Shown here: piece by piece, positions 1-35,863 of the stretch | Layout of the letters: each line of letters starts with the position of its first letter | Position numbering within the stretch: position 1 is the first letter of the stretch | Source: a virus | Length of the DNA: 35,863 bases | Reading direction: 5' to 3' (one strand) | UHGV virus genome: UHGV-0129071 | The notes under the pieces: model-generated | Told to the model about the DNA's origin: nothing | The model's database searches: none | Seen by the model: the letters and a program-made list of their open reading frames with translations, nothing else | Position numbers and translations under genes: made by a program

Positions 1-59
1 TAGCGAGTTCAGATAAAAGAAATCCCCGCGAGTGCGAGGATTGTTATGTAATATTTGGT

Positions 60-341
60 TTAATCATCTATATGTTTTGTACAGAGAGGGCAAGTATCGT
101 TTCCACCGTACTCGTGATAATAATTTTGCACGGTATCAGTCATTTCTCGCACATTGCAGAATGGGGATTTGTCTTCATTAGACTTATAAACCTTCATGGA
201 ATATTTGTATGCCGACTCTATATCTATACCTTCATCTACATAAACACCTTCGTGATGTCTGCATGGAGACAAGACACCGGATCTGCACAACATTGATAAC
301 GCCCAATCTTTTTGCTCAGACTCTAACTCATTGATACTCAT
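60..341 (-). CDS. hypothetical small Cys-containing early protein (93 aa)
   Basis: ORF with strong SD (AAGGAG) 7 nt upstream of ATG; paired Cys residues suggest possible Zn-binding; no recognisable family. Confidence 0.4.
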   Translation of the reverse strand: MSINELESEQKDWALSMLCRSGVLSPCRHHEGVYVDEGIDIESAYKYSMKVYKSNEDKSPFCNVREMTDTVQNYYHEYGGNDTCPLCTKHIDD

Positions 342-543
342 TTATAAACTCCTTGCAATGTATGTCGTTTCAGCTAAACGGTATCAGCAATGTTTATGTA
401 AAGAAACAGTAAGATAATACCCAACCCGATGTTTGAGTACGGTCATCATCTGACACTACAGACTCTGGCATCGCTGTGAAGACGATGCGAAATTCAGCAT
501 TTTCACAAGCGTTATCTTTTACAAACCCGTATTCCTGCTCATA

Positions 544-1296
544 TCACTCTCCTTTGATGCGAATGCCAGCGTCAGACATCATATGCAGATACTCAACTGC
601 ATCCTGAACCCATTGACCGCCAATCCCGTAATAGCGATGCGTAATGATGTCGATAGTTACTAACGGATCTTGTTCGATTAACTTCCGCAGAAACTCTTCC
701 AGGTCACCAGTGCAGTGCTTGATGACAGGAGTTTTCCCAGGATGGCGAACAACAAGAAACTGATTTCCGACTTCACGGACTTCGTTGCTTTCCAGTTCTG
801 CAATGCGCTTCTCTGCGGCTTCCAGCTTCTCGCGCATATCGTCAACGTACTCGACCAGAGAACCGCCAGCAGGAATTTCGCACTCCTCGACCAGTTGGAA
901 GTAGATATCAGCTGCGGCCCGTGTGTTGCTATGCCTAGCGTCGCCCATCTCACCTTCACGAAGAGCATCGCGTTCGGCGGTAAGATTGGCTATTTTGCTG
1001 TCTTTGCCTTCCAGCTCAACGCGCAGCTTCCCTACCGTTAGCGCAATATCCTCGTTCTCCTGGTCACGGCGTTTTATGTATTGCTGGTTTCTTTCCAGCT
1101 CATCCAGTAGTGCCAGCACGGTTTCTGGTCCGGCCAGAAATTTGAAGGCGTTGAGCGCATCAATATCCACACCGTAATCTTTAAGTTCCTGTTCGCTTAT
1201 CAGATCATCATCAACTGGCAACATTAACAGGCGTTCCATTGCCGGAATTGCACGTTCTGCCGCCTCACGCAGTGCCTGATAGTTAATTTTGGTCAT
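544..1296 (-). CDS. Ea22/ead-like early-region protein (250 aa) with central coiled-coil
   Basis: Long ORF in early-left operon; coiled-coil heptad-like middle, conserved-looking C-terminal domain; family assignment from recollection only. Confidence 0.45.
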   Translation of the reverse strand: MTKINYQALREAAERAIPAMERLLMLPVDDDLISEQELKDYGVDIDALNAFKFLAGPETVLALLDELERNQQYIKRRDQENEDIALTVGKLRVELEGKDSKIANLTAERDALREGEMGDARHSNTRAAADIYFQLVEECEIPAGGSLVEYVDDMREKLEAAEKRIAELESNEVREVGNQFLVVRHPGKTPVIKHCTGDLEEFLRKLIEQDPLVTIDIITHRYYGIGGQWVQDAVEYLHMMSDAGIRIKGE

Positions 1297-1297
1297 A

Positions 1298-1618
1298 TCA
1301 CATCACCCTGAAGCCGTTGCATTTACGTAAAAAATCGCAGATATAGCCCTTCATTTTTTCGTGCCAATCTCGATCATTCCCATTGCACCAACCATCAGGT
1401 GGAGTCCAGTTTTCTATCAGAGCAGCCATTTTCTTTGCTTTCGCCGGAGTAGCTGTTGCGGTATCGCAGTAATGACGAGTGTCGATCAACGTATCCATAC
1501 CATCGATATCAAGTACGCAAAACCATGTGTGATTCGGAATTCCTACAGGTGGTATTTGTTGCCCACGTCGACGTTTATCAATAAGATATACACTCACTGC
1601 TTGCCTCCTTTGCGCCAC
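1298..1618 (-). CDS. hypothetical early protein (about 106 aa, GTG start as drawn)
   Basis: ORF in same orientation as neighbours; start codon uncertain (track start is GTG; internal ATGs exist). Confidence 0.35.
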
Positions 1619-1761
1619 ATCGCATTCAGATATTTGTTTTGATTCACTGATGGAAAAGAATTCCTCTTAAGCAATTCCTCTCTCGATGGCATTGGCTTTA
1701 CGCGTTGGCGAATAATCATTTCTGCCGGAAGAATGCCGGGATTGTATGCAAGTCCTCTCAT
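1594..1761 (-). CDS. hypothetical small basic protein (55 aa)
   Basis: ATG at 1761 preceded by GAGGAA SD immediately after upstream stop; longer track ORF 1594..1914 would overlap upstream gene. Confidence 0.3.
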
Positions 1762-1771
1762 GGTAAATTCC

Positions 1772-2068
1772 TCAGTCATTACTGATAGCGCCATAGCGTG
1801 AGCGGTAATTACGCAGGCGCGGGTCGATATATTCAGGGAAGTGGGTATATGTGGCTTTACGGAATGGTCGGATTGATGTCTGGTAAATTCGCTCGCGTTC
1901 TTCTTTCTCTGCAAGCCATATACAGTGGCGAAATTCCTTTTCCTCTTTCGTTTCCTGCGGTAGCGACATTATCCGGTCGTAGTTTTTTCTGAATTTATCC
2001 AGCACCTCCGATACGGAATTGCCGGAACAGCGGCGCGGGTCATCCGCACCATACAGAGGCGCTGGCAT
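1772..2068 (-). CDS. hypothetical early protein (98 aa)
   Basis: ORF tightly packed between SSB and downstream genes in leftward operon. Confidence 0.45.
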
Positions 2069-2081
2069 GATTTTCTCCTGA

Positions 2082-2588
2082 TTAAATTGCGTGAATAGCG
2101 TGACGAGGGAAGGGGAGAGTTACTGGTGCAAAGGGTATATCGTCGTCAAAATCCATCGGAGGTTCGTTGTGTTGTGCTGGTGATGATTGCTGCTGTGGCT
2201 TCTGTGATTGCCTGCTGGCTGCTTGTTGTTTGCTGTCGCCAATGCCGCCAAGCATTTGCATCACGCCATTAATTCCGACATGAACCTCGGTTGTGTAACG
2301 GTCTTGCCCTGACTGGTCTTTCCACTTTCTGGTTCTCAGCATTCCCTCAAAATAAATCTGATCACCTTTTTTCACATACTGCCCCACGACCTCAGCCAGT
2401 TTCCCGGATACAGCAACACGATGCCATTCAGTCAATTCCTTTTGCTCGCCAGTATTTTTATCTCGCCATTGTTCTGACGTGGCTATTGTCAGGTTAGCGA
2501 ACGCTGTACCTGATGGTGAGTATCGAACTTCCGGGTCTTGTCCTACCCGACCAAGGATAATCACCTTATTTACGCCTCTGCTTGCCAT
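2082..2588 (-). CDS. ssb: single-stranded DNA-binding protein (SSB), with 15-aa extension after the DDDIPF motif
   Basis: OB-fold N-terminus ([23 protein letters not shown]...), Gln/Pro-rich linker, MDFDDDIPF acidic tip; typical bacterial/phage SSB architecture. Confidence 0.9.
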
Positions 2589-3296
2589 TTATGCCGCCTG
2601 TTTTAGTTCGTTAACTCTGATGTTCATTACCTGAACGCATTTAGCCTGCGCCTCCTCGTTGCCAGCCATTAATTGCCAGTCACGCTGATAACGCTCGATG
2701 AGTTTTTTCTTGTCAGTTTCTGTTGATGCATAATCGCTGAAGTCTTTCAGGATTTGTTCGCAGTCAACCGATGGAGATTTCTGGTTGGTATTTTCTGGTG
2801 ATGGTTTGTTATCTGATGCTGGGATTGCCCATCCCGGCAGCGATGGAGGGAGCCAGTAAAATCCTGTTCCATCCTTCAGTTTTGCCCTGTGCCACCACTG
2901 CTTTTTATCGAGAGATGTTTGTGCGAAACCTTCCTCAAGGTTATACAGATACCGACCGATTCCCCACTGAACGGCAGCGCGCTTCATTGCACCGGAACGA
3001 CCACCTTTGACGGCTTCTACCTGCGTGTTTTCAGCAGCATCCCATTTGGTTACCCATTCGGAATCAATCTTTATTGATATGCCGCATTCAACGCCGCCGT
3101 TGTTGGGAATATCGCGGTATTCATTGCGCCATCCTGCTTTGCCGCAAACATCGTCCAGGCGTTTCATGATTGCCCGGTTCGTTACATAAGCCAGCACCAT
3201 AGCCCACACCTTGCCATCGCGTGTTTTACCGCTTTGCTGTATTCGCCATTCGATATCTTCAGGGCCGAATGGCTCATCGAATTTATTCAAATCCAT
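2589..3296 (-). CDS. Rad52-like single-strand annealing protein (phage recombinase, Sak/DUF1071-type)
   Basis: 235-aa ORF directly upstream of ssb, not Erf- or Redbeta-like by sequence; family call from memory, position in recombination module supports. Confidence 0.65.
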   Translation of the reverse strand: MDLNKFDEPFGPEDIEWRIQQSGKTRDGKVWAMVLAYVTNRAIMKRLDDVCGKAGWRNEYRDIPNNGGVECGISIKIDSEWVTKWDAAENTQVEAVKGGRSGAMKRAAVQWGIGRYLYNLEEGFAQTSLDKKQWWHRAKLKDGTGFYWLPPSLPGWAIPASDNKPSPENTNQKSPSVDCEQILKDFSDYASTETDKKKLIERYQRDWQLMAGNEEAQAKCVQVMNIRVNELKQAA

Positions 3297-3304
3297 AATT
3301 CACC

Positions 3305-3475
3305 TCAGAATGGACATGGCCCAAGGAAATAACGCTGGTTTAATACTTCGACTCTGGACAAATTAAGGCATACCCGCATTCCTTCGCGGTCACCATTATG
3401 GCGATACCAGAGAGCTTTCTGCGTGTACATGCGTCTCTGTAACTTGCTCTCCTTCACGGTGGTTGCAAGTGACAT
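3305..3475 (-). CDS. hypothetical small protein (56 aa)
   Basis: ATG at 3475 with GGAGA SD; not in supplied ORF track (below 60 aa); overlaps alternative-frame ORF 3396..3554. Confidence 0.3.
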   Translation of the reverse strand: MSLATTVKESKLQRRMYTQKALWYRHNGDREGMRVCLNLSRVEVLNQRYFLGPCPF

Positions 3476-3550
3476 GAATATCTCCTTCGTTACCGATTAA
3501 TTCTTTCATCTGACGAATGAATTCTTCGTCTGACCAGTTATCTGTAAAAC

Positions 3551-3703
3551 TCATTTCCTGCGATACCACGGAAGGTTGATAGCTGATTTCATCGCTTTAT
3601 TTGCTTCAAGCCACATTTTTGAATCACCAATAAATCTGGCTATTACTGCTTTGTTCTGTGCAGCACGAAGCATCTGGTGATTAATGGCTATTTCATTGCG
3701 CAT
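3551..3703 (-). CDS. kil: Kil-like small protein (50 aa), candidate host-division inhibitor
   Basis: 50-aa ORF immediately downstream of cIII (lambda gene order cIII-kil); contains ...ARFIGDSKMW... resembling recalled lambda Kil; overlaps cIII stop. Confidence 0.45.
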   Translation of the reverse strand: MRNEIAINHQMLRAAQNKAVIARFIGDSKMWLEANKAMKSAINLPWYRRK

Positions 3704-3819
3704 AATAAGACCTCAACTCTTTTCCATCCGTCACGTAATTTACGGGTGATTCGTTCAAGTAAAGATTCATTTAATTGGAAGGCACCCATGCGAGCGCCTC
3801 CCGCGATTGCGTAAATCAT
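3688..3819 (-). CDS. cIII: CIII (FtsH inhibitor, lysogeny establishment)
   Basis: 43-aa ORF MIYAIAGG...ESLLERITRKLRDGWKR matches the conserved central amphipathic helix of lambda CIII. Confidence 0.8.
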   Translation of the reverse strand: MIYAIAGGARMGAFQLNESLLERITRKLRDGWKRVEVLLCAMK

Positions 3820-3843
3820 GGGTGGTTCCTTATGTTGGTTTTA

Positions 3844-4812
3844 TTAGTAGGTTATTTTTGTTGCGAATACTTCGCCTTTTACGATGGCTGTTATGATATT
3901 TTTAGCAACATCTTCTGATGCGCCAACCTTGATAAGGTCAGCAAGTATTTTGTTATTTACTTCTTTCTGGTGAGCTTTATCCTTTGCTCTACGCTCTTCT
4001 TCGTCCTTGATTCTTTTTTCTTCTGCTATTCTGGCTTGCTCTTTTGCTTCAGCCTCGCGCCTGATTCGTTCAGCCTCCTCCTGTGCTTTTCGGCGTTCTG
4101 CTTCAATTGCCGCCTGCTTTTCTCTTTCAGCTCGTTCTGCTGCCTCTTTTGCTTCGCGCTGTGCTCGTTGCTCGGCTTCAATGCGTTCACGCTCTGCACG
4201 TTCCGCTGCGGCCTTAGCTTCTGCTTCTCGCCTTGCTGCTGCTTCAATTTCGGCTTTTGCCTTTGCTTCGGCTTCTGCTCTGGCTTTCTCTTCAGCTTCT
4301 CTTTTTAAGCGTTCTTCATGCTCTCGCTTTTCCTGCTCCGCTTTGAGTCTTGCCTCTTCTCTTTGGCGGTCAAATTCGCGATCCATCAAAATCGCTATTT
4401 CATGGTCAGACTCAATTTGCTTTGCGAGAGCTTCAGCTGCTGCCTTAGCTTCTTCTTCGGCTTTAATCCGCGCCTGTTCTTCCTCATAATCAGTAAGAGG
4501 CTGGCGCGCCTTGGCTTTCAGTTCATCAAGGCGATCGCGCACTGTCTTGCGGTTAGCATCAATTAGCTTTGGAATTTCCTTCAGCTCAGCAACAAGGTCT
4601 TTGCCAAGACCATCGAGATATGTTTTCGTCTGCGCAACTTTATACGCCAGAGAAGCGATCTCCTTTCTGCCCTTTGCCGTTGTGATATCAGGCACAAAGG
4701 ACATAACTTCACGTTCAACCTTTTGAAGGATTTCTTCAATCTGGTCTGCAGACTGAAATACAGTCATTGCATTTGCTTTTTCAATAACAACTAAGTCTGT
4801 TACTTCACTCAT
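3844..4812 (-). CDS. coiled-coil protein with long E/A/K/R-rich low-complexity segment (DUF1351-like companion of Rad52-type recombinases)
   Basis: 322-aa ORF; about 150 residues of AEAKA/ERAERE repeats; located in recombination module. Confidence 0.55.
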   Translation of the reverse strand: MSEVTDLVVIEKANAMTVFQSADQIEEILQKVEREVMSFVPDITTAKGRKEIASLAYKVAQTKTYLDGLGKDLVAELKEIPKLIDANRKTVRDRLDELKAKARQPLTDYEEEQARIKAEEEAKAAAEALAKQIESDHEIAILMDREFDRQREEARLKAEQEKREHEERLKREAEEKARAEAEAKAKAEIEAAARREAEAKAAAERAERERIEAEQRAQREAKEAAERAEREKQAAIEAERRKAQEEAERIRREAEAKEQARIAEEKRIKDEEERRAKDKAHQKEVNNKILADLIKVGASEDVAKNIITAIVKGEVFATKITY

Positions 4813-4847
4813 ATATCCTCCTTAATTTGTATGCGTCAAATCCGCGC

Positions 4848-5159
4848 TCAGGCTGCTGAGGTTTCTTCTTTCAGGCTTTCGATATATTTACGTGGGTCGT
4901 CGTAACATTGGCATTCGCTGTACCAATCTACCCAGCGATCAGTAAGCCCCATCTCTGATAAATCTTCATCGGTAAGGCTCTCATTCCACATCTCAAGGCC
5001 GTTAGCATTGCAGTAATCAGGCTTGATGTTGTTGTCATACTGAAAGGCGTCATAATCAGCCAGTGCGTCCATCAGGCGAACACCCTCTTCAACACTTGCC
5101 ACTTCTACGATGAACGGCTTCATCGGTACTTGCGGGATATGCCAGACACGTAATTTCAT
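4848..5159 (-). CDS. hypothetical protein (103 aa)
   Basis: ATG at 5159 with GGAGAA SD (track ORF extends to 5213 without SD); acidic C-terminus. Confidence 0.5.
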   Translation of the reverse strand: MKLRVWHIPQVPMKPFIVEVASVEEGVRLMDALADYDAFQYDNNIKPDYCNANGLEMWNESLTDEDLSEMGLTDRWVDWYSECQCYDDPRKYIESLKEETSAA

Positions 5160-5312
5160 ATTTTCTCCGTTAAAAAAATCGCCCTCACACTGGAGGGCAA
5201 AGAAGATTTCCAATAATCAGAACAAGTCGGCTCCTGTTTAGTTACGAGCGACATTGCTCCGTGTATTCACTCGTTGGAATGAATACACAGTGCAGTGTTT
5301 ATTCTGTTGTTT

Positions 5313-5343
5313 ATGCCAAAAATGAAGGCCGACTATGTGGCCT
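5313..5343 (-). terminator. weak candidate rho-independent terminator downstream of membrane-protein gene
   Basis: On minus strand AGGCC-loop-GGCCT followed by TCATTTTTGG; short stem. Confidence 0.25.
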
Positions 5344-5347
5344 GAAA

Positions 5348-5713
5348 TTACTTAACCAATGATGCTGCATATTCGATAAGGTAAAGTTTTGGAGCAAGCC
5401 AGATTTTCAGCCAGTCGAAATAATTGAAGAAAACAACAATAGAAGTAATCGCTATTCCTGATGTTACAAGTAGCGATAAAAGAACAATATCCGCATCATC
5501 TCCTTTATTCCATGCAAAAATCATCAGATAAACACACGCTATAATCACCAATACACAGATAGCCTGAATTCCAGCTGATGATACGGCGTGCCACATCAAA
5601 AGCTGATGGATGACATCAGGAATCTGTGCCTGGCTAAATGAAACAGCCGCGTCTATTCCATTACTGGCTTTTTGCAGTAGTTCTACGAGAATCTTGTTTG
5701 CTTGTTCTTCCAT
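5348..5713 (-). CDS. small inner-membrane protein (121 aa, 2-3 predicted TM helices)
   Basis: Hydrophobic stretches (ICVLVIIACVYLMIFAW; LLSLLVTSGIAITSIVVFF); located between N and cIII where lambdoid phages carry exclusion/moron genes. Confidence 0.5.
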   Translation of the reverse strand: MEEQANKILVELLQKASNGIDAAVSFSQAQIPDVIHQLLMWHAVSSAGIQAICVLVIIACVYLMIFAWNKGDDADIVLLSLLVTSGIAITSIVVFFNYFDWLKIWLAPKLYLIEYAASLVK

Positions 5714-5772
5714 ATATCCCCTTGATTGTAATAAGCATGAAATTATTTACGGCCAAAAAATAAAGGCCACCA

Positions 5773-5973
5773 TCAGGCAGCCTTGTTGTTCTGTTTACCA
5801 AGTTCTCTGGCAATCATTGCCGTCGTTCGTATTGCCCATTTATCGACATATTTCCCATCTTCCATTACAGGAAACATTTCTTCAGGCTTAACCATGCATT
5901 CCGATTGCAGCTTGCATCCATTGCATCGCTTGAATTGTCCACACCATTGATTTTTATCAATAGTCGTAGTCAT
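5773..5973 (-). CDS. hypothetical Cys-rich small protein (66 aa)
   Basis: CGQFKRCNGCKLQSEC motif; ORF in leftward operon. Confidence 0.4.
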   Translation of the reverse strand: MTTTIDKNQWCGQFKRCNGCKLQSECMVKPEEMFPVMEDGKYVDKWAIRTTAMIARELGKQNNKAA

Positions 5974-6096
5974 AAGGATAGTCCTGGTATTGTTCCATCA
6001 CATCCTGGGGATGCTCTTCGAACTCTTCAAATTCTTCTTCCATATCTCACCTCAAATAAGTGGTTTGCTGCGAAAATAAATCCGCTTAAGTTACCT

Positions 6097-6234
6097 GTTA
6101 TTTATCCCACCAAGTTCCGTATCTATCTATCCAGTTACACCAATCATCGACACTCCATTTTGTCGTGTCGCATTTTGGCAACTGGCATGAATATCTACCT
6201 TCTTTGTAAAGTCGGCGTTTGACTTTCTTGAGCA
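6097..6234 (-). CDS. hypothetical small Cys-containing protein (45 aa)
   Basis: ATG at 6234 with GAGGTGA SD; not in ORF track; immediately downstream of N. Confidence 0.3.
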
Positions 6235-6243
6235 TGGCTCACC

Positions 6244-6549
6244 TCAATCGTAATAAGCTGGAATTGATTTTCCGCGTTGCTTCTGGCGGCCTGAGCAAGT
6301 CACACCCATTTCACAGCGTGGCTTGCGGTAGTAAATACGGTTCTGTTTACGCTCGACTTCATCTGCCTTCTTGCAGAGAAGGCTTCCGAGTGATGCTGCT
6401 TTGTCTGCTCTGACGCAACCAGAGAGCTTTAGCGCAATTTTTCGCGCCAGTCGCTGTTCTTGCATTGCCTGCTCACGTTGAGCCTGTCTGCGTGCTCTGC
6501 GGCGATTTCTGGCGTTATCGTCAGCCAGATATGTAATGACTACTGTCAT
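6244..6549 (-). CDS. N: antitermination protein N (phage 21-type)
   Basis: Arg-rich N-terminus (NARNRRRARRQAQREQ) and ...LARKIALKLSGCVRADKAASLGSL... recalled from phage 21 N; first gene downstream of PL/nutL. Confidence 0.8.
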   Translation of the reverse strand: MTVVITYLADDNARNRRRARRQAQREQAMQEQRLARKIALKLSGCVRADKAASLGSLLCKKADEVERKQNRIYYRKPRCEMGVTCSGRQKQRGKSIPAYYD

Positions 6550-6654
6550 GTTGACCTCCGATGATTGACTTTGGCGGTGACGCGCCGGGTGCTTATCTTC
6601 CGGTTGCCGTCGTGCAGCTGCACTTCACGCCACCCCAAAGCCAACTACTCTTTG

Positions 6655-6697
6655 GTTCCCGCATTTCGGCGGGACAATCCCATCAATGTTAAAGAGC
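6655..6697 (-). promoter_or_regulatory. nutL (boxA GCTCTTTAACA plus boxB hairpin)
   Basis: On minus strand GCTCTTTAACA (boxA consensus) followed about 12 nt later by hairpin TCCCGCCGAAATGCGGGA, between PL and N. Confidence 0.5.
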
Positions 6698-6742
6698 CTG
6701 CCAATCTTTTCCGTTTGGCTTCCAGCGTCCTGCTGATGGCTT

Positions 6743-6771
6743 AAATTTAAGATCTCTTTAATTAATGGTCA
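6743..6771 (-). promoter_or_regulatory. PL promoter with overlapping OL operator
   Basis: Minus-strand TTGACC-17bp-TAAATT; operator-like ATTTAAGATCTCTTTAAT (6744..6761) fits the P22 operator pattern ANTNAAG-N4-CTTNANT. Confidence 0.5.
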
Positions 6772-6837
6772 AGAGTATTTTTGAAGAAAACTTAAATTTT
6801 CTTTCGTAACTTAAGTTTGGCTTTGATTTTTAAAGGA

Positions 6838-6862
6838 AATAAAAAAAAGGGGCGAATGCCCC
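6838..6862 (-). terminator. rho-independent terminator after c2
   Basis: Minus strand GGGGC-ATTC-GCCCC hairpin followed by T8, immediately after c2 stop. Confidence 0.5.
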
Positions 6863-6863
6863 C

Positions 6864-7514
6864 TTATGGAAGGTTTGCTAGTTTTGCATCGACAACTACG
6901 CCGATGATTTTGCAGTTTCCGTTGATCTCGATCATCGGATATTGTGGGTTAAGTGGTTTTAGAAACTTCCTGCCTGCATCAATAACTAACTTCTTGAAAG
7001 TTGCCTCGTTTTCTCCTTCGAGCTTTGCAACTACCAGTTTCCCGTTACGCGGCTCTACTTCAGGATCGACGAGTATTATCATTCCTTCAGGGATACTGAG
7101 ACCGGCCGGAGCCGTCATTGAGTCTCCCTTCACGTCCAACCAAAACGAATCTTCTGAACAGTCTACGGTTGTATCGTACCAGTTATCTATTGCACGCTTA
7201 TGATATGGTTCTACAGCTTCCATCCAGCATCCTGCGCTCACCCAGCTAATCAGAGGGTATGACCCTCTTGGATCATGCCTACTGTGATAGGCAATGTTTG
7301 AAAGACTTTCCTCTCCTTTCATCAGATAGTCAGGGGAACACTTCAACGCATTAGCCAGGGCGAGAAGATTCTCTCCATTTGGCTCTGTCTCAGAGCGTTC
7401 CCACTGAGATATGGCAACATTAGACACGCCGACCATCTTTCCAAGTGCGGCCTGCCTGATCTTGAGTTCTTTTCTCCGAGCGCGAATGCGCTCTCCCATC
7501 AATTGAGTTTTCAT
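6864..7514 (-). CDS. c2: C2 repressor (CI-type, HTH plus LexA-like S24 autopeptidase domain)
   Basis: 216-aa ORF MKTQLMGERIRARRKELKIRQAALGKMVGVSNVAISQWER... near-identical to recalled P22 C2; divergent from cro across operator region. Confidence 0.9.
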   Translation of the reverse strand: MKTQLMGERIRARRKELKIRQAALGKMVGVSNVAISQWERSETEPNGENLLALANALKCSPDYLMKGEESLSNIAYHSRHDPRGSYPLISWVSAGCWMEAVEPYHKRAIDNWYDTTVDCSEDSFWLDVKGDSMTAPAGLSIPEGMIILVDPEVEPRNGKLVVAKLEGENEATFKKLVIDAGRKFLKPLNPQYPMIEINGNCKIIGVVVDAKLANLP

Positions 7515-7580
7515 AGTTAAGACATCTTAAATAAACTTGACTTAAGATTCCTTTAGTGGATAATTTAAGTGTTCTTTAAT
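7515..7580. promoter_or_regulatory. OR3-OR2-OR1 operators with PR (and PRM on opposite strand)
   Basis: Three 18-bp sites AGTTAAGACATCTTAAAT, ACTTAAGATTCCTTTAGT, ATTTAAGTGTTCTTTAAT (last matches recalled P22 OR1); PR TTGACT-16-GATAAT at 7537..7564. Confidence 0.7.
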
Positions 7581-7594
7581 TTCGGAGCGAGTCT

Positions 7595-7780
7595 ATGTAC
7601 AAGAAAGATGTTATCGACCACTTCGGAACCCAGCGTGCTGTAGCTAAAGCGTTAGGCATTAGCGACGCAGCAGTCTCTCAGTGGAAGGAAGTCATCCCAG
7701 AGAAAGACGCCTATCGACTGGAAGTCGTTACAGCTGGCGCCCTGAAGTATCAAGAAAGCGCTTACCGCAAAGCGGCATAA
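7595..7780 (+). CDS. cro: Cro repressor
   Basis: 61-aa HTH protein (QRAVAKALGISDAAVSQW) first gene from PR; P22 Cro-like. Confidence 0.85.
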   Translation: MYKKDVIDHFGTQRAVAKALGISDAAVSQWKEVIPEKDAYRLEVVTAGALKYQESAYRKAA

Positions 7781-7888
7781 GCAAATTGCTCTTTAACAGT
7801 CATGGTCCTCATTCCCGCCGAAATGCGGGAATACAACGCGCATAAGTTGATGCGCATAACTTCTTATTTGTTAAGGAAATACTTACAT

Positions 7889-8182
7889 ATGGTTCGTGCA
7901 AACAAACGCAACGAGGCTCTAAGAATCGAGAGTGCGTTGCTTAACAAAATCGCAATGCTTGGAACTGAGAAGACAGCGGAAGCTGTGGGAGTTGATAAGT
8001 CGCAGATCAGCAGGTGGAAGAGGGATTGGATTCCAAAGTTCTCAATGCTGCTTGCTGTTCTTGAATGGGGCGTCGTCGACGACGATATGGCTCGATTGGC
8101 ACGACAAGTTGCTTCGATTCTCACCAATAAAAAACGCCCGGCGGCAACCGAGCGTTCTGAACAAATCCAGATGGAATTCTGA
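7889..8182 (+). CDS. c1: C1 (CII-type transcriptional activator)
   Basis: [46 protein letters not shown]... matches recalled P22 C1; start at internal ATG with AAGGAAA SD rather than track start 7802. Confidence 0.8.
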
Positions 8183-8214
8183 GGTCATTACTGGATCAAT
8201 CCACAGGAGTCATT

Positions 8215-8361
8215 ATGACAAAACAACTCAGTCCTTACCAGGACAAAATTCACAAACACATACTACGTGATCGCTTCCTGTCCAGCTTCAAGCAGCCTGG
8301 TCGATTCCGGGCTGAGTTGGAAAAAGTGAAGCTGATGCAGAAGGAGAAAGGTCATGAGTAA
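8215..8361 (+). CDS. small ORF (48 aa) between c1 and replication genes
   Basis: ATG 8215, stop overlaps start of next gene; analogous position to small ORF between c1 and gene 18 in P22. Confidence 0.35.
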
Positions 8362-9214
8362 TCTTGCAACCGTAACACATTTAAGGCCTTCACAACGGCC
8401 TGTGGAGCGTCGTGTGGCAGAAGTTGAAGATGGTTATACCCGTCTTGCAAATGCCCTGTATGAAGAGCTTATCGGCGCAGATTTAACGAAAAATCAGAGC
8501 AAGGTTGCCCACGCCATATGCCGTAAAACATACGGCTACGGTAAAAAGATGGATCGCATCTCTGATAGTCAGTTAGCTCAAATTACCAGGCTGCCAAGAC
8601 AGAAGGTAAACAAGGCCAAGAATGAGCTTATCGCGATGAAGGTTATCCTTCGCGAAGGCCAGCAAATCGGGCCTAACAAGAACATCGAGGAATGGCAAAT
8701 AGAAGGGTGTCACTACTCTGGTGATAATGTCACTGCATTGGTGACAAAAAGTGTCACCAAAACGGTGACAGCGCTGTCACCAAAACAGGGACACACAAAA
8801 GAAACTATTACAAAAGAAAAAAGAAATAATAAAAACACTATGTCCGAAAGTGTTCGGACGGAGTGTGAAAAATCACCTGACCGTCACGAAGAAACCGACA
8901 AGGCATTCGAGGAAATATTCTGGTGTGCAGGCATGCGGAAAGCCGGGAAGAAAAACGCAGCTTCGGCATTCAGAACACAGTTCAGGGAATGGCGTAAAAC
9001 TACCAGGGGTACGGCAAGCGAGTTTGCCACGATGTTGGCAGAAGACATCGCATGCAGGAATGGTAAGCAGTTCGGATTCGACAGGTTGTTACCATCGAGC
9101 TACCTGAACGGTCAACGCTGGAACGACGAAAAGCCAGAAACCATTCAACCACAATCCAAACCATCATCCGCAATCACCGTATCGAAAACTGGCTACGTGT
9201 TTTTCGACAGGTGA
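8354..9214 (+). CDS. replication initiator (lambda O-like / P22 gene 18-like)
   Basis: 286-aa ORF following c1; contains origin iterons inside coding sequence as in lambda O; N-terminal DNA-binding-like region. Confidence 0.7.
8720..8838. repeat. replication origin: palindromic iterons GGTGACA-N4/5-TGTCACC followed by A-rich tract
   Basis: GGTGATAATGTCAC (8720..8733), GGTGACAAAAAGTGTCACC (8740..8758), GGTGACAGCGCTGTCACC (8764..8781), then AAAAGAAAAAAGAAATAATAAAAA. Confidence 0.55.
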
Positions 9215-9217
9215 ACC

Positions 9218-9325
9218 ATGAAATCAAAAATCAAATCGCTACTGGTCGCTGGTTATAACCACGGCTGGTTAAGTATTTCGTTTGTCGATTTCTGGTTTAA
9301 AAATCTCAATCTGAGGGAATCATGA
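9218..9325 (+). CDS. small ORF (35 aa) translationally coupled to primase-helicase
   Basis: ATG 9218 with AGGTGA SD; stop TGA overlaps primase-helicase ATG (ATGA); hydrophobic/aromatic peptide. Confidence 0.25.
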   Translation: MKSKIKSLLVAGYNHGWLSISFVDFWFKNLNLRES

Positions 9326-11202
9326 CGCCAAGTGAACTCAGCGACCTGCTTTGGTCGCAGGTTGACAGGGTGGCTCCGCACCTGTTGCCAAACGGCAAAA
9401 AAGAGGGGCATGAGTGGGTTGCCGGTAACGTCAACGGTGACAAGGGAAACAGCCTTAAGGTCAACCTTAGCGGCAAGAAAAAATGGGCTGATTTCGCTGA
9501 GGGAGACGGCGGTGACATGCTTGATTTGTGGATGGCATGTCGTGGGATTAACCTGCATCAGGCTATGCAGGAAGCGAAAGCATTTCTCGGTATCAAGGAT
9601 GACGATCACCATTTCGATGCCAAACGTGAGAAAAAATTCTCCAGACCTGATCGCAAGAAAATCGCCCGCTACGTTACCAGAACAGAATCCCATCTTGAGT
9701 ACCTGCAATCGCGTGGCATATCGCCAGAAATCGTAAAGCGCTACGAGGTTGTCAGCGGCAAGGTGTGGAATGGAGAGCGGGAACTGGATGCTCTGGTGAT
9801 TCCGTACAAACGCGATGGTGAGTTGTTGCAGGTCAAGCGAATCAGCACTGAGCGCCCGGACGGGAAGAAAGTCATTATGGCAGAAGGTGATTGCGAACCT
9901 TGTCTGTTCGGATGGCAGGCTCTGGACGCTGGCGTGAGGGCGGTTGTACTTTGCGAAGGCGAAATTGATTGTATGAGCTATGCGCAATACGGCATCTCGG
10001 CGTTATCCGTGCCGTTTGGTGGCGGGAAAGGCGCTAAGCAACAGTGGATTGAGTTTGAGTATCACAACCTCGACAGGTTTGAGGAAATATTCATCTCGAT
10101 GGACGTTGATGATGTTGGTCGTGAAGCCGCAAGGGAAATCGCAAGCCGACTCGGTGAACATCGTTGCCGTCTTGTTACTCTGCCGTACAAGGACATCAAC
10201 GAATGCCTGATGAACGGTGTTACCGAGGATGAAATCTGGCAGTACATCGGCACGGCATCCTACTTCGATCCTGAAGAACTCTACAGCGCGCGAGAGTTTT
10301 ACCAGGACACTATCAACGCTTTCTACGGCAAGCAGCAGTATCTGTTTAATCCACCGTGGGAATCTCTGGCAGATAAATTCCAGTTCCGTGAGGCAGAGTT
10401 GACGCTGGTCAATGGTGTGAACGGTCACGGAAAAACGGAGGTTGTCGGGCATATGGCACTTGAGGCAATGCGTCAGGGTGTGAAGACGTGCATCGCGTCA
10501 CTTGAGCTGAAGCCTGGTATTCTCCTTAAGCGCCTTACCCGTCAGGCGACGTGCTGCAAGATTCCGCCAGTGCTGGAAATTGACTCTGCATTTAAATTTT
10601 ATGACGAAAGACTTTGGGTGTTTGGCCTGACCGGAACGGCGAAAGCCGACAGGCTGATCGAAATATTCGACTACGCTCGCCGCCGATACGGGATCCAGTT
10701 ATTCATCATCGACAGCCTGATGAAATGTGGCATAGGCGACGATGACTATAACGGGCAGAAGGCGTTTGTTGACTCGATTTGCGACTTCAAAAACAAAACA
10801 AACTCCCACGTCATTCTCGTTACTCACTCGCGAAAAGGAGACAGCGAAGAAAAACCAACCGGGAAAATGGACGTAAAAGGCTCTGGAGCGATAACAGACC
10901 TGACAGACAACCTTTTCATCATCTGGCGTAACAAGGCTCGCGAGAGAGCGTTACAGAGAGTTCAGAGTGGTGAAAAGATGTCAGAGAAGGACGAACAGCT
11001 ACTGGCATCTCCGGCATCTGTTTTGATGCTTGAAAAACAACGTAACGGCGAAGGTTGGGAAGGTGGTGTCCCGTTGTTCCTTGACGAGCAATCGCACCAG
11101 TTCCTGCAACTTGAATCAGGATCGCCATATAGCTACATCGCCAATATGCCGAAATCGGAATATGACGAGGCGTGGCGACAGGAAAACGTGACGGAGTATT
11201 AA
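9322..11202 (+). CDS. DNA primase-helicase (TOPRIM domain plus DnaB/RecA-like ATPase)
   Basis: 626 aa; TOPRIM-like LCEGEIDCMSYAQYG; Walker A GVNGHGKTE; Walker B FIIDSL; arginine finger region. Confidence 0.8.
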   Translation: MTPSELSDLLWSQVDRVAPHLLPNGKKEGHEWVAGNVNGDKGNSLKVNLSGKKKWADFAEGDGGDMLDLWMACRGINLHQAMQEAKAFLGIKDDDHHFDAKREKKFSRPDRKKIARYVTRTESHLEYLQSRGISPEIVKRYEVVSGKVWNGERELDALVIPYKRDGELLQVKRISTERPDGKKVIMAEGDCEPCLFGWQALDAGVRAVVLCEGEIDCMSYAQYGISALSVPFGGGKGAKQQWIEFEYHNLDRFEEIFISMDVDDVGREAAREIASRLGEHRCRLVTLPYKDINECLMNGVTEDEIWQYIGTASYFDPEELYSAREFYQDTINAFYGKQQYLFNPPWESLADKFQFREAELTLVNGVNGHGKTEVVGHMALEAMRQGVKTCIASLELKPGILLKRLTRQATCCKIPPVLEIDSAFKFYDERLWVFGLTGTAKADRLIEIFDYARRRYGIQLFIIDSLMKCGIGDDDYNGQKAFVDSICDFKNKTNSHVILVTHSRKGDSEEKPTGKMDVKGSGAITDLTDNLFIIWRNKARERALQRVQSGEKMSEKDEQLLASPASVLMLEKQRNGEGWEGGVPLFLDEQSHQFLQLESGSPYSYIANMPKSEYDEAWRQENVTEY

Positions 11203-11231
11203 ATGACCATCTACATCACTGAGCTAATAAC

Positions 11232-11263
11232 AGGCCTGCTGGTAATCGCAGGCCTTTTTATTT
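11232..11263 (+). terminator. rho-independent terminator after replication genes
   Basis: AGGCCTGC-TGGTAATC-GCAGGCCT hairpin followed by TTTTTATTT. Confidence 0.55.
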
Positions 11264-11278
11264 GGGGGAGAGTAAATC

Positions 11279-11485
11279 GTGGCTGAGTTTATGCTCGTCG
11301 CATTCAAATGCGTTGGCGTTGGATGGATTCTTCTGACGTTTTTTATTGTTCTGCATAGCTACATTCGTCTTGTGAATGACGGTAAAGACCCATGGTATAC
11401 GTTGTTTGGCGCTGCATTTGTCTGGGTGATTATCGGTGTTATGCCTGTTGTTGTAGCAAAAATGGCGTGGCGTTTTGTGAGTTGA
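11279..11485 (+). CDS. small membrane protein (68 aa, GTG start as drawn)
   Basis: Two hydrophobic segments; start codon uncertain (GTG 11279 or ATG 11291). Confidence 0.35.
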   Translation: MAEFMLVAFKCVGVGWILLTFFIVLHSYIRLVNDGKDPWYTLFGAAFVWVIIGVMPVVVAKMAWRFVS

Positions 11486-11502
11486 ACTGAGGGTAAGTAT
11501 CG

Positions 11503-11835
11503 ATGGACGAATCAAGAAAGCAGTTTGAAGAAAGTTGGTTGCGACGTGGAGGCGAATCATCAGACCTTATCCGTTACCCTGAAAATCACCATGAAATTGG
11601 CAGTGGTGATATTGGTGGTCAATACGTGATGGACGATGTTCAAGGCCACTGGCAAACGTGGCAGGCATCGCGAGCAGCTATTGAACTGGATATCGACTGG
11701 CCAGAATCGAATGACGACTTTTGGAAAGATGGTGAAGAAGGTGCTTATGCGATGGGGCATGAGGATGGGAAGGACAAAACGGTAATTGCAGTGATGAAAG
11801 CCATCCGCGCTGCTGGAGTCAAAGTGAAGGAGTGA
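11503..11835 (+). CDS. hypothetical acidic nin-region protein (110 aa)
   Basis: ORF with ATG start, stop overlapping next gene start. Confidence 0.5.
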   Translation: MDESRKQFEESWLRRGGESSDLIRYPENHHEIGSGDIGGQYVMDDVQGHWQTWQASRAAIELDIDWPESNDDFWKDGEEGAYAMGHEDGKDKTVIAVMKAIRAAGVKVKE

Positions 11836-12023
11836 GCATGAGTCGACGAAGTAGCTTTTTGGGGTTTGTAATATTCCTGTCCTGCACTGGTTACATCGTA
11901 ATCTGGTCAATTTCGAACATTGACCGTGGCGTGGCATATCTCATTGTAATGTTCTTTCCTTTGTTTCTTGGGTGGTACGCCGCAAGGTTGCTGGAAGAAT
12001 GGGGTTACAGGCATAAAAAATAA
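11832..12023 (+). CDS. small membrane protein (63 aa)
   Basis: Two predicted TM helices; ATGA-type overlap with upstream gene. Confidence 0.4.
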   Translation: MSMSRRSSFLGFVIFLSCTGYIVIWSISNIDRGVAYLIVMFFPLFLGWYAARLLEEWGYRHKK

Positions 12024-12034
12024 AGGAGTGTTCA

Positions 12035-12445
12035 GTGAAGCAAACAATATTCCTCCGAACTAAGCAACAACAGCAAGCCGCAATCAACGCCATCCTCGCA
12101 ACACCACTCGATAAAGACAAGCCAGTTACCATCCGCATTACTGACTACAAGCGCAACCTTGACCAGAACGCAAAATTTCACGCTATGGTCGCAGATATCG
12201 CCAGGCAAGTTCAGTGGCGCGATAAATGGTTAAAACCAGAACAATGGAAGGTTTTGTTGATAAGCGGTCATGCAGTGGCAACAAAGCAGGAAGCTGATGT
12301 TTTGCCCGGGCTTGAAGGCGAATACGTCAACATTCGCGAAAGCAGCGCGCAGATGAGTGTGAAGCGTATGGCAAGTCTGATCGAGTACACAACAGCATGG
12401 GCTATTGGTCAGGGTGTCAGATTTACCGACAGGAGGTACGAATGA
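12035..12445 (+). CDS. ninB: NinB (Orf-family recombination mediator)
   Basis: 136-aa ORF similar to recalled lambda NinB; first of NinB-NinE-NinF series. Confidence 0.8.
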
Positions 12446-12624
12446 GGCGACAGCGACGAAGTATCACCGACATCATCTGCGAAAACTGCAAATACCTTCC
12501 AACGAAACGCTCCAGAAATAAACGCAAGCCAATCCCAAAAGAATCTGACGTAAAAACCTTCAATTACACGGCTCACCTGTGGGATATCCGGTGGCTTAGA
12601 GAACGTGCGAGGAAAACAAGGTGA
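12442..12624 (+). CDS. ninE: NinE
   Basis: [60 protein letters not shown] matches recalled lambda NinE; AGGAGG SD; ATGA overlap with ninB. Confidence 0.75.
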
Positions 12625-12791
12625 TTGACCCAAATCGAAGTTACGAACAAGAAAGCGTCGAGCGGGCTTTAACGTGCGCTAACTGCGGTCAGAAGCTGCA
12701 TGTGCTGGAAGTTCACGTGTGTGAGCACTGCTGTGCAGAACTGATGAGCGATCCGAATAGCTCAATGTACGAGGAAGAAGACGATGAGTGA
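12621..12791 (+). CDS. ninF: NinF (GTG start)
   Basis: (M)[47 protein letters not shown]... matches recalled lambda NinF; not in ORF track because GTG start and under 60 aa. Confidence 0.7.
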
Positions 12792-13505
12792 GTTAATAAA
12801 TGGCAATGCCATCAAAATGACAAGCATTGAAATCGCTGAGTTGGTGGGTAAGCGTCATGACAATGTGAAACGTACCATCGAAACGCTGGCTAAAAATGGT
12901 GTTATCCGGCTTCCTCAAATTGAGGTTTCCGAAAGAATCAATAACTTAGGGTTCAATGTTCAGTACGAGCATTACGTCTTCGAGGGCGAACAAGGTAAGC
13001 GAGACAGTATTGTCGTTGTTGCCCAGTTGTCGCCAGAGTTCACCGCTCGTCTTGTTGACCGCTGGCGAGAGCTTGAAGAAGCTGCGGTTAATATCCCCAA
13101 AACGCTACCGGAAGCGTTGCGCCTTGCTGCTGACCTTGCTGAGCAGAAAATGCAGCTGGAAAACCAGCTCGCAATTGCCGCACCTAAAGTTGAGTTTGCC
13201 GATCGCGTTGGCGAGGCCAGTGGAATTTTGATTGGAAACTTTGCAAAGGTTGTTGGAATTGGTCCAAACAAACTGTTTGCGTGGATGCGCGATCACAAAA
13301 TCCTATTGCTTCAGGTTCCCGGCGAAATGTGCCAATGCAGGAATATATGGATCGCGGCTATTTCACAGTGAAAGAAACAGCGGTCAACACAAATCACGGA
13401 ATACAGATATCGTTCACCACAAAAATCACCGGGCGTGGTCAACAGTGGCTGACCAGAAAGCTGCTCGATAACGGAATGCTGAAAGTAACAGGGGAGGCTG
13501 CTTAA
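12784..13505 (+). pseudogene. Rha/Roi-like regulator with KilA-C (antirepressor C-terminal) domain, split across two reading frames
   Basis: Frame A (12784..13371) carries N-terminal domain and start of KilA-C (LFAWMRDHKIL); frame B (13281..13505) carries remainder (NVPMQEYMDRGYFTVKE...GRGQQWLTRKLL); frames join near 13305..13340. Confidence 0.5.
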
Positions 13506-13795
13506 TGGCTAAACTACGCAAAGAAGCGCGCGGCAGAGAATGCCAGGTACGTATTTACGGCGTATGCAATGGTAATCCTGAAACTACAGTTCTGGCACAT
13601 TACCGGATGGCTGGAATTTGCGGAACGGGAATAAAGCCTGACGACCTGATCGGCGCATGGGCTTGTAGCGCGTGTCACGATGAAATCGACCGACGCACCC
13701 ATAATCTCGACAACAAAGACGCCAGACTTTACCACCTCGAAGGCGTGATCAGGACGCAGGCGATACTACTGAAGGAGGGGAAGATTAAGCCATGA
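13505..13795 (+). CDS. DUF1364-like Cys-rich nin-region protein (possible HNH-like)
   Basis: 96-aa ORF with CxxxC and CxxC pairs (CQVRIYGVC; CSACHDEID); recalled as common nin-region family. Confidence 0.5.
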   Translation: MAKLRKEARGRECQVRIYGVCNGNPETTVLAHYRMAGICGTGIKPDDLIGAWACSACHDEIDRRTHNLDNKDARLYHLEGVIRTQAILLKEGKIKP

Positions 13796-14154
13796 ACGAA
13801 TATCAGTTTGTGCTTCCATACCCGCCGTCGGTGAATACCTACTGGCGAAGACGGGGAAGCCAATACTACATCAGCGATAAAGGCCAGAAATACCGAAAAG
13901 ACGTTCAGCAAATCATCCGCAAACTTAAGTTAGACATTTTCACCAAATCACGACTCCGTATCAAAGTAATCGCAGACGTTCCAGACTCCCGCCGCCGCGA
14001 CCTCGACAACATCCTGAAAGGTTTACTCGACTCCCTTATCCACGCCGGATTTGCGGAAGACGACGAGCAATTCGATGACATTCGCGTAATTCGTGGCGTG
14101 AAAGTACCAGGCGGAAGGCTTGGAATAAAAATCACCGAGCTGGAGAACGTATGA
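13792..14154 (+). CDS. rusA: RusA-family Holliday junction resolvase
   Basis: 120-aa ORF with conserved RusA features (PPSVNTYWRRRG; DLDNILKGLLDSL acidic catalytic region). Confidence 0.8.
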   Translation: MNEYQFVLPYPPSVNTYWRRRGSQYYISDKGQKYRKDVQQIIRKLKLDIFTKSRLRIKVIADVPDSRRRDLDNILKGLLDSLIHAGFAEDDEQFDDIRVIRGVKVPGGRLGIKITELENV

Positions 14155-14339
14155 ACGCCACAATTCAAACGATACCAGAGCTTCTTATCCAGACACGAGG
14201 CAATCAGACCGAAGTGGCGAGGATGCTTTCCTGCGCAAGAGGAACAGTGCTCAAGTACAACCGAGACAGCAAAGGTGAGCGTCACGTAATAGTTAACGGC
14301 GTCCTGATGGTCAAACAGGGCAAGAGGGGAAGACGATGA
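14151..14339 (+). CDS. ninH: NinH (Fis-like HTH protein)
   Basis: YGNQTEVARMLSCARGTVLKY matches HTH of recalled lambda NinH; position immediately before Q. Confidence 0.7.
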   Translation: MNATIQTIPELLIQTRGNQTEVARMLSCARGTVLKYNRDSKGERHVIVNGVLMVKQGKRGRR

Positions 14340-14959
14340 GACTCGAAAGCGTAGCTAAATTTCACTCGCCAAAAAGCCCGATGATGAGCGACTCACCACG
14401 GGCTACGGCTTCTGACTCTCTTTCCGGTACTGATGTGATGGCTGCTATGGGGATGGCGCAATCACAAGCCGGATTCGGAATGGCTGCATTCTGCGGTAAG
14501 CATGAACTCAGCCAGAACGACAAACAAAAGGCTATCAACTATCTGATGCAATTTGCACACAAGGTATCGGGGAAATACCGTGGTGTGGCAAAGCTTGAAG
14601 GAAATACTAAGGCAAAGGTACTGCAAGTGCTCGCAACATTCGCTTATGCGGATTATTGCCGTAGTGCCGCGACGCCGGGCGCAAGATGCAGAGATTGCCA
14701 TGGTACAGGCCGTGCGGTTGATATAGCCAAAACAGAGCAGTGGGGGAGAGTTGTTGAGAAAGAGTGCGGAAGATGCAAAGGTGTCGGCTATTCAAGAATG
14801 CCAGCAAGCGCCGCATATCGCGCTGTAACGATGCTAATCCCAAACCTCACCCAACCCACCTGGTCACGCACTGTTAAGCCGCTGTATGACGCTCTGGTGG
14901 TGCAATGCCACAAAGAAGAGTCAATCGCAGACAACATTTTGAACGCGGTCACACGTTAG
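14336..14959 (+). CDS. Q: late antiterminator Q (lambda-type)
   Basis: 207-aa ORF essentially identical to recalled lambda Q; followed by lambda-like PR' promoter. Confidence 0.9.
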   Translation: MRLESVAKFHSPKSPMMSDSPRATASDSLSGTDVMAAMGMAQSQAGFGMAAFCGKHELSQNDKQKAINYLMQFAHKVSGKYRGVAKLEGNTKAKVLQVLATFAYADYCRSAATPGARCRDCHGTGRAVDIAKTEQWGRVVEKECGRCKGVGYSRMPASAAYRAVTMLIPNLTQPTWSRTVKPLYDALVVQCHKEESIADNILNAVTR

Positions 14960-15001
14960 CAGCATGATTGCCACGGATGGCAACATATTAACGGCATGAT
15001 A

Positions 15002-15045
15002 TTGACTTATTGAATAAAATTGGGTAAATTTGACTCAACGATGGA
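15002..15045 (+). promoter_or_regulatory. late promoter PR' with qut region
   Basis: TTGACTTATTGAATAAAATTGGGTAAATTTGACTCAACGATGG matches recalled lambda PR'/qut (-35 TTGACT 15002..15007; -10 TAAATT 15025..15030). Confidence 0.65.
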
Positions 15046-15065
15046 TAAATGCACTCGTTAAATAA

Positions 15066-15100
15066 AGCCCTGAGTTAATAGCTCGGGGCTTTTTGCGTTT
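15066..15100 (+). terminator. tR'-like rho-independent terminator about 30 nt downstream of PR' start
   Basis: AGCCCTGAG-TTAATAG-CTCGGGGCT hairpin (one G-U pair) followed by TTTTTGCGTTTT. Confidence 0.5.
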
Positions 15101-15392
15101 TAAGCACGGCCTTTCTGAAAGCACATCAAACCAAATACCAGACAGACAAAAATAATCACCTTATCCGCTGTGGCTACGGTGCGGTGTGCTTTGCATAAAA
15201 GAAAACCAGCTCAATGGCTGGCTTCGTGAAAGCGGGTGGCAAGAGGTTGCGCTAACAACCTCCTGCCGTTTTGCCCGTGCATATCGGTCACGAACAAATC
15301 TGATTACTAAACACAGTAGCCTGGATTTGTTCTATCAGTAATCGACCTTATTCCTAATTAAATAGAGCAAATCCCCTTATTGGGGGTAAGAC

Positions 15393-15716
15393 ATGAAGAT
15401 GCCAGAAAAACATGACCTGTTAGCCGCCATTCTCGCGGCAAAGGAACAAGGCATCGGGGCAATCCTTGCGTTTGCAATGGCGTACCTTCGCGGCAGATAT
15501 AATGGCGGTGCGTTTACAAAAACAGTAATCGACGCAACGATGTGCGCCATTATCGCCTGGTTCATTCGTGACCTTCTCGACTTCGCAGGACTAAGTAGCA
15601 ATCTCGCTTATATAACGAGCGTGTTCATCGGCTACATCGGTACTGACTCGATTGGTTCGCTTATCAAACGCTTCGCTGCTAAAAAAGCCGGAGTAGAAGA
15701 TGGTGGAAATCAATAA
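15393..15716 (+). CDS. S: holin S (class I, dual-start MKM)
   Basis: 107-aa ORF near-identical to recalled lambda S107/S105; Met1-Lys2-Met3 dual start. Confidence 0.9.
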
Positions 15717-16176
15717 TCAACGTAAGGCGTTCCTCGATATGCTGGCGTGGTCAGAGGGAACTGATAACGGACGACAGAAAACCAGAAATCATGGTTATGA
15801 CGTCATTGTTGGCGGAGAGCTATTCACTGATTACTCCGATCACCCTCGCAAACTTGTCACGCTTAACCCCAAACTCAAATCAACAGCAGCCGGACGTTAC
15901 CAGCTTCTTTCCCGTTGGTGGGATGCCTATCGTAAGCAGCTTGGCCTGAAAGACTTCTCTCCGAAAAGCCAGGACGCTGTGGCATTGCAACAGATTAAAG
16001 AGCGTGGCGCTTTACCGATGATTGATCGCGGTGATATCCGTCAGGCAATCGACCGTTGCAGCAATATCTGGGCTTCGTTGCCGGGGGCTGGTTATGGCCA
16101 GTTCGAGCATAAGGCTGACAGCCTGATTGCAAAATTCAAAGAAGCAGGCGGAACGGTCAGAGAGATTGAGGTATGA
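15700..16176 (+). CDS. R: endolysin R (lytic transglycosylase)
   Basis: 158-aa ORF near-identical to recalled lambda R ([24 protein letters not shown]...). Confidence 0.9.
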
Positions 16177-16610
16177 GCAGAGTCACCGCGATTATCTCCG
16201 CTCTGGTTATCTGCATCATCGTTTGCCTGTCATGGGCTGTTAATCATTACCGTGATAACGCCATCGCCTACAAAGAGCAGCGCGACAAAGCCGCATCCAT
16301 CATCGCTGACATGCAGAAGCGTCAACGTGATGTAGCAGAACTCGACGCCAGATACACAAAGGATCTTGCTGATGCTAACGCGACTATCGAAAGTCTCCGT
16401 GCTGATGTTTCTGCTGGTCGTAAGCGCCTGCAAGTCGCCGCCACCTGTGCAAAGTCAACGACCGGAGCCAGCGGCATGGGCGATGGAGAAAGCCCAAGAC
16501 TTACAGCAGATGCTGAACTCAATTATTACCGTCTCCGAAGTGGAATCGACAGGATAACCGCGCAGGTTAACTACCTGCAGGAATACATCAGGACGCAATG
16601 CCTTCGATGA
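16173..16610 (+). CDS. Rz: i-spanin Rz
   Basis: 145-aa ORF with N-terminal TM segment and coiled-coil periplasmic domain; lambda Rz-like but diverged in middle. Confidence 0.85.
16366..16557 (+). CDS. Rz1: o-spanin Rz1 (lipoprotein) embedded in +1 frame of Rz
   Basis: Signal peptide with lipobox (LVVSAC), Pro-rich mature region, fully nested in Rz. Confidence 0.75.
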
Positions 16611-16784
16611 TAGCGATAATTTTACTCATCATCCTTCACATCTGGCTCTGTAGACAGGGTGGTGATCACTTCTGGAGTGAATCCAGATTAAACATCTCAT
16701 TGCTGATGCTTGATATTGAGCATCTGGCGCGCGGTAAGGGGCTGCGTTGAGATAAGAGCCAGTCATTACAAATACCAGGATTTA

Positions 16785-16808
16785 GCCTCGCATTTGCGGG
16801 GCTTTTTT
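16785..16808 (+). terminator. candidate rho-independent terminator downstream of lysis cassette
   Basis: GCCTCG-CATTTG-CGGGGC hairpin (one G-U) followed by TTTTTT. Confidence 0.4.
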
Positions 16809-16956
16809 ACATCTGCAGTAAACCGCGCATCGCAGCGCGTAACAATCCCGAGTCTTTCAGAAAGCTGAGCCTGAGAATTGCCGTATATGGTGGCGACCAT
16901 CTCGGGGACGGCTTTTCTGTGCGAACAGGCTCATCTTTCTAAAAGGTAAAGACGCA

Positions 16957-17499
16957 ATGAACTACCCAACCGTTGTTAACGATATAGATTTCAGAGACCT
17001 AATTTTTGTAGCAAACAACGATCCGGTTACAGATTCTTTTATGGTGGCAAAAGCATTTGGAAAGCTGCCGAAGAACGTGGTTCGTGACATTGAACGAACC
17101 ATAGAAGCTTGCCCTCCTGAGTTTGATACAAAGCTCAACTTTGAGCTTTGCTATAAAAACAATGAGTTACAGAATGGTAAACCGCAAAAATTCTACCGTC
17201 TCCGCAAGGATGGGTTGATGCTTTTGGTTATGTCCTACACCAAAAAAGAAGCAATGCGTATCAAAATTGCTTACATCAACGCATTCAACTGGATGTACGC
17301 CATGCTTCAGGTTGGTCATCGTCAATTTGAAGAAGAGAGAAATGCCGTAATGCTGGAGTACATGAAAGAGAAGGATGTTGCCAGCATGTCAGGCCGCCTG
17401 CTTAATCGCTGGGGAAAAATTAAGAAGCCTCAGCTACTGGCGAGAATTGAACGCCTTGAACAGCACGGGCAAACCGTAATCCCCGGACTCACCAATTAA
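16957..17499 (+). CDS. rha: Rha-family phage regulatory protein
   Basis: 180-aa ORF; N-terminal region (DSFMVAKAFGKLPKNVVRDIE) typical of Rha family; same location (lysis to terminase) as P22 rha. Confidence 0.7.
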   Translation: MNYPTVVNDIDFRDLIFVANNDPVTDSFMVAKAFGKLPKNVVRDIERTIEACPPEFDTKLNFELCYKNNELQNGKPQKFYRLRKDGLMLLVMSYTKKEAMRIKIAYINAFNWMYAMLQVGHRQFEEERNAVMLEYMKEKDVASMSGRLLNRWGKIKKPQLLARIERLEQHGQTVIPGLTN

Positions 17500-17726
17500 C
17501 GGCAGTACAGCGAAACAACCCAAGCCAGTAAGTGGGGAAATAACACTGGCAGCCACTGAAAGATGAACCTCCAGCCTTATGGCAAAAAAGATTCTTTGTG
17601 GTGGCGGACTGATGGAAAGACATCGGTTATTGCAGAGGCCATTCAATGAGTGGTCTCGACAATGGCTTATACCCTACACGGGATAACTTAACTGATATCC
17701 CTTTTAACGGATAAACGGAGCCAACA

Positions 17727-17969
17727 ATGGCAGAGATTATTCCCATGACTGAAGAACAGAAATTCCAGTTAGAGATTTACAAACTGGTCATGAACCAGAA
17801 CGCAGCCGCAGAAGAAGCATTTCAGTTCATTGGCACTGACGAGCTGAAGCTTGAGTTATTCAAAATTCACTTCCAGTCAGGCGGCGCTAATTCAGATATC
17901 ACGACCCGCACTATCGAAGCGGTGCGTAAATCGAAGGAAGCGTTAGACCTGTTCACTACCGGAGCATAA
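17727..17969 (+). CDS. hypothetical protein (80 aa)
   Basis: ORF with GGAG SD upstream; between rha and small terminase. Confidence 0.4.
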   Translation: MAEIIPMTEEQKFQLEIYKLVMNQNAAAEEAFQFIGTDELKLELFKIHFQSGGANSDITTRTIEAVRKSKEALDLFTTGA

Positions 17970-18048
17970 ACATGGCAACTCAAGGTTTCGACAACCCATC
18001 CAAATTCCGCGATGAATGGGATAAGCAAGCAGAAGGGAAATAATCAAT

Positions 18049-18474
18049 ATGGCGACTGAGAAAAAGAACGTCGGTCGCCCTTCGGATTACCTGCCGGAGG
18101 TGGCTGATGATATCTGTGCGCTGCTTGCCTCCGGGGAAAGTCTGGTTAAGGTTTGCAAGCGCCCCGGCATGCCAGCAAAGGCTACTGTATTTCGCTGGCT
18201 GTCAGAGCATGACGAATTTAGAGACAAGTACGCGAAGGCAACTGAGGCACGAGCTGATTCTATTTTCGAAGAGATATTCGAAATTGCTGACAATGCGATT
18301 CCAGATGCTGCTGAGGTGGCAAAGGCAAGACTTCGCGTTGATACCCGCAAATGGGCGCTGGCCCGAATGAATCCACGTAAGTATGGCGACAAGGTAACTA
18401 ATGAGCTTGTCGGCAAAGACGGCGGCGCAATCCAGATTGAAACATCACCGATGAGCACTCTATTCGGAAAATGA
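18049..18474 (+). CDS. terminase small subunit (Sf6 gp1-type)
   Basis: 141-aa ORF MATEKKNVGRPSDYLPEVADDICALLASGESLVKVCKRPGMP... matches recalled Sf6 small terminase; directly upstream of TerL. Confidence 0.8.
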   Translation: MATEKKNVGRPSDYLPEVADDICALLASGESLVKVCKRPGMPAKATVFRWLSEHDEFRDKYAKATEARADSIFEEIFEIADNAIPDAAEVAKARLRVDTRKWALARMNPRKYGDKVTNELVGKDGGAIQIETSPMSTLFGK

Positions 18475-19886
18475 CCTCGATTAATCCTATCTTTGAACCG
18501 TTCATTGAGGCGCATCGCTACAAAGTCGCTAAAGGCGGTCGAGGTAGCGGTAAATCATGGGCAATTGCGAGGCTGCTTGTTGAAGCGGCGCGTCGGCAGC
18601 CGGTGCGCATCCTCTGTGCTCGTGAACTGCAAAACAGTATCAGTGATTCGGTAATCCGGTTGCTTGAAGACACTATCGAGCGTGAAGGGTATTCGGCTGA
18701 GTTTGAAATTCAGCGTTCAATGATTCGTCATCTCGGAACGAATGCTGAATTCATGTTCTACGGCATCAAAAACAACCCTACGAAGATTAAATCGCTCGAA
18801 GGTATTGATATCTGCTGGGTGGAAGAAGCGGAGGCGGTAACGAAGGAATCGTGGGATATTCTGATACCAACCATTCGCAAGCCGTTTTCCGAAATATGGG
18901 TGAGCTTCAACCCGAAAAACATCCTCGACGATACCTATCAGCGATTCGTTGTAAATCCTCCCGATGATATTTGTCTGCTGACGGTGAACTACACCGACAA
19001 CCCGCATTTTCCTGAAGTTCTCCGTCTGGAGATGGAAGAGTGTAAACGCAGAAATCCGACACTGTATCGTCACATCTGGCTTGGTGAGCCAGTAAGCGCA
19101 AGTGATATGGCAATCATCAAACGTGAATGGCTTGAAGCCGCAACCGATGCGCACAAGAAACTCGGATGGAAAGCGAAAGGCGCGGTTGTTTCTGCACATG
19201 ACCCGTCAGATACAGGGCCAGATGCTAAAGGTTACGCATCGCGTCACGGTTCGGTGGTTAAGCGCATTGCCGAAGGTCTGCTGATGGACATCAACGATGG
19301 TGCTGACTGGGCTACTTCGCTGGCTATTAAAGACGGCGCTGACCATTACCTGTGGGATGGTGATGGTGTTGGTGCCGGGCTACGCAGACAGACAACGGAA
19401 GCGTTCTCCGGTAAGAAAATCACCGCCACGATGTTCAAGGGCAGCGAATCGCCATTCGATGAAGATGCGCCATATCAGGCCGGAGCATGGGCTGATGAAG
19501 TCGTACAGGGCGACAATGTTCGCACTATTGGCGATGTATTCCGCAATAAGCGAGCGCAATTCTATTACGCGCTGGCTGACAGGCTGTATCTGACATATCG
19601 GGCGGTTGTTCACGGTGAGTATGCAGACCCCGACGACATGCTGAGTTTCGATAAAGAAGCGATAGGCGAGAATATGCTGGAGAAGCTGTTTGCAGAACTG
19701 ACGCAGATTCAGCGCAAATTCAATAACAACGGGAAGCTGGAGCTAATGACTAAGGTCGAAATGAAGCAGAAGCTCGGTATTCCATCTCCCAACCTGGCTG
19801 ATGCTCTGATGATGTGTATGCATTGCCCGGAGTCGGCTGCGCAACCCGACTATTCCAGTTACTCAATTCCTTGTGGTGTAGGTTGA
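18471..19886 (+). CDS. terminase large subunit
   Basis: 471 aa; Walker A-like KGGRGSGKSWA near N-terminus, C-terminal nuclease-like region; ATGA overlap with TerS. Confidence 0.9.
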   Translation: MTSINPIFEPFIEAHRYKVAKGGRGSGKSWAIARLLVEAARRQPVRILCARELQNSISDSVIRLLEDTIEREGYSAEFEIQRSMIRHLGTNAEFMFYGIKNNPTKIKSLEGIDICWVEEAEAVTKESWDILIPTIRKPFSEIWVSFNPKNILDDTYQRFVVNPPDDICLLTVNYTDNPHFPEVLRLEMEECKRRNPTLYRHIWLGEPVSASDMAIIKREWLEAATDAHKKLGWKAKGAVVSAHDPSDTGPDAKGYASRHGSVVKRIAEGLLMDINDGADWATSLAIKDGADHYLWDGDGVGAGLRRQTTEAFSGKKITATMFKGSESPFDEDAPYQAGAWADEVVQGDNVRTIGDVFRNKRAQFYYALADRLYLTYRAVVHGEYADPDDMLSFDKEAIGENMLEKLFAELTQIQRKFNNNGKLELMTKVEMKQKLGIPSPNLADALMMCMHCPESAAQPDYSSYSIPCGVG

Positions 19887-19887
19887 T

Positions 19888-22086
19888 ATGGCAGAAAAAA
19901 AGATGACTGACTGGCATCGCAAGGTGCTATGCAACTTTGATAATGCCTGGTCAGCAACGCAGGATATGCGTGAGCAGATTATTGAGGCTCAACGTTTCGT
20001 CCGGGTATCCGGCGCACAGTGGGAAGGCAGCACAAACGCTGGTTACTCATTTGATGAAGGCAGGTTTGAGCATTATCCGCGTTTTGAACTGAATAAGATT
20101 GCCCGTGAATGTGATCGCATCATTGGCGAGTATCGACAGAATCGCATCAGCGTTAAATTCAGGCCGAAGGATGACAAGGCATCGGAAGCGTTAGCCGAAA
20201 AGATGAACGGCAAATTCCGCGCTGACTATCAGGAAACATCCGGTGGCGAAGCGTGTGATAACGCATTTGATGATGCTGTAACGGGCGGATTCGGTTGTTT
20301 CCGCATGTGTGCCGATTACGAAGATGAAATGGATCCGAGTAACGAGCAGCGCCGCATCAGCCTTCTTCCTGTTTACGACCCAGCGACATGCGTATTCTTC
20401 GATCAGGACAGCAAGCAATATGACCGCTCTGATGCTATGTGGGCTATGGAAATGTTCTCCATGACGCCTAAAGCGTTCGAGGCTGAATACCCTGATTCCA
20501 TCGCGGCAAGTCTTTCTCGTGATGACACTGGTACTCAGTATGACTGGTCAACGCCTGACGCTATCTATGTTGGACGTTACTACGAAGTCCGCATAGAGAA
20601 GGTGAAGCTCACAGCATGGCGTAACCCTGTCAGCGGAGAAACGGCAATCTATGATGAAGAGCAAATCAAAGATATTGTCGACGAGCTGACCGATGGTGCA
20701 TTCGAACTGATTGGCGAGCGAACGGTGAAGAAACGCCGAGTTTATTGCGGTCTTCTGTCTGGCGCTGAATGGCTGGAAGAACCTAAGCGTATTCCGGGCG
20801 AACATATTCCTCTCATCCCGGTATATGGGCGTCGTTCATTTGTTGATAATCAGGAGCGAATCGAAGGCCACGCAGCAAAAGCGATGGATGCACAGCGTCT
20901 TGAGAACCTGATGGTTTCCATGATTGCAGATAACGCTACTCAGGCTGGCGGTGATGGCATTCCTGTAGTTGATGTTGACATGATTCCTGGTCCTCTTGCC
21001 ACTCATTGGGCGGAGCGCAACAAAAAGCGCCCGGCGTTCCTGCCGATGGTCAGTCTGAAAAACAAAAACGGAGATATTACTGCGCAGGCTCAGGTCAGCA
21101 GTTATACACCTCCGACACAAATGCCTCCTGCTCTTGCCGGGCTATTGCAGTACACCGGAACGGCTATTCAGCAAATTACAGGTGCGTCGCAGCTTGAGAA
21201 CATGCCGAGCAACGTCGCTACCGATACCGTTGATAGCATCTTTAACCGGATGGACACGCAGTCCTATATCTACATGGACAACATGGCTAAATCCATGCGC
21301 CGCGCTGGCGTCGTGTGGCTTTCTATGGCTCGTGAAGTCTATGGCAGCGATACGCCAATGCGCATCGTTAATGAGGATGGCAGCGATGACGTGGCGCTGA
21401 TGACTGGTGAAGTGGTTGACCGTCAGACAGGGCAGGTTATCGCGCTTAACGACCTTTCGCAGGGTAACTATGAAGTGACTGTCGATGTCGGTCAGTCGTT
21501 CGCTACTCGCCGTGATGCAACGGTTAAGTCGTTACTTTCCATGCTGGCACTTATCCCACCAGGAACGCCGAAGCACGACCTTGTATCGTCGATGATTCTC
21601 GACAATATGGACGGCGAAGGGATGGACGACCTTAAAGAATACAACCGCAATCAGTTGCTTCTGTCTGGCGTTATCAAGCCGAGAACGCCTGAAGAACAGC
21701 AGATGGTTGAACAGGCGAAACAACAACAGGCCAGTCAGCCAGATCCGGCTATGGTTGCAGCGCAAGGTCAGCTTCTTGCTGGTCAGGCTGAATTGCAGAA
21801 AGCGCAGAACGAACAGGCAGCCATTCAGGTTAAAGCATTCCAGGCACAGACTGATGCTCAGGTTGCAGCGGCAAACGTTGTGAAAATCCTCGCATCTGCT
21901 GATAGCCAGCAGAAATCTGATATCCGCGAGGCTCTGAAACTGCTCGGACAGTTCCAGCAACAGCAAGGAGACAATGCCCGTGCTGATGCAGAGCTTGTCC
22001 TGAAAAGTCAGGCACAGGGCCATGCGCAGCGCATGGACATCAGCAGTATCCTGCAAAAATCAACTCAGCAACAACCACAGCAGTAA
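19888..22086 (+). CDS. portal protein (P22 gp1-type with long C-terminal helical barrel)
   Basis: 732 aa; C-terminal Q/A-rich helix (PEEQQMVEQAKQQQASQPDPAMVAAQGQLLAGQAELQKAQNEQ...) as in P22 portal. Confidence 0.9.
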   Translation: MAEKKMTDWHRKVLCNFDNAWSATQDMREQIIEAQRFVRVSGAQWEGSTNAGYSFDEGRFEHYPRFELNKIARECDRIIGEYRQNRISVKFRPKDDKASEALAEKMNGKFRADYQETSGGEACDNAFDDAVTGGFGCFRMCADYEDEMDPSNEQRRISLLPVYDPATCVFFDQDSKQYDRSDAMWAMEMFSMTPKAFEAEYPDSIAASLSRDDTGTQYDWSTPDAIYVGRYYEVRIEKVKLTAWRNPVSGETAIYDEEQIKDIVDELTDGAFELIGERTVKKRRVYCGLLSGAEWLEEPKRIPGEHIPLIPVYGRRSFVDNQERIEGHAAKAMDAQRLENLMVSMIADNATQAGGDGIPVVDVDMIPGPLATHWAERNKKRPAFLPMVSLKNKNGDITAQAQVSSYTPPTQMPPALAGLLQYTGTAIQQITGASQLENMPSNVATDTVDSIFNRMDTQSYIYMDNMAKSMRRAGVVWLSMAREVYGSDTPMRIVNEDGSDDVALMTGEVVDRQTGQVIALNDLSQGNYEVTVDVGQSFATRRDATVKSLLSMLALIPPGTPKHDLVSSMILDNMDGEGMDDLKEYNRNQLLLSGVIKPRTPEEQQMVEQAKQQQASQPDPAMVAAQGQLLAGQAELQKAQNEQAAIQVKAFQAQTDAQVAAANVVKILASADSQQKSDIREALKLLGQFQQQQGDNARADAELVLKSQAQGHAQRMDISSILQKSTQQQPQQ

Positions 22087-22176
22087 TTAACCCATAACGT
22101 GCAATGGCTGTCTTTATGAGGCCTGGCACCCTATTGCCTTCCGATGGGCTGAACATCGAGTAAACAGGGGTAACAA

Positions 22177-23070
22177 ATGGACCAGATGGCAGAAAACACA
22201 CCAGAAGTTGAAATCGAAACCGACGCGTCAGAGCAGATTCCTGATGATGTCGAACTGGCTGAAGAAGTCGAAACAGAAGATGGCAGTGAGTCCTCCGGCA
22301 ATGATGCAGAGGAAACTACTGAAACTGATGACGACGAATCAGAGCAGGAATTCTACTTTGGTGACGAAAAGCTGGATTCGCCAACCAGCGAAGATAGCGC
22401 AGAGCATGGACTGGTAAAACACCTGCGCAAGACGATTAAAGAGAAAGACCGCGAGCTGAAAGAGCTGATGCGTCAGTCTCAGAAACCCGTCGAGCAGCAG
22501 CCGGTAATCACTCAACCACCGCGAATGCCAAAACTGGACGATGAGGACATCGGTTTCGATGAAGAAATCTACCAGCAACGCATGGCTAAGTGGGCAGAGG
22601 ATAACGGCAAGTACCAGCAACAGGAGATGGCTCGCAAGCAGAAGGAGCAGGAGCTTCAGGCTGCCTATCAAGAGCGATTATCCAAATATCAGCAACGTGT
22701 TAAGGCTCTCAAAGTTCCTGGCTATCAGGAAGCTGAGCAGGCCGTACTCGAGGAAATTCCCATCGAGACACAAAACGCGATCCTGTTTGAGTCAGAGAAG
22801 CCGGAAATCGTTGTTCTGGCGCTCGGTCGCAACGCTGAACTGCGCAAGCAACTGGCAGAAGCTACCAACCCCGTAGCAATTGGTCGTCTGCTGGAACGTA
22901 TCGAATCGAAGGCCAGAATCATGCCAAAAGCAAAAACCACGGCAGCCACAACCCCGACAGTTAAGGGGAGCAACGGCGCAGTAATCAATAACCTAGACAA
23001 ACTGAAAGCCAAGGCGCTGGAAACTGGTGACTGGACGCCGTATTTCGCCGCTAAAAAGGCAAAAAAATAA
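22177..23070 (+). CDS. scaffolding protein
   Basis: 297 aa, highly acidic N-terminus, helical, basic C-terminal coat-binding tail; between portal and coat. Confidence 0.8.
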   Translation: MDQMAENTPEVEIETDASEQIPDDVELAEEVETEDGSESSGNDAEETTETDDDESEQEFYFGDEKLDSPTSEDSAEHGLVKHLRKTIKEKDRELKELMRQSQKPVEQQPVITQPPRMPKLDDEDIGFDEEIYQQRMAKWAEDNGKYQQQEMARKQKEQELQAAYQERLSKYQQRVKALKVPGYQEAEQAVLEEIPIETQNAILFESEKPEIVVLALGRNAELRKQLAEATNPVAIGRLLERIESKARIMPKAKTTAATTPTVKGSNGAVINNLDKLKAKALETGDWTPYFAAKKAKK

Positions 23071-23088
23071 CCTATCGGAGCATTAAGC

Positions 23089-24342
23089 ATGGCTAACCAA
23101 TTAGCAAAAGACCTTGAAATCATGTTCGAAAACTACGTTGAAGGCTTTGAGGCCGCCTGCGTAGTTTCCCGTAACGCTAAAAAATTCCGTCCCGGTGATA
23201 CAGCAATGCAGCGAGCAGGTGATGTTCTGTATCGTCCGCAGCATTACCACATGAACATTGAGGAAGGCCTCGACCTCAGCGGAAAAACGCCTACAGCACT
23301 GGTTCAGCGCCTTGTTCCTTCTGTGTTCAAGGAGCCGAAAAACATTCTGTACACTCTGGATGCGCGTGAAATGCGTGACCCGGAACATAAAACTGAAGCT
23401 GGTCGCGCCGCAGGTATGCGCCTTGCTGCACAGATTGACTCTGACCTGATTTCCATGGTTACGCAGCGTGCTACTAACGTGATCACGATGGCTGACTCAA
23501 CCACAGGTTCACAGGGCCGTGATTTGTGGAACTGTGCGGCAGGTATTGATGCCACCATGACGGCGATTGGTGTACCACAGGGTATCAACCGCCGCTCTTT
23601 CTGGAACCCCTTCAACTACAAAGACCTTGCTGGCGAGCTTGGTCACCGTGCCTATGCTCAGGGCGCAACCCTGACAGCATACGAAAAAGCGCAGATCCCT
23701 CCGGTTGCTTCCTTTGATAGCTACAAGACCGATATTTCTGGTCGTGTTCCGAAGGGTACAGCAACTCCCATTACGCTGGCAGCAGCACCTGCGCACAAGG
23801 TTGAAGCGAAAGATGCCAACGATATGCCAGTGGATAACCGACAGGGGACCATTACGGTATCTGCATCTGGTTTGCAGGTTGGCGATGCGTTCACTATTGC
23901 TGGCGTGAATTCCGTACACCAGATCACCAAAGATACCACCGGGCAGCCGCAGGTATTCCGCGTTCTGGCAGTAAGCGGAACGACAGTAACTATCTCCCCG
24001 AAAATTCTGCCGCCTGACAACGCGGATGTCGCCAGCCGACCATATGCAAACGTTGATGCTAACGCGGCAAGTAGCGCAGCAATCACCATTCTCAACAAAA
24101 ATGCCGCACCGGCTAACCTGTTCTGGGCTGATGGTTCTGTTGAACTGATGTACGGCAAACTGGCGTTCCCAACTGGTCAGGGGCCACAGGTAATGACGGC
24201 AACCACCGAGCAGGGCGCTACGCTGATCATGTCTTACGCCTTCGACCACATCAAAGGCGTAACCACTGCTCGTTTCACCACTCTGTACGGTTGCTCTGTA
24301 CTGGTTCCTGAATATACGGGCATCGTTATTGCCGGGCAGTAA
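23089..24342 (+). CDS. major coat protein (P22 gp5 / Sf6-type)
   Basis: 417-aa ORF after scaffold, followed by strong terminator hairpin; sequence recalled as Sf6/P22-like coat. Confidence 0.85.
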   Translation: MANQLAKDLEIMFENYVEGFEAACVVSRNAKKFRPGDTAMQRAGDVLYRPQHYHMNIEEGLDLSGKTPTALVQRLVPSVFKEPKNILYTLDAREMRDPEHKTEAGRAAGMRLAAQIDSDLISMVTQRATNVITMADSTTGSQGRDLWNCAAGIDATMTAIGVPQGINRRSFWNPFNYKDLAGELGHRAYAQGATLTAYEKAQIPPVASFDSYKTDISGRVPKGTATPITLAAAPAHKVEAKDANDMPVDNRQGTITVSASGLQVGDAFTIAGVNSVHQITKDTTGQPQVFRVLAVSGTTVTISPKILPPDNADVASRPYANVDANAASSAAITILNKNAAPANLFWADGSVELMYGKLAFPTGQGPQVMTATTEQGATLIMSYAFDHIKGVTTARFTTLYGCSVLVPEYTGIVIAGQ

Positions 24343-24349
24343 TTTTGGT

Positions 24350-24372
24350 GGGGCTTCGGCCCCATTTTTATT
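24350..24372 (+). terminator. rho-independent terminator after coat gene
   Basis: GGGGC-TTCG-GCCCC hairpin followed by ATTTTTATT. Confidence 0.6.
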
Positions 24373-24383
24373 GGGAGAAGACA

Positions 24384-24572
24384 ATGGCACGAACAATGCT
24401 CTATAAGCCTGGCAACATGATCACCTGTGGTCAGTTTGCTGTCGATTACATCATTGTTGATGACGAAGAAGTTAAATCTCACCTGAAAAAAGGTTGGGTA
24501 AAAACTCCTGAAGAAACCGCAACGAAGCAAAAAGTGGCTAAGGCGGAAGAAGATGGCGAAAACGAAGGGTGA
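24384..24572 (+). CDS. hypothetical small protein (62 aa)
   Basis: ATG 24384 with GGGAGAAG SD (track start 24345 lacks SD); acidic C-terminus. Confidence 0.4.
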   Translation: MARTMLYKPGNMITCGQFAVDYIIVDDEEVKSHLKKGWVKTPEETATKQKVAKAEEDGENEG

Positions 24573-25014
24573 TCTCGTTCTAAAGGCTTTACGAAAAGCC
24601 GGGCTGTATTCCAATGCCACGTTGACAGATGCTGACCCTCAGGCAATTGAAGATGCCATTAATGACCTCGAAGACATGATGGCAGCATGGCAGGCTAAAG
24701 GTATCGAGCTTGGATATCAGTTTGCTGATACAGAAAACGGCATCATGCCGTTACCTGACGATGATTCAGGTATCCCTGCATGGGCAAATGATGGCGTCGC
24801 TTTGAAACTCGCTGTGCAAGTGTGCATGGATAACGTCATTCAGCCGTCAGACGCTCTCCTTACCGCTGCTGACAGTGCATATCAGACAATCTGTATCGCT
24901 TTAACCAAAATACCACCACTTGAGCGGCGAAATGATATGCCTCGCGGTAGTGGTAACAAAAGCGCGTTTGCGTGGAATCGGTTTTACATCGAGAAAGATG
25001 ATCCGAGTACGTGA
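24553..25014 (+). CDS. head-to-tail adaptor / head completion protein (P22 gp4-like)
   Basis: 153-aa ORF in gp4 position and size class. Confidence 0.65.
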   Translation: MAKTKGDLVLKALRKAGLYSNATLTDADPQAIEDAINDLEDMMAAWQAKGIELGYQFADTENGIMPLPDDDSGIPAWANDGVALKLAVQVCMDNVIQPSDALLTAADSAYQTICIALTKIPPLERRNDMPRGSGNKSAFAWNRFYIEKDDPST

Positions 25015-25023
25015 GGTGAATAA

Positions 25024-26442
25024 ATGCCGATTCAGCAACTTCCGCTTATGAAAGGTGTCGGCAAAGACTTCCGAAACGCCGACTATATCGACTATCTGCC
25101 AGTGAATATGTTGGCTACACCAAAAGAAATCCTTAACAGCAGCGGATATCTTCGCTCATTCCCGGGCATTGCCAAACGTTCTGATGTGAACGGCGTATCG
25201 CGTGGCGTCGAGTACAACATGGCGCAGAATGCTGTTTATCGCGTGTGTGGTGGCAAGCTGTACAAAGGCGAAAGTGAAGTCGGTGATGTTGCCGGAAGTG
25301 GTCGCGTATCAATGGCGCATGGTCGGACATCACAGGCGGTAGGCGTTAATGGTCAACTGGTCGAGTATCGCTATGATGGCACGGTTAAAACCGTCTCAAA
25401 CTGGCCTACAGACAGCGGATTCACGCAGTATGAGTTAGGCTCAGTACGCGACATTACGCGCTTACGTGGGCGTTATGCGTGGTCAAAAGACGGCACTGAT
25501 TCATGGTTTATCACTGACCCTGAAGACGAATCACATCCTGACCGATACAGCGCACAATATCGCGCAGAATCGCAGCCTGACGGCATCATCGGCATCGGAA
25601 CATGGCGAGACTTCATCGTCTGCTTTGGTTCATCGACGATTGAATATTTCTCCCTGACTGGTGCAACTACCGTTGGTGCCGCTTTGTATGTCGCACAGCC
25701 ATCGCTGATGGTGCAGAAAGGTATTGCCGGAACTTACTGCAAAACGCCGTTTGCTGATTCGTATGCGTTCATCAGCAATCCGGCAACGGGTGCGCCGTCT
25801 GTATACATCATCGGCTCCGGTCAGGTATCACCAATCGCCAGCGCGAGCATTGAGAAAATACTACGCTCCTACACTGCTGATGAACTGGCTGATGGCGTGA
25901 TGGAATCGTTGCGGTTTGATGCTCATGAGTTGCTGATTATTCACCTGCCGCGCCATGTTCTTGTTTACGACGCATCTTCAAGCGCCAATGGTCCGCAATG
26001 GTGCGTACTGAAAACAGGCCTGTATGACGATGTGTACCGCGCTATCGACTTCATTTACGAAGGCAATCAGATAACGTGCGGCGATAAGCTGGAGTCCGTG
26101 ACCGGAAAATTGCAGTTCGACATCAGCAGCCAGTATGGGCTACAGCAAGAACACCTGCTGTTTACTCCGTTGTTCAAAGCAGATAACGCCAGAGTTTTCG
26201 ACCTTGAGGTTGAATCGTCAACTGGCGTTGCACAGTACGCCGACCGCCTGTTCCTCTCAGCAACCACTGACGGCATCAATTACGGTCGTGAGCAGATGAT
26301 TGAACAGAATGAACCGTTCGTTTACGACAAGCGTGTTTTGTGGAAGCGAGTAGGGCGCATCAGGAAAAATGTCGGCTTCAAATTGCGCGTTATCACGAAG
26401 TCACCTGTCACTCTGTCTGGTTGCCAGATAAGGATTGAGTAA
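25024..26442 (+). CDS. tail hub protein (P22 gp10-like)
   Basis: 472 aa, same length and position as P22 gp10. Confidence 0.8.
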
Positions 26443-27143
26443 TGGCTGATTCGAATCTCAATGAGCCGGTAACAATTCAGGCTACACGACTCGATACATC
26501 AATCCTTCCACGCAATATATTCAGCCAGTCTTACCTGTTGTATGTCATTAATCAGGGGGCTGATGTCGGCGCAATTGCCGGGAAGGCAAATCAGGCTGGT
26601 CAGGGCGCTTACGATGCTCAGGTGAAAAACGATGAACAGGACGTCGAACTGGCTGATCACGACGCAAGAATCACCGCAAACACAAAAGCGATAAATCTAC
26701 TTGAGGTCAGGTTAACAACCGCCGAAGGGAAGATAGTCGTACTGCGTAGCGATGTTGATTACTTGCTGGATGAGGTTATCGATATTCAGGCGCATCTGGT
26801 CACTGTTGACCAAAGACTGGATGGCGTAGAAAGCGATGTATCTGACATTAAGAGTGATTACGTATCGAAAACCGTAACCGAATCGCAGTCTCTTGCGTCA
26901 CCGCTGGATGTAAAAACATCATATTCAGTTGATGGAATTCAGGTTGTTGGAGCAAGAAATACCGGATGGACTACAGCCACAGGTACGCCACTTCTTGGCT
27001 CATTCAACGCTAACCAGTCATACACTGTCGGCACTACGTACACACAATCCGAAGTCGCAGCTCTCGCTACAGGTTTGCAGCAGGCGCGGCAGCGTATTCT
27101 GGCGCTTGAAACGGCACTTAGATTACATGGGCTGATTGACTGA
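26442..27143 (+). CDS. tail needle (P22 gp26-like trimeric coiled-coil plug)
   Basis: 233 aa; N-terminus [25 protein letters not shown]... and C-terminus ...LRLHGLID match recalled P22 gp26. Confidence 0.85.
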
Positions 27144-27598
27144 TGATTACATTCAAACCAACGCGAAACATCGACCTGATAGAAGCAGTCGGAAATCACC
27201 CTGACATTATCGCCGGGAGCAACAACGGTGATGGATACGACTACAAGCCTGAATGCCGTTACTTTGAGGTTAACGTGCACGGTCAGTTTGGCGGCATTGT
27301 TTACTATCAGGAGATTCAGCCGCTTACATTCGATTGCCACGCCATGTACCTGCCAGAGGTTCGTGGATTCAGCAAGGAAATCGGGCTGGCGTTCTGGCGA
27401 TACATTCTGACTAACACCACCGTTCAGTGCGTCACATCGTTCGCCGCACGCAAATTCCGCCACGGTCAGATGTATTGCGCAATGATTGGTCTTAAGCGTG
27501 TAGGAACCATCAAGAAATACTTCAAAGGCGTGGATGACGTGACGTTTTACAGCGCAACACGCGAAGAACTAATCGACTTCCTGAATCACGGGAGATAG
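27143..27598 (+). CDS. virion-associated protein (P22 gp14-position)
   Basis: 151-aa ORF between needle and ejection proteins. Confidence 0.55.
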   Translation: MITFKPTRNIDLIEAVGNHPDIIAGSNNGDGYDYKPECRYFEVNVHGQFGGIVYYQEIQPLTFDCHAMYLPEVRGFSKEIGLAFWRYILTNTTVQCVTSFAARKFRHGQMYCAMIGLKRVGTIKKYFKGVDDVTFYSATREELIDFLNHGR

Positions 27599-27600
27599 CC

Positions 27601-28293
27601 ATGTTATATGCATTTAAGCTGGGCAGAAAACTGCGCGGCGAGGAACCTTATTGCCCTGAAAAGGGTGGGAAAGGTGGCAGTTCTGATAAAAGCGCAAAGT
27701 ATGCAGCAGAAGCTCAGAAGTATGCCGCAGACCTGCAAAATCAGCAGTTCAACACCATCATGAATAACCTGAAGCCGTTTACTCCTCTGGCTGAGAAGTA
27801 TGTCGGCAGCATCGAGAACTTATCGTCTCTGGAGGGGCAAGGTCAGGCACTTAACCAGTATTACAACTCTCAGCAGTATAAAGACCTTGCAGGTCAGGCT
27901 CGCTATCAGAGTCTGGCGGCAGCGGAAGCAACAGGTGGATTGGGTTCCACCGCAACCAGTAATCAGTTAGCAACAATCGCACCAACGCTTGGTCAGCAAT
28001 GGCTATCTGGACAAATGAACAATTACAACAACCTGGCAAATATCGGTCTTGGCGCTCTTCAGGGGCAGGCAAACGCCGGGCAAACATATGCCAACAACAT
28101 GAGCCAGATTTCACAGCAAAGCGCGGCGCTGGCGGCTGCAAACGCCAACCGACCGTCAGCATTGCAGCAGGGTGTTAGTGGTGCTGCATCCGGTGCGCTT
28201 TTGGGTGGTGGCATAGCCAGTGCTCTCGAGCTATCAACTCCGTGGGGTGCTGGTATCGGTGCTGGTCTTGGTCTGCTTGGCTCGTTGTTTTAA
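27601..28293 (+). CDS. ejection protein (P22 gp7-like)
   Basis: 230 aa, Gly/Ala/Gln-rich C-terminus; first of three ejection protein genes. Confidence 0.7.
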   Translation: MLYAFKLGRKLRGEEPYCPEKGGKGGSSDKSAKYAAEAQKYAADLQNQQFNTIMNNLKPFTPLAEKYVGSIENLSSLEGQGQALNQYYNSQQYKDLAGQARYQSLAAAEATGGLGSTATSNQLATIAPTLGQQWLSGQMNNYNNLANIGLGALQGQANAGQTYANNMSQISQQSAALAAANANRPSALQQGVSGAASGALLGGGIASALELSTPWGAGIGAGLGLLGSLF

Positions 28294-28303
28294 GGGGTAA
28301 TCA

Positions 28304-29719
28304 ATGGCTACGTGGCAACAGGGTATTAATTCTGGTGGTTTTCTGGCTGGCATTGGTGCGCAAAACGAGAATGCGCCAAAGGCAAGCGACATTAACGCAA
28401 CGCTTGGTCTGATCCGCGAAAACAATGAACTGGCTCGCTCAGGTGCAAATAACGTTGGTCTGACCGCGTTACGTGGTCTGGCTGGAGTTGCTGATATTTA
28501 TAAGCAGGAACAGCAACAGAAAGCGATTAGTGCGTTCAATAAGGTTCACGCTGATGCATGGGCTTCTGGTGATCCATCGGGACTATTTAAGTTTGCCCAG
28601 GAAAATCCAGCGTTTGTTGCACAGGCACAACAGGCGTTTTCCGGTCTTAATGAGCAGCAACGCAACGATATGGGCGATTTAGCCATGAGGGCTAACGTCG
28701 CTCTTTCTCAGGGACCGGAAGCCTACAGTAAATTCATTACTGACAACAAGGACAGGTTAAATCGCGTGGGTGCGAATGCTGACTGGATGATTCAGACAGG
28801 TATCCAGAATCCAGAGCAGCTATCACACATGCTGACTACTATGACGCTAGGGGCTGTTGGTCCGGATAAAATGCTGGATTATCAGGACAAGATGGTTGGT
28901 CGTGAGATTGACCGAGGCAGGCTGGCAGAGACAATCCGCAGCAATCAGGCTGGTGAAGCACTTCAGGCGAGAGGGCAAAACCTTTCCTATCAGTCAGCAA
29001 TGACTGGGCACAATATCGCTGCACAACGCTTGGCTCTGGATCAGCAAGAGTTCGGGTTTAAGATGCAGCAAGCGCAGGAAAAGGCTCAGCAGTTGATTAG
29101 CGAAGCACCTAAGCTGTCAGTAAACATGGAAAAAGGCATCGAGACGGCTGTAAACAATGCCACAGCATCATCAAACTCAGCCAATTCCATGAGTGCGCTT
29201 GCTCAACAGTTCAGAGCAGAAAAACCAACGACAGGTTTGTTCGGTAACGCACAGAACATGTTCGCAAAACTTACCGGAAGCGATACGACATTGCGTGATT
29301 TGCGCATTCGCCAAAATGCCCTTGTTAACAGTCAGGTTCTTAAATTCCTACCTCCCGGCCCAGCAACGGATAAAGACGTTGAGATCGTTCGACAGGGTGC
29401 GCCAACTGACATGGATAACCCTGAGACGGTCGCAAGATGGCTTGATGCAATGGCAAACCTTGAGCGACGAAACGCGCAGTTTAATGAGTTTAAAGCCGAG
29501 TGGATGAGCGCGAATGGCAACCCTGGACAATCGCGTAATGGCGGTCAGATATTGGGGTTGGATGTTAAAAAAGGTGAATCATTGGGGAGTGCCGTTAAGC
29601 GGTATATGTCAATGAATACTGGCGCAGCGCCAGCACAAGATTCGACGCCTTCAGGAGAACCACGGAATCAGGTTGGATCGTATACCTCAAAATCAGGCAT
29701 TCAATTTACGGTGGAATGA
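28304..29719 (+). CDS. ejection protein (P22 gp20-like)
   Basis: 471 aa, same length as P22 gp20; second ejection protein. Confidence 0.75.
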
Positions 29720-31557
29720 TGAAAGTAACTGCAAACGGTAAGACATTTACCTTTCCTGATGGTACGAGCACCGAAGATATTGGCACCGCCATTGATGAGT
29801 ATTTTGCTGGTCAGGCTGTTCAGCAACAAACAGTTAATCAGGCCAATAATGCACCAACACGGGAAGAACCATCATTGATGCAACAAGCTGGCGATTGGCT
29901 CACTGGTGGTCAAAGTGCAGGGCAAATTGCAGAACAGGCTGGTCGTGGTCTGGTAAACATACCATTTGACGTATTGCAGGGCGGCGCAAGTCTGATTAAT
30001 GCAATCAGTCAGGGGCTTGGTGGACCCAAGGTTTTGGATGATGTTTATCGTCCAGTAGACAGACCGACAGACCCCTACGCGCAAGCCGGTGAAACAATTG
30101 GTGGGTATTTGGTTCCAGGAGTTGGAACGGCAGGAAGCATGGCTATTGGATCACTGGCAGACGCCGCAAATCAGAAAGGCGATTTCGCGCAAAATGCAGC
30201 CAAAAACGCCGGAGTTAACCTTGCCGCTCAGGGGGTTCTTTCCGCAGCAGCAAAGGGAATAGGGCGTGGAGTAACGGCTATAAAAGGTGATATTGCGCCA
30301 GAAGTGGCGAAGAAAATTGCCACATCAGAATCGATGGGCGTGACACCAATGACATCTGATGTAATCCCGCCGAAAAATGCTTTCACTCGCGGCCTTACTC
30401 AGGATGCCGAGGGGGCTTTGCTCGGGACAGGCTCAAAGCGAGCGGAGCAATATGCAACGCGTAGTAAGCTGGTAAGTAATTATTTTGACCGTTTTGGTGA
30501 GTACAACCCTGATGATGTGGTGAAATCTCTGATCACCACGTTAAGGGGACGGAAGGATGCCGCTGGCGCTGTTATCAATGACGTCACCAATAAAATGGGT
30601 AATGCCGCAGTTGATACCACAAACACTATGAATGCTCTGAATACAGCGATCGCAAGACAGGAACGGCTTGGGACGTCTGCCAATCAAAGCCTGCTTACAT
30701 CCTTGCGTAACCTACGTGAAGAATTAGCAAACCCTGCAACTGATTTGGATGTTACGTTTGATCTCTTGCGTCAGCACAGAACAGCATTTAGATCTAATGT
30801 TCAGGGAGATGCTATGGTCTTCCCCAACCAGGCAAAAGCAGCTACCAATATGGTAGAGAATGCAATGTCAAAAGACCTTCGTAACGCAGTTGCTAAAAAC
30901 CTCGGTGCATCAGACGCAGCAAAATACCTTAAAGCAAATTCCGATTATGCAAACGTTTATAATAAGGTGCTTAATAAAAATATTGCTAACAAGCTCAACA
31001 AGGCAAGCAGTGAAGCCAGTCCTGAACTTATAAATACCGTTGTATTAAGCAGAAAACCATCTGACGTGAAACGAATCTGGAGCGCATTGGATGATAAAGG
31101 GAAAGATGCTATGCGTGCAGCTTACGTCAGCAAAATAGCGGAAAAGGCCGGTGACTCTCCAGCCAAGTTCATCACTGAAGTTAATAAGCTGAAATCTCAG
31201 TCAGGCGGTGAAATTTACAACACTATTTTTTCTGGAAAGCACATGAAAGAGCTTGATGCTCTTCATGAAGTTCTACAGCAAACAGCAAGGTCAGACACCG
31301 CAAATGTAGTAACTCAGACGGGGCAATCACAAGCCAACAGGATAAGGACGATTGGCGCAACTGCGACTCTTGGAGTATCAATGGGGCTTGAGGCTGGCTT
31401 TGGTGCAATGATGCGTTTGTATGAGTCCAAAGCCGCAAGGAATATGCTTCTTCGTTTGGCAAACACCAAAGCAGGAACACCAGCCTATGAAAGAGCGCTA
31501 AATAACGCTGCGAATGCCATCAGACCGCTGTTTGCTACTGAGGCAACACAGCAGTAA
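29716..31557 (+). CDS. ejection protein (P22 gp16-like)
   Basis: 613 aa; third ejection protein; ATGA overlap with upstream gene. Confidence 0.75.
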
Positions 31558-31581
31558 CGTATGGGAAATTGGATTCAATCG

Positions 31582-31971
31582 CTAACATTTTCTTTTTACT
31601 TTTCCAACAAAAGCTTTGGTTGAATCCATATTTCCATAACCGGAAATGGTTTTTGACATTAAAACTGTTCCAGTAGGATGTATTACCCATGAGTCGATAA
31701 CGCGTTGAGTTTCGCCATTCGCGCCGATTCCTATGATGGAGTTTTTAGACAATGCTTTGTAAGCCATGCCGCCCGCATCTGTCCCAGAATATGTGATGCT
31801 GGCATCTTCACCGCTTGTCTTAATGATGAATGTTCCACTAAAACCATCTTCTTCCGGATGGAAATTATTTCGTTCTGAATAGCTTATTCCGCGCATATCT
31901 CCAACGACCCAGCACTCTGCTGTAGCCCCAAAAGATATGAATAAGAACATAGCAGCAAGAAATTGCTTCAC
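31582..31971 (-). CDS. secreted/periplasmic protein with signal peptide (about 129 aa, GTG start)
   Basis: GTG at 31971 preceded by AAGGAGGT SD; N-terminal signal peptide (KQFLAAMFLFISFGATA-EC); AT-rich moron-like region. Confidence 0.45.
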   Translation of the reverse strand: MKQFLAAMFLFISFGATAECWVVGDMRGISYSERNNFHPEEDGFSGTFIIKTSGEDASITYSGTDAGGMAYKALSKNSIIGIGANGETQRVIDSWVIHPTGTVLMSKTISGYGNMDSTKAFVGKVKRKC

Positions 31972-32001
31972 ACCAACCTCCTTAGTTTTGAGCAGGATAC
32001 C

Positions 32002-32367
32002 ATGAAAAAAGTTAACATTGGAAACGTACCAAAGATGCTCGTTCCGCTCTTTGAGAGCGGTACAATTGTGTTTTGTAGAGACTTTCCAGAATGGCAACGC
32101 CTGCATCAAAAACTTGGCGTTGACGTGCATGACTCGGACGCCAACGGAGCGTCTCATACAATGAGTAGCGAGAATGGTGTTTTGCATGTGATAGGCGTGT
32201 TCAATGGCAAACTATCTACTATTGCCCATGAGTGCGCTCACATGGCATTCGATATCTGCTCAAGGGTAGGTGTTGATGTTGAACCAGGAAGAGCCAACGA
32301 GACTTACTGCTACTTAATGAGCAGGCTTGTTGAGTTCTGCGAGCGACATATCAAAAAGCCGGAGTGA
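32002..32367 (+). CDS. small HExxH-motif protein (121 aa), possible minimal zinc metallopeptidase-like
   Basis: ATG 32002; contains IAHECAHMAFDI (HExxH) after predicted beta-rich N-terminus; divergent from the secreted-protein gene. Confidence 0.4.
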   Translation: MKKVNIGNVPKMLVPLFESGTIVFCRDFPEWQRLHQKLGVDVHDSDANGASHTMSSENGVLHVIGVFNGKLSTIAHECAHMAFDICSRVGVDVEPGRANETYCYLMSRLVEFCERHIKKPE

Positions 32368-32380
32368 CCCGGCTTGATTA

Positions 32381-32560
32381 TTACTTTTTGCTGTCTGGAG
32401 TTCGCTTATCCAATACCCAGCCATGACCTGGCTTTGTTGTTGGTGGAAGCCTTTCGTTGTCCTTGACGGTTGCAAAATTGTCTTTCTTACCGCCGCGTGG
32501 GCCAACTTCTTGGTATATTCCGCCGTTTTTTCCTGTGTTTTCACCTGGTTTTTTCGCCAT
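32381..32560 (-). CDS. YjzC-like small protein (59 aa)
   Basis: ATG 32560 with GAGGT SD and own sigma70-like promoter (TTGACT...); motif G.Y.EVGPRGG...TV...LPPT...GHGWVL resembles YjzC family. Confidence 0.45.
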   Translation of the reverse strand: MAKKPGENTGKNGGIYQEVGPRGGKKDNFATVKDNERLPPTTKPGHGWVLDKRTPDSKK

Positions 32561-32650
32561 GATATACCTCAACATACACCCGTTATTGGGCGATTAAATA
32601 TTGATCTCATTTTATAAGTAGTCAATATGGCCCAGGTAAATGCAAAAATT

Positions 32651-32675
32651 AACCCACCTTCAGGTGGGTTTTTTG
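32651..32675. terminator. bidirectional hairpin terminator at mnt 3-prime end
   Basis: AACCCACC-TTCA-GGTGGGTT flanked by A-run upstream and T-run downstream. Confidence 0.5.
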
Positions 32676-32911
32676 TACAAATCCTTCAGCGTATCAAACA
32701 CCATCTTCTTAACAAGTTCAGACTGCTCATCAGCGATGCGTTCCGCATCGTCTCGATAGCCTGAAATTTTGGATGGCTTTGATACGGCATCAGTCACTAT
32801 CTGAACTAATTCTGAATTAAGAGAGCGGCCATTGGATTTGGCTCGCTGTTTTAGTTTTTCCTTTAATTCGTAAGGTAGCCGCAGATTAAATTGCGGGTCA
32901 TCTCTTCCCAT
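32660..32911 (-). CDS. mnt: Mnt repressor (ribbon-helix-helix, Arc/MetJ family)
   Basis: 83-aa ORF MGRDDPQFNLRLPYELKEKLKQRAKSNGRSLNSELVQIV...DAERIADEQSELVKKMVFDTLKDLYKK matches recalled P22 Mnt. Confidence 0.85.
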   Translation of the reverse strand: MGRDDPQFNLRLPYELKEKLKQRAKSNGRSLNSELVQIVTDAVSKPSKISGYRDDAERIADEQSELVKKMVFDTLKDLYKKPT

Positions 32912-32974
32912 TCTTGATGCCTCGCTTTTGTGAGTGGATCGGCATCTTATTATCTGCTGGTTGCATCCTCAATA

Positions 32975-32989
32975 AGACCACAGTGGTCT
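32975..32989. promoter_or_regulatory. Mnt operator-like palindrome
   Basis: AGACCAC-A-GTGGTCT perfect 15-bp palindrome resembling the P22 Omnt core (GGTCCACGGTGGACC) in mnt/tailspike intergenic region. Confidence 0.5.
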
Positions 32990-33057
32990 CTTTGTTTGAT
33001 TAATAATGCATCACTGTGGCAATGCTGCGGCGATTCCTTGTATCTGGAGCAAATTAA

Positions 33058-35196
33058 ATGACAGACATTACAGCCAATGTTGTAGTGAGTATGCCTTCGC
33101 AACTCTTCACTATGGCGCGTTCTTTTAAAGCCGTAGCCAATGGCAAAATTTATATCGGTAAAATTGACACTGATCCTGTAAATACAGAAAACCAGATTCA
33201 GGTCTATGTGGAGAATGAAGACGGTTCTCACGTTCCTGTTTCGCAACCAATAATCATTAACGCTGCTGGATATCCGGTATATAACGGACAGATTGCCAAA
33301 TTCGTTACCGTGCAAGGCCATTCTATGGCTGTTTATGATGCGTATGGTGCGCAGCAGTTCTATTTTCCTAATGTGCTGAAGTATGACCCTGATCAACTAC
33401 GGCAGCAATTAGAAGACCCGGATGGAGCTAAAAAATATCCTGAATTGCAGATATCTCGGTGGAGGGACGATTGTGATGTAAGAGGGTGGGGGGCAAAAGG
33501 CGATGGTATAACAGATGATACATCTGCATTGATCTTGGCTGCAGAATATGCACGAGAATCATCCAAAACATTACGAGCGGAAGGTAATTTTATTATTACG
33601 GAGACATTAAATCTTCGTAATGTCAGCCTCGAAATGACCAATGCTGTTTTTACCATATCCCACTCAGGAATAGGGGTATTGCTTGGCGGGAATGCATCAA
33701 ACCCTAACAACCCAAGACAAAACTTCGGAACGATTATCAGAAATTCTGGTATTTCATCTGAAACGACACCGGATATTCGTATTATCGGGGCAAAAGGGCA
33801 GCATATAAACATTGAGCGTTGCGACTACTTACAGTTATATGCAAATTATAATGCTTCGGTGGCATCGACGGATTATTCAATAGCATACTCAACCTTTAAC
33901 CTGAAAAAGGTCGATACAATTCATTTTCTTGGAGTTGAGAACGGATGGATAAATGAAAACTATTTTTATCTGAATCGTACGAATAATATCATTTTCGCTG
34001 ATAATCCATATCATCATAACCACAATAAGTTTTATGGTGGAACTATGGAGGGGGCAGGTAAAATTGATATTCAAAGAGGTGATAACAATTACTTCTACGG
34101 GTTTCGTTTTGAACGAGATCCATCATCCCAAACTAACCAACAGTTGATAATTAACTTTGGTGAATATACGTGGAATAACTCAATTGAAGCTACATGGTTA
34201 AGTTCTCCTTACTATACAAATGAGCCATACAATCCATCACCTTACACTTATGTCGAGGTAACTGATAATGGCAAGGGGAATGCAGTATTTCATATTCAGG
34301 AAAATATATCCGATGAAGTAACATTGTTTTCTTTAAATGCTAACACCCCATTTATATCCAGTGCTAACAATGGAGAAGTTGGTGTATTAGCATTTCAAAC
34401 AGATGTAGATGGTTTATATAATATCCGTCACCTGGTTTCTTCTAAGTTTGCTTTTATGCGGAATTTTGGGTTGTTATGGGAATCTGGAGATGTACCAGTA
34501 AGAAATGGTGATATGTTTACATTCTCAGCAGATACGGCATCGTTTCGCATTTACCTGTATGCATTAGATGGAGATGGGAATGTCATAACTTCACAAACAG
34601 AAGCAATAACCTCTTCTATGCAATGGGATTCATCTAACCATAGATATGCTACTGTTGCTAACATTTCTTCCATTAAGATCAGGATTAATAATGAAGGGGT
34701 TCCAGTTAGTGCAATTCGTTTAGCTGTGTATTCTGGTGGTAATGTAGCGAATACTGCATTTTCATGGCTATGCTTAACTGGTAGATATTACAAAAATAGC
34801 ACATCCTTGCCAAGGAAAAGCAAAGATAACTTCACCTTAAAACAAGGAAAAGCAATTACTTATTATAGTGATACTGATATTAGTATGGCTAACATTGGTT
34901 CAGGAATTACCTGTTATAAAACCGATTTATCTGAACTCAAAATTAATCTTGTAAGGGGCAGGTATGTAGTGAAATCAATTTCAGGCAGTGAAATATATGT
35001 ATACCAAGGAACAGTCACTTATTACCCTCCATTCAGTGATATCAAATTGGTATATACGGATGGGGTTGAAAATAAATTATTAGATGTGCAAAACATCTCT
35101 TCAGAAAAGATTACTCTTGCAGATACAGTACCATCAGCTATATCTGCAGGTGATTTTGTAGATATTATTGTTACAAAGACGAAATCTATTTTATGA
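33058..35196 (+). CDS. tailspike protein (P22 gp9-type N-terminal head-binding domain, divergent receptor-binding domain)
   Basis: 712 aa; N-terminal about 115 aa ([11 protein letters not shown]...[19 protein letters not shown]...VLKYDPDQ) matches recalled P22/HK620/Sf6 tailspike head-binding domain; remainder differs from P22. Confidence 0.85.
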
Positions 35197-35230
35197 AGTG
35201 TTTATTTATCCTTATGTTAAAGGAGCGATA

Positions 35231-35518
35231 ATGGATATAACACCTTTCCTTCATGCGTTTTGTGCTGTGGCTGCGCAGGTACTGATTGGCCTTTTTACCG
35301 GAAACTGGGCTTACGGGGCGATAGCCGGTTGTACGTTCTTCATTGCGCGTGAACACACCCAGGCAGAATATCGCTGGATTGAAATGTTCGGGCATGGCAA
35401 GCGTATGAATATGCCGTGGTGGGGCGGTTTTGATCCGCGCGTATGGGATGTGGGAAGTTTGTTGGATTTTTCTTTCCCAATTATCGGATGCTTATTGGTA
35501 TGGATTCTTGCATCGTAG
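35231..35518 (+). CDS. hypothetical small membrane protein (95 aa)
   Basis: ATG 35231 with AAGGAG SD; two or three hydrophobic segments; directly after tailspike. Confidence 0.4.
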   Translation: MDITPFLHAFCAVAAQVLIGLFTGNWAYGAIAGCTFFIAREHTQAEYRWIEMFGHGKRMNMPWWGGFDPRVWDVGSLLDFSFPIIGCLLVWILAS

Positions 35519-35626
35519 CGAACACATAATTACCAATGAGACAAAACTGAGACACACAAAGCTTTGCACTGGATTACAAGGCTTTGTGTCATTCTCTGGA
35601 GTGCGATATGTTCTGATGACAAAAAA

Positions 35627-35668
35627 TTAGCGCAAGAAGACAAAAAATCACCTTGCGCTAATGCTCTG
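35627..35668 (-). terminator. hairpin with T-run (minus-strand orientation), possible terminator of a leftward transcript entering from beyond window
   Basis: Perfect 10-bp inverted repeat TTAGCGCAAG-N15-CTTGCGCTAA; on minus strand followed by TTTTTT. Confidence 0.3.
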
Positions 35669-35863
35669 TCTCAGGTCACTAATACTATCTAAGTAGTTGA
35701 TTCATAGTGACTGGATATGTTGTGTTTTGTCGCGTTTTGCAGTCTATTATTTAATCATTAAGTAATCTAATGCTATGATTTTTAAATTATTTATGTGGTT
35801 TTGTCATCCTTTAGGTGAAAAAGGTTGAGTCGCAAAGCGGAATGCATCTAGCATAAAGCCTTA

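Follow-up and report, generated by a model that had tools for sequence, protein, structure and literature searches.

On the minus strand of the analyzed viral DNA (hereafter the window, i.e., the whole stretch of 35,863 nt), an ssb gene of 168 codons plus stop occupies positions 2082..2588. It is flanked by two Rec-module partners on the same strand, namely the gene of a Rad52/22-family single-strand annealing protein upstream (2589..3296; Pfam PF04098, E = 8.4e-26) and abc2, encoding anti-RecBCD protein 2, downstream (1772..2068; PF11043, E = 4.3e-62). The order Rad52-like gene, ssb, abc2 recurs at at least 100 loci and, together with the homology to the ssb genes of Sf6 and ES18, places the gene among the SSB-1 proteins of the lambdoid Rec module. 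The TAA stop codon of ssb (2082..2084) doubles as the stop of an HNH-like open reading frame (ORF) in relatives that carry an endonuclease gene at this place; the window harbors the intact allele of this phage SSB-1-type gene, free of the insertion. The adjoining segment (2066..2081), which comprises a 13-nt spacer with the Shine-Dalgarno sequence AGGAG (2075..2079) and the ATG of abc2 (2066..2068), is identical to the endonuclease-abc2 junction in the phages Huey and Sf6.

The ssb product matched the Pfam family SSB (PF00436, E = 1.6e-36, residues 6 to 104) and phrog_44 (E = 1.6e-66) and is, by homology, a bona fide single-stranded DNA-binding protein. An OB fold, a disordered linker, and a DDDIPF motif were all recognized, as in other bacterial-type SSBs. 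For the OB-fold domain (residues 6 to 104; 2277..2573), AF2 modeled the strands E8-E114 with pLDDT values of 70 to 85, and pLDDT fell below 50 for residues 114 to 168. This part of the protein begins with a Gln/Ser/Pro-rich disordered linker (residues 113 to 142, pLDDT of <50; 2163..2252), continues with an acidic tip of 11 residues (143 to 153; 2130..2162), and ends with a tail of 15 codons (residues 154 to 168; 2085..2129) that represents a conserved, predicted disordered C-terminal short linear motif. The acidic tip is the same as in Escherichia coli SSB but internal. Its last residue, Phe153, is encoded by 2130..2132 on the minus strand and is followed by 15 further residues, so that the SSB-Ct is not the extreme C terminus and the Phe carboxylate is not free. 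The initial annotation had already pointed to the frame running 15 codons past DDDIPF up to the stop at 2082..2084, and both coordinates and peptide proved exact when compared with the sequence and the ORF list. Fifteen stop-free codons are expected by chance with a probability of (61/64)^15, i.e., about 0.49, and the length of the extension alone therefore means little; it is the conservation of the tail, not the bare open frame, that exceeds chance.

The resemblance to the chromosomal SSB of E. coli is otherwise close (about 70% identity in the OB fold, 57% overall, a disordered linker, and the same 13-residue stretch at the tip, compared with the K-12 protein), but the E. coli protein lacks the 15 conserved residues behind the tip, ends in a free Phe carboxylate, and has a much longer linker. 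The SSB-1 prototypes Sf6 gp27 and ES18 gp48 belong to the same family and are likewise encoded between annealase and abc2 in the early-left operon, but an HNH gene located behind IPF makes both of them end there, whereas the tail is uninterrupted in the window. According to the survey of Zheng et al. 2025 (PMC12315714), in which the tail is not mentioned, SSB-1 proteins have not been studied experimentally. For another Rec-module protein, the SSB of HK620 (HkaK, "SSB-2"), C-terminal residues have been reported to recruit or stimulate the cognate Sak4 recombinase (Hutinet et al. 2018, PMC5928155). In contrast to the protein described here, the HK620 SSB is a distant, non-homologous phage SSB with a terminal NDYPPF and has neither an internal tip nor a tail. 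The disordered acidic C terminus of T7 gp2.5 also ends in Phe and organizes partner proteins (PMC13402713), but in this case the Phe is truly terminal and the OB-fold scaffold unrelated.

The extension is far from being a peculiarity of a single genome. The same 507-nt gene is present in the phages mEp235, HK75, and mEpX2 with 99.4 to 99.6% nucleotide identity, in the Salmonella phage epsilon34 with 88.8% identity, and also in g341c and NM-3. Of the 120 protein-cluster representatives most similar to the protein, about 105 possess a 15-residue tail, and their hosts comprise E. coli, Salmonella, Klebsiella, Citrobacter, Enterobacter, and Kluyvera. A tail-less query was used to fetch the nearest 80 relatives among viral contigs, and 65 of the 66 ssb ORFs recognizable in them include the tail; the junction region was detected in 429 of 5,426 complete E. 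coli genomes (about 8%), where it is located in prophages. In the large Salmonella cluster P0001, the tail is shortened to 12 aa. The initial annotation had considered a natural variant as one explanation and had proposed an alignment with homologues; this alignment showed that many related phage SSBs share the extension, which is thus an ordinary feature of the lineage and not an anomaly of the present genome.

Beyond this lineage, a tblastn search with tip plus tail retrieved 104 phage records, including 39 of Vibrio, 19 of Escherichia, 16 of Salmonella, and 12 of Klebsiella phages. The divergent tails follow the pattern [AS]P[IV][GT]L[QP][FY]x[RK][HN]x[IL][HY]x[ILV]-COOH and terminate ssDNA-binding proteins of Vibrio, Cronobacter, Vequintavirinae, Phapecoctavirus, and Pseudomonas phages as well as of elements resembling ICEs. 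The protein from the window conforms to this tip-plus-tail module, i.e., an acidic tip, exactly 15 residues that fit the pattern, and a stop, and the module was found on different, non-homologous scaffolds. A specific association with one annealase partner was dismissed, since the tail occurs beside genes for Rad52-like, Sak4 (AAA_24), and RecT proteins, in virulent phages, and at ICE-like loci. Chromosomal-type SSBs behave differently: 77 of 80 stop at the tip, and the three exceptions adjoin RecT or TopB plus DUF3577. (The scan of genome contigs yielded mostly chromosomal ssb genes and served only as this baseline.) Judging from its distribution, the tip-plus-tail module is characteristic of ssDNA-binding proteins of gammaproteobacterial mobile elements, namely lambdoid prophages, Vibrio phages, large virulent myoviruses, and ICE-like elements, and it appears to be absent from chromosomal SSBs apart from these three exceptions. 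An exhaustive search with a 30-aa query in 1.8 billion representatives returned only 13 short fragments, no chain in the PDB search extended past IPF or contained the tail, and a literature search with peptide strings found no paper describing it.

Within the protein, the tail is conserved about as strongly as the OB fold. Its column entropy is 0.47, compared with 0.36 for the OB fold, 0.16 for the tip, and 1.54 for the linker, and its length is always 15 residues without a single indel in 112 cluster representatives; in the adjacent linker, by contrast, indels abound. The tip is the most constrained segment of the SSB (pN/pS of 0.02 to 0.09; pooled value of the OB fold, 0.17 to 0.21). Across the most divergent lineages, the pN/pS of the tail amounts to 0.37 to 0.55 and is thus close to that of the linker (0.49 to 0.64); this codon test was performed on a deliberately divergent set and is biased against the tail. 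Conversely, the set derived from the peptide pattern, which provided most alleles for the analysis of synonymous diversity, is biased in favor of the tail. Since the two codon sets are biased in opposite directions, the statement on conservation was taken from the protein-selected set, and the codon sets provide bounds only. Synonymous codon changes with a maintained peptide pattern were observed in the tail, and we regard it as very probable that the tail peptide is under selection.

The DNA of the tail is nevertheless more uniform than its peptide would demand. Its synonymous diversity (pS of 0.11) is about four-fold lower than elsewhere in the gene (0.44 to 0.48), and part of the tail "conservation" in phages of E. 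coli, Salmonella, and Shigella is therefore due to recombinational homogenization and not to selection on the peptide. In 196 of 829 pairs whose ssb bodies differ by more than 15%, the tail DNA is identical, and the 45 nt of the tail are the same in the window, mEp235, epsilon34, Huey, and Sf6 despite differing flanks. A nucleic-acid element as the cause of this uniformity is not supported, as the checks of the tail DNA for RNA structure (z = +1.5), a promoter, a terminator, and an Rfam family were all negative.

The boundary between tip and tail coincides with a site of gene insertion. In Sf6, Huey, IME10, N7, and other phages, a free-standing HNH-like endonuclease gene is located exactly between the Phe and Ala codons, which corresponds in the window to the point between 2130 (Phe153) and 2129 (Ala154). 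In these alleles, IPF forms the end of the SSB, and the tail with its stop codon completes the endonuclease ORF, which has thereby taken over the last 14 to 15 codons of ssb. No copy of the HNH-like endonuclease gene is present in the 35,863 nt of the window, which contains the empty site instead (predicted homing site, 2116..2165 on the minus strand). Junction alignments located the HNH-like gene invariably at one point, whichever of at least four sets of flanking genes surrounds it. Apart from the endonuclease gene inserted downstream, Huey and the window-type ssb are identical over the OB region (330 of 330 positions). The empty site is recognizable by this precise presence/absence polymorphism and by donor-type substitutions beside the insertion: compared with their nearest empty allele, insertion alleles exhibit 8 to 11 substitutions within the last 36 nt of ssb and 0 to 2 mismatches outside this stretch in many pairs (e.g., [8,0,0,0] and [11,0,0,0]), and their tips read MNFDDSDIPF or MNFDDEIPF compared to MDFDDDIPF. 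The recoded tip next to the insertion is a signature of the homing type. Comparable properties, i.e., an exact-site polymorphism beside a conserved gene, an adjoining donor-type tract, and decayed copies, are known from T4-like free-standing HNH homing endonucleases such as MobE (PMC2790892), but the enzyme described here belongs to a different, uncurated family of putative HNH nucleases, lies inside the 3' end of its target ORF, of which it appropriates the last codons and the stop, and is only putatively active. A decayed endonuclease copy is present in phiKp_30. The endonuclease had no match among Pfam families and PDB sequences and was assigned to phrog_2340 only, and the HNH gene of ES18 is T7 gp7.7-like and unrelated to the tail-capturing family of Sf6.

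The direction of this exchange can be deduced from the homologues. Most of the 77 endonuclease homologues end right after the motif HKxNKPIY, only the few that are nearest to Sf6 gp26 and Huey possess the tail, and the phrog_2340 profile ends before it. A derivation of the tail from the 3' terminus of the endonuclease gene, which a deletion would have fused to ssb, was accordingly rejected, as homologues elsewhere lack it; nor is the tail an endonuclease remnant, given its near-universal and co-diverging presence in the SSB clade and beyond. The endonuclease shares the reading frame of ssb in Sf6 and Huey but not in a subgroup with a 14-nt junction, and a general in-frame arrangement was therefore not maintained. 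The comparison of alleles thus indicates that the endonuclease gene is inserted into a tail-bearing ssb in sister phages, and it is almost certain that the tail is a native conserved module and that the window carries the empty-site allele. The boundary of tip and tail is the point at which the HNH-like gene is inserted in sister phages, and the tail is a portable module of ssDNA-binding proteins from mobile elements; neither was accessible to the initial annotation.

The uniformity of the tail DNA and its link to the insertion site could alternatively mean that the peptide is a functionless passenger. The 45 nt would then serve as a recombination joint and as the right-hand homology arm for homing, with ssb bodies joined on one side and abc2, exonuclease, or HNH modules on the other, and their translation would be incidental. 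The identical tails of strongly divergent ssb bodies, the reduced pS, and the constancy of the 45 nt in variable surroundings are in line with this proposal, and nuclease genes are indeed known to mark exchange boundaries of phages (PMC10448857), a tie to mosaic boundaries that the HNH gene described here shares. Furthermore, Sf6, Huey, and ES18 live with a tail-less SSB. However, the peptide pattern and the exact number of 15 codons persist where the DNA has diverged, as in Klebsiella, Vibrio, Acinetobacter, Pseudomonas, and Cronobacter phages and at ICE-like loci, and even on non-homologous scaffolds. The absence of indels from the tail next to an indel-rich linker and the missing nucleic-acid signals likewise speak against a mere passenger, which we consider improbable. 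Even if the tail were functionless, the locus would still be a clean case of a free-standing endonuclease gene that seizes the last codons of another gene.

The interpretation that we favor, with a rough probability of 60%, is that of a native two-part C terminus, in which a host-identical tip is followed by a conserved disordered tail that would cap the tip and provide a new C-terminal motif. The tail would render the Phe of the tip internal and thus remove the alpha-carboxylate that SSB-interacting proteins of the host clamp with arginine; the phage SSB could then coat the ssDNA of recombination and replication without canonical engagement of host nucleases and helicases, and the hydrophobic/basic C terminus of the tail may offer a different docking site. 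Since the tail is common to unrelated mobile elements, the partner is probably a conserved host factor. Capping, and with it the block of host-partner binding that the initial annotation had envisaged for a natural variant, is suggested by published SSB-Ct structures, in which the carboxylate of the C-terminal Phe is anchored by Arg in RecO and DnaG, and similar pockets are present in ExoI, chi, and PriA (PMC3152348, PMC5872125). For the specific proposal that the tail caps the tip and blocks canonical docking, we would give slightly less than even odds. An argument against it is that the internal tip retains the strongest purifying selection in the protein, which would be odd if capping abolished all of its functions. 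Moreover, phages with a tail-less SSB are viable, i.e., Sf6 and Huey, which lost the tail to the endonuclease, and ES18, which lost it altogether; the tail is therefore dispensable, at least in the laboratory. A more far-reaching version remains tentative and is rather unlikely in its entirety: the tail may be an undescribed second linear motif specific to mobile elements that caps the tip and adds a signal for a conserved host factor (sliding clamp or AAA+ unfoldase), and the highly conserved DNA that encodes it may be a target to which an uncurated HNH family homes specifically as it accompanies the module from one phage to other, unrelated ones.

Two functions that dispense with this combined arrangement have to be weighed as well. 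The tail could act as a C-terminal signal for proteolysis or remodeling, or could be clipped off to unmask the tip, and would in this way set the level or timing of the SSB and also of the endonuclease. The C-terminal end RRKKAI of MuA, which is basic and terminates in "AI," is a ClpX C-motif-2 signal. The structure models predicted the tail to be disordered on both the SSB and the endonuclease, so that it resembles a detachable appendage on two unrelated proteins; the extreme conservation of the tip would be expected if it is eventually exposed, and no feature is conserved better among distant variants than the extreme C terminus [IL][HY]x[ILV]. Nevertheless, a simple degron leaves the conserved N-terminal half AP[IV][GT]L[QP][FY] unexplained, and RHAIHAI resembles RRKKAI only loosely. 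We therefore regard a role as degron or pro-peptide as quite improbable.

Just this N-terminal half is the basis of another proposal, according to which P-[IV]-[GT]-L-[QP]-[FY] represents a modified form of the hexamer that binds the beta sliding clamp, and the tail is a second docking motif, through which DNA coated with SSB would acquire the host clamp or a different conserved factor. The hexameric clamp-binding motif is QLxLxL, e.g., QLSLPL in Hda. Compared by eye with the consensus, PVTLPF and PIGLQY fit hexamer positions 2 to 6 (hydrophobic, small, Leu, any residue, aromatic or Leu) but carry Pro instead of the near-universal leading Gln. The presence of the same tail on unrelated mobile elements points to a conserved host partner, as this proposal assumes, but it leaves the C-terminal half of the tail, which is conserved as well, without an explanation, and binding of the clamp appears very doubtful. 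Finally, the initial annotation had contemplated a sequencing error or the loss of a stop codon. An artifact of this kind, whether an error of sequencing or assembly or a stop behind IPF that was lost recently in this genome only, has nothing in its favor beyond the prior assumption that IPF is where SSBs terminate and is practically excluded by the comparative data, because the identical extension occurs in dozens of independently sequenced phage isolates, in hundreds of prophage assemblies, and in many genera.

The preferred interpretation of a capped tip with a new terminal motif touches on a general rule for SSBs, namely that partner proteins dock only if the acidic tip forms the free C terminus. 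A large natural class buries a host-identical tip under 15 residues, and it spans prophages in about 8% of the complete E. coli genomes, many Vibrio phages, large virulent myoviruses, and ICE-like elements. The insertion and empty alleles represent natural "tail off" and "tail on" SSBs in near-isogenic phages and thus put the function of the tail within direct reach of experiments. Should the tail prevent or divert the binding of partners, mobile elements would have in it a general means of keeping host nucleases and helicases away from their ssDNA intermediates or of recruiting something else. In this case, the finding would be relevant for recombineering, in which the compatibility of SSB and annealase limits portability, for phage-host conflict, and for inhibitors of the SSB-Ct pocket.

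The ssb gene of the window (2588..2082, minus strand) is located between a Rad52/22-family annealase gene (3296..2589, minus strand) and abc2 (2068..1772, minus strand) in the recombination module of a lambdoid or P22-like early-left operon. Its 168-aa product is a bacterial-type SSB (Pfam PF00436, E = 1.6e-36) with 57% identity and an identical acidic tip to the E. coli K-12 protein. The tip (codons 143-153, 2162..2130) is internal: Phe153 (2132..2130) is followed by a tail of 15 codons (154-168, 2129..2085) and a TAA stop (2084..2082), and the extension, peptide, and coordinates reported in the initial annotation match the ORF exactly. The gene belongs to the bacterial-type SSBs except for the feature that the tip is the C-terminus, which its product lacks, and to the lambdoid "SSB-1" type. 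A 2025 survey that makes no mention of the tail says of this type that it has "not been studied experimentally" (PMC12315714). Since 15 stop-free codons have a chance probability of (61/64)^15, i.e., about 0.49, the open frame is without significance on its own and gains it from sequence comparison. An Rfam match to a frameshift site (RF01097) inside the OB-fold coding region (2380-2405, minus strand; 21.6 bits versus a gathering score of 43, E = 0.33) is most likely due to chance. A 322-aa ORF at 3844-4812 (minus strand), rich in Glu, Ala, Lys, and Arg and coiled-coil-like, is probably the counterpart of the protein labeled "TolA" in mEp043, a related phage.

The 507-nt ssb gene is 99.4 to 99.6% identical in phages mEp235, HK75, and mEpX2 and 88.8% identical in the Salmonella phages epsilon34, g341c, and NM-3; the annotation reads simply SSB throughout. 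A 15-residue tail is present in about 105 of the 120 best protein-cluster representatives, with carriers from E. coli, Salmonella, Klebsiella, Citrobacter, Enterobacter, Kluyvera, Pluralibacter, and Phytobacter, and 7 of the 120 end at IPF; the junction region occurs in 429 of 5,426 complete E. coli genomes. The nearest 80 viral-contig relatives, retrieved with a query devoid of the tail, contained 66 recognizable ssb ORFs, 65 with the tail and one in the endonuclease form discussed below. Because so many related SSBs carry it, the extension is, by the initial annotation's own reasoning, an ordinary, widespread lineage feature. The natural variant proposed there is therefore upheld; a sequencing error is refuted by the many phages, cluster representatives, and E. 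coli genomes that have the extension in common, and a private stop-codon loss by its recurrence in the representatives and genomes counted here. In the Salmonella representative P0001 (cluster of 588 members) the tail is shortened to 12 residues; the last three may be dispensable, or this lineage may have a defective tail.

In the sister phages Huey and Sf6, SSB terminates at NFDDEIPF or NFDDSDIPF and is followed by a gene for a Cys/His-rich protein of 155 to 160 aa, a putative HNH endonuclease, with the tail at its end; the GenBank note of Sf6 remarks on 14 residues common to this protein and an "E. coli SSB." The 45-nt tail DNA (CCAGTAACT...GCAATTTAA) is identical in the window, mEp235, epsilon34, Huey, and Sf6. 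On its 3' side the window agrees with Huey and Sf6 (Shine-Dalgarno sequence and ATG of abc2), and mEp235 and epsilon34 have an Rv2179c-like 3'-5' exonuclease gene. This 549-nt Rv2179c/DnaQ-like gene is absent from the spacer between the ssb stop and the abc2 ATG (2069-2081), and the direct order of ssb and abc2 resembles Huey and Sf6 minus the endonuclease gene. The first idea, that the tail is the relic of a deleted endonuclease gene, was ruled out by family-wide comparison. Most of 77 endonuclease homologues end, variably, shortly after HKxNKPIY, the tail being confined to those nearest to Sf6 gp26 and Huey, and the PHROG profile of the family ends before it; the tail hence is part of ssb, into which the endonuclease gene has inserted. 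Its insertion point lies between Phe153 and Ala154, as some copies retain the Ala codon (PDEAPVTL). The tail pattern occurs 133 times: after an SSB tip in 103 cases, at the end of an endonuclease ORF in 28, and in frameshifted ssb genes in 2. The locus reads (Rad52-like or Sak4)-SSB-(optional HNH)-tail and stop-(optional exonuclease)-(Abc2 or orf94), with the HNH gene always in the one slot between SSB and the tail. The endonuclease model (mean pLDDT of 94; 57 to 78 over the last two ten-residue blocks, tail included) predicts that the tail is disordered there too.

The comparison of 25 unique insertion alleles with the nearest of 60 alleles lacking the insertion revealed many pairs that are identical save 8 to 11 differences within the last 36 nt of the gene. 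Mismatches in the last 36 nt, positions 37-72, positions 73-150, and the rest amount to 8, 0, 0, and 0 for Huey, 11, 0, 0, and 0 for allele L128, and 8, 0, 1, and 0 for allele L289. The endonuclease cassette brings its own recoded tip, and its ssb stop often overlaps the Shine-Dalgarno sequence of the endonuclease (TAGGAG). Three alleles without endonuclease (L022, L037, and L125) have the tip typical of insertion alleles (MNFDDEIPF or MNFDDDIPF, then APVTL) and represent either the source of the cassette tip or footprints of precise endonuclease loss. Klebsiella phage phiKp_30 (locus L298, 1880-2554) contains a decayed cassette, in which SSB ends with NFDDSDIPF before a shortened ORF starting MKICSRCH, and the tail DNA is kept out of frame and unannotated. 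Phage ES18 (locus L299, 1501-2575) has an unrelated HNH endonuclease, the T7 gp7.7-like gp47, in the same ssb-abc2 slot; its SSB ends with NFDDEIPF, and the tail DNA is absent before abc2. Public data also contain hybrid ORFs (P0131, P0134, P0144, P0173, P0180, and P0183), in which either the N-terminal part of SSB is fused to the endonuclease C-terminus and tail or the N-terminal part of the endonuclease is fused to the Rv2179c-like exonuclease; they resemble scars left by deletions in the HNH slot. No copy of the endonuclease gene was found in the window, whose ssb is thus, as judged from sequence, a predicted empty site of a homing-type HNH endonuclease, i.e., an intact allele without the insertion. 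In morffagbaw (L305, 1547-1987), nieznany (L306, 1656-2150), and PsgM04F (L307, 1647-2141), the same endonuclease family directly follows and overlaps tip and tail; it starts within the tail-coding DNA in another frame, so that about 30 nt are dual-coding.

A tblastn search with the 28 aa of tip and tail detected 104 phage records (90 at >=80% coverage), e.g., from Vibrio (39), Escherichia (19), Salmonella (16), and Klebsiella (12) but also from Cronobacter, Proteus, Acinetobacter, Serratia, Hafnia, and Pseudomonas. The module terminates canonical SSBs of Vibrio V039C (ending IPFAPVGLQYGRNLLHVI) and Cronobacter JK004, a non-canonical OB-fold SSB of E. coli phage morffagbaw (ending IPFASVGLQYGKHRIYAL), and phrog_4477 proteins (310 to 413 aa) of virulent myoviruses. 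The phrog_4477 proteins include PVP-SE1 gp39 and those of Acinetobacter ABPH49, Phapecoctavirus nieznany (gp212), and Pseudomonas phage PsgM04F; loci from Vequintavirinae, Phapecoctavirus, and Pseudomonas phages are L302 (355-1584, PVP-SE1 gp39), L300 (340-1581), L306 (752-1684), and L307 (722-1675). They have no Pfam match and are presumably unrecognized ssDNA-binding or hub proteins. Of 80 ssb loci used as a baseline, mostly chromosomal and each time taken from another species, 77 encode an SSB that ends at the tip. The three exceptions have 15-residue tails (IGFGYDCSRVAIHAL, IGFGYGVPKSAIHAL, and APIGLQHPAHFIYSI) and neighbor RecT or a TopB-like topoisomerase with DUF3577, the latter a neighborhood typical of integrative conjugative elements. 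SSBs with a divergent tail (IGFGY...AIHAL) follow DUF3577 in L148 (779-1321) and L169 (2495-3037), the topoisomerase being shown only for L169; given this ICE-like arrangement, the module is not confined to phages. The consensus of all tails seen is [AS]P[IV][GT]L[QP][FY]x[RK][HN]x[IL][HY]x[ILV]-COOH. The tail is a conserved, disordered, mobile-element-specific peptide that can be separated from SSB.

Over 112 tail-bearing representatives, mean column entropy was 0.36 in the OB fold, 1.54 in the linker, 0.16 in the tip, and 0.47 in the tail, which is free of gaps. AF2 (109-sequence alignment) modelled the OB fold but assigned a pLDDT of <50 to residues 114-168, which suggests that the tail is a short linear motif and not a folded cap. 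Codon sets, which serve as bounds on constraint, gave a tail pN/pS of 0.37 over 60 unique alleles and of 0.43 to 0.55 in a set deliberately chosen for divergent tails (tip, 0.06 to 0.09; OB fold, 0.17 to 0.21); on these values the peptide is under moderate constraint, far below the tip. Its length and residue pattern persist where the DNA has diverged. Synonymous diversity is 0.11 in the tail versus 0.44 to 0.48 in OB fold, linker, and tip, and tail DNA is identical in 196 of 829 allele pairs with >15% OB divergence. This uniformity is not explained by RNA structure (z = +1.5), a promoter, a terminator, or an Rfam family. The simplest reading is that recombination at a mosaic joint has homogenized the tail DNA, or that it was co-converted as the endonuclease gene moved, in line with a broader pattern of nuclease genes at the borders of exchanged phage segments (PMC10448857). 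For phages of E. coli, Salmonella, and Shigella, nucleotide identity accordingly overstates selection on the peptide, and the tail might alternatively be a largely neutral passenger of the recombination joint.

Solved complexes and mutagenesis have established that Pro176-Phe177 becomes buried in host partners, where an arginine holds the terminal carboxylate in place (R132 of RecO and R452 of DnaG); ExoI, chi, and PriA have comparable pockets (PMC3152348, PMC5872125). A 15-residue continuation of the internal tip should therefore prevent or weaken docking, and by this analogy it is plausible that the tail blocks host binding, one of the possibilities raised in the initial annotation. A capped SSB could let the mobile element cover its recombination or replication intermediates without calling in host exonucleases and helicases, which would fit the anti-RecBCD theme of the Rec module, and the new C-terminus might recruit another partner. 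Phage recombinases do recognize the C-terminal residues of the SSB with which they work, as in HK620 Sak4/SSB (PMC5928155), but the window-type tail accompanies more than a single annealase family. Against a cap count the tip, which is the most strongly conserved segment though internal, and the viability of Sf6, Huey, and ES18 with a tail-less SSB. Alternatively, the tail could be a clamp-binding-like motif, PVTLPF/PIGLQY being comparable to QLSLPL, or a degron or removable pro-peptide.

A search of open-access texts turned up neither a paper with these peptide strings nor any account of an SSB-Ct that is extended or capped, or of an HNH gene associated with ssb in this way. The comparisons add a portable tip and tail module on ssDNA-binding proteins of mobile elements and a putative homing-type HNH gene at the tip/tail junction. 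Together, the module and the putatively junction-targeting HNH gene make the tailed SSB a directly testable variant of SSB.

Follow-up and report, generated by a model that had tools for sequence, protein, structure and literature searches.

Ral accelerates the de novo methylation of unmodified DNA by the type IA systems EcoKI and EcoBI, acting via HsdM's N-terminal domain, and the outcome is that phage DNA is modified instead of cut (PMC12707154). Where the host has an active type I system, ral is conditionally essential (PMC10695390), and chromosomal pre-expression of Ral alone relieves lambda of restriction on MG1655 (Silas et al., bioRxiv 10.1101/2023.04.06.535777). Lar (RalR; PF14354), from Rac-type prophages, is unrelated to Ral in sequence and has been reported to be a DNase toxin as well (PMC4041452). 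For gene 17 of P22, the genome record notes that with it the phage is able to grow on a lysogen of phage Fels2, and the phenotype, escape from Fels-2 exclusion, is attributed to Semerjian et al. 1989 where that work is cited in PMC6486243. This exclusion was defined in Salmonella with Fels-2, and the phenotype is known for P22 only.

The ral region is already recognised as a top-ranked, hypervariable accessory region, and it has been mined by experiment for counter-defence functions (bioRxiv 10.1101/2023.04.06.535777). The 200-gene screen in that study included Ral, a gene 17 homologue and a 121-aa protein identical to one discussed below, and reported a phenotype for Ral only; none is listed for the gene 17 homologue in E. 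coli, nor for the 121-aa protein expressed alone.

Here we compare with these systems a group of five small genes in a virus genome of 35,863 nucleotides (UHGV-0129071), the whole of which is referred to as the window. A sequence-only reading had described them as an uncharacterised cluster between N and cIII in the PL operon, with no recognisable family. We conclude, with a probability of roughly 0.88, that the region is the block of N-proximal accessory genes in the PL operon of a P22-like coliphage (Lederbergvirus; Sf6/N7/CUS-3-type), built as a mosaic of exchangeable genes.

Layout of the early left operon

The PL operon context of the cluster is borne out, with a PL-like promoter, nutL, N and cIII all located. 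The features are given from high to low coordinates:

7788-7828, plus strand: nutR, with boxA and boxB identical to those of nutL
6864-7514, minus strand: c2-type repressor gene, just upstream of the PL-like promoter
6744-6772, minus strand: predicted PL-like sigma-70 promoter, TTGACC, 17-nt spacer, TAAATT (promoter scan, 9/12 matches)
6657-6697, minus strand: nutL, boxA GCTCTTTAACA and boxB hairpin TCCCGCCGAAATGCGGGA (boxA-spacer-boxB pattern)
6244-6549, minus strand: N-type antiterminator, 101 aa (PHROG 271, anti-termination protein N-like, 8e-35)
6098-6235, minus strand: 45-aa basic protein, DUF5484 (Pfam PF17583, PHROG 1871)
5957-6043, minus strand: orf28, 28-aa acidic peptide (identical to lambda orf28, PHROG 16060)
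5773-5973, minus strand: ral, 66 aa (identical to lambda Ral, PF11058)
5763-5784, minus strand: predicted terminator-like hairpin with T-run, overlapping the ral stop codon (terminator scan, 9-bp stem)
5348-5713, minus strand: 121-aa protein with two transmembrane (TM) segments (PHROG 3054)
5326-5343, minus strand: predicted terminator-like hairpin 3' of the 121-aa gene (terminator scan)
5179-5200, minus strand: predicted terminator-like hairpin with a T7 run, just upstream of gene 17 (terminator scan, 8-bp stem)
4848-5159, minus strand: gene 17 homologue, 103 aa (86% identity to P22 gp17, PF17420)
3844-4812, minus strand: 322-aa charged coiled-coil protein, homologue of Sf6 gene 33 (PHROG 1376, 7e-110)
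3688-3819, minus strand: cIII (100% identical to Sf6 cIII; so annotated in Sf6 and in E. coli prophages)
3551-3703: kil

All five small ORFs exist, co-oriented on the minus strand between N and the 322-aa gene before cIII, with coordinates that differ by at most 2 nt from those given earlier, and each has a Shine-Dalgarno-like sequence. Their position between N and cIII stands, with the correction that the 322-aa gene is a sixth one before cIII that had gone uncounted. Its product has 99.7% identity to that of Sf6 gene 33 and matched no Pfam family, and N has 96% identity to N of phage N7. Closely downstream of the c2-type repressor gene is PL, an arrangement also seen in Sf6, N7 and P22. The window contains exactly two copies of the boxA-spacer-boxB pattern, nutL and nutR, against 0 expected in shuffles.

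The promoters and terminators come from consensus scans only and are predicted elements. The promoter scan gave no internal promoter-like site within 4848-6235, and an Rfam scan of the whole window returned nothing at the gathering threshold. In Sf6, the hairpin that corresponds to the one at 5179-5200 lies upstream of gene 33 and is annotated as tL2A. Transcription of the block would begin at PL, N would act at nutL, and the modified polymerase would read through the internal hairpin terminators, so that the five proteins would be delayed-early products, made in lytic growth or after induction. We infer this PL- and N-dependent expression from the anatomy of the operon and from the lambda and P22 paradigm.

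Pfam families are matched above threshold by three of the five proteins (Ral, GP17 and DUF5484) and PHROG families by all five, contrary to the earlier statement that none has a recognisable family. Homology to known families such as Ral, the outcome named in advance as speaking against that description, is what was found, and ral, cited there only to illustrate the contents of such regions, is itself one of the five genes. The description of the five as uncharacterised is likewise wrong, with established roles for Ral and gp17. The general idea that this early, N-antiterminated slot is home to host-takeover and anti-defence accessory genes was right. We found no evidence that contradicts the gene identities. 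No gene had a significant NCBIfam match, PADLOC-DB defence-system models gave no match with E < 0.03 for any of six proteins, and no solved structure was found by sequence for Ral, gp17 or DUF5484.

Ral and the overlapping orf28

With 100% identity to its lambda counterpart, the Cys-rich protein of 66 aa is Ral; it matches PF11058 at 162.5 bits (cutoff 25) over positions 1-66 of 66. Its four Cys residues, C11, C17, C20 and C26 (CX5CX2CX5C), are invariant in 20 diverse homologues. R49, T50, T51, M53, I54 and R56 are likewise invariant in these homologues, and the C-terminal IRTTAMIAREL helix is conserved. Judged by this identity, restriction alleviation here would be that known for the lambda protein.

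The 28-aa peptide, the sequence of which had been quoted exactly although its ATG is at 6043 and not 6045, is lambda orf28 (NP_040623; 28 of 28 residues identical; PHROG 16060, E 7e-19). With 12 Asp or Glu residues and no Lys or Arg, it has a net charge of about -12. The strong Shine-Dalgarno sequence claimed for it is present (GAGGTGA). As in lambda, orf28 overlaps the ral start by 17 nt, and the Shine-Dalgarno (AGGA) and ATG of ral sit within its 3' end. The orf28-ral pair (lambdap47 and lambdap46 in lambda) also shares its orientation and its place downstream of N with lambda, and the DNA shared with lambda reaches upstream of the orf28 ATG by no more than about 20 nt. The slot between N and orf28 is filled by sieB in lambda and by the DUF5484 gene here and in Sf6.

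Species-genome matches to diverged ral loci were mostly lambda DNA contamination in unrelated assemblies, and the diverged loci were therefore drawn from exact-protein look-ups and a degenerate DNA pattern. Among diverged orf28 orthologues, differences at codon positions 1, 2 and 3 number 22, 24 and 111, and pN/pS is 0.02-0.27 over a 15-codon core upstream of the ral overlap. The motif EHPxDDMxxYQDYP(Y/F) is retained from Escherichia to Erwinia, and six or more diverged lineages of Enterobacterales have the reading frame in overlap with ral. By this substitution pattern orf28 is a true gene, on which purifying selection acts.

The peptide is also found without ral downstream, with its DYDY-type tail still there. 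One lineage of metagenomic phages has a gene for an orf28-like peptide that overlaps a Lar-family gene at the 3' end of the latter, in parallel with the orf28-ral coupling, although the window has no Lar gene. This cassette of Lar and an orf28-like peptide had no match in the phage collection, and one E. coli genome matched its peptide part only. In the literature searched, orf28 appears only as a deletion marker, a non-essential gene (CRISPRi map) and a hypothetical protein; we found no functional study, and a paper derived from lambda ribosome profiling does not mention it.

The gene 17 homologue

The 103-aa protein is acidic, as had been stated (pI 4.2), and has 86% identity to P22 gp17 over 103 of 103 residues; it matches PF17420 (GP17) at 184.7 bits (cutoff 25) over positions 1-98 of 98. 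Length, operon and orientation upstream of cIII are shared with P22, but there gene 17 directly abuts c3, whereas here the 322-aa gene intervenes. A 121-aa version of this ORF with a TTG start, from the mechanical ORF listing, runs through the terminator-like hairpin and is not the gene.

By homology, the protein would probably allow escape from exclusion by a resident Fels-2-type prophage. The host of P22 is Salmonella whereas the host here is E. coli, and the Fels-2 target may be absent. An AF2 model shows a small alpha/beta fold (pLDDT 92, pTM 0.80), and a small acidic protein of this predicted kind would suit a stoichiometric inhibitor. In BFVD the model found gp17 family members only, and a likeness to the CdiI immunity protein was too weak to use. 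Public annotation names gp17 a 'superinfection exclusion protein'. This name is a misnomer, and it misleads because the P22 gene counteracts exclusion. The gp17 family is common in strictly virulent phages.

The DUF5484 and two-TM proteins

The 45-aa protein is 100% identical to the product of Sf6 gene 36 and matches PF17583 (DUF5484) at 46.7 bits (cutoff 27) and PHROG 1871 at 1.4e-22. Like orf28, it is preceded by a strong GAGGTGA Shine-Dalgarno sequence. The Cys residues that had been remarked on are present, but they are not conserved across the family, in which the conserved motif is KR..K.G.Y...P..DT..W...W..ID..G.W. Homologues occur in more than 1000 phage records, mostly of T-even phages, and identity among this phage, T-even phages and an Erwinia phage is 43-52%. 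With T4 gene 55.4 this level of identity extends over nearly the full length, and the size of about 43-48 aa is shared (52% identity to RB32 gene 55.4). However, in T-even phages gene 55.4 lies in the small-ORF cluster between nrdG and gene 55, not in a PL operon.

The 121-aa protein has hydrophobic segments at residues ~47-69 and ~76-96 by hydropathy, in agreement with its description as a membrane protein. It belongs over residues 1-121 to PHROG 3054, the Sf6 gene 34 family (E 9e-47), and has no Pfam, NCBIfam or PADLOC family. Its 574 homologues are all annotated as hypothetical, and the family is present in lambdoid, Vibrio, 145-kb coliphage and 70-kb podophage records. In a 20-sequence alignment, the N-terminal ~45 aa and a C-terminal DWLKIWLAPKLYLIEYA motif are conserved, whereas the TM hairpin is variable. 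The protein is identical to AEW47744.1, which is UDP0047 of Silas et al. Structure prediction, which had been proposed as a check, gave a confident alpha/beta fold for gp17, but the all-helical model of the 121-aa protein (pLDDT 78.5) is an uninformative helical hairpin with no match in the PDB at E < 1 (Foldseek).

Because virulent phages carry both, we suspect that the DUF5484 and two-TM proteins are host-takeover or counter-defence factors of the lytic cycle, not of lysogeny.

Assortment of the five genes

The order N, gene 36 (DUF5484), orf28, ral, gene 34-type TM gene, gene 33, cIII and kil is shared with Sf6 (genes 33-37) and N7 (ORF34-37), both of which are without gene 17. The gene order is common to annotated Sf6, N7, P22, lambda and one E. 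coli prophage. N7 has 98.5% identity over 82% of the interval, and Sf6 gene 34 is a 140-aa allele with just 53% identity to its 121-aa counterpart here. Coverage of 80% or more of the interval is reached by a single phage record, that of N7, and by two of 5426 complete E. coli genomes, one of which, on inspection, lists no DUF5484 gene. Of 80 IMG/VR loci that have an identical Ral, all carry orf28; DUF5484 is found at 12 of them, the two-TM gene at 8 and gene 17 at 3. The comparison of the N-to-cIII interval that had been called for thus shows that the genes assort independently and that only orf28 and ral are consistently linked. orf184, the ral-region gene of Silas et al. that triggers gop-beta-cII, is not among the genes of the window.

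Discussion

The cluster is a set of ordinary, already known accessory genes that are freely shuffled among P22-like and lambda-like phages. Counter-defence roles are established for Ral and gp17, and for orf28, the DUF5484 protein and the two-TM protein, which are conserved, roles can be proposed by inference only. As it stands the finding has little significance, given that the textbook ral region has been re-identified, with genes 86-100% identical to those of lambda, P22, Sf6 and N7. Its practical value is a corrected annotation that gives three of the genes their existing names, Ral, gene 17 and orf28.

The five genes are adjacent, co-oriented and predicted to be co-transcribed, as the parts of one new multi-component system acting as a unit might be, but this reading is exceedingly improbable in view of their independent assortment, the rarity of the complete set, the consistent linkage of orf28 and ral only, and the occurrence of three of the families apart from one another in unrelated virulent phages. 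It is highly improbable that the 28- and 45-aa ORFs are chance ORFs and not genes. Both are very short, and orf28, of 87 bases, is present in P22 but unannotated in its reference record; yet PHROG matches for five of five ORFs (E 7e-19 to 2e-57) exclude chance ORFs, and the conservation check proposed earlier came out positive, with a coding signature for orf28 that is conserved across genera and recognisable DUF5484 identity between distant phages. The strong Shine-Dalgarno sequences in front of both also argue against chance.

Another reading would make the block, and the two-TM protein above all, a prophage-expressed superinfection exclusion function of the SieB type and not a lytic counter-defence. 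In lambda and P22 sieB occupies the N-to-ral interval, the 121-aa product is a small membrane protein, there are PADLOC '2TM effector' matches that are weak and non-significant (E 0.06-0.09), and gp17 carries its exclusion label. We consider this improbable. The two-TM protein was rejected as a SieB relative (hhalign probability 0.14% against P22 SieB and 0.20% against lambda SieB, family profile), and SieB families are matched by none of the five ORFs in Pfam and PHROG searches; none of the five is a SieB fragment. Furthermore, the block is without an internal promoter-like site, strictly virulent phages, in which there is no lysogen to protect, commonly carry the two-TM and gp17 families, and P22 gene 17 works against exclusion.

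For orf28, our working inference is that it encodes a translated, selected peptide that is translationally coupled to Ral and acts in the same arena, the alleviation of type I restriction. It is unlikely that orf28 is a mere translational leader, in which translation ending 17 nt inside ral opens the ral start or delivers ribosomes to it and the peptide is functionless. The placement of the ral start signals within orf28 and the retention of the overlap in diverged lineages would fit a leader, as would the relief of restriction by pre-expressed Ral alone, from which it follows that the peptide is not obligatory for Ral activity. However, purifying selection acts on the peptide upstream of the overlap, its motif is conserved from Escherichia to Erwinia, and it occurs with an intact tail where there is no ral downstream.

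A function for Orf28, as an acidic micropeptide with a part in how phages evade type I restriction, is likewise doubtful, and we propose it only tentatively. Purifying selection, the overlap with ral in at least six lineages and the overlap with Lar in one leave room for such a role, while the occurrence of Orf28 alone and the activity of pre-expressed Ral without it speak against an obligatory one. Orf28 could partner or neutralise Ral and Lar, both small basic Cys4 proteins, or, alternatively, be a minimal DNA-mimic-like ligand of the restriction complex. Listed in the lambda record, orf28 behaves like a selected gene linked to restriction-alleviation genes, and it is possibly worth a small experiment.

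The early-left operon and its five small genes

The window is the genome, nearly complete, of a coliphage of the P22-like type (Lederbergvirus). Escherichia phage N7 matches the interval 4700-6600 at 98.5% identity across 82% of the interval, CUS-3 and Sf6 at ~96% across ~60%, and outside the interval there are a P22-type tailspike head-binding domain and Mnt/Arc, replication protein O, primase-helicase, Erf, SSB and Ea22-like genes.

Features of the early-left operon
6864-7514, minus strand: c2-type repressor
6772-6744, minus strand: PL-like promoter (consensus promoter scan)
6659-6697, minus strand: nutL, boxA GCTCTTTAACA and boxB hairpin (boxA/boxB pattern)
6244-6549, minus strand: N
6098-6235, minus strand: 45-aa ORF, Pfam DUF5484
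5957-6043, minus strand: 28-aa ORF, lambda orf28
5773-5973, minus strand: 66-aa ORF, Pfam Ral
5348-5713, minus strand: 121-aa ORF with two transmembrane (TM) segments, PHROG 3054
4848-5159, minus strand: 103-aa ORF, Pfam GP17
3844-4812, minus strand: 322-aa gene, Sf6 gene 33 homologue, PHROG 1376
3688-3819, minus strand: cIII, 3' of the 322-aa gene
3551-3703, minus strand: kil, following cIII

The sequence-only reading had placed a cluster of five uncharacterised genes between N and cIII. All five ORFs are present, each preceded by a Shine-Dalgarno-like sequence (read from the sequence), and the properties ascribed to three of the products agree with computed composition (12 acidic and no basic residues in the 28-aa peptide), pI (4.2 for the 103-aa protein) and hydrophobicity (two hydrophobic segments in the 121-aa protein). 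Some details need correction: the 28-aa ORF starts at an ATG at 6043, not 6045; the cluster does lie between N and cIII, but a sixth gene, of 322 aa, separates it from cIII; and the 45-aa protein contains Cys that are not conserved across its family. The statement that none of the genes has a recognisable family does not hold, as Pfam or PHROG matches assign all five, and none is a SieB fragment, a possibility that had been raised. Models of defence systems matched none of the five. The ORFs are therefore real and correctly read but not novel, the region being already known: in lambdoid and P22-like phages it is an accessory block, mosaic and dependent on N, which here comprises ral, gene 17 and three further conserved genes, all three already catalogued and the 121-aa one already screened.

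The exact boxA/boxB pair of nutL has one further copy in the window, nutR (7788-7828, plus strand), where the chance expectation is 0. Because nutR overlaps the 5' end of a mechanically called 126-aa cII/c1-type ORF (7802-8182), the true start of that gene is probably a downstream ATG; its N7 homologue is annotated at 366 nt (locus 5756-6121). The 322-aa protein is a highly charged coiled-coil protein rich in E, K, R and A, with no Pfam family. PGAP names its relatives variously 'cell envelope biogenesis protein TolA' or 'coiled-coil domain-containing protein', labels that are probably a low-complexity artefact. A 201-aa ORF (31582-32187, minus strand), with mnt on one side and the gene for the gene 16-like ejection protein on the other, occupies the position of sieA in P22 and has no Pfam match at E < 0.001.

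A mosaic rather than a single system

The five genes are a mosaic and not one system. Of 80 IMG/VR loci that each encode an identical Ral, all 80 carry orf28, 12 carry DUF5484, 8 the two-TM gene, 8 the 322-aa gene and 3 gene 17, in many combinations. Only one phage record, that of N7, spans 80% or more of the interval, and it lacks gene 17; 2 of 5426 complete E. coli genomes reach this coverage. The closest E. coli prophage has ral, the two-TM gene and gene 17, with no listed gene in the DUF5484 slot. When aligned, the window, lambda, P22 and Sf6 share sequence from ~20 nt before the orf28 ATG, and further upstream their flanks are of two unrelated types: a typical module junction.

Ral, gene 17 and the earlier screen

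The 66-aa protein scores 162.5 bits against Pfam Ral and has 100% identity to the lambda protein. EcoKI and other type IA enzymes methylate the first strand of an unmodified target faster when Ral is present (PMC12707154); ral is dispensable where the host lacks type I restriction and matters on MG1655 and C3000 (PMC10695390). A lambda-identical ral also occurs in assemblies labelled Shewanella, Pseudomonas, Neobacillus, Oceanobacillus, Kitasatospora, Bradyrhizobium and others (loci L086-L101, L104, L106, L107 and L109), some on contigs of ~48.4-48.5 kb, and is almost certainly contamination with lambda DNA.

The 103-aa protein matches Pfam GP17 (184.7 bits) and, over its full length, P22 gene 17 (86% identity); family members also occur in N4 (gp18), Vi1/CBA120-type myoviruses and others. 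P22 requires gene 17 for growth on a Fels-2 lysogen, according to the P22 record and to Semerjian et al. 1989 (as cited in PMC6486243). Gene 17 therefore counteracts exclusion, and the database name 'superinfection exclusion protein' is misleading.

Silas et al. ranked phage accessory regions by variability, with 'Ral'-labelled regions among the top scorers (Supplementary File 2), and three entries of their 200-gene library are relevant here (bioRxiv 10.1101/2023.04.06.535777): UDP0087, Ral, and UDP0047 (AEW47744.1), the 121-aa protein, are identical to the window proteins, and UDP0144, gene 17 of ST64T, is ~92% identical. Ral was a type I anti-restriction hit in that screen; orf47 and orf144 are absent from its list of genes with phenotypes. 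The ral-region gene orf184, which triggers the gop-beta-cII abortive system in the same study, is not present in the window.

DUF5484 and the two-TM protein

The 45-aa protein (DUF5484, 46.7 bits) is identical to Sf6 gene 36, whose record notes similarity to T4 gene 55.4, and has homologues in more than 1000 phage records, the majority T-even. The 121-aa protein belongs to PHROG 3054 (E 9e-47), together with Sf6 gene 34 and N7 ORF35. This family has at least 574 members, every one labelled 'hypothetical' and none with a Pfam domain, in temperate enterobacterial phages, Vibrio phages, 145-kb coliphages and 70-kb Salmonella/Shigella podophages. In the family alignment the first 45 residues and a C-terminal motif, DWLKIWLAPKLYLIEYA, are near-invariant, unlike the TM hairpin that joins them, which differs in both length and sequence. 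Crossing the membrane twice would put the conserved ends on one side of it, which suggests that they form the functional surface. The predicted model is all-helical, and a search for structural neighbours gave nothing informative.

orf28 as a conserved companion of ral

The 28-aa peptide and the product of lambda orf28 (lambdap47) are 100% identical, and the gene overlaps ral by 17 nt in the window, as it does in lambda. P22 encodes the same peptide, unannotated, at NC_002371.2 29530-29613, minus strand (5031-5114 in our P22 locus, L005), again with 100% identity to lambda, whereas the Ral proteins of the two phages are only 74-77% identical. Orthologues precede diverged ral genes in Providencia (MEEDIEEFDEHPDDDMRQYQDYPYEYDY), Proteus, Pantoea, Erwinia and Kluyvera. 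In pairwise comparisons of a 15-codon core that precedes the ral start, differences number 22, 24 and 111 at codon positions 1, 2 and 3, and pN/pS is 0.02-0.27; the peptide sequence is therefore selected. One Citrobacter lineage has no such orthologue: in its prophages (L116 2804-3004, L117 2498-2698) an unrelated 66-aa ORF (MAKITFGFCSAEKAH...) with no Pfam family takes the place of orf28, and its stop shares 4 nt (ATGA) with the ral ATG. Here too, then, ral is translationally coupled to a small gene upstream of it, albeit a different one.

Pre-expressed Ral works by itself and therefore does not strictly require Orf28 as a co-factor. In the papers searched, orf28 features only as a deletion marker and as a lambda gene that is hypothetical and not essential. 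A search for the non-lambda variant by degenerate DNA pattern matched 27 viral contigs, in which the orf28-like gene overlaps a downstream Ral gene (12), overlaps the 3' end of a gene for a 77-aa Cys4 protein (9) or has neither a Ral nor a Lar neighbour (6). The Cys4 protein matches Pfam Lar_restr_allev (36.6 bits, cutoff 28.6). The nine Lar-type contigs are mostly 87-99% identical to one another (73-83% for L127) and so count as about one lineage. The linkage of orf28 to two unrelated restriction-alleviation families is suggestive, and could be positional.

Some gene calls in public assemblies join orf28 and ral into one, whether through assembly error or as a true variant. P0001, which represents 76 member sequences, and P0005 are 89 aa long, and their fusion looks like the product of a 1-nt deletion in CAGGAC; in P0011 (85 aa) an in-frame deletion joins ...DYDY to WCGQF. 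In the metagenomic viral contig L141, the Lar-family gene (PF14354) and the orf28-like acidic peptide gene overlapping its 3' end form a small cassette (5074-5430), also found in L122, L126, L133, L135, L139, L142 and L144. The cassette looks like a moron, and in L141 is flanked by two copies of one terminator-like hairpin, GGCTGCCTAACCCGCAGCC, at 5074-5092 and 5412-5430.

Follow-up and report, generated by a model that had tools for sequence, protein, structure and literature searches.

A conserved RNA hairpin at the 5′ boundary of the PreS small RNA unit of lambdoid phages: a candidate RNase III-type processing signal

Imperfect stems of approximately 20 bp occur in several phage early transcripts, including the N-leader and sib sites of lambda and R1.1 of T7, where they are cut about one helical turn from the loop. 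In T7 R1.1, an internal loop restricts cutting by RNase III to one strand. In E. coli, cuts within such stems are the work of RNase III, and RNase E is specific for single strands. Both enzymes act in the biogenesis of DicF from the Qin prophage, where RNase E makes the 5′ end of the small RNA (sRNA) and either RNase III or termination makes its 3′ end. As outlined in PMC12197685, which cites the work of Faubladier, Cam and Bouche (1990), DicF is a prophage sRNA that is cut from an operon transcript by the combination of termination, RNase III, and RNase E.

A more recently described phage sRNA is LPR1/PreS of lambda, which binds Hfq, is ~88 nt in length, and is processed to a form of ~68 nt (Silverman et al., 10.1101/2024.10.31.621285). 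It belongs to the lytic cycle only, being absent in lysogens and present within 10 min of prophage induction; its 3′ end is the terminator tL2a, and it activates the translation of dnaN and supports phage DNA replication, with Hfq binding and the regulation of dnaN and alaS demonstrated for lambda only (10.1101/2024.10.31.621285). Primers used for cloning and in vitro transcription (P810, P1103, and P969) set the +1 of PreS at GAGCAATGTCGCTCG / GAGCAATGTCG... (10.1101/2024.10.31.621285); this published +1, which rests on sequencing coverage and the ~88-nt band, is possibly off by a few nt. The preprint makes no mention of a hairpin, a stem-loop, or 5′-end biogenesis. The hairpin that is the subject of the present work lies at 34003–34050 of lambda, with the +1 at 34011; according to the preprint the sRNA starts after it, and the homology arm for the full deletion ends in ...GAGTGAATACACG, leaving the hairpin in place in the deleted lambda (10.1101/2024.10.31.621285). 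Part of the same region also has an older designation in phage Sf6 (AF547987), where it is annotated as “bsq4; boundary sequence” and “terminator; homology to phage lambda; tL2A”. That annotation denotes a mosaic junction sequence without a product, and neither the hairpin nor the sRNA is in the description.

The DNA analyzed here, referred to as the window, is the entire 35,863-nt stretch of virus genome UHGV-0129071, and the coordinates of the relevant features are collected in Table 1. A preliminary description of the window had reported a perfect 9-bp inverted repeat in the early-left (pL) operon, in the gap between a membrane-protein gene and the next gene, and the gene order confirms this placement: the repressor, N, ral, and the membrane-protein gene are followed by the hairpin and sRNA unit. 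The repeat thus sits within the early-left operon, which is transcribed from the minus strand. The pL-like promoter is presumed to be the source of the precursor transcript, and the window's ORF list contains no rightward gene near the hairpin. In lambda, the corresponding block sits between ral and ea10; the window differs in having the membrane-protein gene between ral and the unit, and a gp17-like gene after the unit instead of ea10. A direct repeat, GGCCTT[T/C]ATTTTT(T)GGC, is present at 5752–5768 and 5315–5330 of the window (minus strand), forming the 3′ half of the terminator-like hairpins after ral (5763–5784) and after the membrane-protein gene. Lambda has a single copy of this repeat, and the membrane-protein gene therefore looks like a module inserted at it.

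Table 1. Features of the early-left region of the window and of the PreS unit within it.
Feature	Position	Strand	Basis or remark
P22 c2-type repressor	6864–7514		Upstream of the pL operon genes
pL-like promoter (TTGACC-17-TAAATT)	6744–6772	minus	Promoter scan; ~1.5 kb upstream of the hairpin
N-like antiterminator	6244–6549		Upstream of the hairpin in the pL operon
ral	5773–5973		Upstream of the hairpin in the pL operon
Membrane-protein gene, 121 aa	5348–5713	minus	Upstream neighbour of the repeat
Terminator-like hairpin with U-run, just past the membrane-protein gene	5326–5343	minus	Terminator scan
Full hairpin in pL-sense RNA, lambda/window form	5251–5298	minus	Inverted-repeat scan and folding; in both MFE and centroid structures
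Universal hairpin core (GCAC...GAGC), 16 pairs and one A/A mismatch	5256–5293	minus	All type-A copies, any upstream context
Perfect 9-bp inverted repeat, GTGTATTCA / TGAATACAC	5261–5288	.	Read directly
Inferred cleavage position, G45 (5260) / G46 (5259, PreS +1)	5259–5260	minus	Preprint primers
Mosaic block of hairpin, sRNA, and terminator, 122 nt	5172–5293	minus	BLAST; Sf6 bsq4 annotation
Homologue of lambda sRNA LPR1/PreS, 88 nt	5172–5259	minus	Sequence identity to lambda; primers
Second small hairpin in the 5′ part of PreS (GUCGCUC...GAGCCGAC)	5226–5252	minus	MFE and centroid structures
Single-stranded PreS seed region	5200–5228	minus	Covers the LPR1-M1/M2 mutated positions and the alaS pairing at 42–56
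Intrinsic terminator, tL2a homologue (GCCCTCC-AGTGTG-AGGGC + T7)	5172–5200	minus	Terminator scan; Sf6 annotation tL2A
gp17-like superinfection-exclusion gene	4848–5162	minus	Next gene after the repeat

The repeat is present exactly as first claimed, with GTGTATTCA at 5261–5269 and TGAATACAC at 5280–5288 separated by the 10-nt spacer ctcgttggaa. By size alone it is within chance expectation, as the window contains eight perfect 9-bp inverted repeats with loops of 3–20 nt against 3.2 ± 2.4 expected from first-order Markov simulations. It is, moreover, the core of a longer hairpin with 22-nt arms (5251–5272 and 5277–5298) that are 82% complementary, and the window contains no longer inverted repeat. 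Folded as minus-strand RNA, the hairpin comprises 20 pairs, including two G·U, together with two 1×1 mismatches and the tetraloop CAAC (5273–5276); its energy is −24.9 kcal/mol (z = −6.3 versus shuffles), it still forms when 186 nt of context are folded, and it ranks eighth among the distinct 48-nt loci of the window. Conservation, not the size of the repeat, sets this hairpin beyond chance, and a chance palindrome is rejected only because of the stem extension, the conservation, and a second allele, the latter two of which are taken up below.

The preliminary description had further stated that the repeat is not a canonical terminator, and this was borne out. No T-run directly follows the 9-bp repeat on either strand, the terminator scan was negative on both strands at 5251–5298, and the A+U-rich stem, which is followed by GAGCAAUG and lacks a U-run, rules out an intrinsic (Rho-independent) terminator. 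What had been missed were the full length of the stem, the true terminator 60 nt downstream, and the known sRNA gene. Rfam covariance models searched against 4800–6900 at E ≤ 1 gave no relevant match, the sole listing being a chance match to a snoRNA. A 33-aa ORF that starts at the GTG of the repeat (5261–5362, plus strand) was discarded as spurious, since it is antisense to the operon and unconserved past 5293. Among other repeats in the window, three adjacent inverted-repeat units (TGTCACC...GGTGACA; 19-nt arms, 84% complementary) at 8728–8793 are iteron-like and possibly represent replication-origin repeats, and two strong inverted repeats with 13-nt and 19-nt arms are found near the right end, at 35554–35589 and 35618–35670.

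Judged from its sequence, its operon position, and its tL2a-type end, all of which match, the segment downstream of the repeat is identified as the PreS/LPR1 locus of lambdoid phages. As in lambda, ral precedes it in the pL operon and tL2a closes it, and its sequence is identical to lambda from the +1 through the terminator stem, including an exact match of the seed. The lambda +1 maps to position 5259 of the window and the last T of the terminator to 5172, a length of exactly 88 nt that agrees with the ~88-nt northern band; the preprint's numbering of the alaS pairing (positions 42–56) likewise agrees with a +1 at 5259. Within the hairpin, this position is the 14th paired base of the 3′ arm, which puts the start of the mature sRNA in the stem. 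The terminator provides the 3′ end of PreS and its Hfq-binding U tail. The ~68-nt processed form would be expected to start near 5239, in the AU-rich loop of the second small hairpin.

BLAST searches against phage records returned two groups of neighbourhood matches that overlap only at ~5156–5293, and this short block is 95–100% identical in 331 phage records, lambda included. In its 122-nt form it is 95–100% identical in lambda, Sf6, H-19B, and Stx phages. Exact-pattern scans, among whose patterns was the seed region, gathered 246 loci. Between 5293 and 5172, these loci share at least 95% identity with the window; outside these limits identity drops sharply, to 60–80% for ~35 nt and then to less than 40% on the upstream side, and directly after the T-run on the downstream side, the fall over the two edges being to below 40–70%. 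The conserved unit therefore consists of hairpin, sRNA, and terminator. With one limit at the hairpin base (5293) and the other at the T-run (5172), the block supports the hairpin as part of the sRNA unit. PreS is 99–100% identical across 146 loci, and the sRNA body (5258–5201) is 99–100% invariant across the compared loci. The A-rich tract AACAACAGAAUAAAC at 5299–5313 (minus strand), just 5′ of the hairpin, is 65–80% conserved and resembles either an (ARN)n Hfq distal-face motif or an RNase E-prone segment.

The limits of the conserved block are also those of the Sf6 annotation. The bsq4 of Sf6 maps to 5181–5293 of the window and its tL2A to 5172–5200, and the upstream homology breakpoint at 5293 is the end of bsq4. 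As befits a boundary sequence, the block joins unrelated modules at its two edges. Of 5,426 complete E. coli genomes, 2,237 (41%) carry the 122-nt unit; a single genome may have as many as six copies, and 20 copies are plasmid-borne. In the 12 E. coli example matches listed, no annotated feature lies under it. Exact PreS matches were also recovered from assemblies of Pseudoxanthomonas, Shewanella, Bradyrhizobium, Pseudomonas, Kitasatospora, Arthrobacter, and other unrelated taxa (L006, L007, L009, L012–L018, L020, L021, and L024). Several of these are on contigs of ~48.4–48.5 kb with ~1x coverage, and the matches look like contamination by lambda control DNA rather than prophages.

The preliminary description had proposed a search for the palindrome elsewhere. 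Within the window, no further copy of the half-site is present, ruling out a dispersed DNA motif, and the half-site with one mismatch has 14 matches against 8.5 ± 2.7 expected. Among related loci, all 235 evaluable sRNA copies carry a hairpin at the 5′ position of PreS, each with at least 13 predicted pairs. The form seen in lambda and the window, type A, occurs in more than 20 unrelated upstream contexts and ~11 downstream contexts, and the hairpin is therefore linked to the sRNA and not to a neighbouring gene. One copy of a CACTG repeat is missing from many of the upstream contexts, so that the six lowest pairs of the lambda/window stem, in distinction to the core, are not universal.

A second allele, type B, was found at 65 loci in two upstream contexts and at least five downstream contexts. 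Its stem sequence is unrelated, and homology to the window resumes exactly at the +1. When the pairs of the two alleles were compared with a structure-anchored script (MAFFT had put both gaps in one arm), stem positions 5–13 were found to be changed on both arms in type B, with eight of the nine positions still paired (P ~0.002 for independent random arms). A compensated change in a palindrome can also come from templated (quasi-palindrome) mutation at the DNA level, without selection on the RNA. Common to both alleles are positions 1–4 (G-C, C-G, A/A, and C-G with the +1) and 14–16 (A-U, U·G, and U-A), the three unchanged top pairs sitting 10–12 pairs from the proposed cut. Position −1 is weak or mismatched in every allele: canonical type A has U·G there, a common type-A variant (41 loci) has U/U, and type B has C/U. 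In addition, G·U pairs give every allele a more stable fold in the pL sense than in antisense, with energies of −20.2 versus −14.6 for type A, and −14.4 versus −12.6 and −13.4 versus −11.6 for type B. Single-base variants of the stem break or keep pairs in a ratio of roughly 10 to 8 and do not discriminate between the strands. Two IUPAC-negative scans for a third hairpin allele gave only a point variant (C44 to U, forming G·U) and one degenerate copy.

The other end of the unit is replaceable as well. In three loci (L083, L125, and L222), tL2a has been swapped for an unrelated intrinsic terminator (GCCGCTC-TATAT-GGGCGGC and a T-run) located ~55 nt after the PreS +1, with hairpin and body unchanged, and this swap is found with both type-A and type-B hairpins. 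The exchange of hairpin and of terminator around an invariant body shows that both flanking structures behave as replaceable, end-defining modules. One apparent case of a hairpin without the sRNA, in the Stx phage PA45 (KP682389, 245–1587; L249), proved to be an IS insertion that splits the unit, with two “mobile element protein” genes located ~16 nt into PreS. The hairpin of this copy is cut off from the seed and terminator, and PA45 probably lacks a functional PreS there.

Collectively, these results make it very probable that the hairpin is a component of the PreS unit, where it marks the 5′ boundary. A second proposal, which we favour by a modest measure of confidence, is that it is an RNase III-type processing hairpin that would create the 5′ end of PreS. 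The preliminary description had named a protein-binding site, an RNA processing element, and a recombination remnant as possible identities of the repeat, and the processing element appears to be the best supported of these, given that the published 5′ end of PreS falls in the 3′ arm and that the second allele keeps the structure. In the proposed scheme, pL transcription, having crossed ral and the membrane-protein gene, would continue over the hairpin and the sRNA body to tL2a. Upon folding of the hairpin, a double-strand-specific endonuclease, most likely host RNase III, would cut its 3′ arm 12–13 pairs below the tetraloop, between 5260 and 5259, leaving G5259 as the 5′-monophosphate end of the 88-nt PreS, with termination at tL2a (5172) supplying the 3′ end. 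The 68-nt form would result when the second hairpin is cut in its AU-rich loop at a later stage, probably by RNase E. The upstream mRNA would still end in the terminator-like hairpin past the membrane-protein gene, a candidate 3′ protective structure for that message after the cut.

Several aspects of the stem bear on the enzyme. The position of the +1 inside a continuous helix of 14 pairs points to a double-strand-specific nuclease and not to RNase E. At 22 positions and 20 pairs, the lambda/window stem has the size of the RNase III substrate valley; in many phages, those of the H-19B type, only three pairs and a mismatch lie below the cut, and the resulting stem of 16–17 positions rather than 22 counts against the RNase III model. 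RNase III cuts leave a 2-nt 3′ overhang, with pairing, usually including a G-C, at the two positions that separate the cuts (PMC6212723). From the overhang rule, a staggered partner cut is predicted in the 5′ arm, between 5288 and 5287. The two positions between the predicted cuts are U·G and G-C in type A, which fits the in vivo rule, and a C/U mismatch and U·G in type B, which departs from it and, without a G-C, represents a weaker fit (PMC6212723).

The closest mechanistic precedent for such a scheme is DicF, which has no sequence relation to the PreS hairpin and differs in that its 5′ end is made by RNase E, whereas RNase III is proposed for that of PreS. With the N-leader, sib, and R1.1 stems the likeness is geometric only, cleavage being predicted in the present case, and a weak or unpaired position adjoins the scissile bond in a way reminiscent of the internal loop of R1.1. 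The rules on proximal and distal boxes in RNase III hairpins belong to this general background. Searches of the open-access literature found no RNase III or processing site near tL2a, and it is possible that such a site was mapped earlier, in the tL2/pL processing papers of the 1980s.

Another means by which the hairpin could serve the unit is as a structural insulator or protector rather than a cleavage site, either shielding the upstream mRNA from 3′ exonucleases or capping a longer PreS precursor against 5′-end-dependent decay. The 5′ end of PreS would then arise through RNase E, another nuclease, or breathing of the stem. Many operon-embedded sRNAs are released by RNase E, the AU-rich AACAACAGAAUAAAC just 5′ of the hairpin is RNase E-like, and the hairpin is stable, conserved, and located downstream of the stop codons of the upstream genes. 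Nevertheless, the mapped +1 is inside the helix and not beside it, and the sequence at the +1 (ACG/GAG) is not AU-rich. The hairpin also co-segregates with the sRNA and not with the upstream genes, and the last of these is already followed by a terminator-like hairpin of its own. We therefore consider a purely protective role unlikely, though it is the strongest competitor of the processing hairpin.

The suggestion of a recombination remnant stands in part, as the hairpin is at the edge of the annotated bsq4 and many independent mosaic junctions are found at its base and at the opposite edge of the block. It is improbable, by contrast, that a boundary sequence for the exchange of lambdoid modules is the whole explanation, with the repeat having no function of its own. 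The block contains a functional sRNA, which would be enough by itself to explain conservation; moreover, retention of a hairpin through the replacement of nine stem positions would not be expected of a mere linker, nor would a preference for one strand by way of G·U pairs.

It is also conceivable that the element is a promoter for PreS, or a terminator of antisense (rightward) transcription. On the plus strand, the T-rich TTATTCTGTTGTTTAT follows the extended stem, and the flank GAATAA is conserved in all contexts. The promoter scan found no sigma-70-like site upstream of the +1 in either type A or type B, however, and a promoter making PreS was rejected on that basis. PreS is absent in lysogens and appears with pL activity, and the lack of a sigma-70-like site together with its appearance only after induction fits a product of pL. 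As for an antisense terminator, the hairpin is weaker on the plus strand and no rightward gene is nearby, and we hold both variants of this explanation to be very improbable. Finally, a DNA site for a dimeric regulator or recombinase, as the perfect dyad and its 10-bp spacer might imply, deserves almost no credence, as the window has no other half-site and near-matches only at chance level, type B has an unrelated sequence at the same place with the pairing kept, and phages of many immunity types, which differ in repressor and integrase, share the identical element (lambda, Sf6, H-19B, and the c2-type phage here).

Already known are the sRNA PreS, through the 2024 preprint, as well as the terminator tL2a and the boundary sequence bsq4. 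In the open-access literature searched, we found no account of the hairpin, its co-inheritance with the sRNA, the isostructural second allele, or the link between bsq4 and PreS. PreS is among the few phage sRNAs with a demonstrated host target (dnaN), and its unit resides in 41% of complete E. coli genomes, Stx-phage lysogens included, while going unannotated in the records examined.

A more far-reaching idea, and a doubtful one, is that the hairpin constitutes a self-contained, exchangeable “pri-sRNA” cassette in which the RNase III cut also acts much like sib retroregulation in lambda, removing the 3′ structure of the upstream message and coupling the decay of ral and superinfection-exclusion mRNA to sRNA production. 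The ~28-nt top of the stem might also be released as a second small RNA. If this were true, it would make structured RNA genes, and not recombination linkers, of lambdoid “boundary sequences” in general.

Returning to the processing hairpin itself, the practical gains from its recognition are modest, namely a better annotation model for PreS and a direct mutational test of its biogenesis. If the hairpin is indeed a processing signal, the functional unit would be the 122 nt of hairpin, sRNA, and terminator instead of the 88-nt sRNA, and the output of PreS would depend on host RNase III as well as on read-through from pL. Moreover, the boundary sequence bsq4 would gain a functional explanation.

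Follow-up and report, generated by a model that had tools for sequence, protein, structure and literature searches.

A one-base deletion in the roi gene of a P22-like phage of Escherichia coli

The roi locus in the nin region

We analyzed a stretch of 35,863 nucleotides from the virus genome UHGV-0129071 (hereafter, the window). The window as a whole is a segment of a P22-like phage genome, and its nearest relatives are CUS-3, vB_EcoP-720R6, and phiv205-1. In ENA, it corresponds to the metagenome contig ERZ1310634 NODE_544_length_35863. Its two ends (1..544 and 35518..35863) lie within the early-left operon and shortly past the tailspike gene (33058..35196), respectively.

Based on sequence comparisons, we identify the gene at 12784..13505 as roi, in the nin region of a P22-like (Lederbergvirus-type) E. 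coli phage. A 723-nt gene at the equivalent position in HK620 and CUS-3 is annotated as roi, “DNA-binding protein Roi”; the gene also goes by the names “anti-repressor Ant” (in PHROGs) and “phage antirepressor KilAC domain-containing protein” (in RefSeq). The gene order in the window, ninB-ninE-ninF-roi-hkbD-rusA-ninH-Q, places it in the nin region. When the 722-nt region was used as a megablast query, 220 phage records and 1,113 E. coli records were matched. The top matches, which include HK633, HK620, CUS-3, and about 970 E. coli genomes, are 98–99% identical over 722 nt, and nearly all of these matches are 723 nt long. In the window, the gene is spread over two reading frames (Table 1).

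Table 1. Positions of the two parts of roi, the lesion between them, and the adjacent genes.
Feature	Position	Strand	Basis or remark
ninF, upstream neighbor	12621..12791	+	Stop overlaps roi start (ATGAGTGA)
roi 5' ORF, 195 aa	12784..13371	+	ORF list, tblastn, Pfam
Lesion, 1-nt T deletion	13304..13304	+	Alignment with HK620, E. coli M9, PSJ-36, and LR-25
roi 3' fragment, Roi residues 175–240 and native TAA	13305..13505	+	-1 frame
hkbD/YbcO (DUF1364), downstream neighbor	13505..13795	+	ATG and the native roi TAA have an A in common

The GGAGG at 13493..13497, which is 7 nt before the ATG of hkbD, is hkbD's own. Because of this, we expect that hkbD would still be translated despite the premature stop in roi, and we expect little polarity.

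A perfect match to the IHF consensus (AATCAATAACTTA) lies at 12936..12948 (+), in the 5' third of roi, and is untouched by the deletion. The window contains three matches to this consensus as compared to 2.4 expected by chance, so at the scale of the window this site is indistinguishable from chance and is a lead only. In HK022, Roi is said to bind inside its own gene, next to an IHF site (a result attributed to Clerget and Boccard in 1996), and point mutants in roi reportedly escape the inhibition of lytic growth in IHF mutants.

A second pRha gene is present at 16957..17499 (+), in the interval between the lysis genes and the small terminase gene. This gene is intact and resembles P22 Rha (pRha with ORF11CD3), so the phage keeps another pRha regulator.

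The missing base and the truncated product

A preliminary description of this DNA proposed that a regulator with a Rha-type N terminus is split between two frames within its C-terminal KilA-C domain. The open reading frames, tblastn, and Pfam all bear this out. When the 240-aa Roi protein of CUS-3 was compared to the window with tblastn, residues 1–175 aligned in frame 1 (12784–13308, 97.1% identity), residues 175–240 aligned in frame 3 (13305–13502, 100% identity), and the two pieces were collinear. The 195-aa ORF contains 174 codons of native Roi (12784..13305), then 21 out-of-frame codons (LLQVPGEMCQCRNIWIAAISQ), and it ends with a premature TGA at 13369..13371. The second ORF (13281..13505, on the same strand) is in a different frame.

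The domain assignments were right as well. The 195-aa product matches Phage_pRha (PF09669) at residues 12–99 (E = 4.4e-09, above the gathering score) and covers positions 1–51 of the 108 positions of the ANT/KilAC profile (E = 1.2e-12); the 66-aa C-terminal fragment, in the -1 frame, corresponds to ANT positions 54–106 (E = 2.7e-14). This resemblance is far beyond chance.

Alignment to intact homologs, which the preliminary description had recommended, identified a single gap: where the homologs have ATCCTTATT, the window has ATCC-TATT. In other words, CCTTATT has become CCTATT, and more than 1,300 copies from E. coli and phages read CCTTATT. The junction between the frames had been estimated at 13305..13340. 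It does lie at the edge of that range (13304/13305), but the missing T itself, at 13304, is one base 5' of it.

If the T is restored, the gene encodes a 240-aa protein that spans ANT/KilAC positions 1–106 in one stretch (E = 7.7e-33). This protein matches, residue for residue, a KilAC-domain antirepressor from E. coli prophages (P0016) that is seen on 62 contigs and in 159 index blocks. At nucleotide 708, a synonymous base is all that separates the repaired gene from three intact ones (L018, L020, and L024). Of three features of the Roi family (a pRha domain, the position in the nin region, and a complete in-frame ANT/KilAC domain), only the last is absent from the window copy. Because the domain is split between frames and is whole once the T is restored, we place the gene, from its sequence, in the known Roi (pRha-KilAC) family, as a member that has been disrupted. 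We reject the idea that the homologs are naturally two genes with this same boundary, as almost all of the 120 homologs listed are single ORFs of about 240 amino acids.

Some longer homologs are also present among the database proteins (P0031 and P0032, with 304 amino acids, and P0035 and P0036, with 294 amino acids). In one type, Roi is extended by 64 residues at its N terminus, and the other is a fusion of NinB (PF05772) to KilAC that covers Roi residues 19–240. Their sequences suggest deletions or fusions in other nin regions.

To describe what the shift removes, we used an AlphaFold2 model of intact Roi (58-sequence alignment, mean pLDDT of 80.4). The model has an N-terminal helix/strand module (residues 11–67), helices at 68–101, a long helix (108–144), and the KilAC region, which comprises helices at 150–157, 161–170, and 186–190, a beta-hairpin at 194–215, and a helix at 217–229. 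The shift after residue 174 removes the helix at 186–190, the beta-hairpin, and the last helix. Some of the domain's most conserved residues are in the lost part, namely Q186, G192, T216, and the invariant G219. Given this model, the truncated KilAC domain probably cannot fold and the pRha module would survive. We infer a loss of function from the truncation of the domain; with pRha intact, DNA binding could be retained.

The preliminary description also raised the possibility that an inactive regulator bears on whether the element is a decaying prophage. We compared 56 coding sequences from CUS-3 to the window with tblastn, and 43 of them map. Roi is the only one of these that is split between frames. 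The genes for terminase, portal, scaffold, coat, head completion, ejection, and lysis are all full length in the window, and the nin region is dispensable in lambda. General decay of the element is thus rejected (one split protein among 43, with intact morphogenesis genes), and, as judged from the sequence, the roi lesion is not a sign of decay. The integrase gene and the attachment site are absent from the contig, which ends before int/att.

Among the coding sequences that map, two from CUS-3 (35058..35408 and 35383..36027) correspond to one ORF of 322 amino acids in the window (3844..4812, minus strand). Both map to a single frame with 98–99% identity, so there may be an indel, or a split annotation, at this pair in CUS-3.

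Recurrence and rarity of the allele

We looked up the exact 195-aa product, including the aberrant tail, and found it on 12 contigs from about 10 samples. The 10 of these 12 contigs that are listed come from ENA, JGI, NCBI (GCA_958310575.1 and GCA_958334885.1), and Logan assemblies. Two of the carriers (L007 and L009) are on contigs of 216 kb and 90 kb, which suggests that they are lysogens.

The carriers differ in their cI/cro, O/P, and recombination modules, and their similarity to the window (by blastn) is mosaic. They represent at least five different phage immunity/replication backgrounds. Base-by-base comparisons to the window showed that 12735..14275 is identical in every locus compared, and that 12735..14724 is identical in all of the compared carriers except for one (L014). 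Mismatches cluster outside of this block, to its left in ninB/ninF and to its right in the 3' half of Q, and within roi there was zero variation among the carriers compared. Because the mosaic carriers share an identical block of 1.5–2 kb, these comparisons point to a deletion that arose once, on one nin-module haplotype, and later recombined into several backgrounds.

The allele is not common. With a 61-nt query centered on the lesion, our threshold of at least 99% identity was reached nowhere in 857 E. coli records (1,112 places) and 211 phage records, and the top match was at 98.4% (61/62, with a gap). The deletion allele was therefore not found among 5,426 complete E. coli genomes or in the phage collection. 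An exact 25-mer for the deletion allele (GATCACAAAATCCTATTGCTTCAGG) had zero matches in the GTDB species representatives and zero matches in JGI metagenome contigs. In IMG/VR, the 25-mer was present on one contig, as compared to at least 120 contigs with the intact 26-mer. Since two JGI contigs found by the look-up of the product were missed by the JGI scan, none of these scans is exhaustive. From these searches, we conclude that the allele is genuine but rare.

One metagenome in IMG/VR (3300045988) has at least 10 different contigs with intact roi as well as one contig with the deletion (loci L005, L037, L044, L051, L052, L057, L061, L071, L072, L094, and L099), so both alleles coexist in one data set. 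Over 14 kb, the contig with the deletion matches the window at 99.993% identity.

Explanations for the split gene and related systems

We consider it very probable that the missing T marks a loss-of-function or truncation allele of a dispensable roi, which is tolerated and is hitch-hiking on an exchanged nin module. A gene inactivated by a frameshift was among the options in the preliminary description, and it is the one that our analysis supports. In this scenario, one T would have been lost once, at 13304, on a roi haplotype that is one synonymous base away from its nearest intact relatives. Translation would shift after codon 174, and the resulting protein of 195 amino acids would retain the N-terminal winged-helix DNA-binding module (pRha) along with the long central helix. 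With the second half of KilAC lost, the allele would most likely be null or, at best, a hypomorph that only binds DNA. The phage would presumably remain viable because roi has an accessory role and lies in the nin region, and lambda still forms plaques when this entire region is deleted (PMC10695390). Homologous recombination of the nin module would then have carried the deletion into at least five immunity and replication backgrounds. It is plausible that losing roi is neutral in some hosts, or even brings a mild benefit.

That the allele recurs, in at least five mosaic phage backgrounds and in about 10 samples, might instead reflect selection for a functional “domain-shedding” variant, that is, a pRha-only Roi, perhaps accompanied by a separate C-terminal peptide. 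A benefit of this kind would account for the recombination of a single haplotype into at least five different P22-like or lambdoid backgrounds. However, the shared identical block also fits with recent hitch-hiking on a commonly exchanged module, and intact alleles of the same haplotype are likewise found in varied backgrounds. The proposed benefit would be a change in the lysis-lysogeny decision or in IHF dependence, such as relief of inhibition of the lytic cycle by Roi in IHF-poor hosts. This would be consistent with the intact pRha domain and with the inhibition of lytic growth by HK022 Roi in IHF mutants, as stated in the title of Clerget & Boccard 1996 and relayed by citing papers. The rarity of the allele (in 0 of 5,426 complete E. 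coli genomes and on one IMG/VR contig versus at least 120 with the intact gene) argues against a benefit.

The putative C-terminal peptide would have 52–56 amino acids and would start at the ATG at 13335 or at 13347. Gene callers do report downstream ORFs of 56 and 52 amino acids with matches to ANT in two carriers (L008 and L015), and there is an AGGA 4 nt upstream of the ATG at 13347, but no convincing Shine-Dalgarno sequence precedes the ATG at 13335, and half of a domain is unlikely to fold. Short stand-alone families in PHROGs cover Roi residues 164–229 and 154–227, but these may themselves be fragments of split genes. Overall, we view a selected variant as unlikely.

Two other readings from the preliminary description fare worse. 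The first is an error in the sequencing or assembly of the contig, so that the actual phage would have TT and an intact roi. The coverage of the contig is only about 7x, and the reference genomes all read TT. But the same frameshifted product appears in SPAdes-type, MEGAHIT-type, JGI, NCBI, and Logan assemblies, and at least seven of the sequences are distinct. Also, the site is a TT dinucleotide rather than a homopolymer run, and over 1,300 other assemblies that cover this local sequence have TT there. Random sequencing errors cannot produce a shared block within mosaic backgrounds. Given the exact-product look-up and the comparisons of the loci, we reject an assembly artifact; an error is effectively excluded as the explanation.

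The second is programmed -1 ribosomal frameshifting, or transcriptional slippage, that would restore full-length Roi. The direction is the one that would be needed, and the frames overlap by 178 nt (13194..13371), but the X XXY YYZ heptamer is absent from this overlap; there are only partial heptamers, 38–80 nt upstream of the lesion, and these would not restore the conserved sequence. For slippage, the neighborhood lacks any run of at least five identical bases (the longest near the site is A4, and runs of five are found only at 12892 and 13421). Nor is there a downstream structure: the RNA from 13290..13400 folds less well than shuffled sequences (minimum free energy of -19.2 versus a mean of -22.6 kcal/mol, z = +1.0), and Rfam has no match within 12000..15500. 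Finally, we found 7,224 homologs among 5.8 billion proteins, and almost all of the 120 that are listed are single ORFs of about 240 amino acids; the two-frame layout is confined to one haplotype. Based on the heptamer, homopolymer, RNA fold, Rfam, and homolog results, we reject recoding as exceedingly improbable.

Beyond annotation, the finding has little importance. Rather than two genes, the annotation should show a single roi with a frameshift, either as a pseudogene or as a truncated allele, and the lesion is no basis for calling the element defective. There is modest population-genetic interest in a single null allele that can be traced, as an identical block of 1.5–2 kb, through several mosaic phage genomes. 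The block gives a natural marker for nin modules that were recently exchanged among the P22-like phages of E. coli.

Among characterized phages, the closest counterparts are the Roi proteins of HK620, CUS-3, and HK633 (and also HK022 Roi), which are the same gene, with 97–99% identity in both DNA and protein. In HK620, CUS-3, and HK633, roi occupies the same slot between ninF and hkbD/ninG, upstream of rusA-ninH-Q, and the architecture of pRha followed by ANT/KilAC matches that of the window copy once the T is restored. Relative to these genes, the window copy lacks one T, and its product has residues 1–174 and an aberrant tail of 21 residues. The Rha-type protein of P22 (pRha with ORF11CD3) shares the N-terminal pRha domain with Roi, but its C-terminal domain is not the same, and its gene is found elsewhere in the genome, between the lysis genes and terminase.

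A more distant comparison is to AriS from Listeria phages (AntA/AntB with ANT/KilAC), which, like Roi, is a phage regulator with two domains, the C-terminal one being KilAC. pRha is listed as an alternative N-terminal domain in the AriS family (PMC9043618). Deleting KilAC alone, or either domain, from AriS gives a null phenotype for virion yield (PMC9043618). By analogy only, this supports reading the window allele as a loss of function. AriS is a distant relative from phages of Firmicutes and has another N-terminal domain, and inhibition of the SOS response by KilAC is a feature of AriS that we do not carry over to Roi.

Other disrupted copies of roi are known. In prophages of E. coli PSJ-36 (L003) and LR-25 (L004), roi is also disrupted by a 1-nt deletion and the nin regions are otherwise normal. 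These two copies have an independent deletion of a G at nucleotide 288 of roi (GAGAGCTT to GAGACTT), which is closer to pRha and is on a different haplotype, and RefSeq annotates them as “frameshifted” pseudogenes. We also noticed another 722-nt copy of roi in E. coli B-766 (H128), and in E. coli IR53017 (H160), roi is in two pieces that span 1,225 nt. In the Stx2a-converting phages PST1-3 and PST1-6, roi is disrupted by insertions of IS629 (PMC4587872). As in the window, these are natural inactivations of roi in lambdoid prophages, but they are due to an insertion sequence instead of a point frameshift, and they are in Stx phage backgrounds. Since frameshifted copies of roi are already annotated in RefSeq, the deletion of the T is nothing out of the ordinary: a null or truncation allele in a gene that is already known. 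It is further evidence that roi is lost repeatedly in nature, along with the deleted G in PSJ-36 and LR-25 and the IS629 insertions in the Stx2a phages.

Follow-up and report, generated by a model that had tools for sequence, protein, structure and literature searches.

Between the ejection genes and mnt of a P22-like prophage lie three small genes in mixed orientations, and the question raised by this locus is what these genes are and whether they work together. The genes were found in UHGV virus genome UHGV-0129071, a stretch of 35,863 nucleotides that was analyzed as a whole and is called the window here. Its sequence is that of an E. coli prophage of the P22-like type (Lederbergvirus). The original prediction described an AT-rich trio in the place that sieA holds in P22, comprising a secreted protein (gene A), an HExxH protein (gene B) and a YjzC-like protein (gene C), and suggested that they could form a small self-contained module. 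The reading favored here, with a probability of about 0.7, is that the region corresponds to the left half of the already known "ant moron" and comprises three independent units, namely an exclusion-type Hex cargo, an HkcC zincin and orf59a. The features of the region are given in Table 1.

Table 1. Coordinates of the genes and signals in and around the three-gene region of the window
Feature	Position	Strand	Remarks
Ejection protein gene 16 homologue	29716..31557	+	left boundary of the variable region; 74% identical to P22 gp16 (tblastn)
Gene A, predicted Hex-family secreted protein, 129 aa	31582..31971	-	GTG start; in the sieA slot
Signal peptide of gene A, residues 1-18	31918..31971	-	read from the sequence; A-T-A before E-C-W
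Shared 5' leader of the slot gene	31972..32001	-	Shine-Dalgarno AAGGAGG; equals the 30-nt spacer to the hkcC ATG; holds the AGGA ribosome-binding site of hkcC
Counterpart of PsieA	32002..32032	-	within the 31-nt 5' end of hkcC; PsieA is annotated on the homologous 31 nt of the P22-pbi record
Gene B, hkcC, 121 aa	32002..32367	+	late-operon strand; HECAH residues 76-80 (nt 32227-32241); E100 (nt 32299-32301)
Bidirectional stem-loop terminator	32356..32375		common to the convergent hkcC and orf59a; overlaps the hkcC stop codon; scores on both strands
Gene C, orf59a (P22) or "HkcD" (HK620), 59 aa	32381..32560	-	98% identical to P22 orf59a; phrog_3202
Promoter-like site TTGACT-17-AATATT	32597..32625	-	upstream of orf59a; consensus scan
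Stem-loop with T-runs on both strands	32651..32670		3' end of mnt; terminator scan; mosaic boundary
mnt repressor (Arc/Mnt ribbon-helix-helix family)	32660..32911	-	Pfam Arc 2.8e-22, Repressor_Mnt 2.2e-18
Tailspike gene 9 homologue	33058..35196	+	right boundary of the "ant moron"

The locus and its neighbors

Region 31582-32660 forms the left part of what has been published as the "ant moron", located between ejection gene 16 and tailspike gene 9. This name was given to the region in a study that listed sieA, hkcC and 59a in P22, described high genetic flux there and found the whole moron to be missing from phages such as Sf6 (PMC2629481). The expectation of an accessory (moron) region was thus borne out. 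The gene order annotated at the equivalent positions of the P22, HK620 and SE1 records is sieA or hkcB, then hkcC, orf59a and mnt, and an annotated gene 16 stands at the matching position in P22 and HK620. The DNA of the window was 97% identical to P22, HK620 and SE1 from position 31969 onward.

The three open reading frames exist as they were described, except for the start codon of gene A. Other parts of the description did not hold. P22 itself carries genes B and C at 97% DNA identity, and only gene A, not the trio, replaces sieA. The AT-richness applies to gene A alone (GC 0.41), while genes B and C (0.46-0.47) are at the window mean of 0.474. The trio proved to consist largely of known P22-group genes: gene B is hkcC and gene C is orf59a/"HkcD" (PMC2629481), both named in P22 or HK620, and gene A belongs to the family of 434 hex.

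Among 80 IMG/VR loci, which were picked for highest HkcC identity so that the frequencies are biased, 12 shared gene A with the window, 80 shared hkcC, 70 shared orf59a and 35 shared the mnt allele. The fall from 70/80 to 35/80 loci coincided with the stem-loop at the 3' end of mnt, at the position equivalent to which the HK620 record annotates tMNT. The window encoded no Ant homologue, and the sole match to an Arc query was mnt itself, showing that mnt is present without arc or ant. The N-terminal head-binding domain of the tailspike was 76-100% identical to those of P22-group tailspikes, and the window version of the receptor-binding part was found in 0/80 loci. The st313-td/bstA genes of BTP1 were considered as a counterpart of the region and rejected, as they occupy a different locus adjoining cI.

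The sieA slot as a site of exchangeable cargo

The minus-strand open reading frame upstream of hkcC was compared in 84 loci (the 80 IMG/VR loci and four annotated records) and belonged to at least 12 unrelated types, which included SieA, a 161-aa lipoprotein, the Hex-like barrel, HkcB and several small transmembrane or secreted proteins. The start codon of these cargo genes was almost always located exactly 30 nt from the hkcC ATG. Going toward hkcC, the DNA became invariant at the start codon, the similarity beginning at 31969-31971. The leader was invariant in 11 loci with 11 different cargo genes, and the PsieA counterpart varied at a single base, in a single locus. For P22 sieA, the 85 bp preceding the gene were enough for expression and exclusion in single copy (PMC10883804). 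By these comparisons, the start codon, its Shine-Dalgarno sequence and leader, and the promoter (PsieA, embedded in hkcC at its 5' end) belong to a conserved block, to which different cargo open reading frames can be joined.

The distance of about 30 bp between the divergent start codons of genes A and B, which had been taken as the mark of a module, was confirmed as exactly 30 nt. It is no evidence of a partnership between the two genes, because the same fixed platform serves at least 12 unrelated cargoes.

Gene A and its relation to 434 Hex

Gene A was read from a GTG codon; the 201-aa open reading frame of the mechanical list and a 122-aa RefSeq call use other starts. The secreted protein with a strong Shine-Dalgarno sequence and signal peptide was found as predicted: AAGGAGG is located at 31983-31977, and the protein begins with a Sec-type signal peptide, MKQFLAAMFLFISFGATA followed by ECW. 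The junction, AxA followed by (E/S)CW, was kept in 434 Hex and in homologues of gene A with identities as low as 46%. The structural model was all-beta, an 8-stranded beta-barrel with one cleavable signal peptide, and placed Cys20 and Cys129 on the first and last predicted barrel strands. Scans of Pfam, NCBIfam and PADLOC gave no meaningful match for gene A (only spurious sub-threshold lantibiotic and EutA hits appeared for genes A and B), and the BFVD fold search returned only low-TM uncharacterised matches to the barrel. The fold matches were generic and named no function.

Sequence comparison showed that gene A is a homologue of Hex of phage 434, named for the "heterologous exclusion" of P22. 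Full-length tblastn matches were obtained to 434 Hex, Sf6 gp38, HK446, HK633 and Sf101, and all of these homologues adjoin cI. Identity to 434 Hex was 27-29% overall (BLASTP 27%, E 4e-12), the hhalign probability was 98.2% (E 5.5e-14, 128 columns), and gene A, 434 Hex and Sf6 gp38 all matched phrog_2651 at E<=1e-58. Gene A resembles 434 Hex and Sf6 gp38 in its size, in the signal peptide followed by ECW and in the C-terminal Cys. A second hex copy was searched for in the window and not found.

The hex gene is co-transcribed with cI in lysogens, and Salmonella lysogens of lambda imm434 need an intact hex to exclude P22 (PMC3564112). The two genes differ in location: 434 hex belongs to the PRM operon, where it follows cI, and gene A occupies the sieA slot, within the stretch from gene 16 to gene 9. 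As with 434 hex, the position of gene A would be expressed from the prophage, which we infer because the 85 bp upstream of gene A are near-identical to the segment from which sieA is driven in P22. Gene A has the slot, the orientation and the promoter, leader and start-codon platform in common with P22 sieA, and both would encode envelope-directed prophage proteins. SieA is a polytopic inner-membrane protein with the motif FxRYPxEAxxFNK (PMC10883804), whereas gene A is predicted to encode a soluble-type secreted beta-barrel. An assignment of gene A to SieA types A-C was rejected: P22 SieA gave no tblastn match in the window, gene A has no sequence similarity to SieA, and it has a single cleavable signal peptide and an all-beta model.

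By analogy with 434 Hex, gene A most likely encodes a prophage-expressed exclusion protein, and the exclusion function that had been offered as one option for the module is plausible for this gene. Its product, most likely synthesized constitutively from the prophage, would be exported by way of the Sec signal peptide and form a small 8-stranded beta-barrel in the periplasm. It would protect the lysogen from superinfecting P22-like phages, just as 434 Hex acts against P22 and as SieA, also encoded in this slot, does. Such protection would most probably come about by interference with the trans-periplasmic conduit of ejection proteins.

HkcC and its zincin signature

The plus-strand gene for a 121-aa HExxH protein was present as predicted. 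Its product was 98-100% identical in amino acids to HK620 HkcC, to an unannotated open reading frame of P22 (99%) and to SE1 orf64, all located at the same position; these are the same gene as gene B, with no differences, and fall in phrog_1365. The gene itself is therefore already known from P22 and HK620, where it was given only as "unknown function" (PMC2629481). The present analysis adds the zincin signature and shows how large the family is.

The HExxH motif had been thought unlikely to arise by chance in a protein this short. This did not stand, since about 0.39 occurrences were expected against one seen in the six-frame open reading frames of at least 100 aa in the window; the significance of the motif comes from its conservation among homologues. 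H76, E77 and H80 were invariant in 19 close and 107 distant homologues, and HExxH was kept in 141/145 representatives of the family. In the family alignment E100 was found in 123/124 sequences, G49 in 123/124, Y104 in 117/124 and N99, which precedes E100, in 90/124. The E100 column had played no part in the selection of homologues. The family comprised 514 clusters at E<=1e-3, nearly all of 105-140 aa. All gene contexts examined were those of phages, on the late or structural strand, with some homologues located between lysis and terminase genes or within head and tail modules.

A zincin-like fold was predicted by AlphaFold (pLDDT 89.3) with the topology b-b-a-b-b-a(HExxH)-a(E100), in which HExxH lies on helix 71-88 and E100 opens helix 100-116. 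The alignment and the model together point to a gluzincin-type HExxH-x19-E motif with essentially invariant H76, E77, H80 and E100 in a zincin-like fold. As in gluzincins of the thermolysin type (HExxH...E) and "minigluzincins", HExxH stands on a helix and a downstream N-E Glu at the start of the next one, and the beta-sheet and backing helix are N-terminal in a domain of about 120 aa. The best fold matches were M3 and M9 gluzincins, and they were weak. A PDB search with the profile of the close family found no solved structure, and one with the wide profile gave only weak astacin-type matches. HkcC matched no family in Pfam, NCBIfam or PADLOC.

The HkcC family also resembles the DNA-dependent SprT-like/Wss1 metalloproteases and the repressor-cleaving ImmA/IrrE (M78) proteases, which are likewise small, zincin-like, carry HExxH and are common in mobile elements. 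Pfam SprT-like was touched by 2/107 family members (E 1e-4), and some members have Lys-rich tails. The gene B protein itself, however, matches neither SprT-like nor ImmA/IrrE, and its third conserved residue is Glu, not His. It neighbors a repressor/antirepressor module, yet without an adjacent cognate Xre-type repressor. PhageMetallopep (PF18894), encoded near hkcC homologues in two contexts, was rejected as a relative (hhalign probability 2.3%).

The hkcC product would thus be a cytoplasmic minimal zincin, with HExxH on one helix and, 20 residues past the second His, a Glu that starts the next, and most likely a small zinc metallopeptidase made late in infection. The family is a candidate for a new minimal metallopeptidase family. 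No partner was shared among the distant phages, as the flanking and often translationally coupled open reading frames were mutually unrelated (they included a phrog_886 protein labelled "ABC transporter ATP-binding subunit", an exonuclease and unknowns). The window held no second hkcC copy, and a literature search gave no link of HExxH phage proteins to anti-defence. The N-terminus of ejection protein gp7 is processed by host oligopeptidase A (PMC4992974), and a relation of HkcC to this processing is kept only as speculation, since members of the family occur in phages without P22-type ejection genes and the moron as a whole is missing from phages such as Sf6 (PMC2629481).

orf59a and its flanking signals

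Gene C scored 19.1-19.4 bits against Pfam YjzC (PF14168), below the gathering cut-off of 25. Its YjzC-likeness was supported by intermediate sequences and a motif: phmmer searches from gene C reached PF14168-annotated proteins (E 1e-6 to 5e-4), 19/29 aligned homologues matched PF14168 at E<0.01, and KPG...YQEVGPRGG...LPPT (KPG...G.YQEVGPRGG...LPPT) was shared with PF14168-positive proteins. P5, G6, G14, G20, P21, R22, G23, T31 and P39 were invariant in the alignment of homologues, some of which are named "YjzC family protein" in UniRef and in a Clostridium phage record. By these sequence comparisons gene C is a relative of the YjzC family. A literature search on YjzC returned nothing functional.

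The bidirectional terminator predicted for gene C was recovered, and corresponds to the annotated bidirectional terminator tORF59A of HK620 and t-mnt of P22. For the sigma70-like promoter the outcome was mixed. The site is present, but alone it is not above chance, with 1 found against 3.0 expected in shuffles; it lies within the block 32400-32649, which is conserved with orf59a in 70/80 loci. Taken together, orf59a would encode a YjzC-family mini-protein, convergent with hkcC over a shared terminator and probably with its own promoter.

Alternative readings

For gene A, the mechanism published for 434 Hex would have the protein remain in the cytoplasm and impede the RecA-stimulated self-cleavage of the prophage repressor, which would stabilize lysogeny and bring about exclusion only as a by-product. 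Induction of hex- lambda imm434 lysogens was 30-fold higher in recA+ hosts, and in vitro a 61-residue Hex fragment kept the 434 and P22 repressors from being cleaved (PMC3564112). We nevertheless regard this mechanism as improbable for gene A, as the anti-RecA activity is hard to reconcile with the predicted export. A canonical Sec signal peptide and, after it, a conserved Cys are present in Hex, Sf6 gp38 and gene A alike, with the C-terminal Cys on the neighboring barrel strand, and the active fragment would be a piece of the barrel. The lethality of full-length Hex over-expression would be explained by clogged secretion machinery. In addition, gene A occupies a slot of envelope-acting exclusion genes, in which nearly all alternative cargoes carry export or membrane signals. 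There is also little probability that gene A is a moron for host fitness or virulence, for instance a ligand-binding barrel or a PliC/MliC-like protein that inhibits lysozyme or lytic transglycosylase in the periplasm. The structural matches that might suggest it were all generic to the fold, Pfam MliC and PliC gave no match at E<=1, and the sole functional datum for the Hex family is exclusion of a phage (P22), reported for 434 Hex alone (PMC3564112). An exported exclusion protein is the preferred reading of gene A.

That genes A, B and C form one module, such as an exclusion system of three parts or a protease with an inhibitor or target, is scarcely credible. The genes are adjacent, with the 30-nt spacing of A and B and terminators on both sides of C, and the full trio with mnt was found at >=98% in 11 E. 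coli genomes. The trio was nevertheless no unit across the 80 related P22-like loci: gene A accompanied hkcC in only 12-13 of them, where at least 11 other unrelated cargoes take its place, and orf59a did so in 70. Outside these loci a 62% homologue of gene A was the sole gene between genes 16 and 9, without hkcC or orf59a, the distant relatives 434 Hex and Sf6 gp38 adjoin cI, and P22 SieA works alone from the slot (PMC10883804). PADLOC matched none of the three genes to any model at E<=1. A narrower pairing of B and C is unlikely too, in which HkcC would be a protease of the immI/antirepressor module with the YjzC-like protein as partner, substrate or inhibitor, or would act on the repressor like ImmA/IrrE-type metalloproteases. 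Prophages of Xenorhabdus and Proteus retain the convergent genes, hkcC (B) with 62-63% and the 59-aa gene (C) with 77-79% identity, and there, in siphovirus-type prophages, an hkcC-59a-(mnt/arc)-ant block lies between the tail chaperone and tape-measure genes. An orf59a-type gene also stands beside a 43% HkcC homologue, and orf59a follows hkcC in 70/80 loci. However, hkcC occurs without orf59a in the other 10, orf59a homologues of about 73% are found in other mobile elements without hkcC, homologues are also found in Gram-positive phages, and the more distant HkcC-family members have neither a 59-aa neighbor nor a common partner; the action on a repressor is further opposed by the lack of a sequence match to ImmA/IrrE (M78). 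Finally, hkcC might be kept mainly as cis-acting DNA, as PsieA, terminator and homologous "linker" for cassette exchange, with an inactive or irrelevant product. PsieA and the terminator do lie inside the open reading frame, and HkcC is 99-100% identical in amino acids across phages whose gp16 spans 30-99% identity. Such near-identity (>=99%) across otherwise mosaic phages might be due in part to recent recombination and to the promoter and terminator within the gene, and not to selection on the enzyme. The idea is very improbable, as 514 divergent clusters keep HExxH and E100, some members of the family occur at quite different positions without PsieA, and the AlphaFold model is confident. 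Three independent units remain the favored reading of the region.

Implications for P22-like phages

The trio is not a new defence or toxin module, and the region is an ordinary one with some useful new annotation: three "hypothetical proteins" become a Hex-family exclusion candidate, a zincin-like hkcC and a YjzC-family orf59a. For decades hkcC has been unannotated in P22, and it now falls in a large phage-only family with an invariant HExxH...E and no Pfam entry. The 434 hex product appears from prediction to be an exported beta-barrel, which conflicts with the only published mechanism.

A wider joint reading is possible although doubtful. In it, the sieA locus would be a plug-and-play platform, with a fixed promoter, leader, Shine-Dalgarno sequence and start codon in or beside hkcC, on which at least 12 unrelated envelope proteins are swapped as superinfection-exclusion devices; the Hex cargo would be a soluble periplasmic barrel blocking the gp7/gp20/gp16 conduit, and HkcC would found a new phage zinc peptidase family of about 120 aa. 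If this were true, the block of the conduit by the Hex cargo would be an exclusion mechanism distinct from that of SieA, and the published cytoplasmic anti-RecA role of 434 Hex would need re-examination. The cargoes of the sieA slot offer a ready list of candidate exclusion proteins, testable as SieA was.

Layout of the region

The window was identified as a P22-like (Lederbergvirus) prophage. Its gene content comprises a lambdoid early region, a cassette for lysis, genes for terminase, portal, coat and ejection proteins, and one for the tailspike. A surrounding segment of 1.7 kb displayed 98-99% identity to prophages of several E. coli chromosomes, with partial matches to P22, HK620, SE1 and ST160. 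The epsilon34 genome paper gave the name 'ant moron' to the entire stretch from gene 16 to gene 9 (PMC2629481), and the whole region studied here is this known ant moron of P22-like phages.

The original prediction described genes A, B and C as an AT-rich trio. Its ORFs and signals at 31582-32660 were real, except that the start of gene A was corrected (the gene ends at 31971; a longer ORF of 201 aa arose from mechanical ORF listing and is an artefact). Noticeable AT-richness holds for gene A alone (GC 0.41, against 0.474 for the window); genes B and C have a GC of 0.46-0.47. The sigma70-like promoter at gene C is present as a sequence, but the number of such elements was not above shuffle expectation.

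Features of the region and of the related blocks in other prophages (L005 and L006, fetched loci with their own coordinates)
Feature	Position	Strand	Remarks
Gene A	31582..31971	minus	GTG start 5 nt after AAGGAGG; 129 aa, N-terminus MKQFLAAMFLFISFGATA/ECW
Gene B (hkcC)	32002..32367	plus	121 aa; HECAH = residues 76-80
Stem-loop	32356-32375	both	terminator score on each strand
Gene C (orf59a)	32381..32560	minus	59 aa
Promoter-like element	32625-32597	minus	TTGACT-17-AATATT
Second stem-loop	32651-32670		
mnt	32660..32911	minus	
Tailspike gene	from 33058		
Block hkcC-orf59a-Mnt/Arc-antirepressor	L005:5383-10481		Xenorhabdus hominickii
Block hkcC-orf59a-Mnt/Arc-antirepressor	L006:4431-8837		Proteus penneri

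From 31969 rightwards, the DNA was 97% identical to P22. The plus-strand ORF is annotated as hkcC in the HK620 record, and the small minus-strand ORF is noted there as 'may encode HkcD; similar to P22'; its P22 name is orf59a, to which gene C displayed 98% identity. P22 itself carries the hkcC ORF (99% amino-acid identity), unannotated in several P22 records, where the sieA promoter and the mnt terminator are marked inside it instead. Genes B and C, thought to match no named phage function, are hence the P22/HK620 genes hkcC and orf59a, named yet uncharacterised.

In the window, mnt is found without arc or ant (32660-33057). The stretch separating mnt from the tailspike gene contains a perfect palindrome, AGACCAC-A-GTGGTCT (32975-32989), possibly a leftover Mnt-type operator now regulating mnt alone. 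The receptor-binding part of the tailspike gene (33400-35196) has a very low GC of 0.37; beyond about 33500 it was found at 70% identity or more in none of the 80 related loci, and the closest E. coli prophages encode a longer tailspike gene (2946 bp) at the same position. These differences suggest a different O-antigen specificity. A plus-strand ORF of 116 aa (35168-35518) overlaps the end of the tailspike gene, and its hydrophobic product (MDITPFLHAFCAVAAQVLIGLF...) may be a membrane protein of an O-antigen-modification or conversion region.

Exchangeable cargo in the sieA slot

A total of 80 IMG/VR loci carrying hkcC and four annotated records were compared by locating reference proteins in each. 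The identity of hkcC was 99-100% in all of them. Among the 80 loci, orf59a followed hkcC in 70 and the mnt allele of the window was present in 35, while gene A was detected in only 12-13, so that the three genes do not form a unit. At least 12 unrelated types of minus-strand ORF alternated directly upstream of hkcC, including SieA, HkcB, the gene A type, a lipoprotein of 161 aa, a protein of the SE1/ST160 type that combines a transmembrane segment with a coiled coil, several proteins of 62-149 aa with a transmembrane segment or signal peptide, and one apparently cytoplasmic protein. In most of these cargoes a signal peptide, a lipobox or a transmembrane segment is present.

The divergent starts of genes A and B, 30 bp apart, had been taken as the sign of a self-contained module. 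The same spacing recurred for nearly all cargoes, with exactly 30 nt between the cargo start and the hkcC ATG; the lipoprotein, with its ATG slightly shifted, is the one exception. When 11 loci with 11 cargoes were aligned, the sequence left of the start codon was unalignable, and that from 31969-31971 rightwards was invariant through the Shine-Dalgarno sequence and into hkcC. The mosaic junction of the slot is located exactly at the cargo start codon. Start position, Shine-Dalgarno sequence, leader and promoter region are common to the at least 12 unrelated cargoes (window 31969-32032; fetched loci L001-L004 and L008-L087). According to the P22 record, the sieA promoter lies in the first 31 nt of hkcC, and in P22 a lone chromosomal copy of sieA with 85 bp of upstream sequence is enough to exclude fully (PMC10883804). 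Therefore, the divergent arrangement is a fixed expression platform with exchangeable cargo rather than a sign of cooperation between A and B. Independent support against the trio as a unit came from more distant relatives of gene A: in another phage, a 62% homologue alone separates gene 16 from the tailspike gene, and a 46% homologue adjoins a resolvase gene on a short contig. The sieA slot accepts many alternative cargoes, gene A among them.

Gene A is related to Hex

Homologues of gene A were sought by translated search of phage genomes. Close copies were found in Salmonella phages Emek and ST-35, and full-length matches of 27-28% in 434, lambda imm434, HK446, HK633, Sf6 (gene 38) and Sf101; each of these more distant matches directly follows the repressor gene cI. 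When the profile of the gene A family was compared with 434 Hex, the probability was 98.2% (E 5.5e-14, 128 columns), and gene A, Hex and Sf6 gp38 each matched phrog_2651 at E<=1e-58. All three proteins have a signal peptide, begin their mature part with (S/A)-ECW and carry ...FVG.V...C at the C-terminus. By sequence comparison, gene A is thus a relative of 434 Hex, in the family of a named exclusion gene. The AlphaFold model (pLDDT 85.5) displayed an eight-stranded antiparallel barrel with Cys20 and Cys129 on the first and last strands. Judged against the general traits of outer-membrane proteins, the product is probably a soluble periplasmic barrel and not an outer-membrane one, since several strands are only 6-8 residues long, a C-terminal aromatic residue is absent, the Cys pair is conserved and the mature protein has 111 residues. 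A canonical Sec signal peptide (MIRIAALLSILLTTSANS/ECW) and the C-terminal Cys are likewise present in 434 Hex (locus L109:1501-1905) and Sf6 gp38 (locus L110:1501-1905).

Hex stands for 'heterologous exclusion': superinfecting P22 is excluded by Salmonella lambda imm434 lysogens and not by hex- lysogens, and in the lysogen hex and cI share a transcript (PMC3564112). We infer that gene A would act in the periplasm on the ejection-protein conduit. The sole biochemical study of Hex proposed a different mechanism, in which a fragment of Hex acts in the cytoplasm and hinders the repressor cleavage stimulated by RecA (PMC3564112). We ranked this lower because the export signal is conserved in the family, whose members are predicted from the model to be exported eight-stranded barrels; such export sits badly with a cytoplasmic RecA-blocking role. 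Predicted export may also explain why over-produced full-length Hex is lethal (PMC3564112).

hkcC and orf59a travel with immI

All HkcC-family contexts examined were phage or prophage, with the gene on the late or structural strand: between lysis and terminase genes (a lambdoid phage, ST104 and mEp554), behind the coat gene of a phage whose head module is of P22 type, upstream of a terminase region, or adjoining ParB-like genes. The close subfamily differs from this pattern. In Xenorhabdus and Proteus prophages, hkcC (62-63%) is followed by a convergent 59-aa gene (77-79%) and then by Mnt/Arc-like and antirepressor-like genes; these prophages are of siphovirus type, and the block is inserted between their tail-chaperone and tape-measure genes. 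The 59-aa neighbour is also kept beside a 43% HkcC homologue. Thus hkcC, orf59a and the repressor/antirepressor module immI travel together as a moron, and the ant moron moves between unrelated virion-gene backbones. A functional link of hkcC with orf59a or immI could underlie this co-travel, but simple linkage could equally account for it and we consider such a link unlikely. No common partner gene was found among the neighbours of the more distant HkcC-family members examined, and copies of orf59a at about 73% stand alone as small genes in further mobile-element settings that lack hkcC.

A second hkcC-type allele (38-39% identity, same PHROG) was observed in ST104 (orf47, L111:2501-2890), phage L and g341c; in Salmonella P22-like phages the ST104-type allele is flanked by lysis/KilA-N genes and dec/small-terminase genes. 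No second hkcC copy was found in the window. There, hkcC lies downstream of gene 16 with an AGGA ribosome-binding site only and no promoter of its own. The antiterminated late transcript must cross this region on its way to gene 9 (PMC2629481), and hkcC is presumably translated from it.

For gene C, the label 'YjzC-like' was correct as a family relationship and at that level only, judging from its sequence. Its YjzC (PF14168) score was 19.1-19.4 bits, under the Pfam threshold of 25 bits, and its homologues grade into PF14168-positive proteins with a common invariant core, KPG...G.YQEVGPRGG...T...LPPT. The label 'YjzC family' is also given to homologues in UniRef and in a Clostridium phage record. 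Functional literature on YjzC or orf59a was not found.

HkcC carries a zincin signature

The HExxH motif of HkcC had been considered unlikely by chance, but 0.39 were expected and one was seen among the long ORFs of the window, roughly a chance level, so the motif must be weighed by its conservation, which was confirmed. In 19 homologues, down to 43% identity, H76, E77, C78 and H80 were invariant and N99-E100-T101 nearly so. The family comprised 514 cluster representatives in an exhaustive profile search (E<=1e-3), almost all 105-140 aa long. HExxH was present in 141 of 145 newly retrieved representatives; of the exceptions, three were fragments or frameshifted and one had HKAAH instead. In a 124-sequence alignment, E100 (123/124), G49 (123/124) and Y104 (117/124) were kept, none of these columns having been used to select the sequences. 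Among 107 sequences with 24-44% identity to the query, H76, E77, H80 and E100 were the sole invariant columns.

The AlphaFold model (pLDDT 89.3) consists of two short strands, a helix, a beta-hairpin and a long helix (71-88) carrying HExxH; a further helix (100-116) opens with E100. As modelled, the layout is that of a zincin with a gluzincin-type third ligand 20 residues past the second His, the spacing found in thermolysin. Ligand geometry, zinc binding and catalysis are predicted on this basis. The family profile matched myroilysin and astacins weakly (E 0.02-0.2) and 2 of the 107 members touched Pfam SprT-like; these connections to established peptidases are weak, though they agree with one another. 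No Pfam, NCBIfam or PADLOC family was found for it. No relationship to PhageMetallopep (PF18894) was detectable (hhalign probability 2.3%); a PF18894 gene is located near hkcC homologues in two unrelated contexts (loci L092:1330-1968 and L099:10122-10775). Some distant members (HkcC-family proteins P0087, P0094, P0158 and P0178) have Lys/Ala/Glu-rich C-terminal tails of 40-60 residues with a basic motif at the end (for example ...RYKRG or ...SFKRW); these tails resemble nucleic-acid-binding ones.

Taken together, the original prediction was largely correct in observation and mostly wrong in interpretation. The analysis places hkcC in a large phage-only family whose HExxH-x19-E signature is invariant, recognises a Hex-type protein in the sieA slot and defines the exact architecture of this slot, in which the cargo junction is the start codon. 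It adds the observation that proteins of the Hex family look exported.

Follow-up and report, generated by a model that had tools for sequence, protein, structure and literature searches.

In phage P22 the immI region is made up of mnt, the promoters Pmnt/Pant, the operators Omnt and Oarc, arc, sar, ant and the terminator t-ant. For P22, and for phage L, which has been known since the 1960s, read-through of the late operon into the tailspike gene is accepted. This region was named the 'ant moron' by Villafane et al. 2008 (PMC2629481), and a form of the moron with mnt only has been described for phages ST64T, ST104, Para1 and L (PMC2629481; 10.1101/2020.10.05.325894). Why a phage that lacks an antirepressor should keep the antirepressor's repressor is a question posed in the phage L genome paper.

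The window analysed here, meaning the whole 35,863-nucleotide stretch of viral DNA (UHGV-0129071), belongs to a P22-like (Lederbergvirus) E. coli phage or prophage, the nearest relatives being CUS-3, phiv205-1, Kapi1 and HK620. It carries a leftward mnt between the injection genes and the tailspike gene, located last before the tailspike and unaccompanied by arc or ant, which makes it an mnt-only 'ant moron'; a complete P22-type immI is not present, there being no arc or ant, no strong Pant and no sar. Both the ORF coordinates and a tblastn search of the window agree with the earlier note in that 146 bp separate the mnt and tailspike starts and that arc and ant are absent: when the whole window was searched for arc the sole match was mnt itself, and for ant the top match (E=0.08) was not significant. 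An Rfam scan of positions 32300–33300 for the sar antisense RNA returned two chance-level matches only (E up to 1), and the arc-ant interval that would encode sar is missing from the window. The coordinates of all features are given in Table 1. A 43-aa ORF starting with GTG at 32930–33061 was dismissed because lineage indels of 11–13 bp break its frame. Elsewhere in the window there are two Rha-family ORFs on the plus strand, one at 12784–13371 with an extra KilAC 'ANT' domain (PF03374) and one at 16957–17499 with an ORF11CD3 domain, and no Mnt-type operator was found near either of them at up to 3 mismatches.

Table 1. Positions of genes, predicted signals and sequence features in and around the mnt–tailspike gap of the window
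Feature	Position	Strand	Basis or remark
Terminator-like hairpin AACCCACCTTCAGGTGGGTT	32651–32670		T-runs on both strands; overlaps mnt 3' end; flagged by scan on both strands
mnt	32660–32911	minus	ORF, 83 aa
mnt–tailspike gap	32912–33057		146 bp
mnt Shine-Dalgarno GAGG	32920–32923	minus	8 nt before ATG; column invariant in 35 distinct gap sequences
Putative decayed Pant relic TCGGCA (32939–32944)-17-TGCATC (32962–32967)	32939–32967	plus	P22 Pant register
Predicted Pmnt -10 TAAGAT	32944–32949	minus	Weight-matrix scan and P22 Pmnt position relative to operator
Predicted Pmnt -35 TTGAGG	32967–32972	minus	1–2 bp from operator
Putative 17-bp Mnt operator, L/Gln6 class, AAGACCAC-A-GTGGTCTC	32974–32990		Palindrome, half-site conservation and protein pairing
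Perfect 7-N-7 palindrome AGACCACAGTGGTCT	32975–32989		Centre 32982
Hypervariable junction, putatively from arc-sar-ant deletion	32990–33010		Overlaps outermost non-palindromic operator base 32990
RNA hairpin CTGTGGC-AAT-GCTGCGG, 7 bp	33014–33030	plus	Tailspike 5'UTR, ~28 nt before ATG
Tailspike Shine-Dalgarno GGAG	33046–33049	plus	8 nt before ATG; invariant in alignment A1
Tailspike gene	33058–35196	plus	ORF, 712 aa

The arrangement had been taken as unusual, a view that did not hold: the mnt-only layout beside the tailspike is common as well as already published, and is not new. When 5426 complete E. coli genomes were searched, 104 had the whole mnt–tailspike arrangement. Across 601 bases around the gap, identity amounts to 99.4% with Escherichia phages Gally (OV696608) and vB_EcoP-720R6 (ON470605); with Salmonella phages ST160 and SE1 and with several ST- and SW- isolates, all of the same layout, it amounts to 85% across the full length. 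The layout alone adds little: in the part of P22-like genomes that changes most, it is a common and published variant.

By both of its domains the predicted protein belongs to the Mnt repressor family (ribbon-helix-helix, Arc/MetJ superfamily): residues 3–50 match the Arc-like ribbon-helix-helix DNA-binding domain (Pfam PF03869, E=2.8e-22), residues 53–80 match the C-terminal tetramerisation domain Repressor_Mnt (Pfam PF11423, E=2.2e-18), and the PDB entries 1mnt and 1qey are matched with E=2.8e-34 and E=3.1e-12, respectively. It is 76% identical in amino acids to P22 Mnt, and its beta-strand motif is PQFNLR, with Gln6 at the position where P22 has His6. The PQFNLR motif is also present in P22 Arc (PQFNLRW). 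The gene is mosaic, its first 150 nt being 53–77% identical to P22 and its last 70 nt 92–100%, and in the mnt of phage L the N-terminal half seen in the window is fused to another C-terminal half. This mosaicism and the phage L hybrid imply that the DNA-binding domain, the promoter and the operator move as one unit. Between the window and the Salmonella orphan alleles, mnt has a dN/dS of 0.07–0.10 at dS ~0.5, and the orphan gene is thus under purifying selection rather than a dead remnant. The Gln6-type ORFs analysed, 71 in number (the window, five GenBank/RefSeq loci and 65 IMG/VR loci), are all intact at 83 codons, and on these alignments neutral decay of mnt is unlikely. The hairpin at the mnt 3' end corresponds to 'tMNT' of HK620, annotated there as a terminator linked to the mnt remnant. 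A pattern scan of genome contigs with Mnt gave 600 matches and zero confirmed relatives, the short query probably being the limiting factor.

The perfect palindrome pointed out in the earlier note is indeed present in the gap, and over 17 bp the window (AAGACCACAGTGGTCTC) is identical to P22 Omnt (AGGTCCACGGTGGACCT) at 11 of 17 positions, the differences falling at the symmetric positions 2/16 and 4/14, at the centre and at position 17. On its own the palindrome is not beyond chance, because the window contains four perfect 7-N-7 palindromes as against 2.2 expected; its significance comes from its fixed location 71 bp from the mnt start, from conserved half-sites around a variable centre, and from its recurrence beside Gln6-type mnt genes whose promoter and flank sequences are otherwise unrelated. 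Among the 35 distinct gap sequences, column diversity is 0–0.11 in the half-sites and reaches 0.75, the maximum possible, at the centre. All four bases are found at this central position (A in the window, C in L024, T in L042 and G in L006), the 14 arm positions are nearly unchanged among gap sequences, and the centre of the P22-type operator also varies (G or C). Single operator mutations occur in a few relatives (L016, L029, L038, L058 and L067). In the same set of 35 sequences positions 32912–32988 are conserved, and diversity and indels jump at 32989–33024; this jump to the right of the operator indicates that the conserved unit ends at the operator's right arm, and, since the whole left 77 bp is highly conserved, conservation of the operator is not cleanly separable from hitch-hiking with mnt and its promoter. 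When aligned with P22 immI, these left 77 bp (mnt 5'UTR, Pmnt and operator) share the mnt-Pmnt-Omnt geometry. A second copy of the operator, which would mean another target in cis, was not found in the window at up to 3 mismatches. A GATC (Dam) site at 32936–32940 forms part of the invariant block AGTGGATCGGCATC, near the point where mnt transcription is predicted to begin, and is kept in 34 of the 35 distinct gap sequences, L063 having GAGC.

What the palindrome is predicted to be, namely the operator of a second Mnt specificity class, becomes clear from the pairing of proteins with sites. Eighty IMG/VR loci, fetched by Mnt protein similarity, were analysed together with the window and six mnt-carrying GenBank/RefSeq loci. 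Among the 80, all 65 loci with an Mnt starting MGRDDPQFNLRL (Gln6) are without arc and ant, and all 15 with an Mnt starting MARDDPHFNFRM (His6, P22-like) have both genes. In every protein-selected locus the PQFNLR (Gln6) type of Mnt pairs with AGACCACnGTGGTCT, centred 65–72 bp from the start codon, and the PHFNFR (His6) type with GGTCCACnGTGGACC, 66 bp from the start codon. With Gln at residue 6 and the operator AGACCACnGTGGTCT, the window stands outside the His6/GGTCCACnGTGGACC class of P22. Residue 6 is said to be a base-contacting residue of Mnt, in work by Youderian and colleagues from 1983, by Knight and Sauer from 1989, and by Sauer and Susskind. In the Gln6 loci from IMG/VR the head-binding domain of the tailspike begins 135, 146–148 or ~420–430 bp after mnt.

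An IMG/VR scan with the operator alone identified at least three contigs that are not P22-like (L092, L145 and L156). In these, the AGACCACnGTGGTCT operator has a Gln6 mnt on one side and, on the other, a consensus-like Pant with arc and ant behind it. The Pant of these intact Gln6-type modules reads TTGACA-17-CATCAT or CATTAT. Further Gln6 loci (L220/L221) have arc and a different type of antirepressor, with GTGGTAT as the operator right arm. The flanks of the intact Gln6 modules are unrelated to the window, and the co-occurrence of protein and site in them is therefore independent evidence for the palindrome as the operator of Gln6-type Mnt. Intact modules of this kind are rare, five loci from at least four contigs being found among the matches listed; L145 and L218 are the same contig, as are L156 and L219, and the L092 contig was missed by the protein scan. 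No E. coli prophage with arc-ant was found to have the Gln6 operator, those complete genomes with arc-ant that were inspected being all of the His6/P22-operator type, with a Pant/Oarc/Omnt region that is nearly the P22 one. L156 shares 82% identity with ES18/SPN3UB-like siphoviruses, and among the ES18-type phages examined this metagenomic relative is the only one with the Gln6 module: the same operator was absent from the ES18-like Salmonella phages SPN3UB and S107, where a different Arc-family regulator and a different repeat are found instead. Positions 780–880 of SPN3UB (L216) belong to such a region, with the different Arc-family regulator, an Arc-like repressor and an antirepressor, and contain the motif GGTGTTAACTT twice. 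It seems that the modules controlling antirepressors can be exchanged as cassettes between phages of different types.

The promoter predicted for mnt sits where Pmnt does in P22, with its -35 abutting the operator. Scored with a simple, crude sigma-70 weight matrix, for which the background was the best score in each 250-nt tile of the window, it reaches 10.5 bits as compared with a 90th percentile of 9.34. The corresponding hexamers are TTGTGG-17-TATGAT in the Salmonella lineage and TTGAGA-17-TATCAT in P22, so that the Salmonella letters differ from those of the window yet stay promoter-like. On the other strand, the -10 of the hexamer pair TCGGCA-17-TGCATC ends 15 bp from the operator centre, exactly as in P22 Pant, and we read this pair as a decayed Pant: its -35 agrees with the consensus at 4 of 6 positions and its -10 at 2 of 6, the conserved A2 and T6 of the latter being lost. 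Among relatives the old -10 takes the form T[G/A/T][C/T]ATC, with TATATC in some Salmonella variants.

To the right of the operator, column diversity is 0.36–0.75 over 32989–32999 and mixed (0–0.52) up to 33010, and the lineage indels of 11–13 bp are located in this junction. The T-rich tract at 32991–32997 lines up with the T-tract that ends the ant terminator in P22 and HK620 (alignment A2, read without row L011), which places the right end of the presumed deletion inside that terminator. The right ~47 bp of the gap share homology with the bases immediately before gene 9 in P22, and from 33011 onwards the leader is common to P22-like tailspike genes regardless of moron content; most E. coli genome matches start at this position. 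The hairpin in this leader is common to P22, epsilon34, HK620 and more distant P22-like contigs, with 95.8% of alignment cells paired as against at most 70% in slid controls, and 0 of 500 shuffles reach the observed score. There are seven double-sided changes, at two of the seven pairs (C-G to U-A, and A-U to G-C or U-A), and the many U-G pairs indicate that the hairpin forms in plus-strand RNA. It is deleted in some relatives (L033 and L058). Residues 1–113 of the tailspike correspond to Pfam Head_binding (2.2e-66) of the P22 gp9 type, and this N-terminus is 76% identical to that of P22 gp9.

Several side observations concern the tailspike start in relatives. A gap of ~420–430 bp is found in L006, L026, L037, L054–L058, L063, L067 and L072; in L006 (4480–4780) the old tailspike start is kept as ATGACAGATATT, after which loci of this type have an AT-rich insert of ~280 bp and then a different tailspike gene with its own start. 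This longer gap is evidently a tailspike replacement through recombination just inside the old gene. The 922-bp 'gap' of L034 (IMGVR_UViG_2541047745_000011) was considered as a different moron and rejected, since it is explained by insertion of IS1 in the tailspike gene: an IS1-like element, recognised from an InsB-type ORF, is located near the tailspike 5' end. In P22 (L003) a direct repeat of ~22 bp, AAAATTCACCGTAGCCA(C/T)GCT, is present between ant and gene 9 at 5125–5147 and 5233–5255, flanking ~108 bp; HK620 has it only once, which points to a duplication or insertion ahead of the tailspike leader in P22.

On balance we consider it probable that the 146-bp gap serves to control a self-contained mnt cassette like that of phage L and is not a promoter region of the tailspike. 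Such a cassette would probably be autoregulated and left behind after the loss of arc and ant. Read leftward, the gap would consist of the 17-bp operator, the abutting -35 TTGAGG, a 17-bp spacer, the -10 TAAGAT and a short leader with GAGG ahead of mnt. In P22 and in the intact modules of the same class, the operator also covers the start of the strong rightward Pant, from which arc and ant are expressed; in the window these two genes are missing, as are sar and the stem of the ant terminator, Pant would have decayed to its present hexamers, and the right arm of the operator would have been joined to the former T-tract of the ant terminator, followed by the conserved tailspike leader with its hairpin and GGAG. 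The anatomy of the gap, its homologies, the match between the classes of protein and of operator, and the purifying selection on mnt are established by comparison of sequences; that arc and ant were deleted, as opposed to inserted elsewhere, is a direction we infer from relic signals only.

In this cassette, Mnt tetramers would bind the operator and act in cis on their own promoter region only, as autoregulation. Transcription of the tailspike would come, as in P22, from antiterminated polymerase of the late operon; this operon has only one promoter and includes the moron, all of which would be read through. The benefit of Mnt probably lies in trans: mnt may have been kept since Mnt made by the prophage could silence promoters of the Pant type that have this operator and are carried by incoming or co-resident phages, so that a foreign antirepressor would be prevented from inducing the prophage. 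This role in trans-immunity is conjecture. Taken to its full extent, the proposal is that orphan mnt of the L type works by itself as a defence gene of the prophage: the phage would have lost its own antirepressor and kept only the repressor cassette, and Mnt from the prophage would silence in trans the same-operator promoters of foreign antirepressors. This is a speculative reading to which we would give a low chance. If it were true, the ES18-type siphoviruses (contig L156) would be among the targets, the lysogen would be protected from induction by foreign antirepressors, and Gln6/AGACCAC and His6/GGTCCAC would represent two specificities of immunity that had evolved naturally on a single repressor fold.

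The alternatives have to be weighed against the same evidence. In the earlier note it was suggested that Mnt may directly regulate a promoter reading into the tailspike. On this model Mnt, bound at the palindrome, would repress such a promoter in the gap and so set tailspike expression directly, for example silencing the tailspike in the lysogen. The operator does lie between mnt and the tailspike, at the place where the P22 operator blocks Pant; hexamers in the Pant register survive, including the TATATC of some Salmonella relatives; with the stem of the ant terminator gone, a rightward transcript would meet only a weak hairpin; and the literature contains speculation that Mnt/Arc may influence transcription into the tailspike. 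However, the consensus scan reports no plus-strand promoter in the gap, and the best rightward candidate there, at 5.1 bits on the crude matrix, is under the background median of 6.95 and far under intact Pant (15.5 bits in P22, 11.3 bits for the Gln6 type). The old -10 lacks two conserved bases and drifts among relatives, and P22-like phages without mnt, such as HK620, have the same tailspike leader, so that a promoter of this kind is not needed. A tailspike promoter under Mnt control thus finds no support in the sequence, and we regard it as improbable. We are about equally doubtful that the palindrome acts mainly as RNA or as a roadblock, that is, as a weak intrinsic terminator shielding the tailspike in the lysogen or as an Mnt-bound obstacle tuning late read-through. 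Positions 32975–32989 together with CTTTGTTTGA were flagged as terminator-like by a scan, GTATTTTTTT(T) directly follows the palindrome in several E. coli variants, and the adjoining T-tract matches that of the ant terminator; P22 itself is reported to control its tail protein by termination before gene 9, in work of Berget and colleagues from 1983 (ref. 76 of PMC2629481). Against this, the hairpin is weak, with -5.5 to -6.4 kcal/mol (z of about -1.1 to -1.5) as compared with -14.1 for P22 t-ant, and the U-tract is interrupted in the window and absent altogether in the Salmonella lineage; a variable centre between conserved arms and the pairing with the protein class fit recognition by a protein better.

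The remaining alternative, also raised in the earlier note, is that the locus is a deletion remnant of immI. As history this stands, on comparison with P22; as a dead or passive remnant it does not, since mnt is under selection and the layout, an old one, occurs in phages of both E. coli and Salmonella. In its neutral form, with mnt and operator as functionless, decaying leftovers, the idea was raised as a possibility in the phage L paper and agrees with the loss of arc, ant and Pant, with HK620, which demonstrates that the whole region can be lost, and with the single operator mutations of the five relatives named above. These points are set against the low dN/dS in the orphan lineage and the full length of all Gln6-type ORFs, against promoter hexamers that vary across lineages and remain promoter-like, and against the presence of the arrangement in over a hundred complete E. 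coli genomes and many Salmonella phages, and we hold the neutral reading to be very unlikely. The question of the phage L paper is narrowed by these results: mnt is selected, its operator and promoter are intact, Pant is gone, and the same operator guards antirepressors in other phages. Useful by-products are the Gln6/His6 operator pairing, which provides a natural protein–operator specificity pair (Gln6/AGACCAC versus His6/GGTCCAC) for a classic model repressor, the selection on orphan mnt, and the conserved hairpin of the tailspike leader.

In comparison with known systems, the locus is most like that of Gally and vB_EcoP-720R6, the 99.4% identity covering mnt, the gap and the tailspike start; the neighbouring annotations there read 'Mnt repressor' and 'tailspike protein'. 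The window differs from them in the moron genes left of mnt and in the distal tailspike domains. With L, ST64T, ST104, SE1 and ST160 it shares the order of injection gene, small moron genes, leftward mnt, short gap and tailspike. The phage L-type moron has the same Mnt N-terminus MGRDDPQFNLRLPYELKEK, the operator AAGACCAC-C-GTGGTCTT, the Pmnt layout and the junction with the gene 9 leader, and the gap sequences of phage L and ST160 can be aligned with that of the window over their whole length save for an indel of 11–13 bp. Unlike the window, the mnt-only Salmonella phages have a gap of 135 bp, without the 11–13 bp T-rich tract, and a Pmnt of TTGTGG/TATGAT, while phage L has a different C-terminal tetramerisation domain in Mnt.

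P22 immI resembles the window in its homologous mnt, gene 9 leader and 17-bp operator architecture, the distance of the operator to the mnt start and to the Pmnt -35 being equal in both, but the window is without arc, sar, ant, Oarc and the t-ant stem, has a putatively decayed Pant, and carries Gln6 in place of His6. The intact Gln6 modules (L092, L145, L156 and L220/L221) share with the window the ARDDPQFNLRM motif and an operator adjoining the Pmnt -35, and differ in keeping a strong Pant, arc and an antirepressor, in a longer and unrelated C-terminal part of Mnt, and in their siphovirus backbone. The remnant in HK620 (tMNT and tANT only) occupies the same site between moron genes and tailspike and has the tailspike leader with its hairpin; HK620 has lost mnt, the promoter and the operator, whereas the window keeps all three intact.
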